Source: Carcharhinus longimanus (taxonomy: Eukaryota). Taken from it: a DNA stretch of 64,000 nucleotides. Where the stretch lies: positions 25,665,595 to 25,729,594 of the forward strand of contig JASCQW010000099.1 in NCBI GenBank assembly GCA_030264375.1. The letters run 5' to 3'. The stretch's first letter is position 1, and every line of letters begins with the position of its first letter. This document shows positions 1 through 64,000 of the stretch, piece by piece. The position numbers and the translations under genes were made by a program. The notes under the pieces are model-generated. The model was not told the origin of the DNA. It worked only from the letters and a program-made list of their open reading frames with translations, and made no database searches.

Positions 1-695
1 GTAAGAGCTAGACAAAAGGACTATGAAAATACAATTTTTACAATTATGTTAGAAGAAAAGAGGTTATTCAGTAGTAACGTGGACCCTTTTAATACTGGTG
101 ATATCAATGAATGTTTTTTTAAAAATTGATGAACATGCTAAATAATTACTTTGTATCAACACTGGGAGTGATGAAACAAGTCAGCACACCAGACATCCCA
201 AAGAAACTAACACCGAGTCAGGGTGTGCGCAGAATCACAAGAATTGTTGCTGTGCAGGAGGCCATTTGCTGAGGGGCTTACGCCCTTTTCGCACTTACTA
301 GAACCTCTCCGTTCTAATACCATCGTTCATTAACAGATCCACCTCCCCACCATCTTCTAATTTCCCAGCCTTCCTAAATGTCACGTAACCGTCAGTATTC
401 AGGTACCAATCTATATTATCCTGCAGCTATGTCTCTGTAATGGCTATCAAATCGTACTTATTTATTTCTGTTTGTATTCTGTTTGTGTTTTGTTCTGAAT
501 ATTACACTAATTCAGATACAGAACCTTTAGTTTTGTCCTTTTTATTATTTTTATACCTCTAGCCTGAATTGCTAATTTAGATTTGTACTCCCTTCCTGTC
601 ATGGTCTGTTTATATTTCTCAGATTAATATCTTTCTCACTTATCTTGATCCACCACATCTTTCCTGGTCCCCACTATTTAGTTTAACGCCCTCGC

Positions 696-990
696 TAGAA
701 TCATAGAATCCCTGCCGTGCAGAAGGAGGCTTTTTGGCCTATCAAGCCTGCATCCACAACTATCCCACCCAGAATGTATCACCGTAACCCCAAGTATTTA
801 CCTTGTTAATCCCCCTGACATTAAGAGGCAATTTAGCTTGACCAATCAGCCTAACCCACACAGCTTTGGACTGAGAGGGGAAAGTGGAGGAAACCCATGC
901 TGATACCGGGAGAATGTGCAAACTCCACGCTGTAACCCAAAATCGAAATTGAACCCTGGTCCCTGGCGCTGTAAGGCAGCTGTGCCACCC
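696..990 (-). mobile_element. HE1-type tRNA-derived shark SINE
   Basis: Reverse complement of the ggtggcacag head, gagtttgcacattctccc core and CR1-like gattctatgattcta tail, shared with other copies in the window. Confidence 0.85.
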
Positions 991-1883
991 TCTACTTCCC
1001 TAATTATGCAGCTCTCTATCACAATGGCCCCAGCATGGTTAAAGTACAGACTGTTCCAATAGTACAATCCCCACTTCACCTGTACTGGTTATTACCATCC
1101 CACAAACCAGCCTCTGTGCGCTATTCATTTCTCTAATTTCATGTACCTGATGTCAATTTGTACATGGCTTGGGTAACAATCCAGAGATTAGTACCTTTTG
1201 AACTCTGCTTTCTAATTTAGCTCCTAGCTGCTCATACTCTGTATGCAGATCCTCTTTCCTAGTTCTAACTATGTTGTTGGTATATACATGGACTGTAACC
1301 ACTGTATCTTCCCCCTTGCACTGCAAGTTCCTCTCAAGCCCTAAGCATATACCCCCAAACCCTGGCACTGGGCAGGCAGCACAGCCATTTGGACTCTCGT
1401 TCTTTGCTGCAGTAAACAATGTCAGTACCTCTCATTATACCCTCCACTGCTCCCACTAAATTCCATTTTGCTGTCCCCACTTGGCTCTCTGTATCATGGT
1501 GCCATAGTCAATTTGCTCATCCATTCTGCAGCCTCCACCTTCAATCAGACAAACTGAGAAAATTTCAAACCCCCTCGGGCAATTGCAAAAGCTTCTACAC
1601 ACCTGCCCTCTGGGTTTCTTACCTTTTCTCACTCACAGTCACACCCTCCTCTCCCTGATTACTGACCAAATCAGAAAACTGTATTCTAAGTTGTGTGATT
1701 GCCTCCTCGTACAACGCATCCGTGTAAGCTCTCTTTATTCTCTCTCTATCCCGGACTGCTGTACTTTTGCACAACGTTCAGCAATGTATGATTGTAATTA
1801 TCTGTGATAAAATGGATGTACAATACAAGAGGAATGTTGCTGTGTTTCTGCTTCCATACACTAATTTTTCTATTTTTGCCCAG

Positions 1884-2137
1884 TTGTGCTGTCCAGCGAC
1901 GATGAAGAAGAAGAAGATGATAATGCCAGTACTGGAAGTAGCAGAATGGACAGTGTTCATTCTGCTGGTAGAACTACTGACCCTGCAAGTCTTTCTCCTG
2001 TACCCTCCAGTAGACCCTTAGATCCTGTCCCAGAGGAGCCTCTTGATGGAAACGCAGCTGAAAATACTTCTGAAAAGACTTTCACAGAAGTAGAATCTAC
2101 AGCCACGTTGCCACGAAAGGCAAAGATGAAAGACAAG
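1884..2137 (+). CDS. SENP6: SENP6 coding exon (first in window; upstream exons lie outside): (I)VLSSDDEEEE...TATLPRKAKMKDK
   Basis: Pyrimidine tract + cag at 1881-1883; donor aag|gtaatg at 2138. Peptide resembles vertebrate SENP6 IILSSDDDDD...TVTLPRKARMKDQ (SIM-like hydrophobic + acidic motif). Confidence 0.92.
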
Positions 2138-3937
2138 GTAATGCAGCACAAAGCTCCAGATATCCTGTAGGGTTTTGCATGTGAAACAAAGAAAAAAAAG
2201 ACGAATTTGAATAGCCTCTTTCACAACCCCAGGATTTGCTAAAACGTTTACAACTACTTATACACTTAGTATAGAAACTACTTCAATGGAAACACAGTAG
2301 TTAATTTGAAAACAGCAATGTGACAGTAACATATATACCGTTTTTCGTGGTTTTTTTGATGATTATTATTCAAGATGCAATAGAGAAATCCCTTGTTTTT
2401 CAAGATTGTGTAATGGGATCTTTTGACTTGGTAAGGCTGCTATCATTGAACAATGGCTGACACCGTTCTCAAAACTTTATTTTCGTTCAGTCAGGTTTGT
2501 CCTAAAATCTATTCACGATGAAGAGCATCAAAGGAGAAATGTTTACCTTTCACATTTTAAATGCATGATTTCCTTAACATTCAAGTTGACAGCTAACTTG
2601 ATCAGTCATTGGAAATAGAATAATTAATGCTTTGTTGAGGGGAGTAAAATTGAGTGGCATGGTGTCACTGTTCATGGTGGAGTAACAAACCAAAAGAATT
2701 TGCTGCATTTCTGAACTTGAGACTTCTCCCATTCATTTTGTATAAAGTACTGAGGGGCATTTTGTTTTTTCCAGTAAGTTATCTCAGTAAGTTGGTGTCA
2801 GACTGAGGGACATCTTGAATTGACTTGAAAGGATATTGGGGACGGAGCGGGAATGGATCCGGCTGTCCTTATCCATGTTGAAACTATCAACATTGGTAAG
2901 GGCAGACAGGAGGAAGAATTTAGAGAGAAACACTAGCTAGGGTAGAGCCCTAGTGTAGAGGATAACTAGGGCCGGTCATTCGGACTTTGACCTAGTAAGT
3001 AGTAAAGGAGAACCTGAGTTCAACAAGTAGAAGGAATAATGATAAGAAAACAAATGAAAGGGAAGAGAGTAGGTAGATAGATTCTTGATTGGTATGGGGA
3101 TCAAAGGTTGCAGGGAAAAGGTGGGAAACTGGGGTTAAGAAACTTTATCAGCCATGACTGAATGATGGAGCAGATTCAATGGGCTGAATAGCCTAATTCT
3201 GCTCCTATATTTTATCTTAAGGTCCTATGAAGTGCAGTAACAGTCAGCAATTGTGCAATAGGCACTATAGGACACCTATAAAGAGCTGACATAGATTCAT
3301 TGTCATGGAGCAATATGGCACGAAAACAGGCCCTTCATCCCAATTGATACCTGCTGTCTGTGATGCCCCCCAGCTATTGGATGGGCAAAATGGCACAGCA
3401 GGAGGACATTATGATAAATTATTTCTGTTTGTTGGGTAGTCTAGGATTAGGGGCAAGGTATAAAAATTAGAGTCGCAGCTTTCAGGAAACATTTGCGCAT
3501 ACAATTTGTCCAAGTTTGAACTTGGGTCTGTAAACGACAATTGATGCTAGATCAGTTGGTTTGAAGTCTGAAATTGATATATTTTAATTAACCAAGGTTA
3601 ATAAGAATATGGACCAAAAGTGCGTGGTATGTCTGTGGAGTTAGATCACTGATCATAATGAATGGCAGTGAAATAGCTTGAGGAGCTAAATGGCCCCTCC
3701 TGTTCTCATTTTTATATAAACCATGACATAATTATTTTAATCGAAATACATCTTGTAAACAGTTTGAAAAAAAAACTTCATAATTTATATAGTGATTTCG
3801 TGATCCTCCTGCTGCGATCCCCTCCCCCCCAACTAAACAGTTTATTTGTGTAAGCGTCAATAAATTTTTAAATCTTTTCCATAAAAGATAAGTTTTAGCT
3901 TTAACTTGCCATGATGGAGGTGTATTCCACAAAAGAG

Positions 3938-4038
3938 ATGTCAAGGAAATAATTGAACTTTTAAGTTTGACACTTTGAAATTGATCTCCTTTTGAAAGAA
4001 ATCTAAGAAGAGACCTAATATCCCTCTCTGAGAGAATT
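3938..4038 (+). repeat. Copy 1 of a ~100-nt duplicated intronic module
   Basis: Aligns to 4702-4805: 34/36 identical in the 5' block, 28/33 in the 3' block; central 3981-4005 is the exact reverse complement of 4748-4772. Confidence 0.95.
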
Positions 4039-4701
4039 GAAAGGAAGGTGAAGCTGTCTTTCCCAGAAATATTCACATTGCTCAGAGTTAGGTCAGGACC
4101 CAGCTCCAGAGATATGCGATCTCTGCCTGTTGCCATGGTTTCTTTTGTACTCTTTCTTTCTGTTGTGATTGTTTGTGATTTCCTCTTGAATTGAATACCC
4201 ACATGAAATGAAGTTCTTTAAAAATTCCCTTAGTACATTTATTTGGGATGATATTTTCAAGAGCAAAGTAATTTTTTTTACTGCTATTTTACACTTTTCA
4301 ATCTTTTATAACTTTGGTTTCTTTTTTAATTGAAGCATTTTATTAATTAAAAGTCACGCTCAGCGTGTTTTACTTTGCATGAAATATATATATTGAGTGA
4401 TCTGTTCATGTAATTAACAGTTTGGTTCCAGGCTTATATTTTAAATGGCTATGCATTTACTTTCATAACTCCTCTTCCACTTGTCTGTTTAAAGTATAAA
4501 ACTAACTTTCAAATTGAATGCAACTTTCCAAGTTATTTCTTTCTCATTTTTTTATTCTTCATGTACAGTTCAGTTTGCTGCCAGTCCAGTGAATAAAATT
4601 ACAACACATTGTGACTTTGAGCCTTTTATTTGAAAGGTGGATGGGTCATCATTTCTGATCTGCATGGAAAGGTCACTACATTTCCTGGTTCTGGACAGTT
4701 T

Positions 4702-4805
4702 ATGCCAAGGAGATAATTGAACTTTTAAGTTTGACACCATAGTGAAATAGATTTCTTTCAAAAGGAGATCAAAGAAGGGACTTGCTATCCCTCTCTGAGG
4801 GAATT
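4702..4805 (+). repeat. Copy 2 of the duplicated intronic module
   Basis: Same alignment as for copy 1 (3938-4038). Confidence 0.95.
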
Positions 4806-6327
4806 ATTTTTACAACCAGTTTTCCAAATATTCTTCCTATTACTGTTTTCTCGTAAATGAAGTTAGTTCTTGCGTTAATTTATGAATCTCTAGTTTGTGT
4901 GATATTTCTCATTTCGAAAACATTAGTAACATTGTTCATTAATTAAAGCAAGTAAGATAATTGTTAGCTCCTGGGGCAGTTCTGTGAGGGCACGTGAATG
5001 TAAAAATTCCAAATCATAGGAACACTGCTCAGGCTACAGGAATCGATCTTGAAAATACAAAGTGCTGGAAAGAAAGTACATACCACACCCTGAAAGTTGG
5101 GCTACTGGCACAAGTGTTGTGACAGGAGTGGTGCACAGTTCTTCTGGCTCCTTCGCAAGGGAAAGAGGCTTGCCTCTATATCTTGGGAAGAATATGTTGC
5201 CCATGGAAGGAAATACTATGTAGACTTACCAGAATGATATTGGAGCACAGAGGGTTAAATTATGTAGACATGTTGAATAAATTTGGCCTGATTATAGAAG
5301 GTCAAGGGTTGATGTGAGTGAGCTGCTTAAAAAGTTAAAGGAATGTATAGGGTAATTACAGGGAAATCATTTCCTCCGATGGTGAAATCAAGAATGAGAG
5401 AATGTAAAATTAAAAGTAGAACTCTGCCATTTAGGAGGAAAATCACATGTGTCTCTTCACATAAACAATAGTAGAAATCTGGAATTCTCTTCTTTGGCAG
5501 GCTGAAGATACTGGGACAATTTGAACTTTTAAGACCAAAATTGCTTGGTCTTTTGTGAGTCAGGGTATACAGCGTTCAGGCAGGTAAACATAGTTAAGGT
5601 ACAATGGTGGAGCATGATTAGCAGTATGAAGTCCATATTTTCCCAGACTTCAGGACATTTACGTTTCCAAATCAATACTTTGAACACTAATTCCAAACGT
5701 TTGGGATGATCAGGATGTATATCAGCAGCATCTGAAATATAAGTAACAGTTGTGCTGCGTTTATTTCATTCACACATATTCATCCTCAAGAAGGTGAGAT
5801 ATCCTCACGCAGATACGTATAATCCACTTCCATTTGGCTTCTGTGTGTTTTGCAGCACCCACCGAGCTCAAGAAAGAAGTTATGAAATGCCATAAATAAA
5901 ATGTAAGATTTTGATTGAAATTAGTAATTGATCCCTTTAAAGGATGAATTCTAAAGTTTTGTTGAAATCAAATTAAACCTGATAATATGGACATTGCCAA
6001 GTTGTAGTTCTAGTTTTCCCCATACAAGTTGCAAGAAGTATTTTATCTTCACTGCAGTGATAGTGGCATGAAGTTCAATTCCTCTACCATGTACAAGTGG
6101 CTGATTGAAGCTGGTGAACAAGGTCTCAAGACACTTTAATGATGCAAATCAAATCTTTAACCATCAGACTCTGCAGGAAGCAACAAGGCTTCATTTTCAC
6201 TTCAAAGTACCTATTTGTTCCTAACTTGTTTTCTTGATGAAACCAAATTTGCTTCAAGTCTAAAGTTTTCTGAACACAAATATTCTGTTTTTTTCATGCA
6301 TTTAAAAACTCTCTCTTCATTTTACAG

Positions 6328-6498
6328 TTTGGAAATTCTTATCATGAAGCAGCAGGCAAAAAAAGAAAACTTGAAGTTGCTCAGTCACATGCAGATGCTC
6401 TTAATTCTCAAGTGGAAAATGGCTGTGAAAGTATTATTCTCAAGTGCCGAAGTATACGAATAGGAAGCTTTCGTGCAACAGTATTGGAACCCGTTATT
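6328..6498 (+). CDS. SENP6: SENP6 exon: FGNSYHEAAGKKRKL...ESIILKCRSIRIGSFRATVLEPVI
   Basis: tttacag| acceptor, |gtaagt donor, 171 nt phase 0-0; matches SENP6 FGNS...SVILNCRSIRVG...EPVI. Confidence 0.95.
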
Positions 6499-8186
6499 GT
6501 AAGTGCGGTCATGGAAGTTTCCATTTCGATTCACTTTTTTTTTTGTTGCCAATTACAATGTAGCTTCTTTGTAGGGAGAGGGATAATGAGTTAGAAGCAC
6601 CGCCCCTTCTGGTGACAAGCAAATACTTGCCCAGGTTGCAGACGGCTGCCGCTGTATTATATTAAAATATATTTAGAATCCTTGCAGTGTGAATGCCATC
6701 CACTCAGTACCTAGTGAGGTCAAAGGCCAGTGTTGTGTACAGGTCAAGTAATTGATTTGGAGCTAAGGTTGAACTTTGCTACCAACTAGAAGAGGCAAGG
6801 TGGGAGGGAAATGGTAGAGGGAGGCTAGGAAGGGTACTGAGTACTCAGTTTGTAAATGACGTACTTTTGGAGTGCAGGCACAGTTCTATAGCAATTGTGC
6901 ATGCAATATCCAACAAACAGCAATATGATGATGACCAGACATCATGTTGGTTGAACGCTTAATGTTGGCCAGGGTGCTGGGAAAAACTCCACGGCCACAT
7001 CAAAATGCTGCCATAACAATAACATCTGTCATTGGGATGAAGTTTCTGGGAATACCAATCTTTGGAGATCAATCCACAGAACCTTGTGATTTATTCAGTC
7101 AAATACTTTGTTCAGGTCAACGAATGCAATGAAGAGTTCCTGATCTCAATATTTTCATGGATTTCTCTGACAAAATTGATTCATGTCGGAGGTTCCTGTG
7201 GAAGATCTGAAGTCACACTATCTCAGCTAATTTCCATTGGAAGTAGGCGATTCAGGAGAATGCATGTCAGGAGATCCCCCTCCCATGGACAGGAAGGAAA
7301 TGCCTCAATAGTTTCCACACCTTGATTTACCTCCCTTCTTGAAGATAATTGAGTGTCACTTTCATGAAATCCCTGGAATTATTTTTCCTCCCAAAATTCA
7401 TCAGATGAGTGCATGAAGTTTTGATGTGTGCAGAAAACCCCAGCTGGAATATCCTTGGATACCACTCGTTCTTCACATGTGATTGCTTGTTGCAGTTCTC
7501 CTTTGACGGTGGCTCACCAATGGATTCTACAACAGGTAATGGAAGATAGCCTGAAAGTATCAGGTGTCATTGTGGATTCACGATTTGTTCAAAATGTTCT
7601 TTCCTGTGTGGATGAATGGCATTGGCATCCTTAAAAAGAGAAACTCCGTCCTGTGACTGAAGGGGATTTTATCCATTTGACCTTGGTCTATAGATGAAGC
7701 ATGTGGTTCCAAAAAGGCTTGGCATGTCATAATGGTTTGTATGTTGTTCAATCTCTTCTTTTCCTACTACCTGTCCTTTCTATTTCTCTTTCCCACAACC
7801 TGTCCTTTCCCTTTCTGATTGGTCTTATGCATCGATTCTGTGAAATTAGAGAGATGTGAGAAGCTGGGAGGTGACAAGACTTTGCATCAGAATCCAAACA
7901 TTGAAACTGACGTGAAGAGAAATCATGATGGAACCATGGAGAAAATATTCCAAATCCTTAGCAACTGGGCCTTTTGGAGGCTCCAACTAGTGGGTGTAGG
8001 CGAGTGCACACAAGTCCGAGGGCCCAGCATTAGCTGTTTGTTTAATAATAGGAAACCTCATTGAACTGTTTGCTGAAAATATGACAGTGGGTAAATTTCT
8101 AATTCAAACGGTGCCACCTAAAGAAGTGTGTGGCTTTTTATTTTAATTTAGATTAAGGTTTCATTTGAAGAAAATAAATGAGCTTT

Positions 8187-9002
8187 TGTGATGATATTGT
8201 GCTATTTTGTTTTGTTTAAGGGCGGACTGCTTTAAGAGGCAGTGTTTTATTACAAATAGTTTGTCTTGCAGGAATGCAGAGGTGCTGAAAAAGCAGGATA
8301 ATTCATCATTTTAACCATTTCAGTGTTTATTTTGCAAGAGGTTTAATGGAGTGTTTTTTGTTTAAAGTAATAGAAGGTAAGTTAGGTATACTGGGACAGA
8401 GTCATGTGATATTAGGTTAGTGAAAGGCCTGTAGCAGAGAATCAGTGTCACTTTCATTTTTTAACAAAGAGCAGTTGCTGCCTGGAGCTGGCAGAATAAA
8501 GAGGTAGTCCTGTGCTCTCCAAAAGTTTTCTGAGAGCTTCAGGGTTGTTAACCCAAGGCAAAGCCCATATGCCTGGATTTGCTAACTAGTTTTCAAGTGG
8601 AGTTAGAGATCTTCTGCAAGCTGCTGAATCTCATTCAATCTCTTTGAAAGCTCCAAGATTATTAGCAAATGTTGAAGCGAGTATACACATGTTTTGTTAA
8701 CAATATTTAAAGTGTATTTTAGGAGAAATAATGCTTAATTGGAACTGATATAGTGATAAGTTAGAATGTGGAATCATTTCCTTTCGTTTTAAGTATTGTT
8801 CAACTGTTAAAGGTTAAGATTCTTTTGTTATAGTTAAACTGTGTTGTTAAGTACAGTTTGTTTTGATAAAAGTTCCTTAGTTTGTCAGTATAATCATGCC
8901 GGAAGTGAAGCATTCTATCCTCACGTTTATGCCAAAATAGAGAAATTGTTGGGTCTAGTCTGGCTTCACATATTGTTGGGGTTCTGATCTGGCACAGTAA
9001 CA
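8187..9002. mobile_element. Solo LTR (probably Ty3/Gypsy type), 816 bp
   Basis: Begins TGTGATG, ends GTAACA (TG...CA), flanked by 4-bp direct repeat CTTT (8183-8186, 9003-9006); no ORF. Confidence 0.7.
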
Positions 9003-9127
9003 CTTTATTCAATTGCTGTTATTTCAAGAAGACCTTTGTTGTAGTTTTATTAAATTTTTACTGATGTTGTTTAACAGTTGCTAATGCTGGATTTGTAAAG
9101 ACTAAAAGCAGATTTTTCTTCTTTCAG

Positions 9128-9161
9128 TTCAGTCTAGACTTCATCAAGGTCAGTATGGGAG
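9128..9161 (+). CDS. SENP6: SENP6 34-nt micro-exon: FSLDFIKVSMG
   Basis: ttttcttctttcag| acceptor, g|gtaagt donor; resembles SENP6 FCLDFIKIQLD; needed to join the phases of the flanking exons. Confidence 0.9.
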
Positions 9162-10248
9162 GTAAGTGTATTCAATTAATTCCTAAAATTGCAAATCAGT
9201 GGACTGTAAAGTTGGGGTCCAAACATTCAGCCTCCATATCAATTTGGGAACAAAAATAGAGCTAGAATGGGCAAAAAAGTTGTTTAAAACTATTTCCTTA
9301 AAATCCAATTTGGAAAACTTTTAAGTTTAAACCTTCATGTTGGAGTTGATGTTTCTTGATGCTGACGAATTCAGAGTAAAGAGGCTTTCCAGATTTGTAA
9401 ACCACTTTATAAATGCAAAATCTGGCATTTAATAAATCATCTTGTCCTCTTGCGAGGCAAAAATTTGAAAGTAAACTCTAATGTTTGGTTATAAAGGGAG
9501 AACAAAATTACGCCTGAGGTAAATTGTGCCAAAGTTTGTCCTAATGGATCAAAATGTACACCTGCTTTTGTGCTGACTTCCAAATCTGCTCAACGTCCAT
9601 TTTCCAGAAGCCACTTCATGATTTTACTTTTCCTTCCACTCTGTAAATTTCTCTCTCGGAAATGATATTTTGCTGCTTTTTTTCTCTTGTTAACAATTTA
9701 TTTGGTTACTGCAAAGAAAAATTGCTGACGTTGGAACAGTTTTATAGTTAACCTGATAGTAAATGAATTTTGCGTTTGTAGTCTTTTTGCAAAACCTTTT
9801 AGAATACTGCAGACTTGAGTTGAAGGCACTCAAAAATGACCTTCCAGCTTTACAACATTTATTTAAGTCTCTTGATTAAGCATTAGTTAGGTTGTCATCT
9901 GCATGGAGGATTCCCTGTAGACCCTTTCATATTGTAAGTTGATATGAGGAGCGAAATTTGGGAGTCCTTATCTGCTATAGACTGATTACTTTAACAAGAA
10001 CAGTGGATGACATCCAACCGTACTCAACTTTTAACCAAACTGTTGCCATTCAGAAATGCCACGCTGGAGGTCAATCAGATGAAGAGCAATATTAGAGTAC
10101 TTAATGTAGTTTAAATGTCTTCCTTGTTACATTAATGCCATCTGCTTGCTGGCAATTTTTAAATTAAAACCTGAGGAATGGTCTCAGAATTCTGCCCCTT
10201 TTATTCAGTAGAGCTTTACAAGGATTTATGCTGGTATGGTAACTGTAA

Positions 10249-10359
10249 ACACAATAAGAAGCCTCACAACACCAGGTTAAAGCTATGAGACTTAAAGTTG
10301 TAAACTCTGTGAAACTTCTTACCATGTTTACCCCAGTCCTACACCGGCATCTCCACATC
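10249..10359. mobile_element. Short Penelope-like element remnant with 13-bp target duplication
   Basis: ATGGTAACTGTAA at 10236-10248 and 10360-10372; internal acaacaccaggttaaag and ccccagtcc..caccggcatctccacatc motifs shared with the 27611 element. Confidence 0.7.
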
Positions 10360-10820
10360 ATGGTAACTGTAAGCCAGCAAGACTTTAATGGGACAGTGAT
10401 CTTTCGTTTACTCCGTTACTCTGCATTTTTCTTTGTGAGGAATTGCAACGTTATTCAAAGAATATGACATGATTCCAAATCATTATCTTTATTTTCGTGA
10501 TCCCTGACTCTTGCTAATTGGGGAAGTAGTTTGGAGAAGTTGCTGTAAGAGAATGCCAGATGAGCATATATTCAAAATGGTTAAACTGTCAGAACAGCAG
10601 AGTTCATTATGTTAATTGTACTGTTACTCTCATGGACATTGTAAGCACTAGCAAATAACTACTTTTAAATTTAATTCAATGGGACTGGTCTGATAGTTCA
10701 ATTGGAATTCTTGACAGAAATTTTTCTAATTCATTAGCTAAACCAAATCAGTCATACTGTAAATCCACATATGTCCAAAAATGTGACTACAAGAGTCATC
10801 TTTCTTTCTGTCCTTTGCAG

Positions 10821-11000
10821 TGCCGAATGAGTCATCCCAGGAGATAGTTTTAAAAGCCACAGAATTCACTATGTGCGAATGGTGCAGTGCACGCGTATTA
10901 CCAGTACTTTTTCTGCAAATGACAGCTGCTGCTTGCCACAATATCCAGTCATCTCTCAAATTGAACAAAGAGAAGAACTGGTTTGATTCTCAAGGGACCA
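10821..11000 (+). CDS. SENP6: SENP6 exon: VPNESSQEIVLKATEFTMCEWCSARVLPVLFLQ...WFDSQGT
   Basis: ctttgcag| acceptor, |gtaagt donor, 180 nt phase 1-1; CEWC..R.LPV.FLQ motif of SENP6. Confidence 0.95.
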
Positions 11001-11699
11001 GTAAGTATAACCCACTGATTAATTATGTTAACTTGAGAACTTTGACCTTTTATATAAATGTTACTGTACCTGAATATTTGTATCCCTTAATCCTAAATCA
11101 TTCCACCAATGCCACTATGCTTGCTCACTTGTACTGCCTTCTCATCCTCGGAATGGTTAATCTTAATATTCTCATCCTTGCTTTCAAATCCATCCATGGC
11201 CTTCCCCACTGCTCTCCTCATCTCTGTAACCTTCTCCAGCCCTAAAGTTCTTTGTGATATCTGGCCTCTTGCTTATTATTCCACCATTGGTGGCTGAGCA
11301 TTTGATTGCCTGGGTCTTGAATGCTAGAATAGTCGAATTAAATTACTTTGGTGTCTATCTCCACTTCCTCCTCTACGGCATGCCTTTATGTCTACCCACT
11401 ATGACTCGACATTAGTTCACATGATTTTGTCAAATTTTGATTGATAATATGCTGATGAGTTGCTTTGGAATATTGCATTAAAAGTGAGATATTAAAACTG
11501 GTTTTTTTTTGTTGAGTGAGGAATGATAGCCATTTTGTTGAAGTAGAACATCCACTTGCTAATGGTGCTCATTGTGTCTCTACTTCAATTAATTTTCTAA
11601 CCTGAGACAGTTTGAGCTTTTCACCCAATCACAAAGTTACAGCACTGAAAATGCTGGCTCTTTCTATATAGTTTAATCTATTCATCCCATTTCCCTGCT

Positions 11700-12650
11700 C
11701 TTTATTTCTATTTCTCTTGTCTGCAATGTGATATCACCTTGATGAATCTTCTTTTCCGCCTCTCTATATCCTATTCGTCCTCCCATTGTTGTTCAGCTCC
11801 ATTGGTCCACTCTTGTCCATCTAAACATCCTCTGCATGGCATTTCTTCCAACTCCTCTGGAGCCCTTCAAGAATCCAGCCATGGCGTCCTCCTCTTCATT
11901 TGTAGGATGCTTACTGACGACATCATTCCTAAACATGGGATTTGCTTTCATAATTACACTGCTGGCAGAGGCTCTTGTTAAGCCATAATTCCTTCAGTTG
12001 AACATTTGAAACACCAAACGTTAGGCCTCAGCCGCAAACCCTGTACCGTTGACACCAATACCAGTCTTGCAGTCTCAGTCAGACTGTTTGCAACTTCAGC
12101 ATTCTATTTGAACTTGAGCTGACTTTCCCATATCTTCTCCATCATAAAGGCTGCCAACCTTAACTGTTCTCACCAGTTGGCCACTTGGCCACTGAAAGTC
12201 TGATCCCTGTCCTTGTCATCTCCAGACTCAACACTTCCAATCATCTCCTGGCCAATCTCTCTGATTTTTCATCCCACTGCAGCTCAATAAAAACTGTCCT
12301 CAGCCTCGGGCGTTGTTGGCTTGCATTGCCTCTTGATATCGAAACACTGCAATTTAAAATTCTTATCCTTGTGTTTAAATCTTTTGATAGCCTTGCCCTT
12401 CCCTATCTCTATAACACCTGTCAATGCTACTGAACTTTCCATCCTCTGACTCTGGTTTGTTGTGTATTTTCCCCTCTCAGCTGCATCACATCCACAAGCA
12501 CCCTTCTACCCCATGTCTTCATTAGCAGCTGTAGTTTAATATTTAAATTATTCCATCTTTAACTCTTTTGGACCTTCCTCAAAGCCCACTTCTTTGACCA
12601 ATGTTTTTGAGATTCCTCCTAATACTTTGTCCTGTTCCTCAACATCCATT
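11700..12650 (+). mobile_element. Highly decayed L2-like LINE fragment
   Basis: Pyrimidine-rich with L2 RT-end-like segments (e.g. ORF ESLIPVLVISRLNTSNHLLA...FKILILVFKS); boundaries approximate. Confidence 0.55.
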
Positions 12651-13004
12651 TTTTCAATAATTATGTTAATGTATTCTAGTCCAAGAAATTATTTGTATAA
12701 ATTTAGCACTCAATCCCCCAGCTATAAAAATAGGATGTATTTTTAAAATAGGTATCATTTGCTCTACTATATTGTAGGATTTATGTATCCACAACTTGTT
12801 TTGCTTTTCAAATGTTATTTCCCTCTTTTCCCTCTGAAAATGTTTCACTTAACACTTGTAGCAAGATAGGAACAGGAGTTTGCCATTTAGTCCATTAAGC
12901 ATGTTCTACCATTCAATGAGATATTTGTTGGTCTGTGACCTAACTCCAACAACCCTGCAAATGCCCCATATCCCTCAAATGTAAAATTTTCCATTCCAGG
13001 CAAC

Positions 13005-13935
13005 ATTTGATTTGATTTATTATTGTCACATGTATTAGTATACAGTGAACAGTATTATTTCTTGCATGCTATACAGATAAAGCATACCATTCATAGAGAA
13101 GGAAATCAGAGAGTACAAGATGTACTGTTACATTCATCGCTAGGGTGTAGAAAAAGATCAACTTAATGCATGGAAGGTCCATTCAAAAGTCTGGTGGCAG
13201 CAGGGAAGAAGCTGTTCTTGAGTTGGTTGGTACGTGACATCAGACTTTTGTACCTTTTTCCTGATGGAAGGAGATCGAAGGGAGAATGTCCAAGGTGTAT
13301 GGGGTTCTTAATTATGCTGGCTGCTTTGCCGAGGCAATGGGAAGTTTAGACAGAGTCAGTGGATGGGAAGCTGGCTGCCTGATGGATTGGGCTGCATTCA
13401 CGTCCTTTTGTATTTCCTTGCAAACTTGAGCAAAGCAGGAGCCATACCAAGCAGCGATACAACCAGAAAGAATGCTTTTGAAGGCGTACCTGTAAAAGTG
13501 GGTGAGAGTTGTAGCTGACATGCCAAATTCCCTTCGTCTTCTGAGAAAGCTAAGGTGTTGGTGAATTTCTTAACTATAGTGTTGACATGGGGGGACCAGG
13601 ACAGGTTGTTGGTGATCTGGACACTTAAAAACCTGTAGCTTTCGACTATTTCTACTTCATGCCCATTGATGGGGCATGTTCTCCACTACTCTTCCTAAAG
13701 TCGATTGCAAAGCACTTTGAGATGTCTCAAGGTCACGAAAAACACTTTGTAAGTGCAAGATTTAAGACTGCAGGTTACAGATTACAACTCTTCATTTTGT
13801 TCACATTGAGGGAGAGATAATTGGCATCGAACCAGTTCACCAGATTCTCTATCGCATTCCTGTACTCTGTCTCGACTACAGTGGTGTCGTCAACAAACTT
13901 GAAAATCAAGTTGGAGGGGAATTTGGCCGCACATC
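13005..13935 (-). mobile_element. Rex1/Babar-type LINE, 3' fragment
   Basis: (TTTGA)n tail shared with the 55872 copy; ORF LTHFYRYAFKSILSGCIAAWYGSC is the typical Rex1/Babar RT C-terminus. Confidence 0.8.
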
Positions 13936-14134
13936 ACATCCTGCCAAGGTGGTGACGATTGGCACCAGTTTGAGATATGCTGTCTTAAAGGTACTTGCAC
14001 CGAATATCACAACAATCCTAAGTAGCTGACTTTCTTTATCTGGCAGTCAATTTGAAAAATAAATTAAATGCCTACTTTTATTCGTTACACAAGTAGTGAA
14101 AGTTTTATGCATTTAAACTATGCAGCCAAGGCCT

Positions 14135-14410
14135 GGGGTGGCATGGTGGCAAAGTGGTTAGCACTGCTGCCTCAGCATCAGAGACCTGGGTCTGATTCCT
14201 GGTTTGGGACAGTGTCTTGTGTGGAGTTTGCATATTCTCTCTGTGTCTTTGTGGGTTCCCTCTGGGTGCTCCAGATTTCTCCCACAGTCTGAAAGACATG
14301 CTGGTTTGGTGCATTGATGCAAACAGGTGTTAGAGTGTGGTGACTAGGGGAATTTCACAGTAACTTCACTGCAGTGTTAATGTAAGCCTTACTTGTGATT
14401 AATAAATATA
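14135..14410 (+). mobile_element. SINE with HE1-type head and alternative tail
   Basis: ggtggcaaagtggttagcactgctgcctca head; tail gactaggggaatttcacagtaact...gtaagccttacttgtgattaataaa differs from the CR1-type tail. Confidence 0.8.
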
Positions 14411-14496
14411 TTTTACTTACACGTTATGTTTTAATAATTCAGAATTGACAGATTTTAATTGTAATGAGTTACAAATTGTAATGAGTTACATCTTAA

Positions 14497-14733
14497 TAAG
14501 ATCCTTGTCAGACCCCACTTGGAGTACTGTGTGCAGTTCTGGTTGCCTCACTACAAGAAGGATGTGGAAGCTATTGAGAGGGTGCACAGGAGATTTACAA
14601 GGATGTTGCCTGGATTGGGAAGCATGCCTTATGAAGATAGGCTGAGGGAGCTAGGTCTCTTCTCCCTGGAGAGGCGAAGGTTGAGAGGCGACTTGATAGA
14701 GGTTTATAAAATGTTGAGAGGTATAGAGAGGGT
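14497..14733 (+). mobile_element. CR1 (HER1-like) LINE RT C-terminal fragment, cut by N-gap
   Basis: [35 protein letters not shown]...[12 protein letters not shown]. Confidence 0.93.
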
Positions 14734-14833
14734 NNNNNNNNNNNNNNNNNNNNNNNNNNNNNNNNNNNNNNNNNNNNNNNNNNNNNNNNNNNNNNNNNNN
14801 NNNNNNNNNNNNNNNNNNNNNNNNNNNNNNNNN

Positions 14834-14944
14834 AACATAACTCCCACTCACCTGATGAAGGGGCAGGGCTCTGAAAGATAGTGTTTGTGCTACCAAATGA
14901 ACCCGTTGGACTTTAACCTGGTGTGTTGAGACTTCTTACTGTGA
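14834..14944 (+). mobile_element. Penelope-like terminal repeat with minimal hammerhead motif
   Basis: CTGATGA (14852-14858), hairpin, GAAA (14873-14876), then ttggactttaacctggtg..gacttcttactgtg homologous to the 27746-27834 arm. Confidence 0.75.
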
Positions 14945-14959
14945 CCACTTCTGCCACCA

Positions 14960-15735
14960 GAGAGAATTGGAAAATTGTGGTCAGAACCTCCCTTGCATCC
15001 CTTAGCAACATTTCATCAAGGCCTGGTGATTCATTCCTTTGCAAAGATGTTAAAGCCAAAAATATTTCTTGTCTCATTGTTTATACCATCCAGTATTTCA
15101 CATTCTTCCTCCTTAACTAATGTCTATATCCATCTGTTTGATAAAGACAGGTACAAAATATTCACTTACTACCATGCCCACTTCTTCCACCTGCACACAA
15201 GTTACTGTTTTCACCTTATGTCCTAATTTATCATCTTGCTGGTTATGTATTTATAAAATGCCTTGGGATTTTCCTTTATTTTGCTTGTCAATATTTTTTT
15301 TCAAGCCCTCTCCTTGCTTTCCTAATTTTATTTTTCACTGATATCCTGTACTGTCTATACTCCTCGTATCGACAATAATGAGCTCTTTGTAATGACGTAA
15401 ACTTCTCTATTTTTGTTCTTCTCCTCTCTATGCTTCTTGACATCTGGTGGAGCTGGCATCTAAATTTGAGTAACAACCTTTTTCTTTCTGGGATTTTATT
15501 TGTTCTGAAGCCTCTCTTTCCTGTCTGATGCCTCCCATTGCTGTGATGATAATTTGCCTTCATGTAGCTGTTTCCACTCCACTTTTCCCAAATCACATCT
15601 CAGTGTAATAAAATTGGCCTTTCCCCAAGTAAAGACTTTTATTCTTAGTCCATCTTTGCCCTTTTTCATAACTGCACAAACTAAATTACAGTCACTGTCC
15701 CCAAAATATTCATCCACTCCTACCTGCTTGGCAGA
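14960..15735 (-). mobile_element. Decayed CR1 LINE fragment (endonuclease/linker region)
   Basis: Minus ORFs with EYFGDSDCNLV...WGKANF..LR.DL.KVEW and EEYRQYR..VKNKIRKARRGLEK. Confidence 0.7.
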
Positions 15736-16728
15736 CAAATTAACAGACGAACTATGGTCAAGCACATCACACTTCAGAGCAAAACACAAGTGCGACCGTG
15801 ACAGAGTCTATTGATTTCTCAAGAATCCACCCAGAAGTTGGAAAGCACCAAGTCAGACGATCTCACTGACATTCTATATCACAAGGTATTTCCAGCTTCA
15901 CCTTTGAAGATTTATCCTTGGAATTCGCTTCCACTCGGGCAGCTTTAACAATGGCCCACCGCACAGAGTTTCAGTCTCGCCTTCTGAGATTCATTCTCCC
16001 TAGATTCCTGACTCTATATTTTAGCCTCCACTTACTGGTGTAATTTCAGCTCTTTGCTGGACAGCTAGCTTCACTGAGCTGGCACTGGCTTTGTGCTTCA
16101 CCAATTTCCTGTCCCCTGGCTCTATCCAGTGGTCTAAGACTCCAAGGGCTTTCTCTGAGCCCTCTTCAATTACCAGGATTTCCCAGGGACCTCTTTGATT
16201 ATCAGGGCTTCGATTAACAGGACTTCTTCCCCAGCCCCCTGACTCTCCTGATATTGACCGCCTCCAGAAACATTGTTCACTGACCCTTGAACTGTTATGA
16301 TGACCTATCAAAACACTCTGAGGGTCCCACCCTTGTTATTAGGTAGGATCAATGTAACAAGCATTGGGACGTCCTGCACCTTTAAATGTTACACTCTCCA
16401 CACATATCTACATGTGCGCAGTTAAGTCGCTGAGTGACACCTGAAATATTTTATCCATGTAGCTGTCAGCCCCTCGGTTGTATTGCTGTTCAAAGACCAA
16501 AACTCTCAGCAATAGTTCCTTTAGCTAGCTGATGGCATTTAAATTCATGGGATATGACATCACTGGCAAGGCTGGCATTTATTTTCTGTCTCTAATTTTA
16601 CTTGAGAAGATAATGATCATGAGCTACCTTCTTGAACTACTACAGTCCACATATAGTTAGGAAATTATCCAGTAACAGTGAAGGAACAACTGCACAGGAT
16701 GGTGTGCGACATGGATGGAGGCTTGTAG

Positions 16729-17026
16729 ATAGAATACAGTCATAGAACCCCTACAATGCAGGACCCTGCACCAACAACAATCCCACCCAGGCCCCATCCC
16801 CATACCCCACATATTTAACTTGCCAGACGCCCGACATTAAGGAGCAATTTAGTTTGGCCAATCAACCGAACCTGTACATCTTTCGGACTGTGGGAGGAAA
16901 CCAGAGCAGCTAGAGAAAACACACGCATACGTGGGGAAAACATGCAAACTCCATACGGACAATCACCTGAGGCTGGAATTAAGCCCAGGCCCTGGTGCCA
17001 TGAGGCAGCAGTGTTTAACCACTGTG
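16729..17026 (-). mobile_element. HE1-type SINE
   Basis: Same core and tail as other copies (ggccaatcaaccgaacctgtacatctttcggactgtgggaggaaacc). Confidence 0.85.
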
Positions 17027-18565
17027 GTGGTGGTGATGGTAGTGTACCCATTGTTTCTTCCAGGAGGTAGGGATTGCAGGTGCTGAAGTTCCTACATGAT
17101 ACAGATAAGTACTTGATGGGTCTAAAGTGATTTGCCATGCCTCCACTGATTGGATGAGCAGCTGAAATGACCAGACCTAACACTAAATTTCAGTGACCAG
17201 ATCAAGTTTAATTTACGTCTAAGTTAGGTTAAGCATTTAACTAACTGTCCCCTCTTGTGATGTGATAGCTTCCTTTGCATTAACAATGATGTCACTTTCC
17301 CAAATTCCCTCTAATTGGACAGTTTATCTCCCTTTACCGAGCAGTTGCACTTACTATATTGAAGATGTCAATGAAATCACCTTTAACATTGTAAATTCAA
17401 ATGACTGCAACTGTAGTTTTCATAATCTCTCTATACAGTTGAATTTTTGGAGTCCAGGTATCATTCTAGCAAATCTGTGTGGCACTAGTAACTCCTTTCC
17501 ATGACATTATGTTCAGAATTGATCACAGATTTTAGTTGTGGTCTAATCAGGGCTTTGCAAAGCTGTGACATGATTTTTAATCCATTGTATTCTCATCCTT
17601 TATATCTAAAGTTCAGAATGTCATTATCTCTTTAGATTATTATCTGTATCTGTTCTTGACATGTTAATGATCCATGTCTTTGGACATTTACTACTACATT
17701 TTCACCATTTAGAAAATATACTGATTTACTGTATAGTTACAAAATGGATGACCTCTTACTTACCTACATTGAAATCCATTGTTTTCCCCATTCACTTATC
17801 TATCAACAACCTTAAAAAAAATGCTTCTATCAACAGTTGTAATACCACTTATCATTCTGTCATTGGAAAACTTAGATATGTGGGTCTCTACCATGTCACC
17901 TTAGTCATTATTAAATACAATGAATAACTGGGGCCTCAGCGCATACTTTGCGTGACAGCACTAGTCACATCCTGCCATGTAAAATGCCTGCTCGTTTTCC
18001 CCACTATCACCTGCTGCTCAACAATTTCCTGACCAGGTCATCAATTTACCTTAAACTCCATGAATTTCAGCTTCAACTAACAATCCATTACCTGGGGCCT
18101 TATCAAATGTCTTCTGGCAGTCCATATAAATACCATCCATGAACACTTTCCAGTTGTGCTACTGTCGTCACCTCTCCAAAACATTCAGCCTATTTCTTCA
18201 AGATTGACTTAACCTCTAAAAGTTGTCTCTCTCTGAATTTCATCTCCTTCAGCTCAGTAGCCACTTACCCTCACACTTCTGTCGAATGTCTTGGTGCAAT
18301 CTCCTCCATAGAAGGTGCTGTAGAAACACTGCTAGTTTTTATTAACCATCTTCCTCTTCATCCTTAAAATTCCCTTAACTACTTCAAGAAACCATCAATG
18401 TAGCAATTAATCATGAACATTTTAATAATCAATTTGCATTAATTGTATTTTTTTCATAGTATTGCAGTAACTATACAGAAAACAGCTGGCATTGCATGAA
18501 AAAACATCAACGTAGTTATTTTTGTCAGCATACATTGAACAGTATTTGTGTGTTGTACTTTACAG

Positions 18566-18783
18566 CTACTGATGAGCGGTACATTGTCCTAATTTTTGAA
18601 TCTGTTCCGGATCTTCAAGCAACGGTTATTTTTGAAAAGATTTTAATGGAAATTGGCAAAAAGAATAGTATTCCAAACTTTTTTGTCACCATATCATTTC
18701 ATGAAGCAAACAACAGGCTTCTTCTATTTACACAGAACCTAGAGGAACATAACACCGGGAATCTATTAGTTAAAGACAACAGG
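18566..18783 (+). CDS. SENP6: SENP6 exon: TTDERYIVLIFESVPDLQATVIFEKILMEIGKKNSIPNFF...KDNR
   Basis: ctttacag| acceptor, agg|gtaagc donor, 218 nt phase 1-0; matches EEQYIILIF...FESIINEIGIKNNISNFF. Confidence 0.95.
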
Positions 18784-21209
18784 GTAAGCATGTTATTGTA
18801 CTACTGTAGTTCATTTCCATTGATTAACTTGTTTTGCAGATATCTGGTTTTAAAAAAAACAAATAAACCCAAACAAATAATAGAAATATAAAGTTGAAAG
18901 ATGCATCTTTGTTCTTCTATACCTCTACAGACTTGGGTGTGTGCTGAGTGCAAACTGACAGACTTTCATCTTATGACACCTTATTGAAATCACATTACAC
19001 AGGTTTCAATAAGGCCTTTGAAAGGCAAGGAACCAGCATATAAGAAACATTCAGAACAGAAAAGGTTACTTGCTCATTCATAACATGCATCGACAAGTTT
19101 TTGAACTTTGCATTGCCATGAGCAGTTGGCTGACTCCTTCCCTTTATAATTTTGAAAACTTGAATTCTACCATCTCAAAGTTTCTCCTATCTCTTGTGGA
19201 AGGGAGGAACTTACAATATTCTTAAATTTTCACAGAACTTAAATTTTTGACTGTTGCAATCTTCCTTATTGTTTGCCTTTCAAGAGTTGTCATCATCCTT
19301 ACTGTCATTAGATGACCAAACGTATACAGTACTCAGGATGTGATTTGGATGCCAACACAATTACAATCCAATTGTTAGAAAATTTTTCCATTTGGACTTG
19401 TATAGAGACTATCATGACCTCAATACATTCCCTAAAGGAGTACTTGCAGTCACTGTTGCATTGTAAGGAATATGACAATTAATTAGTACACAGTAAGGTC
19501 CCCAATGTGAGACCAGAATTTTTTTTAATAATATTGGTGGCAGGATAGCAGTAGCTAAAATGTTGAGAGCTCCCCCTTTTTGTGAAATAGTGGCGTGGGA
19601 CCTTTCATGTCCATCTGAAAGCACAGACAAGAACTCCTTTTAATGCCTCATCTAAATGGCAGCACCTTCATTAGTGCAGCACTTTTGGAGTACTGCACAG
19701 GTGTTTCACATAAGCTTTAGTGGTAGTGTCTGATAATTCCTGAATATACAACTCCCAACCCATGAATCTTTTGGCTGCTCAAGTTAACTATAGTGCTTCT
19801 GGGACAGAAAAATAATAGGCCAATGTTTAGTTTGGACCAATTGAGAATGGAAGGAATGCAAGGATTAGAATTCTGTGAAAAATCTGAAGAACAATGGGAA
19901 TGCTGTAGGAAAATAAGAACGGCTGAGATCACTTGGTCTTTCTCCNNNNNNNNNNNNNNNNNNNNNNNNNNNGTATAGTATGGTAAAAGATGAATATCTC
20001 CAATTATTCCAAGTGCAAGTTTCTTGAAGTTAAATACGCTGCCAGGTGTTGAAGAATTCCTCAGCCTTGGGTGTAAGAAGTAGATTTATGTAGGAGGGAA
20101 GAATGGAATGCAAACAGACTGGTCCCAGTATTTACCTATCTGATTCTATCTGGACTGATGACCAAAGAGAGTTGATTACTGTTTCTGTTGGTAGATGTAT
20201 ATCAAATCCTGCTTGCCTTCTCTTTGGCTTACTTGCCACCAAAAATCTGTTGATCATAGGCTTGAAGCTTGATGCTCATTGAAACATCCACAGCCCTGTG
20301 AGCTGAAGAATTTCAAAGATACACAGCATATTGAATGAAGACATTTCTCCTCATCTCGACTAATTAATCTCGACCAAATAACTAACTCCTTAACTGGAGA
20401 TTCTTTGGCAAGGGAAACACCCTTTCAGCATCCACTCTGCCAAGCACTTTGGGAATGTTATGTTTTGCAGAGATAACTTCTCATTCTTCTAAGCTTCAGA
20501 GAGTACATTCTAATCAATCTCTTCTCGTAGGACAGCCTTCTCATCCCAGAAACCAATCTGGTAAAACTAACTTACGTGCTATCTACCGTGTATATCCTTT
20601 TATGATGGATAGTCTATAATAAAATATAATTTTAATAGCTAAGATAAAAAATCCTATGGCAATGGTCAAAGAGGAGTAGGAGAATTCACTTGGTATGAGT
20701 GCTGGCCAGTATATATCCTCCAACCAACACCAAAAGGACATTTATTTGATCATTTATTTCATTGTTGTTTGTAAGAGCTTAGCATATGAAAATTGGCTAC
20801 TGCAATGGGGAGATGCTCCGAGGTCACGAAAGGTGCCTTATAAATGCCAATTTTTTCTTGCCCTCTTGACTCTGATGTGAAGAATGGCTTCTCCTGAAAG
20901 ATATAGGGTATGCTACCAGTGTCTGAAAATCCATTTAAACAGGAATTGGTACCCTCAGGAAAATTTATTGGGAAGCGGGGGACATCATTACTGAAGAAAT
21001 GCTGTTTTTGTTCTTCATTTTGAATGTAATTTCTACCAGGAATGGAATAGCAGCGTTGGCCTCAGAGCTGCATCCTCTTTTACTCCTTTAGTTGAAAATG
21101 CTAATCAAGTGATCAAGATACAAGTCGTTATGCCTTGACCTCACTCGTGCCTACAATTTTATAAAAATATAGCTATCTGTTCTTTGAACCATCCCATATC
21201 TTACATTAT

Positions 21210-21322
21210 ATGGATGTGTGTCTGTGTATGTATGTGTATTATGTATATCTCCATGTTATATGTATATGCAAGATACACATATAAAATACACACATTCAGT
21301 ATGACGTACGTAGGTATATATA
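21210..21322. repeat. Degenerate (TG/TA/TATG)n low-complexity tract
   Basis: tgtgtgtctgtgtatgtatgtgtattatgtatat... Confidence 0.6.
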
Positions 21323-21972
21323 ATAAAAAAAACTCCTGAACCAGAGAGAGTTTGAAGTGATGTACTACCTTGGAAATGAGGCTGTTTTTTGCAGTTTTTC
21401 CTGCTCCCTTAGTGAGATCTCACTGCTTATGCATTTGAGGGCTTTTTATGAAAACAATTAATGCTGCGTCTCAAGTTTAAAAAGCCTGGAGCTGTTGCTA
21501 ATGGTACACAAGATATAATGATGCAGAAGTAAAATCTCTTTGTGTTGTCAACCTTAACTTTTATTACCAAGTTAGTGAATGCAGGTTTTCTCCTGAATGA
21601 GTCAGCAAGTTAATAAAATATAATACTAAGCAGCATTGGATAAGTTTTGTGTTTATAAATTGTAATTAGCTGAAAAAAAGTTACGAATTTCCATTGTCCT
21701 TGTATATGAAAGTCATTGGGTTCCTCCAAGATAGGAGTTAAAGATAGATACAGGATATGCAGTTGAAAAGGGCAAAGATTACCTAGTTTTACCTGAATAT
21801 CCTGAGTGGGAGAGGCCTTGCAATAATTTTACTGGATATGTGATTTTAGTCTATAGAATCTGGAATTGGTCCAACTTAAAGAGCTAGCACCCTTGTAACA
21901 GCAACTTGTTTTCTCCCCGTTCGATTTTCTTCTCTTCTAATGTGTGATTTGTGTTTTAAATCTAATTTCTAG

Positions 21973-22064
21973 GTACCCCCCAAATATTGTTTGAGGAACA
22001 CCTCCCTTTCAAGTGACGATAGTTTGGGAACATCCCATACTTCGTTTACGGGTCCTATTGAAAA
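21973..22064 (+). CDS. SENP6: SENP6 exon: VPPKYCLRNTSLSSDDSLGTSHTSFTGPIEK
   Basis: tttctag| acceptor, aa|gtaagt donor, 92 nt phase 0-2; ends in HT.F.GP.EK as in SENP6. Confidence 0.9.
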
Positions 22065-22562
22065 GTAAGTCTGTTAAGTTGAGAGGAAGAAGCACAATAA
22101 TTGAGCAAAGACCTATGATACAAAACTAGTATTTAATTTACAATGATGGCGTGGATGATTATATGCTGTTAAAGTGAGCTAGTTTATGGCTTTCAGTCAT
22201 GGAATGTTAAAACTTTTTGGAGGTAAGGGAAATATTCTTTTTGAAAATAATTGACAGTTCTCTTGTTAGAATAGATATGTGTGCATAAAATGAGTGGGAT
22301 TATATGGGGGTTCGGATTCCCCCTTGCCGTTGAATACCAAATTCAGTGTTGGTGTTACAGAGGGTTTAGCAGAGACCAAATATTTCCCGTTGGAGCAAGA
22401 AAAAGCAGAAGAGACTTCAGCAGCCGAATCCTAATCCTACTTTGTGCTGCCAAAATTTTCTTTCTTGGGTTTTTGTTCTGTTTTCCTCCCCTTATCGCCC
22501 TTCCATAAGGTCAGTTAGGAGAGTTTCTGACCCAAAGAACATTTCTTTATTGCTTTTATTTT

Positions 22563-22908
22563 ATTCACTTGTGGGTGTCACTGGCTGGCCAGCATTTATT
22601 GCCATCCCTAGTTGCCCTTGGAGGGCAATTGAGAGTCAACCATATTGCTATGGCTCTGGAGTCACATGTAGGCCAGACCCAGTAAGGACGGCAGATTTCC
22701 TTCCCTAAAGGATATTAGTGAACCAGATGGGTTTTTATGACAAAAAGTAGTTTCATGATCATCAGTAGATACTTAATTCCCAGATATTTTTGATTGAATT
22801 GAAATTCCACCATCTGCCATGGTGGGATTCGAACCCAGGGCTCCCAGAACATTAGCTCAATTTTTGGAATAATAATGAAGTGATAATATCACTGGCCATC
22901 ACCTCCCC
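22563..22908 (-). mobile_element. SacSINE1/DeuSINE-like element
   Basis: Reverse complement of ggttcgaatcccaccatggcagatgg and Deu-domain-like cctttagggaaggaaatctgcc; homologous to 38061-38430. Confidence 0.75.
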
Positions 22909-23115
22909 TATCCTCTATGGATTTCATAGTGCTTTATGCACATTAAAAAAAGCTATACCAAGAGATGTTTTTAATTCTGTATTTTTAAGTGTTGCACTAT
23001 CTATTATAAGACATGACCTATATTTGCCACATATTTATACTCCTATTTCTTATGTTCTTATATTTCCATCATTCAATAAATTTTATGGTTCCAAATTTGA
23101 TTCTGTTTGTACCAG

Positions 23116-23232
23116 GTTGATTGTTTACCCACCTCCTCCATCTAAGGGTGGCATATCTGTGACTAATGAAGATCTCTATTGTTTGAAAGAGGGAGAATTC
23201 TTGAATGATGTTATCATAGACTTCTATTTAAA
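23116..23232 (+). CDS. SENP6: SENP6 exon, start of catalytic domain: [39 protein letters not shown]
   Basis: accag| acceptor, |gtaagt donor; YPPPP.KGG loop-1 is diagnostic of SENP6/7, [10 protein letters not shown] is the Ulp1-family motif. Confidence 0.98.
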
Positions 23233-24089
23233 GTAAGTAACTCTGGTTACCTTGCAATTGAGGTGCATAAAAGGTTTAAATGGAAAGCACACTGAATTTG
23301 GAATGGTATAACTTGATACTAATGATGACAAAAATAAATTTGTTGAAAAATATAATTCAAACCTATACCAAAACATGTTCCTTGATGTGAGATCAGATAT
23401 TTGGCATTCAAATTGTAATTGGATTTTTGGTTGGTATTATGAGTTTTGATGTGCCAATTAATGTGGTAAGTGGGGCTCTTGAAGGTCCCACATAGGAGCA
23501 TTAACTTGTCACTATGTATCTTCAATGTATATATCTCAAGAATGAATATAGACTTGTATACTCAAGATTGCAGAGGACACTAAATATGGAGGAAAAATGG
23601 GCTTTGTAGATAGAAACAGGAAGTTTCAAAGGCATGTGAAGTATGTGGACAAAATGGCAGATTAGTGTGAAGTGTGAGGTCATTCACTTTAGATCGGAGA
23701 AAGACAAATTGTAATAATTTTATAATGGTGAGATGCGAGGAGCTGTGAAGCTAGATGTGGTCATGTATACGTCACTAAAAGTTAGAGCACAGATAGAAAA
23801 TGTAATCAAAAGGTTTGTGGAATGCCAGTCTCAAGGATTAATGCAGAAGACAGAAAGCTTTACTTCAATTGTACAGAGCCACAATTAGAATCCATTTGGA
23901 ATGCTGCATTCAACTTTGGACACTGCACCTCCGTAAAGATGCATATTATACTTGGAAAGCAGACAACACGGATACACCAGAAGCTGAGGCTGCATACAGG
24001 GGTTTAAGGGGTGAAATTCTGAGGGCAGGTTATATAAAGAGCTTGTAGCCTGTTGAGTTTAGAAGAATTTTGAAAGGTGTTAGATTTAG

Positions 24090-24820
24090 CGCGGCTTAAC
24101 ACTGGTTAACACTGCTGCCTCACAATGCCATGGGCCTGGGTCCAATTCTGGCCTTGGGTGACTGTGTGGACTTTGCATGTTCTCCCTGTGTCTGCGTGGG
24201 TTACCTCTAGGTGCTCCAGTTTCCTCACAGCCCAAAGATCATAGAATTATAGAATCCTGTAGTGTANNNNNNNNNNNNNNNNNNNNNNNNNNNNNNNNNN
24301 NNNNNNNNNNNNNNNNNNNNNNNNNNNNNNNNNNNNNNNNNNNNNNNNNNNNNNNNNNNNNNNNNNATAGAATCCTGTAGTGTAGAAGGATGCCACTTGG
24401 TCCATCGAGTCTGCATCGATTACAAACCGAACCAGGCTCTATCCTCGTAATCCCATGCATTTACCCAGCAACTCCCCCTGACACTAAGGGGCAATTTAGC
24501 ATGGCCAATTCACCTAACTCACTCATCTTTGAACTGTGGGAGGAAACCAGACCACCCGGAGAAACCCACACAGACTCGGGGAGAATGTGCAAATTCCACA
24601 CAGACAGTGACTCAAGCCAGGGATTGAACCTGGATTCCTGGGGCTGTGAGGCCAGCGGTGCTGGCCACTGTGAGGCAGGGGTGTGCAGGTTAGGTGGATT
24701 AGCAGGGTAAATATCTGGGGTTACAGGGATAGGGTCTGGGTTGGATGCTTCTTCGGTGAGTTGGTGCAAACTTGATGTGCCAGATGGCATGCTTCTGCTC
24801 GTTAGGGCTTCTGTGATTTG
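24090..24820. mobile_element. Plus-strand HE1 SINE interrupted by a minus-strand HE1 SINE (~24240-24672)
   Basis: Plus copy breaks at cccaaagat (24239) and resumes at gtgtgcaggttaggtggattagc (24681); the intervening sequence is a reverse-oriented copy. Confidence 0.8.
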
Positions 24821-25191
24821 ATAGAGTACATACTTTTAGGGTTAAATCAGTAAGGACTTCATTCAAAGGGTCAGTGAAATCTGAAATTCACTTTCCTCAA
24901 AAAGTTCTGTATATTCGGTTAATTTTTTTAAAGACTGAAATTTACAGAGTTCTGTTAAGTAAGAGTATTAAAGGATATGGAAGGAGGGTAAATGAAGTTG
25001 AGGTTGATTTGAATAGCATAGCAGAATTGACTCACTGGCTGAATTATCTGCTTTAAATTCCAGATGGTCTTCTCATATCTTCAACTTTACATTCTTGTCT
25101 CTGCCTATTTCATTGCTTTGTCTTCCATTTTGAAGCTATGTATAAATCATTTTTTGTTGATTGCCTTTTCATGTGCCTGATTGAGAAGTTA

Positions 25192-25464
25192 AAGTTTATT
25201 TATTAGTCACAAGTAAGGCTTATAGTGCAACGAAATTACTGTGAAATTCCCCTAGTTGCCCCAGTCAGCGTCTGTTCGGGTCAGTGTACCTAACCAGCAC
25301 GTCTTTCAGAATGTAGGAGGAAACCAGAGCACCTGGAGGAAACCCACGCAGACACGGGGAGCATGTGCAAACTCCACAGAGACGGTGACCCAAGCCGGGA
25401 ATTGATCCTGGCCTTCAGTGCTGTGAGGTAGCAGTGCTAACCACTGCGCTACCATGCCACTCCC
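25192..25464 (-). mobile_element. SINE with HE1-type head and alternative tail
   Basis: Reverse-complement homologue of 14135-14410. Confidence 0.8.
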
Positions 25465-26935
25465 AAGTAATGTATAATTTGTTGGTACACCCCTTAAGGG
25501 TTAATGTTTAGCGAGCTGGCTGGTATATTCTAGAATAATCTGTTTAACCTCTAGTTGATAATGATTAACACTGCATTTTGCATGACCATTTCCATGAAAG
25601 ATATTTTATTCTGTTTGGGATGAAATATATATTGCTGGGTTTGGTTCCTGGTAGGTAAGACACAGCAAAATACTCACACATATGAGCATCCAGATGGTTC
25701 ACCACCTTACACAGCTGCTCACAAGGGAGCCCAAACCACAAACTAGTAAGCAATTCACCTTAAAGGTCCCCAGTTATTCTGAAAAATAACATACATTCAC
25801 CAACACAAGTATTATGAAACAATCCCTAGGGATACTCAACCAACCATCCTTGCAGCTCAGTGTTTGAAAAAAGCAACAGCGTCAAGCAATAACCCACTGA
25901 TATCGTCCATTGCACACACCATCCGCCCACAAACCCCATCCCGCTGACCGCCAGGTTTTACTGAGGTTGAGGTGGAAGCCAACCTGGCTCACTGGAGAGG
26001 GCAAATATGTTAAAAAGGTTGGAAATTTCAGATTTAACCTGCTTTGTGAGTCTAATTGTGGCTGTCCTGGGACCACTGACAGTGAAGACAATTTGGGAAG
26101 AAGGAAAGTACGTTCTTGACATTGGTTCTGGTAAGGAAGAGCGAGGAGTCCTTCATTACCTTCCCATTGGTAATTGTGTCCCCATCACCAATCCTGTTGC
26201 ACCCCCCAGTTAAAACTCCAAGTGGGCAAATCCAGAATTCTGAATTTCTTGCTTGGTCCTGGTTCCACCTTCCCATTCTCCTACCCCAGCTCATGATGCA
26301 GCAACAAATTCTTCCAATAACTGTGCAGATCCATATTCAAAATAAATATTTTTGATACTTATCCTCTCCAATATGCAAGTTCCACTGTGCTTTAGTATTT
26401 TACCCATATGTAGAAGTACATAATTTCTGTCACGAGGTGGCACTGTCTGAACGCTTTTCGTATAATTTGTTTTATACTTTGTCGAGCTCTGCAGTCTTGG
26501 AGGATTTCTCATTAGTCACCGCACAGACAAATGACTGCAATAACACTAATACCAGGACAATACTCTGGTGAATTTGAAAAAGGTTAAAGAAAGAACTTGG
26601 ATTTATAAAGAGACTTTCATCACTTTGGGACGTCTTAGCTGCTTTCCAGATAATGAATTACTTTATTGAGTGCAGTTACTGTTTTAAACAGTGCATCCTC
26701 AAGGTACTTTAATACAATGAATTGTTTCCAATGAGCAAAAAGAACGGACTCTTCCTTTTATGTGCAGACCCGACAATAGCAATGAAATTAATGATGTGAC
26801 CCGTTTTGGTAGTTGGAAGGAAACTTGGCCAGGTCATCAGTTAAATTTGTCAAATTTCATTATAGGATATTTGGCATCCACTTGAATGACCAAAACAAAA
26901 CAGATGATACTAGAATGCCAGGCCAGACCATATAA

Positions 26936-27288
26936 GGGTGGCATGGTGATACAGTGGTTAGCACAGCTGCCCCACAGTGCCAGGGAACTGGGTTAAATAA
27001 CAACCTTGGGTGACTATGGAGTTTGCACATTCTCCCCATTTCTGTGTGGGTTTCCTCCCACAGTGCTCCGGTTTCCTCCCGCAGTTCAAAGATGTGCCGG
27101 TTAGGTAGATTGGCCATGCTAAATTGTCTCTTAGTGTCCAAAGATGTGTAGGTTCAATGGATTAGCCAAGCTAAATGCATGAAGTTACAGGAGGGGAGGG
27201 CTTGTGTGGAATACTCTTTCGAGAGTTGGTGCAGACCCTATGGACAGAATGAGCTCTCTCTGCACTATAGGGATTCTATTGTTCTATG
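26936..27288 (+). mobile_element. HE1-type SINE, full length
   Basis: gggtggcatggtgatacagtggttagcac head through tgcactatagggattctattgttctat tail. Confidence 0.88.
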
Positions 27289-27610
27289 TGATCAGTGACT
27301 GGAAAGGAACTTAAAAGTTGTAAATTTCTGACTTTGACAGAACTGTGTCAGTCATTGAAGCAAGAGAAGAAGAAATAGTATGAAGGAAACTGAAATATAT
27401 GAAGTAAAGGAAGCCAGTAGGTGGCTTGAGCTCCTGACAGATATCAGTTGCCACATTTCAATAATGAATCTCTTCCAAAGCTTAATTTGTGACAAAATCT
27501 CAAAAAAATTTCATCGAAGGTTCATTGGATGCTGCATACCCTTTGACAGATGTAATGTTTGCGAATGCAGCTTCCAATCAAGAGACCCCATCTCTGTTCC
27601 TCCAGAAAAA

Positions 27611-27834
27611 GATGTGGATATGCCGGCGTTGGACTGGGATAAACACAGTAAAAAGTCTGACAACACCAGGTTTAAGTCCAACCGATTTATTTGTTAGTAA
27701 ACTCACTGGCTTTCGCGGTTTCCCTCTTCAAAGGTTTCTTTCTTCTTGAAGAGGGAAACCTCGAAACTTAGTGAGTTTACTATCAAATAAATTGGCTGGA
27801 CTTAAACCTGGTGTTGTCAGACTTTTTACTGTGT
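27611..27834. mobile_element. Palindromic Penelope-like insertion with 13-bp target duplication
   Basis: 89-nt inverted arms 27643-27731 / 27746-27834; TCCTCCAGAAAAA at 27598-27610 and 27834-27846. Confidence 0.8.
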
Positions 27835-28160
27835 CCTCCAGAAAAAAATATAACTTACACATTAAGGAAATGCAAATTTCAACATTGATCTTTATTTTAG
27901 ATATTTGTAGAATTATTCCCAACTATATATATGTGGAAGAGATCTAAAATTATGGAAAATCATTCCATGGGCACACTTGTCAATTAATTGTATATTGGTC
28001 AAAGTAATATCAATTTTCAGGTTTATATCTTTATCACTCTACGTCAAGGCCTAAGTTACTTTTTTTGGATCATTCGCAGTGTATGTTGAGGGAGCTTAGC
28101 TATAATAAATATGGATTCAATAATTCATTGATTTGTCCTGTCCTTATTTTGTAACTGCAG

Positions 28161-28283
28161 GTATTTAGTACTTGAAAAGATCAAACAGCAGGATGCAGAT
28201 AGAGTGCACGTTTTCAGTTCCTTTTTTTACAAACGACTGAATCAGCGAGAACGACGGAATGTTCCAGAATCTGCCAATCTATC
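28161..28283 (+). CDS. SENP6: SENP6 exon: [41 protein letters not shown]
   Basis: ctgcag| acceptor, |gtaagc donor, 123 nt phase 2-2; [16 protein letters not shown] matches SENP6. Confidence 0.98.
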
Positions 28284-31227
28284 GTAAGCTTTCATAACTG
28301 AGAATCAAGAGTTATGTAATTTGCCTCCCTATTGAAGTGGAATACGCGAAAAGGTTTTTGCGAAGAAATCCTATATTCTCCCACGGTTTTTCTCCACCCA
28401 CCCCACTGCCACCACAGGGAAGAAAGCAAGAGCAATTGATGTTTGCGCTGGCCATCCATATCAAGGCATTAATTTGTCACTGATGTTCTTTTGAAAATAT
28501 TTTCAGCTCAATTTGAACAACTTTTGTTTTCCACTTTCTACATGGGACACATTTGGGGAAAAAAAAACAATGTAATCAGCTATGTGCTCCTTTAGTAAGG
28601 AAATATACTGGATCACTCTGCTTTAACCTTGAGTATCGCAGGTTGAAAATGTCCCTTCCTATTACACCGTCTTGTTTGAGTATAGATGCACTCAATAACT
28701 TTTGCATGTTGTTTACTTCTCTAAGAATCAATGGCAGGGGGTTTCCAGCTTGCCCACTTGCCAGACTGCATTCAGGTTAAATAACAGAACACCCCTGGCT
28801 GGCTTGTGCAGAGACGCAGTTCACATCTTAATTTGTATAATGGAGAGAGTTAATTTTTTTTGATAATTTCCCCAGAGTCTTGGGCATTAGATCCCCTCCA
28901 TAGCTTAAACGTTTTATTGGATTTTCACTGCAGTTATTAAGAGATTTTACCACAGAAATGGACAGACAGAATGGAATAAATCCATTGTGCCTATGTTGGC
29001 TGTTAGCTCGTGCGGCCCATTACTTACCACAGTGTATTTTTCTCTCTCCATTGCTGTGTATTTTACACTGCTCCAAATGTTTCTTTTTGCATAATTTTCT
29101 TTCAAAAGATACAATGCTCCCACCGCGCGCGCACGCGCACACACACAACCAGAATCTATTGTACAGGTTTCCTGACCGTCCTGTGGTTTTTTTACTACAG
29201 GCCACCTTTAATTTTTTCTAACAGTTTCCTATCCGATTAACAGCTGGCTACTTGCCAAGCAGGAAATCTTGCAGCACAAAGTCACATCAGAGCTGTGCTG
29301 AGATTGGGTAGGTCAAGGGGGGGCACATAGTAGATGTAATCACTTGGGGCCCGTTGATGGAGGTCGTGCGGAAGTGGAGAAGACCTTTACTGGGTTCCTT
29401 GCTCATTGTTAAAGAGACTCATGGTCCCTACTCATGCTGTCTGACAAGAGAAAATACTTTTGCTTATGAAAATCTTATATACCTTTTAAAATCAAGTATA
29501 TGTGGCCTTCCCTGTTCCAGCATGAACCTCAAGTGTGGTTTCTGACTCTAGCATCAAGCTGAAGCTTTATGGTCTCTTTTGTTTTTATGCTTGTTTTCCT
29601 AAGTGGATGTCTGAAACTAGAGCTAATATTTTACAGTAAGTTAACCAATGATGTCCCTACACTTAATGCTGCTATTTATAAAACTCAAAATGCTGTTTGA
29701 TGTTTTGTAGGTTTCTCTGCCTGTACACTCATTTTCAGGGAATCATGTACTTGAATCCCCAGATGTCCATTAATTCAATCTCTTTGGTGATTTTCCATGG
29801 AGCTTCCTGATTTCCTCAAAACTGTATTGGATCGCACTTATCCACATCAAATGATATGATCCACCTGTTCTCTCAGTTCACTGATCTATGCTATTCATGT
29901 TGTTATGTTTTGTTTTGCAGTATGTGTCTGAACTTTTACTACAAATCGCCTATAGTGCATCTTTTCAAATGTCCATGTGTTGCATCTACACATCTACGTG
30001 TTTTGTTTTAATCTATCTTTACTTTTTCAAAGTAAAGTCATTAACTTGAACAAACGTGGCTTGCCTCTACTGAACCTGTTCTATCTGTTCTGGATGATTA
30101 ACTCACATTTCTAATGTAACTTGAATTATGAATTTCATGAATTTTCTCGCAGCTGTCCTGAAATGATCTGTAATTAGTTGGTATTATCCTTCCCTCCGTT
30201 CTTGGATAATTTATTCCGAGTTACCTTTAGTTATCTGGCACAGTTACTTGTCTAAGATGAATTGAAACATTGCGATCAGAGCCTTAGCTGTCACCTTCCT
30301 AATTTGACTAAATGGTTCGATGTGCAAGTCAACAGGGCCCAGAAACCTATCCCGTGGCACTTTGTAAATCCTTTTCTATAGCTAAAATAACATTCAGGAG
30401 AATGTTCCGTGAATTGGAAATGACCCAAGTGTTTCTGTGTAAGTGTATTCAAATGCTTTATTCGATTTTGATCAAACTTGGAGATGGATTTTTGTCTATT
30501 TAGCTTTCGTAACATACTTCCTTTTACATCTGTGCTNNNNNNNNNNNNTTCCAATGTCCATGCTGACATGCTTCAACATATTCAAAATGCAGATGCCTGT
30601 CTCCTGTTCTACAACATGTCTATCTCACCTTTTAACACCTTACCCCCTGCTCTCTTTGCTTTGACCTTTTTTAATCTCAAAGTAAAACTCGTTAAATTTT
30701 ACAAACCAGGCTTATTTCTAATAAATCTGTTCTGACTATTCTTGATGATTATCACACATTTCTAAATGCTAATTTAACTTGGAGTATGGATTCTATGTAG
30801 AAATACACTGGCTCCCTGAATTTCCTAGTGTGTGTGCTTTAAAATCTTTCTTATTTAACCCCTCGTTCTTCTCTAACTTCGCAACCTCTTCCAGCTTTGA
30901 ATCCCCTCAAGCATTTTCTGCATCTTTCTCCTATTGTATCCTGCCGTCATTTGCAGAAATTCAGGATATCTCGGGTCTACTCTCTGAAATGCCTTAAGAA
31001 GTTCCTTGGGGTGTTTAAAATGTTAAGGTGCCATGTAAATATTGTCACAAAACTAAGGGTTCTCAAGCATTTGTAACACTGCCCAAAATTAGACTTCTAA
31101 TGAAAATTGAAAGCTATGTTAATTGATTAAATTTATCAAGTATAACATGAATCAGTTTTAGTTATGTACTTCTCTGTTATATGTACATATGCGTTATAGT
31201 CTCAATAAGCCTTCTGATACCATTTAG

Positions 31228-31320
31228 GTTACCACAAAGACGTCATGCCAGGGTGAAAACATGGACAAGACATGTGGATCTCTTTCAAAAGGATTTTGTT
31301 TTTGTTCCTATTAATGAAAC
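31228..31320 (+). CDS. SENP6: SENP6 exon: [31 protein letters not shown]
   Basis: tttag| acceptor, |gtaagt donor, 93 nt phase 2-2; [19 protein letters not shown] motif. Confidence 0.98.
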
Positions 31321-32769
31321 GTAAGTATTATAGCATCCTGGGTTTATTTACACAGGGACGCTGTCAATATTAGTTTTGGAAACTATTCAAGTGCTGAGAT
31401 GTGATGCCCTCTCCCTTTGTAGTATTTGAACATCCAGGGAGTTTTATATTAAACAAGACTTGAAATGGGACTGTAAATTAAACAGAATGTTGCTCTGATT
31501 ATTGGTGTTGCTGGAGGTGTAACAATTGTGGGGCAACAGAATAATGCAAAGTAGAAAATAAATATTTGAATTGTCACCTGAAGTCTTCCAAATAATATTA
31601 GAATTCTCTGTGCTAAAATTATTTACAACAATAACAGCAAGTTGCATTTGCATATAATATTTAATGTAGTAAAATATCCCAACCTCACAGGAGCTTAATT
31701 GGGTTAAGATTAACACTGAGCCAAAGAAGGAGACATTAGGGTAGGTGACCAAAAGTTTGACCCAACTTTTTAAAGGTCTTAAAGGAGAGAAATGGGATTT
31801 TGGGAAGGAATCCAGAACTTGGGGTGCCACGATGACTGCGTTCCATATTTGTGAACAAGTAGAATTGAAATAAGATTTCGCAGTAAAGATTTAATTAAAT
31901 TTGACTCATTTGTTATCCAACAAAGGCATTTTCCTTAATTTGAGAACATTTCTCTCGATTTTCCATGCCAAATTCCTCACTTTTTTGCATAACTCCAATT
32001 TAAAAGAAGCCATTTAATTAGTTTCATTCCCTGTTCCCACAACTCTACACCTTTCCTTCTCAAGTATTTATCCAATTCCCCTTTTTAAAGTTATAGTTGA
32101 ATGTGTTTCCAGTGCTCTTTTGAGCAGTACTGTCTGGATCACAACTTATTCTTTACTTCCTCCTTGATATTTTGCCAGTTATCTTAAATCAGTGCCCTCT
32201 AGTTACTACCCCAGTCAACCACCCCCAACTGTAATGGTAAGTCACTCCTTATTTATTCTGGCCACCTCTATCAAATCCACTCCTAGCCCACTCTGCTCAA
32301 AGAACAATCCTAGTATTTCTAATCCTTCGTCCCTGACACCATTCTAATAAATCTCCTCTCCAGTTTTTTGACATTTACAGAAAATTCTGAAGGATCTTAA
32401 GGCCACCAAAATAGGGAAGACTCAATTGAATTGCAAAGTGGTTTTGAAGGAATGGTGGGTCAGGGAATGTGGGGTCATCAGGTTAAAACTGGGAATAAGG
32501 AGCAAGGTTTAGAGGCAGCACATGGCCAAACCAGGGACAATTAAACCTTTGTGTTGAGACCACTTGAGTTCTCTTAGTATAAGACAATTCAGATCAACTA
32601 ATGTACAAACCTGGAATTGGACCTGGATTTTATGGTCAGTTACTTGATGAACTTAGTGAGCCATCTGGAGTCCCACCAGTTCACCCTTCTATAACTGAGA
32701 AGTTTTCAAAGTTTTTATTCTGTGATAATTGATCTAACCCAGAAAACCAGATTGAAGTTATTTTTAATA

Positions 32770-33170
32770 TACATTCATAGGATATGGGTGTCACTGGCTA
32801 GGCCAGCATTTATTGCCCACCTTTAAGTGCTCTTGAAAAGATGGTGCTGAGTGTGTTCTTGAACTGCTGCAGTCCATGTATTGTAGGTATACCCACCATG
32901 CTGTTCAGAAGGGAGTTCCAGGATTTTTACCTCGCAATAATGAAGGAATGGTGGTAGCGCTCCAAGTTGATGGTATGTGACTTAGAAGGAAAATTGCAAG
33001 TGTTGTTTTTCCCAGGCACCTGCTACCTTTGTCCTTCTAAGTGGTAGAGGGTTTGGAAGGTGCTGTCGAAGGAGCCTTGGTCAGTTCCTGCACTGCATCT
33101 TGTTGATGTAACACACTATTGCCATTGTTCGCTGGTGTTGGTGGGAGTGAATGTTGAAGGTGGTGTTTGG
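32770..33170 (-). mobile_element. 3' end of CR1-group LINE sharing its tail with the SacSINE1-like SINE
   Basis: tgggtgtcactggctaggccagcatttattgccc matches the tail at 22571; a similar fragment lies at ~16545-16720. Confidence 0.65.
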
Positions 33171-33244
33171 AGTGATTTCCAAAGAAAGATTTATTATTTA
33201 GCAAACATCAAAGATGCTAATATAAAATCTTTTCTTTTCTAAAG

Positions 33245-33621
33245 GGCCCATTGGTTTTTGGCTGTTATTTGTTTTCCTGGCCTTTGCACTGAACAAAATT
33301 TCAAGTCACAGGAAAATGAAGGAATGCTGTTCAATAGCTCCACACCAGAGGAAAGCAACAGTAACTGGCCATCGTTGCAAGGGGAGACTGATGGTTTAGC
33401 TGACAACTCAACTTCCACAAATGTGCTAAGAAAAACTCCTGACACCATCGAGAAGATGTCTGAACTCAGTGTTGGTAGTAACTGTGAATGTGTGGAATTT
33501 GATAAACTCCATACAAGAAGATGCTTATTAACAAATAAATTCCTCAGTAATGTTAATCAGATGGACACTGAATTTGAAGATGACCAAAACTCAAACACAA
33601 GAGCAGAAAATGTTGCAGAAG
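33245..33621 (+). CDS. SENP6: SENP6 exon with catalytic His (codon 33249-33251): AHWFLAVICFPGL plus start of long insertion loop
   Basis: ttttcttttctaaag| acceptor, g|gtaaac donor, 377 nt open frame phase 2-1; HWFLAV.CFPGL motif. Confidence 0.93.
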
Positions 33622-34477
33622 GTAAACAGCTAGGTACCTGGTTTATTTTTAATTTCAGAACTAAGCTAACAGGAACAGCTCTTCAATTTTATGTGAGCTT
33701 GTCACTTATAAATGTTTTCTTGAGGTGGAAAAAATCCTGTACATGAAGAAGCTGAAATGATCAAGTTAAGTAAACTTTACACTTCTTTTAAAGGAGTAAT
33801 TGTACCCAAACTGCCATTTCAGAGTATGTTTGAAAGTTAATTTCACAACTAAATGATGAGAACTTTGCACTCACTACTTTTCCTACTTCAGTGGTTTCAT
33901 TAGTAATGCATGGTTCTGATATTGCTACATTTTACTTTCAGTAATACACTTGTATACAGAAATCCATTGGTTTTCAGTGTTTCATAAAACTTAAAATAGA
34001 TATTGAGAATAATGGATCTGAAATGACAACAAAAGCTAAGTCTGGGAAAGTAAAATTCATGGAGATGGAAATGTGATTTCCACTGAGTTGTGCAGCGTTT
34101 CCCCACTGTAGACTTTTAGTTCTCCCATCATGTTGGAACTTTGCAAATCATTTTGCAACATTGTTCCATGTGAAGGTTTTTACTGATCTTGACTCATGAG
34201 AATTATGACATTTTTCATGTGAAATGTATAAGGAAAGTGAAATATGGTGTGCCATCTAACTGGGTTATGGTTTTTTTCAACATGAACATCCTTGGATACT
34301 TTGCAAATCAAGGATTCATGTATGGTACACATCATCACTAGCTGTTGATCTCAGCATTACTGTACAGACAGCTGCTGTTCTGCTTATAGATACTAATTGT
34401 AGAACTAATTTTCTTACTGAATCAATGCAGATTTTGCTGACTCAGGTCCTCTGCCATCTCCAGACTCCTTACCATTG

Positions 34478-34778
34478 TAGAATCTTTACAGTGCAGAAGG
34501 AGGCCATTCAGCCCATTGAGCCTACACTGGCAACAATCCTACTGAGGCCCTATCTCTGTAACTCCACATATTTACCCTGCAAGTCCCACTAACACTAAGG
34601 GCAATTTAGCATGGCCAATCGACCTAACTTTCATACCTTTGGAGTGTGGGAGGAAACCAGAGCACCTGGAGGAGACGAGGGGAGTTGTTGCAAATTCCAC
34701 AGAGACATTGATTCCACACAGACAGTGAACCCGAGTCTCTGATGCTGTGAAGCACAGCACTAACTACTGTGCCACCAT
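34478..34778 (-). mobile_element. HE1-type SINE
   Basis: Shared core and tail; ends actgtgccaccat. Confidence 0.85.
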
Positions 34779-35259
34779 CTTGCTTTCTCTCAGCTTCTCT
34801 TCCAATTTCCCTGTTGTAACTGAAAGTGCTGTATCTTTTGTGGAAGGCTTTCTGTTTCCCAAAAGAAATTTCATTTTGTTTCCCCTCCCATGTTGTCACT
34901 GAATGTTCCACACAGCTTTTGTTTCAAAAGCTACATATTTTGAAATATTAAAATTGTGAAAATTAGGTGATAAGATTCAGAGTTAGACTCTTCCTGATTT
35001 TACAAATCAACTTTTATTACAGCAGTAGTAAATTTTATCCCACAACAGCTAATTTGACATGTTTAAGCATAGGTGTCTTTATCGTTGGCAGTGCTGTGCA
35101 CAGTGTTTGATCTTGAAGAAATTACAAAAGAACGCACTGCGTGTGCACTCAGCTGGGGTCACTGTGACCTAAAAAGAACATATAGCCCACAGCACAAACC
35201 TGAGTCTGTTCATACCCCATGATACTGAAGTTACCTGCTAATCGAACATAGTGCGCACT

Positions 35260-37150
35260 TGTTAGAATACAAGACATTTACATCAACTAAGTGGAAAAAC
35301 CATGCTTTAGAACATTTTGACTTGATGTGGCAGGTAACAAACTAAAGGATTTATTGATTGGGAAGAACTATCTACATTAAAGGATTTAACAGCAAAACTA
35401 GATAGGTCTACTCCTAACAACACTCTCACTCCAACTGCAGCCTCCAGACCTGGGGATGCACGTCCTTGCTCCTGATAGCCCGGGTTCACAATTTTGCATT
35501 CCATTTGTTCCAGTCAGTCATGTGACTTGCAAAGGATTGCCCATTAATGTGCCATACTACCACACTCCTTCCTCTCCCTAACTCCTGGACGACTAGTGAT
35601 AAAGCAAAGAAAAACAATTAACCCCTAGTCAGGCAAATGACAATGTTGCAGCAAGGAAAAATAGTTTGTAACATCAGCCGATTGGAAACTCCTGGACCCT
35701 TGCGGGATGCAGCAACTCTGTCAAGGGTTCTTCATTAATGAAATGGATATGCTAACTCACTCAGAAGCCTGGCCTTTGCCACCCCATTCCTCTGCCTCAG
35801 CTACCTAGGACAGAGCTGGTCTTGGCCCGACCACAGTCATTGGAATCTCAGAGGCTAGTAAACACAAACTGGATATGGGGCCCACTTGCTTGTGTCCTGG
35901 ACCTGGCTCTATTGCCTGGGACATGTTTCTTTACTCAGCATCCTGTGCGTCCACATGTGAGACCAGCCCATCATCTCCGCAACTCTTCCTGATACCCAGG
36001 CAGGTCCGCCACCAAAATTTCTTGCCAAAATGAGGTTGGCCAAATTAAATGATCTGTCCCTTTTTGAGTGTTATGATATTCTTTGAGGGGCTTACCTCGC
36101 CTCCGTCCTTCCCAACCCATTATCCGTTCTGCTGGTGAGACCCTAGTGATGGTGTGATGCTTAAAGTTGTAGGACAGCAAAAAATCTTACCAATTGGAAT
36201 GGCAGCAGCCTGTGAGCCTGCTTCTTCATCAAAGTATTAAATGTCTGCAAAGTTCATTCCATCAACCCTTGGACACTTTAGGAACCTTCAAACGGTTATT
36301 GGATAGGCGTATGGAACACTAGAATAATAGGGAGTGGGATAGCTTGATCTTGGGTTTGGATATAGCTCAGCACAACATTGAGGGCTGAAGGCCCTGTACT
36401 GTGCTGTACTGTTCTATGTTCTATGTTCTAACTCATTCAAGGCAGATTGGTAAGGGTCAGACCTGATATGACAGGTATGATTAGACTTCGTCAGTTGTGA
36501 ATGCTATTTTGTTGTCTGATGCCAACTCTTTGGGAAGACCATGGTTCACGAACATCTACCTCAGTTTATCAATAGTAGCCATAACTGTGGTGGATATCAT
36601 AAGCTGGAATTCCAGCCAATTGAAATGAGCATCTACTAGGATCGGTAACATATGCCCCAGAAAAGGCCTGGCAAATTCTACATGATGCTGCAACCACAGA
36701 TGGCTTGGCTGCCCCTAAGCGTGCATGTTCACTGGTGGAGATGATATTTACTGGGTCTGATAGCTTTCACACTGCCCAACCATTTGTTCAATTTCTCTTG
36801 TCAATGCCGGACTACCAGATGTAACTTCTGGCCATCACTTTCATTCTGCTCTGACCTGGACGGGCATTCATGTAACTCTCGGAGCAGTAGCCATTGCTCT
36901 GGGGCTAGTATGATGACGGGGGCCCCTGACAGTAGCATCTCATCTTTGCTGGTTATCTCATCCCTACTTTGCAAATACAACTTCATTTGCTCTGCCTTGT
37001 CAAAGTGCCATTTTCTTGACTTTTGAAAGCAACGGGCCCCTATCTGTCTACAACGTAATGTGAACTGCTGAGACAGGCAGGATATCAAAAAAATGCAGAT
37101 CCAATGCTGTATCCTGTGGAACAGGTGGCAGCAGTATGGTCCGTGGCAGT
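35260..37150 (-). mobile_element. Decayed LTR-retroelement remnant (LTR-like ~35260-35564 plus purine tract and putative internal sequence)
   Basis: On the minus strand a polypurine tract (35565-35580) abuts TGTGGTAG; 35320-35564 is homologous to ~40900-41144. Extent of internal region is uncertain. Confidence 0.5.
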
Positions 37151-37292
37151 GGCAGGTGGCTTAGTGCATCTGTATTTGATGTATACTAATAGATATACAT
37201 AGAAGCATACATAGAAAATATAAGCAGAAGTAGGCCATTCAGCCCTTCAAGCCTACGCCACTATTCGTTATGATCTGAAACAGTCCATGTTC

Positions 37293-37492
37293 AAATGCAA
37301 CAAGATTTGGACAGTATCCAGGCTTGGGCTGACAAGTGGCAAGTAACATTCGCGCCACATAAATGCCAGGCAATGACTATCACCAATAAGAGACACTCTA
37401 ACCAGTGGCCCTTGACATTCAATGATGTTACCATCACTGAATCCCCCACTGTCAACATCCTTGGGGTTACCATTGACCAGAAACTCAACTGG
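37293..37492 (+). mobile_element. CR1-group LINE RT fragment, cut by N-gap
   Basis: MQQDLDSIQAWADKWQVTFAPHKCQAMTI...NILGVTIDQKLNW; a related fragment lies at ~40565-40838. Confidence 0.9.
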
Positions 37493-38060
37493 NNNNNNNN
37501 NNNNNNNNNNNNNNNNNNNNNNNNNNNNNNNNNNNNNNNNNNNNNNNNNNNNNNNNNNNNNNNNNNNNNNNNNNNNNNNNNNNNNNNNNNNNCTATTCTC
37601 CTTTCAGTTTTGTCTTCTGCAGTGCAGAGAAAACAGCTCTTCAATAAAACCTGTTGTGCCATCACTTGAATCAATGCGTGTCAACCTTTCGCTCTGTTAA
37701 AATCCACAACCTCTCACACAGTTAGGACATTACTTCTTGTTAAAACATGGAAACAGTACAATAACTAACCATGATCTGTCACAAACACACATTGTTTTAC
37801 CTCAACTTAATTTGAGTTTTTACATTTCAAAAAACAAATGGGTTAAATTCTGGAAGCCCTAATTGATAGCCATGTTTTATTGATTGATGGTAATTAGGAT
37901 GTTTTTATTTATATATAGCTATGAGGCAAATACTTTCCTCCGAATCAATTGGAAAGACCAAATTCAATGTTTATAAAGATAGTCAGTGCTGCCAGTCATA
38001 TGACACTATCACCCCATTTTGTCAGGTGGAATGCTCCACTACTCATTTGTCTCAAAGTTA

Positions 38061-38430
38061 AGGCAGTGGTGTTTTCACTTGACTTGTAATCCAGAGACCC
38101 AGTGTAATGTTCTGAGGACTCTGGTTCAAATCCCACCATGGCAGATGGTAGAATTTGAATTTAATAAAAAGATTCTGAAATGAACACAGTCTAATGGTGA
38201 CCATAAAACCATTGTTGATTTTTTTTTATGGCAATCTTGTTTACTAATGTCCTTTAGGGAAGGAAATCTGCTGTCCTTACCTGGTCTGGCTTACATGTGA
38301 CTCTAGACCCATTGCAAAGTGGTTGATTCTTAAATGGCCTAGCAGGTCACTCAGTTCAAGAGCACACAGGAATGGGCAACAAATACTGACCCAGTCAGCA
38401 GCATCCACACCCCATAAATTAATTAAAAAT
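38061..38430 (+). mobile_element. SacSINE1/DeuSINE-like element
   Basis: B-box-like ggttcaaatccc, Deu-like cctttagggaaggaaatctgc, A-rich end. Confidence 0.75.
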
Positions 38431-38687
38431 AACTATTCCCAGGAAGCATTGAGCCAATATTGCATCCCATTGAGAACTTCTTTGCCTTTTCCAAATGTGA
38501 TTTTTGGATTCAAAGAAAGCTTTTTAATACCAGGCCATTTCCTATTTCAATTTAGGCTCCCCGAGTAGATCAATGAAATAAAGCCATCAGGCATTCTGAA
38601 ATACTTTATCTAGCTACAGATGAGGAGAGGGGAACGTAATATTTTGGAATGAATTAGGAACTGGGAGCAGGAACTGGCAACGCGGGA

Positions 38688-38820
38688 TAAACAGAAAATA
38701 CTGCAGATGCTGGAATCTGAAACAAAAACTGAAAATGCTGAAGAGTCTCAACAAATCTGACAGCATCTGGGGAGGGAGAAAAGAGCCAATGTTTGGAGTC
38801 TGGATGACTCTTCATCAAAG
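38688..38820 (-). mobile_element. Penelope-like terminal fragment with degenerate hammerhead
   Basis: Minus strand reads TTGATGA-A-GAGTC-ATCCA-GACTC-CAAACATT; related fragments at ~58755-58820, ~59140-59200 and 61847-61940. Confidence 0.6.
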
Positions 38821-39326
38821 CACATAGGCCTGAACAAGCTGGGCTGGGCGAGAACAACTTTGTAACTGACAGCAGATCAGCCCATCTTCAGCCAACAGCA
38901 GGAGCGATGGAGCAGGGTTGAGCATGGAGATTATTGCATCCAGGTGACCAACCAATTATACATTTAAATTATTCTTCATTTATTCTGACATCGGGGTCAG
39001 TTCTGAGGCAGTCTGATTGGGCCAGGTGGGACTGAAAAAAAAATCTTGAGATTGGAGAGGTGACAAGGACAATGACTTGGAAATGGTAAGACTTAGTTAA
39101 TAAGGGTTATCTAGTTCAAAATAAATTAAAAACAAAATGGTAAAATTAATTGGTGGCACAGTCTTAAATCTCAGGGAAACATGGCAGACACAGTTGGAAA
39201 TACAGTTTATGGATTCAAGCTCCAGAGCTCCAACTAGTGGTCAGAATCCACAATGATACCAGGAAAATTGACAGAGCAAAATTGTCTTATAGATATTGAG
39301 ATTTTTTTTTACCATGTTTCATTATC

Positions 39327-39520
39327 CGAAGATGTGCAGGTTAGGTGGTTTGGCCATGCTAAATTGTCCCTGAGCGTCCCAGAATGTGTAGGTTAGGGGA
39401 ATTGGCAGGGTAAATACGTGGTGCTGCAGGGATAGGGCCTGGGTGCGATGCTCTGTTGGTGAGTCAGCACAGACTCAATGGGCTGAATGGCCTCTTTCTA
39501 TAGTGTCAGGATTCTATAAA
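39327..39520 (+). mobile_element. HE1-type SINE, 3' half
   Basis: gatgtgcaggttaggtggtttggccatgctaaattg...ggattctat. Confidence 0.8.
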
Positions 39521-41680
39521 TCCATGATTCTGTGTTAAATATAAAACTAAATTGAGTCAAAACTCATGGAAACAACAAGGACAGTGGCAATACAAAGCCC
39601 CTACTATAAATATCTTACCATTGACCAGGAGATTAACTGAATCAGCCATATTGACACATGGTCAGGGTAGAGGGTGGGCACTGGGAAATGACTGATGCGT
39701 CTCCTGACTCTTAAAGCCTAATTATCATCTACAAGTCAGAAATGTGATGGAATGTTCACCTGAATGCTCAACCAATGGCTAAGAGGTTTGGCAGGCTCCA
39801 GGACAGAGCAGAACTGACACCTTCAAAACCAGATTAAACATCACCCCATCCACCCCCAGTGTACTCTGGCTGCAATGTGTACAATCCAGAGGATGTACTG
39901 CAGAAACGCAAGATTACCTCCATGTCTGAGAGCTTCACCATTAAGAGAGATCAACAGTATCATGGAGATACCATTGAATGGAGGGAAATTTGCATCCAAA
40001 CTGGGACATAGGGTATGATGTCACAGGATGCATCAGTTTCTGTCCTCCTACCCCACCCCGAGCTGAAACATCAGTGGGAAGGCTATCCATGATTCCACCA
40101 GCAAGACATTAATTGCTTTAAGCCAAGACTTCACCTCTATTGTAGGTGAGTGCATTGGACTGATCCAAGATGCCAGTGCAGAGGGAGATAACCTTTAGTG
40201 AGAATGCCTCAAAGGAGGTCCTCACCTTTGTCTAACACAATCCCTCGCAACTAAAGTAGCCAGGCTTCTCAATGGTGGGGACCAATAGCACCCACTCCAC
40301 ACCCCAACCCAACCTCGGCTAAGGCACTGGAGGCAAGATGAGGACTTTATGTAGCCGTTAATTGGCCACGAAAGAGCATCAGTAGGCCCAAAGGAAGGAG
40401 GGCTGCCTGAGACTTCCAGCAGCCCCCCCTAAAGCTTCAGACAGGTCAGGAGCAGGTGGGTAGGTGATGTGATTGCTACCCGATAGATCTTACTTGTCCC
40501 ATTACCTTCAAATCTACTGGCAGAAGAAAATTCAGCCCATATATTGCAATGACCTCATCATCAGTAATTGGCAATGTTCATCACCAATAAGAGACACTCT
40601 AACCACTGCCCCTTCACATTCAATGGTGTTACCCCACTGTCAACATCCTTGGGGTTACCATTGACCAGAAACTCAACTGGACTCACCACATAAACAGTGG
40701 CTACAAGACTAGATGAGAGGCTAGGAATACTGCAGCTTGTAACTCACCTCCTGGTTCCCCAGAGCCTATCCACCATCTGCAAGGCACAAGTCAGGAGTGT
40801 GATGGAATATTCCCCACTTGCCTGGATGGGTGCAGCTCTGCATTGCCACCGTTCTACTACTGACCAGATTCGCCCTTGTTGCCAGTGTAGTAACTCGATG
40901 CGACTCAATGTGGCAAGTAGCTAACTAAAGGATTATCGATTGAGAAGAACTACATATAACGAAGGATTTACAGCACAATCATCCAGGTCGTCTTCTAACA
41001 ATGACCGAATTGAATTGCAGCCTCCAACCCAGGGATGCATGCTCTCTGTTCTGATAGGCCCAGGATTGCATGATCATACTCCATTGATTCCAGACTAGCC
41101 ACATGGCCTGCAAAGTATCGCCCGCTAAAAGGGCCATGCCACCAAAGGCCCACGATCAATGGGCTGAACAGCGTGGTTGATTTAGTTTGGGTCAGGATTG
41201 GCAATCGGGGCTGGGATTAGCTGGATATTTTATTGAAGGGACAGTTGACGACCTCTCTCCTCCTGATCCACAAGGAGTGTTGAAGGAGGCACCTGCCTTG
41301 TAAAACTGGCATTTCCTACCTACCTCCCTCTCACTGTGGGGTGCAACAATAAATTTAAAACTAGGTTTATTAATTGTTCTGCCTCACTGCTCATTTCCTA
41401 GATTTGACCTTTACACCTCCTGACCCCTCCCTCCCTTCTGTAACGGGATTATGTTGAACAGTTGCTGTGTTTACCAACAAACTTTCCTTTGATAACTTGC
41501 AGGGCAAAAGCAAATTGATTATTTTAGGGTTTAAGGACACTGCTCTTAATGCAAATTTTCAGCATGTTCTGAATTGTTTTAATATCAGTTGCTTAATTGT
41601 CACAGCTAGGGGCGTAATGTAGTTGTTTAGAAGCTTCAGTTTTAAAAATGCTGATAATGAATGTTGGAATTTCAAAACAG

Positions 41681-41763
41681 ATGCTTTAAGGCAAATCCAA
41701 ATCAGTTATGCTGATGACAACGATGATTCCTTTGACTTTTTGCCTGATCAGGAATACAGGCAG
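41681..41763 (+). CDS. SENP6: SENP6 exon: DALRQIQISYADDNDDSFDFLPDQEYRQ
   Basis: aaacag| acceptor (weak pyrimidine tract), cag|gtgaga donor, 83 nt phase 1-0; resembles DGLSKIRLNYSD...DFSEDQDNQ. Confidence 0.85.
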
Positions 41764-43239
41764 GTGAGATTATAACTTGTACAACTCTTTCATAATATTT
41801 TTATGGATAAAAGATAATCTGCTTTACGGCAGATTATGAATTGTGCTGTTACTGTACTATAGATATTCCAGAATTGACCAGTCTGTCAAATATCCACCAG
41901 TATTTTTTTACTGCAGCCAGGATTTCAAAGAAATAAATACTTGGATTTATCAGAAACATTTCACAATACTTTGTATTCAATATGTAGCCTATAATTCATA
42001 ACTACAAAAACAAATGCCATTGTCACAAAAACAAAATTTGAAGAAAGCCAATTCATATAGAAGGTTTGTTGATCCTTCTCGTCTACTATTGACAATTTAT
42101 TAGCATTCTGTACACCATGTCATTGAATAATACTTTACACCACCAAATCCCCAGTTTAGGCCTTCATTTTCTTCAAGGCTGATGTCCTCTTAGCCAATCT
42201 TCCAGCTTCTCCCTTCTGTAAACTGATAACTTTTTCAAAGCACTGCAATTATTGTCATTGCACTGTCCTTCACTTCCATTGCTGCATTTTCTCAACCCAG
42301 TAATGGATCCTGGTTCCCCAATGAATTGACTTCAAAATTATGTTTCTTCTTTTCAAATCTCTCCATGGTCTTCCTGCATCTACTTTACTTTCCTTTAGTT
42401 TTTTTTTCTCTTCCTCTGGCTTCCACTCCGTCATTGGTAGTTCCTTGTTCACTCATTGCGCTCCTGTCACCTTTAGCTTTCTGCCTGCTCCCTTCAACTG
42501 TGATACTTTTCCAGGTTTCCAAAACGTTTAAAGTGATGCACTTCAACTATTTTGTCACCCATCCATGACATCGGAACTTTTCCCATTCCCTTTTGTCCTG
42601 TGTGCACTATCCACTATTTTCACTGCATTAAAGTAAATTAACTTAAATTATCTTCTGTGTGAGCAGTTCTGTAGAAATGCAATCTGTTGTTGTGAAAGGC
42701 ACTTCATGAAGTGATCAGATGGGTTGAGTTCCATTTAAAATTTAACAATTTGCCCCTGAACTGAACAACAGTTATCTTCTTAGGCAGTACCAATGTGGCC
42801 TTGAAATCCATCTATAAGTCAGCCCCATAGAGTAGTGCTTACATTTTCAGAATCATGGAAAGATACAGCTCAGGAGGAGGCAGCTCTTTTTAGGCTTATT
42901 CAAATCATTTCACCTCCCTAGTCATTCCCCATAGCCCTGAAAATATGTTTCCTTCAGTTGTTTATCCGATTTCCTTTTCAAAGTTGATTGAATCTCCTTC
43001 CGTCATCCTTTTAGGACATGCATCACAGATCACATCAATTCGCTGCATAATAATTTTTACAAATGCTCATGTTACTTGTTTCTTTTGCCAATCGCCTTTA
43101 AAATTTGTATCCTGTGGTTTCTGTCACAGAAGACACATTCTCCTTATTTACCATTCACAATTGTCATTTACTGAAATGAAACTTACCCTCCTTACCTCGT
43201 CTGGCCTCCATGTGACTCCAGACCCACAACAATGTGGGT

Positions 43240-43930
43240 TGACCTTAACTACCCTCTGTTCTGGTATGATTCTAGTAAATCTCTTCTGCATCCTCTCTAA
43301 GGTTTTGACATCCTTCCTAAAGTGTGGTGCCAAGAATACTCCACCTGAGGTTTAATCAGTGTTTTATAAAAGTTTACAACAATCTCCTTTTATTTTTATA
43401 CCTTTGTGCCTCTATTTATAATGCCAAGAATACTATATGCCATTTTAAGCTGTCTTCTCAACTTATCCTGCTATCTTCAAAGATTTGTTTGCTAGACCCC
43501 CCCAGGTTTCCTGCTGCTGCTTTAAAATTATTTTATGTATGTTGCCTCTCTGTGTTCTTCTGACCAAAATGTGTCACTTCACACTTTTCTACATTAAATT
43601 TGATCTGCCATTAGCCTGATCAGTTTACCAGTATATCTGGCTGAAGTCTATTACTATCCTCCTCACTGTTGAGTCATTTGCAAACCTTAAACTGAAGTGC
43701 TAATCCCCAAGTCCAGCTCATTAACAGTATAAATCAAAAAGAGCAGTGGTTCCAATACTGATCCCTGGGAAACACCATTACATATTTCCCTCTAGTCTGA
43801 AAAGCCATTGTTCACTGCTGCTCTGTGCTTTCTTTCTCTCAGCCAATTTAATATCCAAGCTTCAACTGTCACTTCAGTGTGAACTGGAATTTTGCTGACG
43901 AGTTCTTTATGTGATACTTTGTCAAAGGGA
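43240..43930 (-). mobile_element. Decayed CR1 LINE RT fragment
   Basis: Minus ORF APHFRKDVKTLERMQKRFTRIIP; reverse complement of ggtgtttccccagggatcagtattggaacc (GVPQGSVLGP-like). Confidence 0.8.
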
Positions 43931-44014
43931 TTTTTGAAGTCCATATACATATTATCAACCTTCCCTTTTCATCAGCATATTTTGCCTTTATCAAATCTAT
44001 GCTAACTTTCGTTT

Positions 44015-44351
44015 ATAGAAAACCCTACAGTGCAGAAAGAGGCCATTTGGCCCATCAAGTCTGCACTGACCACAATCCCACCCAGGCCATACCCCCATAT
44101 CCCTACATATTTTATCTGCTGATCCCTCTAACCTACTCATCTCAGGACACTAAGGAGCAATTTTTAGCATGGCCAATCAACCTAACCCGCACATCTTTGG
44201 ATTATGGGAGGAAACCGGAGCACCTGGAGAAAACCCACGCAGACACAAGGAGAATGTGCAAACTCCACACACAGTGACCTAACCCAGGAATCGAACCCAA
44301 GTCCCTAGAGCTACGAAGCAGCAGTGCTTAACCACTGCTGCTATGCCACCC
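44015..44351 (-). mobile_element. HE1-type SINE, full length
   Basis: Shared head, core and tail. Confidence 0.88.
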
Positions 44352-44843
44352 ATACATTTATTAGCCCACACATTTCCAAATACCAATTACTTTTATCCCA
44401 ATTATTGCCTCTAGGGAGGATTAAATTATTGACATTTCTATTTCTGGGGACTCCCCAACTTTTAGTACATCCTGGCTACCCAATATTGCTGCGCTTGTCC
44501 TTTGCTGCTACATTGGCAGCACCTTCATTTTTATGGTGCAAAATTGTAATTTGGTGCTTGCCCTTACCCTATACCTCCACTGGTATAACTCCTTTTCTGG
44601 CCCACCTTATCTTTAGCTGCACTTATGTGCAAAGACTAAATTCTAAGTATTTTGGGTTCCCTTTTTATGCTAGAATTTGAAATATCAAATTTAAAATTTC
44701 CTGAGTACTTAGTAAAGGGATATATGATGGAATTGGTGATTTGTGAACTCCTTAATGCGACTTACATATGTTGTACATTTCACTCATTCTGCTGGTCAGG
44801 ATCATCTATTCCTGATAGTGATTGTAGAATTTCTATTGTTAAG

Positions 44844-44923
44844 GAGGACAGCAACGAAGCTGGGAGCATGGCAGAGGACAACTCTTCAGAAAGTGTGCCG
44901 TGGGGTCAGCAGCCTTCAAAACA
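44844..44923 (+). CDS. SENP6: SENP6 exon: EDSNEAGSMAEDNSSESVPWGQQPSKQ
   Basis: gttaag| acceptor (AAG-GAG tandem), ca|gtgagt donor, 80 nt phase 0-2; resembles [21 protein letters not shown]...CKQ. Confidence 0.88.
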
Positions 44924-47209
44924 GTGAGTACATGAGCATTGTGAAGTAGGATAGGTCTGTATCTGAGTTTGCTTACTGACATGTCTTTCATCGTTGTACA
45001 ATTTCTGAAAATTGTCACAAATGTCGATAATTTTTCTCCTCATCTGGTTTTGGGTTCTGAGGCTTCTAAATAAGATGCAAGAAATATTCAGCACTTGAGT
45101 TTGATATTCATCGTTTGGTTATCCTGCACATGGATTCAGCTGAGTTTGCTATCCGGACAAGGAGTCGTTGCACAAATGTTAGTATCTCTGACTGTCATCT
45201 TGGAGTAGCCATGTTATCTTCTCTATCTTATGTGTCACATAAGATGTCAGCCCAGAAATTATAATGGAACTAACATGTGATTCCTATTTTACACTTAAAT
45301 GATATACTTTCACAATGTAATTTACATAGTTAATGCACAAGAAAACAATACGAATGACCTACATATCTGGCCAGTCCTTGTAGAGGTTTCATCAGTGCTT
45401 CTTCCGCGATAAACCGTCTCTTGAAATTAAAATAATTTATCTTGTATAGTGTTGTGATCACCAGGATATGAAGTATATAGATCATCAGATAGTTTAATTA
45501 GTGGCATGTTTCAACAATGTGGGACATGGTTGTAATTCTTCGCAATGACAATTCTCGTCACCACGAAGGCTTCATAGATGAAGATTTGAGGTGCACTCTC
45601 CTAGTCTAGTTTGAAAATGGTTCAGAAGTGCCCAACTCCAATATGACCGGTTGAACCTAGTTGATAGTTCTGTGGGTTTTTATGGGAAAATGTGTAATCG
45701 TGTCTTGACACAACAGGGTTACAGAGGAAGTGTCCAAGGAATCTGAATAAATTGATCGTATTAGATGTCTTGAAGATGAGCGGTGGACAGAACAAATTGG
45801 AACAAGTCATCGCCATGATTTTGCCTTCACCTGTTCACTAATTTTGCCACTGAAACTGAATGGGACAGATGTGAAGGGGATAGGCTGAAAAGGGCAGATA
45901 ACTACAGGAGGGCTGTGCAGAATGCACCTTCAAAAACCAGATGGTGTGAAGTGGAACTGTCTGCTCATGAAGCAGAGTTGGTAGCTTTGCCAATTAGGAT
46001 ATTTCATATTTTGACTTTCTCAGCAGTTAGTAATGCGCTACCAACCAACCTCCCGCTGAGTGTTTATTCTAAGATGCTGGAGTGATTGCCAGTGTATATT
46101 TTGGTTGTAAATGTTGAGCTGATCCTCCACTCTGTATCTCTAGTACTGATGCTGTGCTAAGTCCAGGCTAAGTTGATAACTGCCATGGTTACACCTGTGT
46201 ATAAGTGTTTGCCATAATTACATGAATTGAAAATGCGTTTCAGAAAAAAATAAGTTGAGTTATCTTCATCTATCTAACAGGAAAAGATGCTGTGTTTTAT
46301 TAGTCTTCTGGCAAAAATATCGAAGATCCTGCCGTATTGGGTCATCTTTTGCTTGAATTACTACTGTAGGGTCAACATTCCAGGGTAAACCTGGCCTACT
46401 GCACTAGCTTGTGGAGATACCGAATCAATTACCTTCCTCATGGATCAATTCAAGCACTGTTCCATTTTAAACTGTGCATAGATAACCTACCTGACCAGAT
46501 TGTGGAAATTCATGCATATTAAAGCCGTGGCTATTCCAACTAGTGATTTTTTTAATCCTTGAAACCATATTCCATGATATGAAAGCTGTGCCTGGAAATG
46601 ACACCTTCAGCCATGAATACTCTGTCCTTGTACTTCACTTGCATGTGATAGCACCCATTGGGAACTTATGACTATCATAAATGGTCATCTTAAACATAAT
46701 ACTCACCCTGCCTGCTTGTGCATAACTCTAAATTTGTTGCAAAGTATAAATACCATCTACTTGAAAGCACCTGACTTCGCCTTGAATTGAAAGGATATCA
46801 TGCCTTGTTCAGAGTTACAGGAAATTCAACAGGCAAAAGCTTACTAAACTCTTTTGAGGCCGAGAAACCTTCAGAAATTTGATCATAGTTAAGGAATCAG
46901 AAAGCTCTTCAGTTTATTTTCTTGATTCCTTTCTGAAGGAGAAAGCAATTTAACTCATGTAGAACAGCTAACAAAATTGCTAATCAGCAATGTGCTTATA
47001 GTGTTTGCTTTCATAGCAATTTTAACATGATAGTAGCTCAGATAATGGTTATGTCATTTGTGGACTCTTAATGAGAACTGGTTATTGAAAGATGAGTGAA
47101 CTGTTTGGTTGAACTGAAAAAAGGATATGAAGGATGTAGTGGCTTACTTAAAGGGGTCTAAGCTTAGAAATTTATCGAGGTTATCTTGGCAAGGGAATCG
47201 ATAACGGCA

Positions 47210-48950
47210 TGAAATACGTCTTTACATAGCGCTTGTAACGTAGAAAAGCTCCCCAAGACCCTTCACAGGAATGCTATCAAACAAGATGTAACACTGAACC
47301 ACAACCTAGAGATAACTTGGCTGATGGCCAAATGGCATCAAAGGGATAGGTTTTGAGGAATGTTTTAAAGGAGGTAAGAGGGGCTTAGGGAAGGGAATTC
47401 CAAAGCTGAAAAAATGATCAACAATGGAGTAATTAAAATTGGGAATGCTCAAGAGGCCAGAATTAGAGGGGCCTGGGTATCTTAGAGCATTGGAAGTCTG
47501 AAAGAGATTACAGAGACAAGGACAAGAATGAGACCCATGGAGGAAGTTTAAAACCTATGAGAATTTTAAGATCTCTTTGTTTAAAGAGGAGTCAGTTTAG
47601 GTTAGCAAGCACAAGGTTGCTTGCTGCTAATAGGAGATGAATAGCAGAGTTTTGGGTGACCAAGTTTACGGAACGTACAATGTGGGAGGACAGCCAGGAG
47701 TGCTTTGGAATAGCCAACTCTAGAAATATCAAAAGCATAGATGAGAATTTCAGCATGTAGGTATCATGGTGTGAGAGCAGTATAGGATAATGTTAGGGAA
47801 GTGGAGATGGGTGATCTTTGTGTTGACATAAATGTGTAATCAGGAGCTCAACTTGGTCAAATATAACACCAAGATGCAAACAATCCGGATTACCCTCATA
47901 CATTTTCCAGAAATGAACATGGAGTCAGTGGTTAGGGGACAGAGAGTGTGATAATCACTGACACTAATGGCTTAGTTCTTCCTAATATTTAATTGAAGGG
48001 AATTTCTGCTGCTTCGTTACTAGATGCCAGATAAGCAATTTGGACATAGTAGAGGGCTTGAGAGGGTCAGTGGATGTCATCAGCGTGCATGAAGAAACTG
48101 AGGATTTGTTTTCAACTCACTTCACTGATTGGCAGCCTTTGGATGATAAATAGGAGGAAGGCCCAGGATAGATGCTATGGGGACATCAGAGGTAATAGTG
48201 CAGGAGTGGAAAGGAAGACATTGCCAATTAATCTCTTACCGTGATTGAATAAATAAGGATGAAGTCCAGTTGAGCGCTGCCCCACTTGGCTGGATGGCAA
48301 TGAAGTTGCTTTTGAAGAGGATCCTGTTGTCTACCATGTTGAAAGTGCAGCCAGGTTGTGAAGGACTAGGAAGAATTTGTCACAGTCATTTGGGATGCCA
48401 CTTGTGACATTAAGAGTGGGGGTGAGGGGGTACCCAATTAGAGGGATGGGATTCAAATATGGAGTTCTGGGAAGGCTAGGCACATTTTGCGGACTTTGGG
48501 AAGGGAAGTTGGGGATGGGCCTGTTTGTAAATTGGGAGGGCCCAGGGTTGCCTTTTTGAGGAGGGGTGATGATGACAGATTTTGGGGAGGGGGTGGGGGG
48601 AGTTCAGTACCTGGAGAGAGAGAGAGAATGTTTTTGTGAACTAATGGGAGCCAGGATAGGAGGTTGGGTTGTCAGCAGTTTAATGGGAGTAAGTTGGAAT
48701 AAGATTGAATAAAGTCTTCTCATGGACAGGTTTGAGCTCAGAACAGACGTGAATGGAGATGGGTGATAAAGTAGATAAATAAGAAAGAGGTCAGAGATGG
48801 GGTAGAGGAGAACCTTAGATAAAGTTTAGATCTTTGGGCTAGTGGCAGAAAGGGAAGTGGCACAAACAGCTAATCAGGTGGTTTCCATCTTAGTGATCAA
48901 AAAGACCATGAGCTCCTCGTTTGTTGGTGAGAGTGGAGGAAATGGGAAAG
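47210..48950 (-). mobile_element. Highly decayed L2-like LINE
   Basis: Purine-rich tract resembling the reverse complement of L2-like fragments elsewhere in the window; gtggatgtcatcagcgtgc (YADD-like) near 48070; boundaries approximate. Confidence 0.5.
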
Positions 48951-48984
48951 GGGTAGAAGAAAATAGTTTGCAAAAAAGCCAAAG

Positions 48985-49366
48985 ACTTTATAAGACCCTT
49001 GTCAGGCCTCATTTGGAGTACTGTGCGCAGTTCTGGTCGCCTCACAATAGGAAAGACGTAGAAGCTATTGAAAGGGTACAGAGGAGATTTACAAGGATGT
49101 TGCCTGGACTGGGAGGCATGCCTNNNNNNNNNNNNNNNNNNNNNNNNNNNNNNNNNNNNNNNNNNNNNNNNNNNNNNNNNNNNNNNNNNNNNNNNNNNNN
49201 NNNNNNNNNNNNNNNNNNNNNNNCAATCCCCCTCGCTATGAAGGCCAGCATCCCATTTGCCTTCCTGACCACCTGCTGCACCTGTAGGCTGGGTTTTTGC
49301 AACTCATGCACAAGGACCCCCAGGTCCCTCTGCACCATAGCATGCTGCAGCTTTTCGCCCTGTAAG
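48985..49366. mobile_element. Two young CR1 fragments in opposite orientation either side of an N-gap
   Basis: Plus: [20 protein letters not shown]...FTRMLPG; minus: VQRDLGVLVHE..K.SLQVQQVVRKANGMLAFIARGI. Confidence 0.9.
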
Positions 49367-49379
49367 TAGTAGTTCTTCT

Positions 49380-49615
49380 CCTATGTACGTGGCTTTCCTT
49401 CGAGTGCTTTGGTTTCTTCCCATAGTTCAAGTTAGATGAATTGATCATGCTAAATGGCCCCATAGTGTCCAGGGATGTGTGGGTTAGGTGAATTTACAGT
49501 GAAAAATGCATGGGGTTGCCTGGTTGGAGGAGAGGGCCTGGGTGGGATGCTCTTTCGGAGAGTCAGTGCAGATTTGATGGGACAAGTGGCCTCTTTCTGC
49601 ACTTTAGGGATTCTG
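49380..49615 (+). mobile_element. HE1-type SINE, partial
   Basis: gggatgctctttcggagagtcagtgcagatttgatggg...ctgcactttagggattct tail. Confidence 0.75.
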
Positions 49616-50615
49616 ATTACAAAAGAACCCAGGGAATACCTTTGCATTCCATGTAACATTGAGAAATTTTGATAATTCAGAGCAGGGCCTGATATTGCCT
49701 TGCTAACTCAATTTTTGATGGGACTAAGGCATCAAAGATGAGGATGTGATTGAACAGACTGGTAACTGCAGAAATGTCAAGAATGAAGGCTAACGGTTAG
49801 ACAATTTGAATTTTGAAAGTAAAATTATAAATTCATTGAGAGAGCATTTTTTCCAAGATTGGGAGGAGAAAGAACTGTGGGAGAGCAATGCAAGGAAATG
49901 AGTACTGGAAATCTGGAATTGAAAAAATGCAGGTGTGAAGCAGACTGAAAAGATCAGGAAGATCTTAATTACGTCCTGTGTTCCCTGCAGTCAGCAGGGT
50001 GCTCAGACAAATGCTCCACATTGTGAGGCTGGCTATCTTCCATTGTGAACAAATGTCATGTCCCCAGTGTCTCTGTCTCTGAGCCAAAAAGAGTTTACCG
50101 TAGTCTAAAATTGGAAGAACATAACCTCATATCAGAGAGTTTCCAGGAGCTCAGGCAAAAGAAGATATTATTCCTGCAGCTTGCATTGAACTTGATTGCT
50201 ACTAATGTAGGTGTTTATCTTCAGGTCTGAGTAAGCAAAGGGTCACATTTGCAGCCAGAATAAAGGTGTCCAACAAAATGGTCACCAGCTGTGTTTCTCA
50301 TATAAAGGTGGCAGTATATTTGAGCAAGGAATCCAGTATGGTAGAATGGAAGAAATCCTTGTCTCGTGGAAAATTCATTTGGGGACCCTGGACAATGGTA
50401 TGGAAGGAATGAATATTGTACCTGGAAGCTTGGATGGTGGAAGATGAATGATTGATTGTATTTTATGTGATACAAGGAGTATAACCAGTCAATTACATTG
50501 CCTTCAGATATCCCAGAATGTGACATGGCAGGTGTTAAAATTCCATGACATTCTCTCACCCGACAGCCATAACCGAATTAATCTCTCATATTCACATTGT
50601 TGTTCTTTTTCATAG

Positions 50616-50684
50616 GCCATGTATTCTCATCATGGACTCTTTACGTGGACCAAGCCGTGCAAACGTGGTTAAGATCCTGCGAGA
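50616..50684 (+). CDS. SENP6: SENP6 exon with catalytic Asp (codon 50635-50637): [23 protein letters not shown]
   Basis: tttttcatag| acceptor, |gtaaga donor, 69 nt phase 2-2; [21 protein letters not shown]. Confidence 0.98.
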
Positions 50685-50774
50685 GTAAGAGCTATTCTGA
50701 AAATCACTCCTACGCTTTTTAAAATTCTAACAGGGATATCCCCACTTGACTCTCTTTATTGGTTCTTGGAACAG

Positions 50775-50925
50775 ATACCTTGAAGTAGAATGGGAAGTGA
50801 GGAAAGCGAGCAAGAGGGCTTTCACCAAAGACGTGATTAAGGGCTCCAATCCTCGTGTTCCTCAGCAAGACAACTTTAGCGATTGTGGTGTATACATCCT
50901 CCAGTATGTAGAAAGTTTTTTTGAG
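50775..50925 (+). CDS. SENP6: SENP6 exon with catalytic Cys (codon 50884-50886): [10 protein letters not shown]...[23 protein letters not shown]
   Basis: aacag| acceptor, gag|gttagt donor, 151 nt phase 2-0; PQQ.N.SDCG Ulp1 active-site motif. Confidence 0.98.
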
Positions 50926-51619
50926 GTTAGTATCAACTTTTACTCTGGTTGCGAGAAGAGCAGAAGTCTGTTGTGAAAGAAGGGAGGTTTTAATTTCTTG
51001 TGCAGCTGTGTTGTTGACTAGTCACTTTCGCTTTTGATCCTCTTCTCCTGGAGGTTTTGAGTTGCTTAGATAGAGATGCATAATGTACCAGTAACCCACC
51101 TGGGCATTGAATATTGATTAATCACCAGCAGGCCCAATTTTGTTTTACTCATGTAAGCATACTAACCAGCAGTAGGTCACCAGATAATTAGTGGTGGAAG
51201 ACCTGGCTTATTTATATCCCCAGCCACCCACTAGACCAAACCAACTAACTCACTGCTGGCAATATTGTTTACACTCCTTAATAACTTTGTTTCTGCTGCA
51301 TGTAAACTAACTATTGGAGAATTGCAATAGGAGTAAAAAAACCAAAGATCTCAAACCAATACCAAAACATTCAGCCAAGCATTTAGGATATTGAGGAATA
51401 TTGTAGACTGATGGTCTGAAAATAACTTTTTTAGCTGAGGCAATCAAAGAATTGAAATAGCACCTCTCCTTTGTTTATTTTCAAAAGGTTTTGACATTCA
51501 GCGCAAATAAATTGGACCTCTTATGACTAATGCCATTTTAGTTCTTCATATTTGAGGTTCTGTTCGGAAAGGAAATTTGAATTGCGAACTCTTTTGAATC
51601 TGGATCGTGCTGCTGACTC

Positions 51620-52230
51620 GATCCATATCATCACCAAGATAACCTGCTTCAATCTCCCTAACATCATCTGTCTTGGACCCTGCTGAAGCCCTCAATTGTG
51701 CCTTTGTTACCTCTGGACTGTAGTATCCTGGGGGCTTTCCTGGGTGCCCGGCCTTGGTGTATCATCTTTAAATTTAAACTCAGCCAAAACACTGCTAACC
51801 CTATCCAAATTCACATCAAATCCCGTTCACCCATCACTGCTGAGGGACGTTGGCTGCCAGCAGTGACGTAATTCTCAATTCCTTTTTTACTCAAATTCCT
51901 CCATAGTTCTCCTCTCCCTATCTAGCCCTGTATCCTTCCACCAGTCGCACAACTCTGAGGTTTCTGTGTTCGCCAATTTTGAATGTTCATGCAAAATTCA
52001 GTGCTCTGCTGTTCTTCAGTGCCATGTGTTCAGATGTCTGGCCCCTGAAATGTGGAATTTATTCCCCTAAACCTTGCCACCATTCTACTTCTCTATGCTT
52101 CTTTAAGAGACCCTTTAAAACCTATCTCTTTCACTAAACATTGAGTAATCTGCCCTTGTGTTTTATTATGTGACTGTTAAATGTTGTCTAATAATGCTTC
52201 TGAGAGTTGTGAATGCAAGTTGTTTTTGAG
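51620..52230 (+). mobile_element. Decayed L2-like 3' fragment
   Basis: Similar to 12180-12620 and 11090-11480 (gcctttgttacctctggact...ctttaaaacctatctcttt). Confidence 0.55.
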
Positions 52231-52358
52231 AGGCATAGCTAAAGTTAATAAAGCGTAGCTACAAAGGTGCTGTGGCATACAAATATCTTCAGGACGTTGT
52301 CTTTTCCCCACCTGCGTGTCTCGCCGCTGAGCTAATATTTGCACTATGCTATCCACAG

Positions 52359-52526
52359 AATCCGATTCCAAGTTTTGAGCTGCCCATGAATTTGATAGAC
52401 TGGTTTCCTCAGCAGCAAGTTAAAAAGAAACGAGAAGAAATACGCAATGTAATTCTTAAACTGTGTGAAACACAAAGCAAAGGGAAGAAAGGGCAGGAAC
52501 ACAAAGCAACAGAGGCACCTTCATGA
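52359..52526 (+). CDS. SENP6: SENP6 terminal coding exon: [17 protein letters not shown]...[12 protein letters not shown]...TEAPS*
   Basis: ccacag| acceptor, TGA at 52524-52526; [14 protein letters not shown] and KREEIRN.ILKL match SENP6. Confidence 0.96.
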
Positions 52527-54333
52527 ACAATGCCCGACCAAGACAGACCCTGACGGAAGATAACTCTTTTCGGTTACAGAATATTGTTGCACTAACACAG
52601 AAATGACTTTGATTTGTTCTAGTGTAGGCTTCCACAGAAGAATGAATTCTCAGTGTGCTCTTGATCTTTTAGGACATTGTTTGATGCACACGTCTTCATT
52701 TTACAGCCACCCAAATGAATGTTCATGTGCTGTTATAAATATAACAAACTGTACATATGTTCATAAACAGATTTTGCAGCATTTGTGATCAATTTTCACT
52801 GTTTGAGTTAGTAAGCATTTTGGTATGTATTTTTGTTAAAGGTAGTTGGATAGCTACTTACAAGTATGATTAAAAGTTATTGTAGTATTAAATGGACTGG
52901 GCAAATTTATTTTTTATTTTTCTTGCTGAGTTTCTTGATACATTTTCTTCCCCTCTTCACGTGAATTAGTTCACTCATTGTTCAAGCTTGGCTCCAAGGT
53001 GTCCTGAAGTACGTTGTGAGAGTAGCCATTAATCATGGCCCTTGACACTGTATGTTGGCAGCCTAACCCTCCAGGGGAGTGCCCAATCCTCCTCTTAGCG
53101 AAATGTCCATCCAGGTGTACTTCCAACAAAGGTCACTCAGCAGCAGGAATCCTTCAGCCTAAGAGTGCTGAGGCCTATTTGAGCCTGGCCCGAGGTCAGC
53201 TAATTCAAGAGTAGGGCATCAAACTTTGCTGAACTGCAGGCACAATGAATAAATTTGAGCCAGTTTTTAAATAGGTGCACAAACTGGTGTATGTCACCAG
53301 CCATCTTTTGAAAGCACTTATTGCACATTGGGTACAATTCAGCTATTGGGAGAAGCCAATCTGGAAGTTGTCAGATTTGAAGCTCTTGTATAAACAAACC
53401 TCACTTAAAGGAGGCACCTGTGAGACTGTAACCCAGCCAGTTCCAATGGGACTGGGAGGCAAGAAAATTGATATGTATGGGGAAGGTACAGATTTAAAGC
53501 AAGCAAGTGCCTTCAAAAAAAATAGTCTCTTGGATAACTGGTGTATAGTTACACAATCCCAGAATTTGTTGCTAATCAATTTGCAATCAAATCAGATTGT
53601 ACTTGGTGTTCTCCTTAGTACGAGTTAGATGATGAAGGATTGAATTGAAGTGCCCCATGGAATTGTCATATCCAATCAAACTATCACTGAAACCAATTCT
53701 GGATGCCTTCTGCAAAAGCTGTCCACGTAGTGTTGGTTTTTACTGCTTAGTTGCATTAAAACTGTCTATATTCAAAGGTTTGCTTAATCTAAATCATATT
53801 TGGAACTCGACTGAATATTTTGAGGAATTTATTTCTCCTCTGCAATAATACCTCAGCATATTTATGCACATCTGTATATTAGTAATTGCCATCATTAAAA
53901 CAAGAATGTTTGTGCTGATTTTCTGTAATTCTGGTTTTAGATTGTAATCTGTGTACTAATTTGTGGAGCATGCCTATGCTTTATATTTCGTTTTTCTGCT
54001 GCTACGACCAGAGATGCCTCTGAAATACACTATTTAAACTGCAAAAATGGTACTGAATAAGAAAATGGTTAAGGCATTGAGCTGTTCACACAGTGATAAC
54101 ACAATTCTGTGATGCTACTTCACATGTTTTGATGTAAGCTATCCTTTCATCTTATTCCCCTCTTTAAAAAAAGAGAGCTTGGAATGGAATTGAGAGGATT
54201 TTTTTTTAAGAGTAATCAAATGACTGCTGTATGTATGGTGTATGGCATTAGTGTTCGGTCTCAGCTGGGAGATGCTGGTCTACCAACTTTAGGCCTCATC
54301 AGTCATAAGCGATAGGGAGGGAGAAACAATAAA
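52527..54333 (+). other. SENP6: Probable SENP6 3' UTR (end uncertain)
   Basis: AU-rich, repeat-poor sequence after the stop; candidate poly(A) signals AATAAA 53248-53253, ATTAAA 53894-53899, AATAAA 54328-54333 (another at 55603-55608). The site used cannot be determined from sequence. Confidence 0.45.
53020..53265 (-). mobile_element. Ancient tRNA-derived SINE remnant within the putative 3' UTR
   Basis: GC-richer island with gaggcctatt...gaggtcagctaattca..gggcatcaaac resembling the reverse complement of old gnathostome SINEs; a weakly similar stretch at ~51080-51260. Family assignment is from recall only. Confidence 0.4.
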
Positions 54334-55871
54334 CTGAAGTTGCCCTTAAGTTTAATGGTCCGGTGACAGACCCAATCCAGACTTGCAATTGAAGACTGAT
54401 CACGTCACGCAGCTATTGTAAGGAGCCATCCATGCACAGATATGATTTCCCACCTTTGGCAGAGGGGGGAGGAAATTGCAAGACTCAATACCATGTAGAT
54501 CAGACACTTCAGGCAAACTGCAATATGAATTGCTCTATGCTGCAATAGTATTTACATGCTTTCCCTTCAGTAAAATTGGAAAACTGACTACATGGGAGCA
54601 AATAATATTTTTCCTACTGTGTATTAAAATATTTGTTAATAGTCCAATGAGTGGATTCTCTTTATTCCAATGTTTTGACATAACTTAAAGTAAGCTAACA
54701 TTTCTGTCAATTGTTTTTGATATTTTTGACCTTGCGCTGAGTGCTCAATTTCCTTTTCTATGACATGTTTTTGAGACATGTCATTACCTTTTCTGATGTA
54801 AACTGATTGCTGCCCTATCTTTCCAGTAGATGAAATTGTGCAAATCGGGGATTGAACTGGAAATTGTTCCAGCAGGCATTTCCTTACTAAACCATTCTTC
54901 CCATTATCAGGTTCTAAGGATAGAACACAAGTGATGATAGTGAGACCAAGTATTATTTTGCAATGACAGTGTGCTTGCAACTTTTCCTTGATTCTGGTAG
55001 CATTTGCCCTCCGAACTAGTTGAGGGGCTAGTGTATACAGAACTGTACCTCTGCGCCCCAGGGGCAATTGAGGTGGCACAGCCATTAACACAGTTACCCA
55101 ACTGGAATAATGTATAGATTGTGTCAGCAGTGCTCCATCTTCCCACATGTTTTGCCCACTATAGCATTGGAACTTTTCTTTCCAAAAGGAGTTACTGCCC
55201 CTTTAGTCTTCAAAGATTTGGTGAACTTGGAAAGGTCTGTAACTGATTGTGTGAGCTGTACGATGTCAGTTGTTATTGACACACTCCAACTGGAGAGTGC
55301 CAATATACTGGTTGAATTTATTTTACATTCTCACCACTAAGCAGGAACAAAATCTTTCAAGTTGGGGCTGAAGATTATTCCAGTTGATCTATGATTAACT
55401 CGTGAGCATGTTAGTCTCAGGAAAGTTACTGGACAGCACCTATCAAGGTGGTGGTTGGAATAATTTTCATTAAAACATTATTTGTCAACTAATGAATATT
55501 CTCTTTTTGCAGGTGAGTTCTTGATGCTATGTCATTTTTTTTAGGGCCATCTCTTCCTGTTTGAAAGTCAGTCAATTTCCTGTATTACCTAGAAGATGTT
55601 TGAATAAAGAAAGCTAGGTAATTTACCTTGATATTATCCCTGTCCATCAGCTAGTAGAATCATCCATATGCCCCAAAATTATTTCCCTTATTTCTGCCAG
55701 CTCTGGGAGAAGTGAAAAGGGCAGATAAAATGTTGACTAGATTTGGGAGGGAAAGCAAGTGGGAAATTCTCCCCTTACCCTAGATAATCAAGACTAATTC
55801 AAGAAATCACTTGATTCATTATTTAGCCCTATTCACCCATTCACTATTATGATGTTCCCCGCCCCCATTTT

Positions 55872-58045
55872 CATTTGATTTGATTTATTATCATCACATG
55901 TATTAGTATACAGTGAAAAGTATTGTTTCTTGCGCGCTGTACAGACAAAGCATACCATACGTAGGTTGTTGGTGATCTGGACTCTAGAAACTTGAATNNN
56001 NNNNNNNNNNNNNNNNNNNNNNNNNNNNNNNNNNNNNNNNNNNNNNNNNNNNNNNNNNNNNNNNNNNNNNNNNNNNNNNNNNNNNNNNNNNNNNNNNCTG
56101 TACAGACAAAGCATACCATACGTAGGTTGTTGGTGATCTGGACTCTAGAAACTTGAATCTTGCGACCATTTCCTCTTTGTTCCCATTGATGCAGAAAGGG
56201 GAATGTTCTCCACTGTTTGCTGAAGTCAATGACTATCTCCTTTGTTTTGTTGACATTGAGAGAGAGGTTATTGTCATTGCACCAGTTCACCAGATTCTCT
56301 GCCTCTTTCCTGTACTCCGTCTCATCATTGTTTGGGATCTGACCCACTACGGTGGTGTCATCAGCAAACTTGAAAATCGAGTTGGAGGGGAATTTGGCCA
56401 CGCAGTCTTAGGTGTATAAGGAGTATAGTAAGGGGCTGAGGATACAGCCTTTTGGGGCACCAGTGCTGAGGATGTTCATGGAAGAAATGTTGTTGCCTAT
56501 CCTTTTTATTGTGGCCCGCGAGTTAGGAAATCTAGGATCCAGTTGCAGACGGAGGAGCCAAGCCCCAGGCTATGGAGTTTGGAGATGAGTTTCGTAGGAA
56601 AAATGGTGTTNNNNNNNNNNNNNNNNNNNNNNNNNNNNNNNNNNNNNNNNNNNNNNNNNNNNNNNNNNNNNNNNNNNNNNNNNNNNNNNNNNNNNNNNNN
56701 NNNNNNNNNNCAAGCCCCAGGCTATGGAGTTTGGAGATGAGTTTCGTAGGAAAAATGGTGTTGAAGGCTGAGCTGCAGTCGATAAATAGGAGTCTGACCT
56801 AGGTGTCTTTGTTACCTAGTTGTTCCAAGGTTGAGTGTAGAGCCTGGGAGATGTTGTTTGTTGTGTGAACCTGTTGCAGCAATAGGCAAACTAGTGGATC
56901 CAGACAATCTGGGAGGTCGGAATTGATTTGTGCCATGACTTAACCTTTTGAAGCATTTCATAATGATAGATGTCAGAGCCACCGGACGACAGTCATTAAG
57001 GCATGCTGCATGGCTTTTCATCTTGAAGCAGATAGGGACCTCACATTGTGTAAAGAGAGGTTGAAGATGTCTGCGAATATCCCGCCAGCTGGTCAGCGCA
57101 GGATCTGAGTCGTTGTCCAGGTACCCCATCTGGACTAGTCGCTTTCTGTGGATTGACTTTCAAAAAGGCTGCTCTGCAATGGTGACCTCGGATAAAGGTT
57201 CATCCAAAGCTTGCAGGGCTCTTGCTGACCTCTTGCTCACAATGGGCATAGAATGCATTGAGCTCATTGGGGAAGGGTGCATTAATGCTGGTGATTTTAC
57301 ATGTCTTCATCCTATAGCCTTTTATGTGTTGCAGAGCTTACCATAGTTGGTGGGAATCTGTGTGGCTAGCCTGGGACCTAGCTTGATCTTGTACTGTCTT
57401 TTGGTATCTTTGTTAGATATCCATAGATCATATCTGGCTTTCTTGTATAGGTCAGAGTTGTCTGACTTGAATGCCTCAGACCTGGACCTCAGCAAGCAGT
57501 GGATATCCCTGTTCATCCATGGTTTCTAGTTGGGAAACACAGATTTGCCTGTTTGGCACACAATCCTCTCCACACTTACAAATGAAGTTAGTTACTGTAG
57601 AGGTGTACTCATTCAGGTTGGCTGCAGAGTTTTTAAATATTGACCAGTCTACTGACTTGAAGCAGTCCCATAGGTGGTCACCAGATTCTTCAGAACAAAA
57701 TTGCACGACTTTAACAGATTCTCTCATTTTGCTTGTACACTGGGAGCAAGAGTACAGCCTTGTGGTCCATTTTGACGAAGTGTGGGCTCGTGATGGAGTG
57801 GTGGGCCTGTTTGATGTTTGTGTAGCAGCTGTATGGAATGTTTGGGCCTCTGGTGGAACAGGAGATGTATTGGTGGTATCTTGGAAGTATGCTCTTGAGC
57901 TTGGCCTGATTGAAGTCCCGGACCACAATGAGCAAGGCCTCAGGATGTTTCGTCTCGAGGCTATTTGTGATGGTGCGTATTTCGTCCAGCATCATCTGTA
58001 TGGGATAAGGTGTAAACTGATGTCAGGGTAATAGAGGTGAACGCC
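55872..58045 (-). mobile_element. Rex1/Babar-type LINE, fragmented ORF2 (endonuclease + RT)
   Basis: FKFADDTTVVGQI.NNDETEYRKE..NLV.WC.DNNLSLNVNKTKEIVIDF; ACLNDCRPVALTSIIMKCF; HPEALLIVV.DFNQAKLK; frameshifted, with two N-gaps. Confidence 0.92.
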
Positions 58046-59209
58046 ACGGACCTTTTATCCTCTGGTTAGTAACTTATTCAAACCCCTTGCCTGGTTGTTA
58101 CATTAGTATTGTCTTTTTAAACTAGAATGTTTAACAGAGCATAGTCTCTTTGCTGAAGCATACCAGATTCACAAGAATGAAATAGCTCATCAGTTGTCTT
58201 GAACCACTGTAAATACTGCATTATAAAGTGGGCGAGTGAGGGCATTCCACAGTCCCAGTGGAAATTTCTTGCATAGAACTTGCAGCACAGAAATGACCCT
58301 GTTGGCCTAAGGTTTATGATGGTGTTTATGACCCACCTGAGCAATCTTCCAACTTGATTCATATAATCCCATTGGTATAACATGTAACATATTCCTTTCT
58401 GTCTTGAATTTATCTAACTGCCTCTTAAACCTACCTTAGTGAACTAATCTCTGCTGCACTTTGTCATGAGATTACAGCTACTGACCACAATCAAAGGGGA
58501 AAAATTGGACAGGTTGTACCCAGCAAATTGAATTTGTGAACTGCCTGATGTGCAGCAAGGGTGATACCAGCAGTGACCTAGAAGCAGGCTGTCTCCCCAC
58601 TCCTCAGATTCAGAAGATGTATCACTTTTTAGGAGAAAGAAAAGGGATGAAGAAAGAGAATGTGCCTGCCCAAGTAGGTGGGAAGATTATTACCAATTGC
58701 ACAGTATTCACATGTTCTTACCTACAAGCAGCTAGGTTTTAATGTCGAGCTTAAAGCAGAAAATGCTGGAAATGTTCAGATCAGGCAGTGCTTGTGGGGA
58801 GAGGTAACAGATTTCCGACATTCACAGTAATACATTATATTCTAATGTAGGTTGAGTTAAGCCCCCATTTATTTTTTCGAGATTCTCACCTAGAGATGCA
58901 AGGTTTTAAATTACCTGATTCTTAATGAGCTTCATGTAAATATGAATATTCAGGGATGTACGAAATTTCTGACAAACTCATTGCATTGCAGTAGCTTTAC
59001 TTATAAGATTCTTAAAATTATGATCTCAAGCTTTATTTCAAGCTTTAAGTTATGTTTGCACTATTTCACCCCTTGTTTTCGTTTTAGCCTGATTAATTAT
59101 ATTGCTTACAAATAAAGCAGCATCGTTAAAAAGGAAAATACTCTGGGTGCTGGAAATTTGAAATAAAACAGAAAATACCTGACAGATCTGACAGCATCGC
59201 TGTCATTTA

Positions 59210-61800
59210 TAGTGTCGATGGAGGCCTTTCAGCCCTTTGATTCCATGCCTGCCCTTGGAGCAATCCGGTCAGTCTCACTTGCCCCACTCAATCCCTATTG
59301 TCCTGCAAGTTTATGTCCATCAAGTGTCTATCTAATTTTCTTTTGAAATCATAGATTGTTCACACTTCCACGACCATGGTGGACAGAAGGTCAAGGTCAT
59401 TATCACTTGCCGTGTAAAAAAAAAGTTCTTCATGTTCCCCTGCGTTGGTCTCGCCCAAAATGTTAAATGTGCCANNNNNNNNNNNNNNNNNNNCTCCTGC
59501 TGCCATCAGATAATGGGAAGAGTTTTCTTCATCTGCTTTGTGTAAACCTGTTATAATCTGGTACAGCTCTATCAAATCTCTCCTCCATCTTTTGGTCAAG
59601 AACAAGAACCTCAACTTCTCCAATCAAACCTTATAACTAAAACCCCCATTCCTGGAACCGTCCTCTACACCCCCTCAAAACTTTCCTAAAGTGTAGTGAC
59701 CAAAACTGAATGTAATACTGTAGTTGGGACCTAACCTGAGCTTCCCAAAGTTTCATCATTACTCCCTGTTTGTGTATGTGATATCTCTGATCATTAAGTT
59801 CAAGATCCCATATGATTTGCTAACTGCTCTCGCAGTATGTCCTGTGACCTTCAAGGTTTGATCATATGCACCTCCAAGTCTCTTTGTTCCTGCATACTTT
59901 AGAATTACATCATTACGTCAATTTTGCCTCTCCTAATCTCTTCTACCAAAATGTATCATCTCACATGTCTCCATGTTAAATTCCATCTGCTACTTTTCTG
60001 CCTATCAATGGCCTGATGCAAATGATTTCTACCATCTCAAAGTTTGCCATGCCAACTTTGGTATCATCGACAAATTTTGAAATTTTACTCCATACTCCAA
60101 GATGCACGTCATTCATAGTTAGCAAAGGAAAGCCGTAGTCCTAGCATTGACCCTTGGGAACACCATAGCATATGACAGGCCAATCTGAAAAGCAGCCATC
60201 TACCATGACTTTCATTACTTTCTGTCCTCGAGCCAATTTTTAAAAATCAAATTGGACACTGACTCTAATTCCATAAGCCTTAATTTTGTGCATTAGCCTT
60301 TTCCATGGTACCTTGTCGAATACTTTGTAAAATCCATAAATGACTTTGTGTTCTCTTCATCAACCTTCTCTGTTGATTCAAAAAATTCAATTAGAGTAGT
60401 TGAGCACAATCTGCCTTTTAACAAATCCAGGCTGGACCTCCTTAATTTACTCAAACCATTCAAACTGCCTGTTGATTTTTTTGTCCCCCCAAGTACAGAT
60501 TTCATAAGCCACTATTGATGTTAAACGACTGGCCTGTAGTTACTTGGCCGGTCCTTGCACTTTTTCTTGATAAGGATGTCACATTTTCCACTCCTCAGAC
60601 CTTTGGCACTCTCCAGTATCCAAGGAACATTGAAAAGATTAAGGTAAGCCTTACCATTGTCTCCTCCCTCACTTTCTTCAGCGATCTGTGATATGGTCCA
60701 CTCAGACCAGATTACTTATCTACCCTGAGTAAAGCGAGCCTTTCCGGCATCACCTCCCTTTCAATTTTCACATCAATTGCCTCAACTCTCTCAATATTTT
60801 TTGTCATATTCCTCTTATTTCATAAATGCAGAACAAAGAACTCAAGTATTCTAAGTCTTCTGGCCTTTCTCTGTGCCCTAAACGTATCTTTCCTCCTTTG
60901 TCCTGAATAGGATGCACTCATTATTTACATGCTAGTTTTTGGATTCTCTTTTATGTTGAATGTCATTCTATTCTCATACTCTCTCTTTGCCAGTCTCACT
61001 TTCCTCTTTACCTTTCCTCTTAATCTATTTGACCTGGTTTTCACTTGAAGAATTTGTCTGATCTGCATCATAGAATAGAGTCATAGAATAGAGTCATAGA
61101 ATCCATACAGTGCAGAAGGAGGCCATTCAGCCTATCGAGTCTGCACCAACCACATTCCCACCCAGACTCTATTTCTGTAACCCCACACACTTACTGTGCT
61201 AATCCCCCTGACAGGGTCAATTTGGCATGGCCAATCAACCTAACCTGCACATCTTTGGACTATGGGAGGAAAGCTGAGCACCTGGAGGAAACCCACGCAG
61301 ACATAGGGAGAACATGCAAACTCCACACAGACGGTGAGCCACACTGGGAATCGAACTTGAGGCCCTGGTGCTGTGATGCAGCGGTGCTAATCACTGTGCT
61401 GCCCTTTTTGTTTCATCATATTCTTTGTCGCCCTCATCATCCAAAAAACACTTGTCTCCTTTTAGCCTTTCTTGAAATGTATCTGAAGAATCTCTTCCTT
61501 TAAAGCTCATCTTTTGTCCTGTTACAGTTTTTCCTGTCAATCTCTTCTTCCACTTTACCCTTGCTAAATCTCTTCTCATCACTTTGAAATTAGCCCTCTT
61601 CCAATTTAGTTCCATGTTAGATTGTTCAGTGATCTTCATCACTTGTCTAAACCTTTATAATATTATGATAATTTTTACCTAAATGTTCTACCACAGACAC
61701 TTGGACCATTTTTCCCACTTTGTTTCCCAGTACCAGATCCAGTAATGCTTCCATTCTTATTGAGCTGAGACCATGCTGTTCAAACAGGTTTTCTTGAACT
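59210..61800 (-). mobile_element. Long decayed CR1 LINE, interrupted by the HE1 SINE at 61068-61404
   Basis: Minus ORF remnants RRDLIELYQII, KGRLCSTTLIEFFE..KVDE, LNWKRANFKVMRRDLARVKW in colinear CR1 order. Confidence 0.8.
61068..61404 (-). mobile_element. HE1-type SINE with duplicated (tcatagaatagag) tail unit
   Basis: Shared head, core and tail. Confidence 0.88.
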
Positions 61801-62979
61801 CAGTTCATCCCCTTCTTTTCCTTTTACTCTGACAGTATTCTGATTGTTCTGTAGAAGGGTTATTTGTATGTGAAACATTAACTCTATTTCTCTCCACATG
61901 CTGCGAGACCTGAGTTTATCCAGCATTTTCTGTTTTTATTACCCTAATTGATATTAGCTAATAAGTCCCCCAGTAACATTCTATAATTCTTGTAGCTCTC
62001 TGATTTTCTCCTTCTTCCTATTTCTACTGCCGCTAGCATGTGGCATTGGCATGTAATGACAGGGCATCCACAAGTTATCCTCTACGTGAAACTGTAATCC
62101 TGCTATAGCGCTTAGTAAAGTAGTTTATTTATTAGTCACAAGTAAGGCTTACATGAACACTGCAATGAACTAACTGTGAAATTCTTCAAATGCAACAGGA
62201 AATTGCCTGCCCCTTTTCCATGTAAAAACAACAAATTAGATTTACATAAACAAAATATGAAGCCAAATCATACATGGAGATATTGGGTCAAAGAGCCAAA
62301 CATGTAGTGAAAGAGATATGTTTTAAGAGAGTGTCTTAAACAAGAAAAGCTAAGTAGCGAGGTTTTTGGAGGGAGTTCCCAACTTGGGGCCTAGACAACT
62401 AAAGGTACAACCACCCGTCGTTACTGGTTGACGCAGGATGGGCCAACATGGGCAACAAGTGCCACAGATAAGATCACTTCAAAAGGCAGCTGAACCTGCA
62501 GAGAGATGAGGCCCAGATGCCTCCTTTAACAACATAATCAAGAGTCAACCTAGTAAGAAATCTGGCATAGATTTAGGTCATTGTTAATTTCTTGAGGCAA
62601 GCACCTTCCAGCAAATGGAACGTAGGTTTTCTTCTTCCAACTACAAATTAGCTATGGTTAAGAGAGGAGTTCAGATGCTTGATAAGTCTGCTCTCCTCAA
62701 ATCATGCCTGGGCAATTCAACAAACTAATGGAAAAGCCACTTTATCCTTTATGATCACTCGTGCAAAAAGGAAACAATGCAGGAGGAAAGAGCCTATGGT
62801 TCAACTGGCATAGAGGAAGGGCACTATACATTGTCTGTGACATTGGGGTAAATCATCTTATTAGTCAGTCACCACCTGTCTCAAGCAGGATGACTCCAAC
62901 CAGAAAGTTGCTGACCCATCAATATCTACCTTTCTCTCTGGATACGGGAGGATGCAGAGAGTGAGAACCCAACAAGCAA

Positions 62980-64000
62980 AGAAAAGGAGAAATTTTCTAA
63001 CTTGGAAGCTTGAACATATACAGTGGCTGCAGGCAAGAGGACACTGACCTTGAGTTGCACAAGTTTGATGCCAACATTGTTGCTCAGCAGGAAACAAGAC
63101 TAGATGACATAGACTACATGCATGAGGCTAGCAGTGTCTTCTGCTGGCATAGCAAGAGCACAAGAGACCATGAACACTGTGGTCAGTAATAGATTGATTA
63201 GTTAATTGAGTCACCAGTAGCAACCTCTGAACTCATCTTTCTGCATCTGTCATCTGACACAGATCTTGTCAACATCATCTGCACTTCTGCAGCATATTGA
63301 ATGCTAATGGCTGAGATAAAGATTAATCCTATGAGTCTACATGACATCCTAGAGCACAATCCCAATGATGAGAAGCTATTCATCCGAAGTGATTTCAATG
63401 TATAGATTGGGTCAGCCAGATGTGCCTTGGTCACCATGGCGTGAGCAAAATTAATAACTGATAATGACTTTGAGAGCTGTGTGCCCAGGATGAACTTTGC
63501 ATCATTAACATTTTTTTCAGGGCAAACGTTGCTCCAGGTACCATGGCATCATCCAGATCTGGCTGTATGCACCTTATCTTGACCAGAGGATGCGATTTGC
63601 TTGACATTCTCCATTCCCACTGACTGTAACACTGACCACATTCTTGTCAGCAAAACAGCGTAGGTGCAACCCCAAAGGTTTCACAGCTTCAAACATGACA
63701 GCCTGCCATGCATCAAAATCCCTGATATAAATGATTCCAGATAGTAGCAGTCGACATTGGTATTTCTGGTAAGCCTTTAGCACCAATGTTGATATTAATA
63801 ACGCTTGCAAGTTACTGAGTTCAGTCATCTGTGATACAGCAGCAGCATACTTATTGAAGGCAGAGCACAAGTTTGAGACAAGTTTGAGACCTACTCAGCA
63901 GAGAATTCAGGGAGTGGAGCCTATTCCTGCTGGAGAGGCTAGTAGCAAAGTACTGAACAGGCCACTGCACATTCAACAATTTGTCAACACTGAGTGTGGT
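62980..64000 (+). mobile_element. Decayed RTE-clade LINE, AP-endonuclease region
   Basis: Fragmented motifs LGS*NI, QETRL, DFNV.IG, LGHHGV.K, LCIINIFFQ, WHHP.S in RTE order. Confidence 0.65.

Follow-up and report, generated by a model that had tools for sequence, protein, structure and literature searches.

Do two intronic repeats with perfectly complementary cores in shark SENP6 represent an RNA structure kept by selection or the by-product of a mutation? The question arises from a first-pass annotation of a 64,000-nucleotide stretch of Carcharhinus longimanus DNA (the window), which read the two repeats as a selected, symmetric RNA element with a domain-swapped topology and gave a local duplication followed by microinversion of a quasi-palindrome as the neutral alternative. 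We found that the pattern itself, the predicted helix between the copies, the nontransposon nature of the repeats, and, under one scoring model, the unusual strength of the acceptor-like site lying between them stood up to analysis, whereas the selected symmetric element and the domain swap did not.

A duplicated module with an inverted core in a SENP6 intron

The proposed host gene was confirmed as SENP6. A tblastn search with shark SENP6 placed one coding exon at positions 1884 to 2137 of the plus strand, ending in a phase-0 donor (2137/2138), and the next at 6328 to 6498 of the same strand, where shark and ray SENP6 proteins matched (17 of 18 candidates passed, the best being that of Mustelus asterias, at 96% identity). 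Both modules lie on the sense strand of the intervening intron (2138 to 6327, plus strand).

The module is 104 bases long and occurs twice, 760 nt apart, as copy 1 (3938 to 4038), probably the newer, and copy 2 (4702 to 4805), probably at the original site, both on the plus strand. All of the coordinates and identity counts given in the first-pass annotation were reproduced. The left flanks (3938 to 3973 and 4702 to 4737) are identical at 34 of 36 positions and the right flanks (4006 to 4038 and 4773 to 4805) at 28 of 33; combined, the flanks are direct repeats with 10 differences in 76 sites. The plus-strand cores (core 1, 3981 to 4005; core 2, 4748 to 4772), which are 742 nt apart, agree at only 16 of 25 positions when read directly but are reverse-complementary at 25 of 25, and the positions at which they differ span core letters 2 to 24. 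A deletion after position 3975 has left copy 1 three letters shorter than copy 2, and once its core is righted, 10 of 101 sites distinguish the two copies. The inverted match is not a matter of chance, because the longest such match over 200 doublet-shuffled versions of the intron was only 18 nt (median, 12), compared with the real 25. Core 1 is an in-place inversion of core 2 with the form of a microinversion (exact, at least 15 nt long, and set between colinear flanks), the polarity of which is given by a related shark, F, described below. The feature is a real, young 104-base duplication with a microinverted hairpin core in one intron.

Homology ended sharply at the module edges, as first described. 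A search of the genome with the module returned the same two copies and no others; the left flank (at most 1 mismatch) and the core (at most 2 mismatches) were each found at two places, and the whole 951-nt region and the acceptor region matched once each, all of these counts being lower bounds. With two genomic places each for core and flank, the module does not have the many copies of a MITE or other dispersed transposon, which agrees with the earlier failure to recognize one, and no target-site duplication is visible in the sequence at the core edges.

No Rfam family matched at the gathering score anywhere in the 64 kb, and the four matches below that score between 2500 and 6500 were at chance level (E-values of 3.7 to 8.4). 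A C/D snoRNA was rejected on the weakness of the GlsR6 match (15 bits against a cutoff of 75), as was a hammerhead ribozyme, which had been prompted by GAAA and CUGA-like words; Rfam reported no hammerhead, and the hammerhead catalytic core is, by eye, incomplete in both copies. A 20-mer metagenome scan gave eight matches, none continuing across the module. In the literature searched (titles and the openings of abstracts, most subscription papers lying outside it), no paper describing this intronic element was found, and none located a structured element, a poison exon, or a polyadenylation site within a SENP6 intron. SENP6 was likewise absent from the text supplements of PMC8052449 (five files) and PMC11632617 (one file), which may not include the large tables.

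The inverted cores are predicted to form a single long-range helix

The core is a quasi-palindrome, that is, an imperfect inverted repeat with 8 of 12 Watson-Crick pairs. Core 2 alone is predicted to form a 9-pair RNA hairpin with two G-U pairs (−7.0 kcal/mol), and it does so on the sense strand only, whereas core 1 alone has no predicted fold (0.0 kcal/mol) because the inversion turns the two G-U mismatches into C-A. The earlier description of each core as a poor hairpin alone therefore holds for core 1 but not for core 2. The inverted repeat sits inside the inverted segment, with a single paired base beyond the minimal inverted span.

Together, the two cores give a predicted duplex of −36.0 kcal/mol. 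In a fold of positions 3900 to 4850, the pair probability of the intercopy helix was ~1.0 (0.999), and it was 0.0 when the core was left uninverted; the 25-bp helix claimed at the outset is thus predicted to form. Other parts of the claimed structure fared less well. The UGAAA/AGAAG junction said to close both ends of the helix is indeed identical at the two ends, which is an automatic consequence of the duplication itself, but it has no predicted pairing (summed probabilities of 0.023 and 0.0). A second, 8-nt pairing between the copies is complementary as described but has a probability of ~0.02. The core helix is the sole crossing between the copies in the prediction, and a domain-swapped topology is not supported by the model, since the term overstates a one-helix crossing. 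Three repeat-derived duplexes elsewhere in the same pre-mRNA have predicted energies of −187 to −266 kcal/mol compared with −36 kcal/mol for the core helix, which is therefore not the main source of double-stranded RNA in SENP6.

A candidate last exon lies between the cores

The looped-out stretch had been said to contain a cryptic acceptor, and we found a putative site, a U-rich tract followed by AG 4567-4568 (4540 to 4568, plus strand), that is unusually strong under one scoring model. We built acceptor matrices from the 13 SENP6 acceptors in five variants. The site ranked first of 3,217 intronic AGs with our home-made matrix, first of ~3,215 in four variants, and 8th of 3,221 in the fifth, and in four of the five it outscored all 13 real acceptors. 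Across the five variants, the chance of such an acceptor per 742 nt was 0.002 to 0.06. By a plain count of pyrimidines, 39 of 3,223 AGs equaled or beat it and 28 of 70 tiles contained an equally good site.

Downstream of the acceptor come seven in-frame codons, a stop (4590 to 4592), AATAAA (4592 to 4597), and U/GU-rich sequence, and the AATAAA survives a one-letter deletion in a related shark, E. Positions 4569 to 4597 (plus strand) thus make up a candidate alternative last exon, and the stretch from 4540 to 4630 has the layout of one that could cut SENP6 before its protease domain. The predicted helix would enclose the whole candidate exon and could hide it.

Annotated proteins gave no sign of its use. 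Among 106 chondrichthyan proteins, all 105 isoforms spanning the junction joined both exons directly and none ended there, only 8 of the junction-spanning isoforms coming from the closest named relative; in a search of short proteins for truncated SENP6, 1 of 175 candidates passed, and it reads through. This lack of protein support is weak counterevidence, such transcripts being often unannotated and unstable ones being missed. Inhibition of CDK12/13 leads to truncated SENP6 transcripts in humans (PMC13478345) and mouse Senp6 shows CCAR1-dependent splicing (bioRxiv 2023.09.18.557780), the relevant passages of both sources giving no site.

A further acceptor-like site followed by AATAAA lies at 18840, just past an exon ending near 18807, and is another candidate cryptic last exon.

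A related shark appears to carry a single module

Parts of the region were present in 23 sequencing runs, none of them recorded as RNA, and we compared 6 of these: X4, X10 (sample D), X19 (sample E), X22 and X23 (one sample, F), and X8, which lacks coverage of copy 1. Between 3700 and 4950, where D and E are each represented by one contig, D differs from the window at 33 of 1,251 letters and E at 83 of 1,251. The individual variants considered over this interval comprise 40 of 107 substitutions and 12 of 18 indels. Judging from the counts, the first aligned piece of each contig masks the second and the outer 30 nt at either end of a piece conceal any differences, such that core 2 of E and core 1 of D lie outside view and both cores are visible in X4 only.

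D and E carry both copies, and contigs from other studies (X4, X10, and X19) show the same arrangement, two of them spanning the whole stretch in one contig. In the copy 2 alignment, D and E each give two pieces from one contig. Both have 3 letters after 3975 that are absent from copy 1 of the window, so the copies were once equal in length. The piece representing copy 1 of E has 14 differences from copy 2, which split exactly into 3 in the left flank, 3 in the spacer, and 8 in the core, indicating that core 1 is inverted in E too. Copy 2 of D has 3 differences, none in the core, and copy 1 of X4 has 1 substitution and ~3 letters missing within 3994 to 4035, where depth dips.

F is different. 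Each of its runs has a single module, at 4690 to 4815, with the surroundings of copy 2 and no loose ends, in contigs that reach 796 nt upstream of the module at depths of 3.3 (X22) and 7.0 (X23); in contigs of such low depth, a second module appears absent, which is not proof of absence. The F module has 10 differences from copy 2. Seven are visible, all of them copy 1 flank letters and none in the core, and the 3 hidden ones equal in number the 3 copy 1 letters remaining in the hidden end zones. The F core has the orientation of core 2, which is probably ancestral, and all 65 letters visible in F are those of righted copy 1 (P = 0.012 at 6.6%). At position 4782, D, E, and the window have a letter in common that differs from the copy 1 letter kept by F, so F falls outside the other three.

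The two-copy state is young because the flank versions had not diverged when F split. Even if F has or had a copy 1, the match between its module and the copy 1 flanks bounds the duplication to near the F split, at roughly 7 to 8% intron divergence. Copy 1 most likely arose later, as a duplicate restricted to one lineage and with its near-palindromic core inverted, and the two-copy form is unlikely in chimaera, bony fish, and tetrapods.

The copies change at roughly the background rate

Copy 1 of E has 5 substitutions in 101 positions compared with 14 in 283 alongside (Fisher P = 1.0, assuming that all E differences up to 4083 are counted), and the divergence between the two copies (10/101) is near that between the window and E (83/1,251). 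In the cores, 1 change was seen on the side branches compared with 2.3 expected (P = 0.33); inclusion of the window lineage, which had prompted the flagging of the locus, gives an expectation of 4.0 (P = 0.09). That sole change, 3989 C>T in E, improves the local palindrome of core 1 and would leave a U-G pair if core 2 is unchanged, the partner base (4764) being masked in E; ~32% of random core changes would leave a wobble pair anyway. The first-pass annotation had named a lack of compensatory changes as evidence against its own reading, and none was seen, either in X4 with both cores in view or in the visible parts of the cores of the other samples. The second module was not found in F, copy 1 of E changes at the background rate, and copy 1 of the window itself lost 3 letters. 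The apparently single module of F, the rate in E, and the lack of compensatory changes together argue against the selected, symmetric two-module element originally proposed and cover most of the outcomes that the first-pass annotation had listed as refuting it.

Several contrasts speak against neutrality, all of them post hoc, and the perfect core match was the reason for flagging. The cores have 0 differences in 25 sites compared with 10 in 76 for the flanks (P = 0.063), and between F and copy 2 the corresponding figures are 0 in 25 and 7 in 43 (P = 0.042). All 7 visible flank differences fall on the copy 2 branch, with no such change assigned to either copy 1 or F (P = 0.016, or 0.06 with a clustered loop change counted as one event). 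The same constancy and asymmetry would result had switching between the copies made the cores perfect again at a later time.

A likely neutral origin by template switching

The neutral alternative fits the comparative data best, and we consider it likely that the locus is a local duplication whose quasi-palindromic core was inverted by template switching, that it is selectively neutral, and that the helix is a by-product. The ancestor would have had one module, at the copy 2 site and with the copy 2 core. At around the time of the F split, 104 bases would have been copied 760 nt upstream, the core being copied off the opposite strand in the same event or afterwards. Direct duplication of a quasi-palindrome in itself yields an imperfect inverted repeat (16/25), which an intercopy switch would make perfect, and both copies would have been drifting at roughly the background rate since then. 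We favor the neutral origin because the single F module combines copy 1 flank letters with core 2, because copy 1 of E changes at the background rate and the constancy of the cores is within chance, because the size and exactness of the inversion match published microinversions (PMC8755829), and because duplications and inverted runs are common nearby and stronger duplexes occur in the same pre-mRNA. Counting against it are the post hoc contrasts between core and flank, the asymmetry of the copy 2 branch, and the identity of F with righted copy 1; the very strong acceptor, stop, and poly(A) signal in the loop and a combination that is rare locally; and the position of the inverted repeat inside the inverted segment with one paired base outside.

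Published microinversions (Potapova, Kondrashov, and Mirkin 2022, PMC8755829) are 17 to 33 nt long, exact in 45 of 59 cases, and tied to inverted repeats. The SENP6 inversion is like them in being 23 to 25 nt long, exact, and intronic and may be so in its association with an imperfect inverted repeat, but here the inverted and uninverted versions are paralogous neighbors in one intron, giving a long-range helix, and the inverted repeat lies within the segment rather than flanking it. Selection is not required for template switching to produce reverse-complement copies that are perfect (Loytynoja and Goldman 2017, PMC5453318; Monttinen and Loytynoja 2022, PMC8794818), and the process also homogenizes imperfect inverted repeats (Abraham and Hazkani-Covo 2021, PMC8604942). 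The four-point model of such mutations resembles our case in that short reverse-complement copying leads to perfect stems, arm homogenization, and inversions. The published events are short-range, however, with spacers of at most 70 nt in the yeast study, and because a 104-nt direct duplication at 760 nt is required here as well, at least four switches or two events would be needed.

Pairs of conserved complementary regions (PCCRs) suppress intervening exons and are proposed as a guard against intronic polyadenylation (Kalmykova et al. 2021, PMC8052449). The SENP6 cores share with them a stable long-range complementarity between two intronic regions (predicted at −36.0 kcal/mol, with a pair probability of ~1.0), here around a putative cryptic acceptor and a poly(A) signal; PCCRs, in contrast, are defined in vertebrate-conserved regions, and the SENP6 pair appears limited to one shark lineage and, in its visible part, has no compensatory change. 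Duplication has also been proposed as a source of new pairings at mutually exclusive exons, where a duplication touching a stem-loop creates new intercopy pairings (Ivanov and Pervouchine 2018, PMC6071210). In those systems one arm and an exon are duplicated, whereas here a whole hairpin was duplicated and inverted and no exon is involved, and a plain duplicate of the SENP6 module is predicted not to form the helix.

The same copying accident might afterwards have been kept by selection as an RNA bridge whose helix would place the 4569 acceptor and the 4592 poly(A) signal in a loop and would suppress or tune a last exon able to truncate SENP6 ahead of its protease domain. We regard this as unlikely. 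No compensatory change was seen, the constraint on the cores is not significant, the second module is apparently absent in F, 3 letters within or next to core 1 may be missing from X4, and the acceptor score derives from a 13-site model, while all 105 isoforms join the exons directly and no truncated short protein was found. Set against these points, the predicted helix depends entirely on the inversion (pair probability of 0.999 with it, 0.0 without it); the acceptor beats 3,216 other intronic AGs and leads in frame into seven codons, a stop, and an AATAAA that survives the deletion in E; no pairing-breaking substitution is visible in the cores of X4, D, E, and F; and precedents exist in PCCRs (PMC8052449) and in human SENP6 truncation under CDK12/13 inhibition (PMC13478345). 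A different form of selection, in which the single ancestral module is the constrained element (a protein-binding site or a small structured RNA) and its duplicate is redundant, such that each lineage keeps one copy and the other drifts, would account for the match of F to righted copy 1 at all 65 visible letters, for changes confined to copy 2 in the window lineage, for five changes in copy 1 of E alongside four ancestral letters kept in its copy 2 right flank, and for the folding of core 2 on the sense strand only. It is nevertheless very improbable, given that no Rfam family matched at the gathering score (best E-value, 3.7), that the copy 1 supposedly kept in the window has a nonfolding core and a 3-letter deletion, and that the rate of change over both copies together equals the background.

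Already largely refuted, and hardly credible now, is the idea that a small DNA transposon had the cores as its terminal inverted repeats, or that the pattern is an assembly error. Perfect inverted arms of 25 nt around 742 nt do resemble a MITE, but core and flank each occur at only two genomic places, the core edges show no target-site duplication, and F has an intact flank-core-flank rather than an empty site; an assembly error is countered by the X4, X10, and X19 contigs from other studies.

If the favored neutral origin is correct, the locus is a caution that a perfect, symmetric-looking long-range helix can arise in one mutational step and look selected, since duplication leaves a quasi-palindrome ready to be copied in reverse complement. 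It is doubtful that we have instead caught an RNA bridge just after its birth, its 25-bp helix hiding a truncating last exon while the sister lineages have one module. Such a newborn bridge, if real, would show a one-step origin of regulatory intronic pairings and provide a natural before-and-after pair of species, and co-option would make it a datable case of how long-range pairings come to conceal cryptic exons and poly(A) sites, in a gene, SENP6, that trims SUMO chains.

Duplications and inversions in the surrounding sequence

We surveyed 464 kb around the locus (387 kb of which is non-N, with 77,209 N). Perfect inverted runs of at least 25 nt within 2 kb of each other numbered 20, several of them from the same repeat pairs, and there were 41 local direct pairs of at least 50 nt. 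Five of the latter, including the SENP6 module, are low-copy duplications within the region, and the SENP6 module alone has an inverted part. Duplication and inversion are thus each common nearby, and their combination is rare.

Within SENP6, a perfect inverted repeat of 38 nt (27643 to 27834; −66.8 kcal/mol), its arms separated by 116 nt, lies 330 nt upstream of the exon at 28161; it consists of a dispersed repeat that folds back in a similar way at several nearby places. An older direct duplication in the gene (30027 to 30134 and 30677 to 30792), with 73% identity over copies 543 nt apart, is without an inverted part. Some 63 to 64 kb upstream of the window start, and upstream of the first mapped SENP6 coding exon, is a locally low-copy inverted pair of 140 nt with 95% identity, the arms of which are 972 nt apart and contain a 63-nt perfect run.

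Smaller features of a similar kind are found in the modules. A 3-bp mini-stem with a 4-nt loop stands directly before the core (4735 to 4744 in copy 2, 3971 to 3977 in copy 1), and in copy 1 of the window, it has been lost through the 3-letter deletion. The loop in copy 2 is one letter from an in-place inversion of the loop present in F and, within copy 1, in D and E, and it may be a second, tiny inversion. The derived changes in copy 2 at 4778 and 4800 each perfect, by eye, a small palindrome with 4789 to 4793, as would be expected of quasi-palindrome correction.
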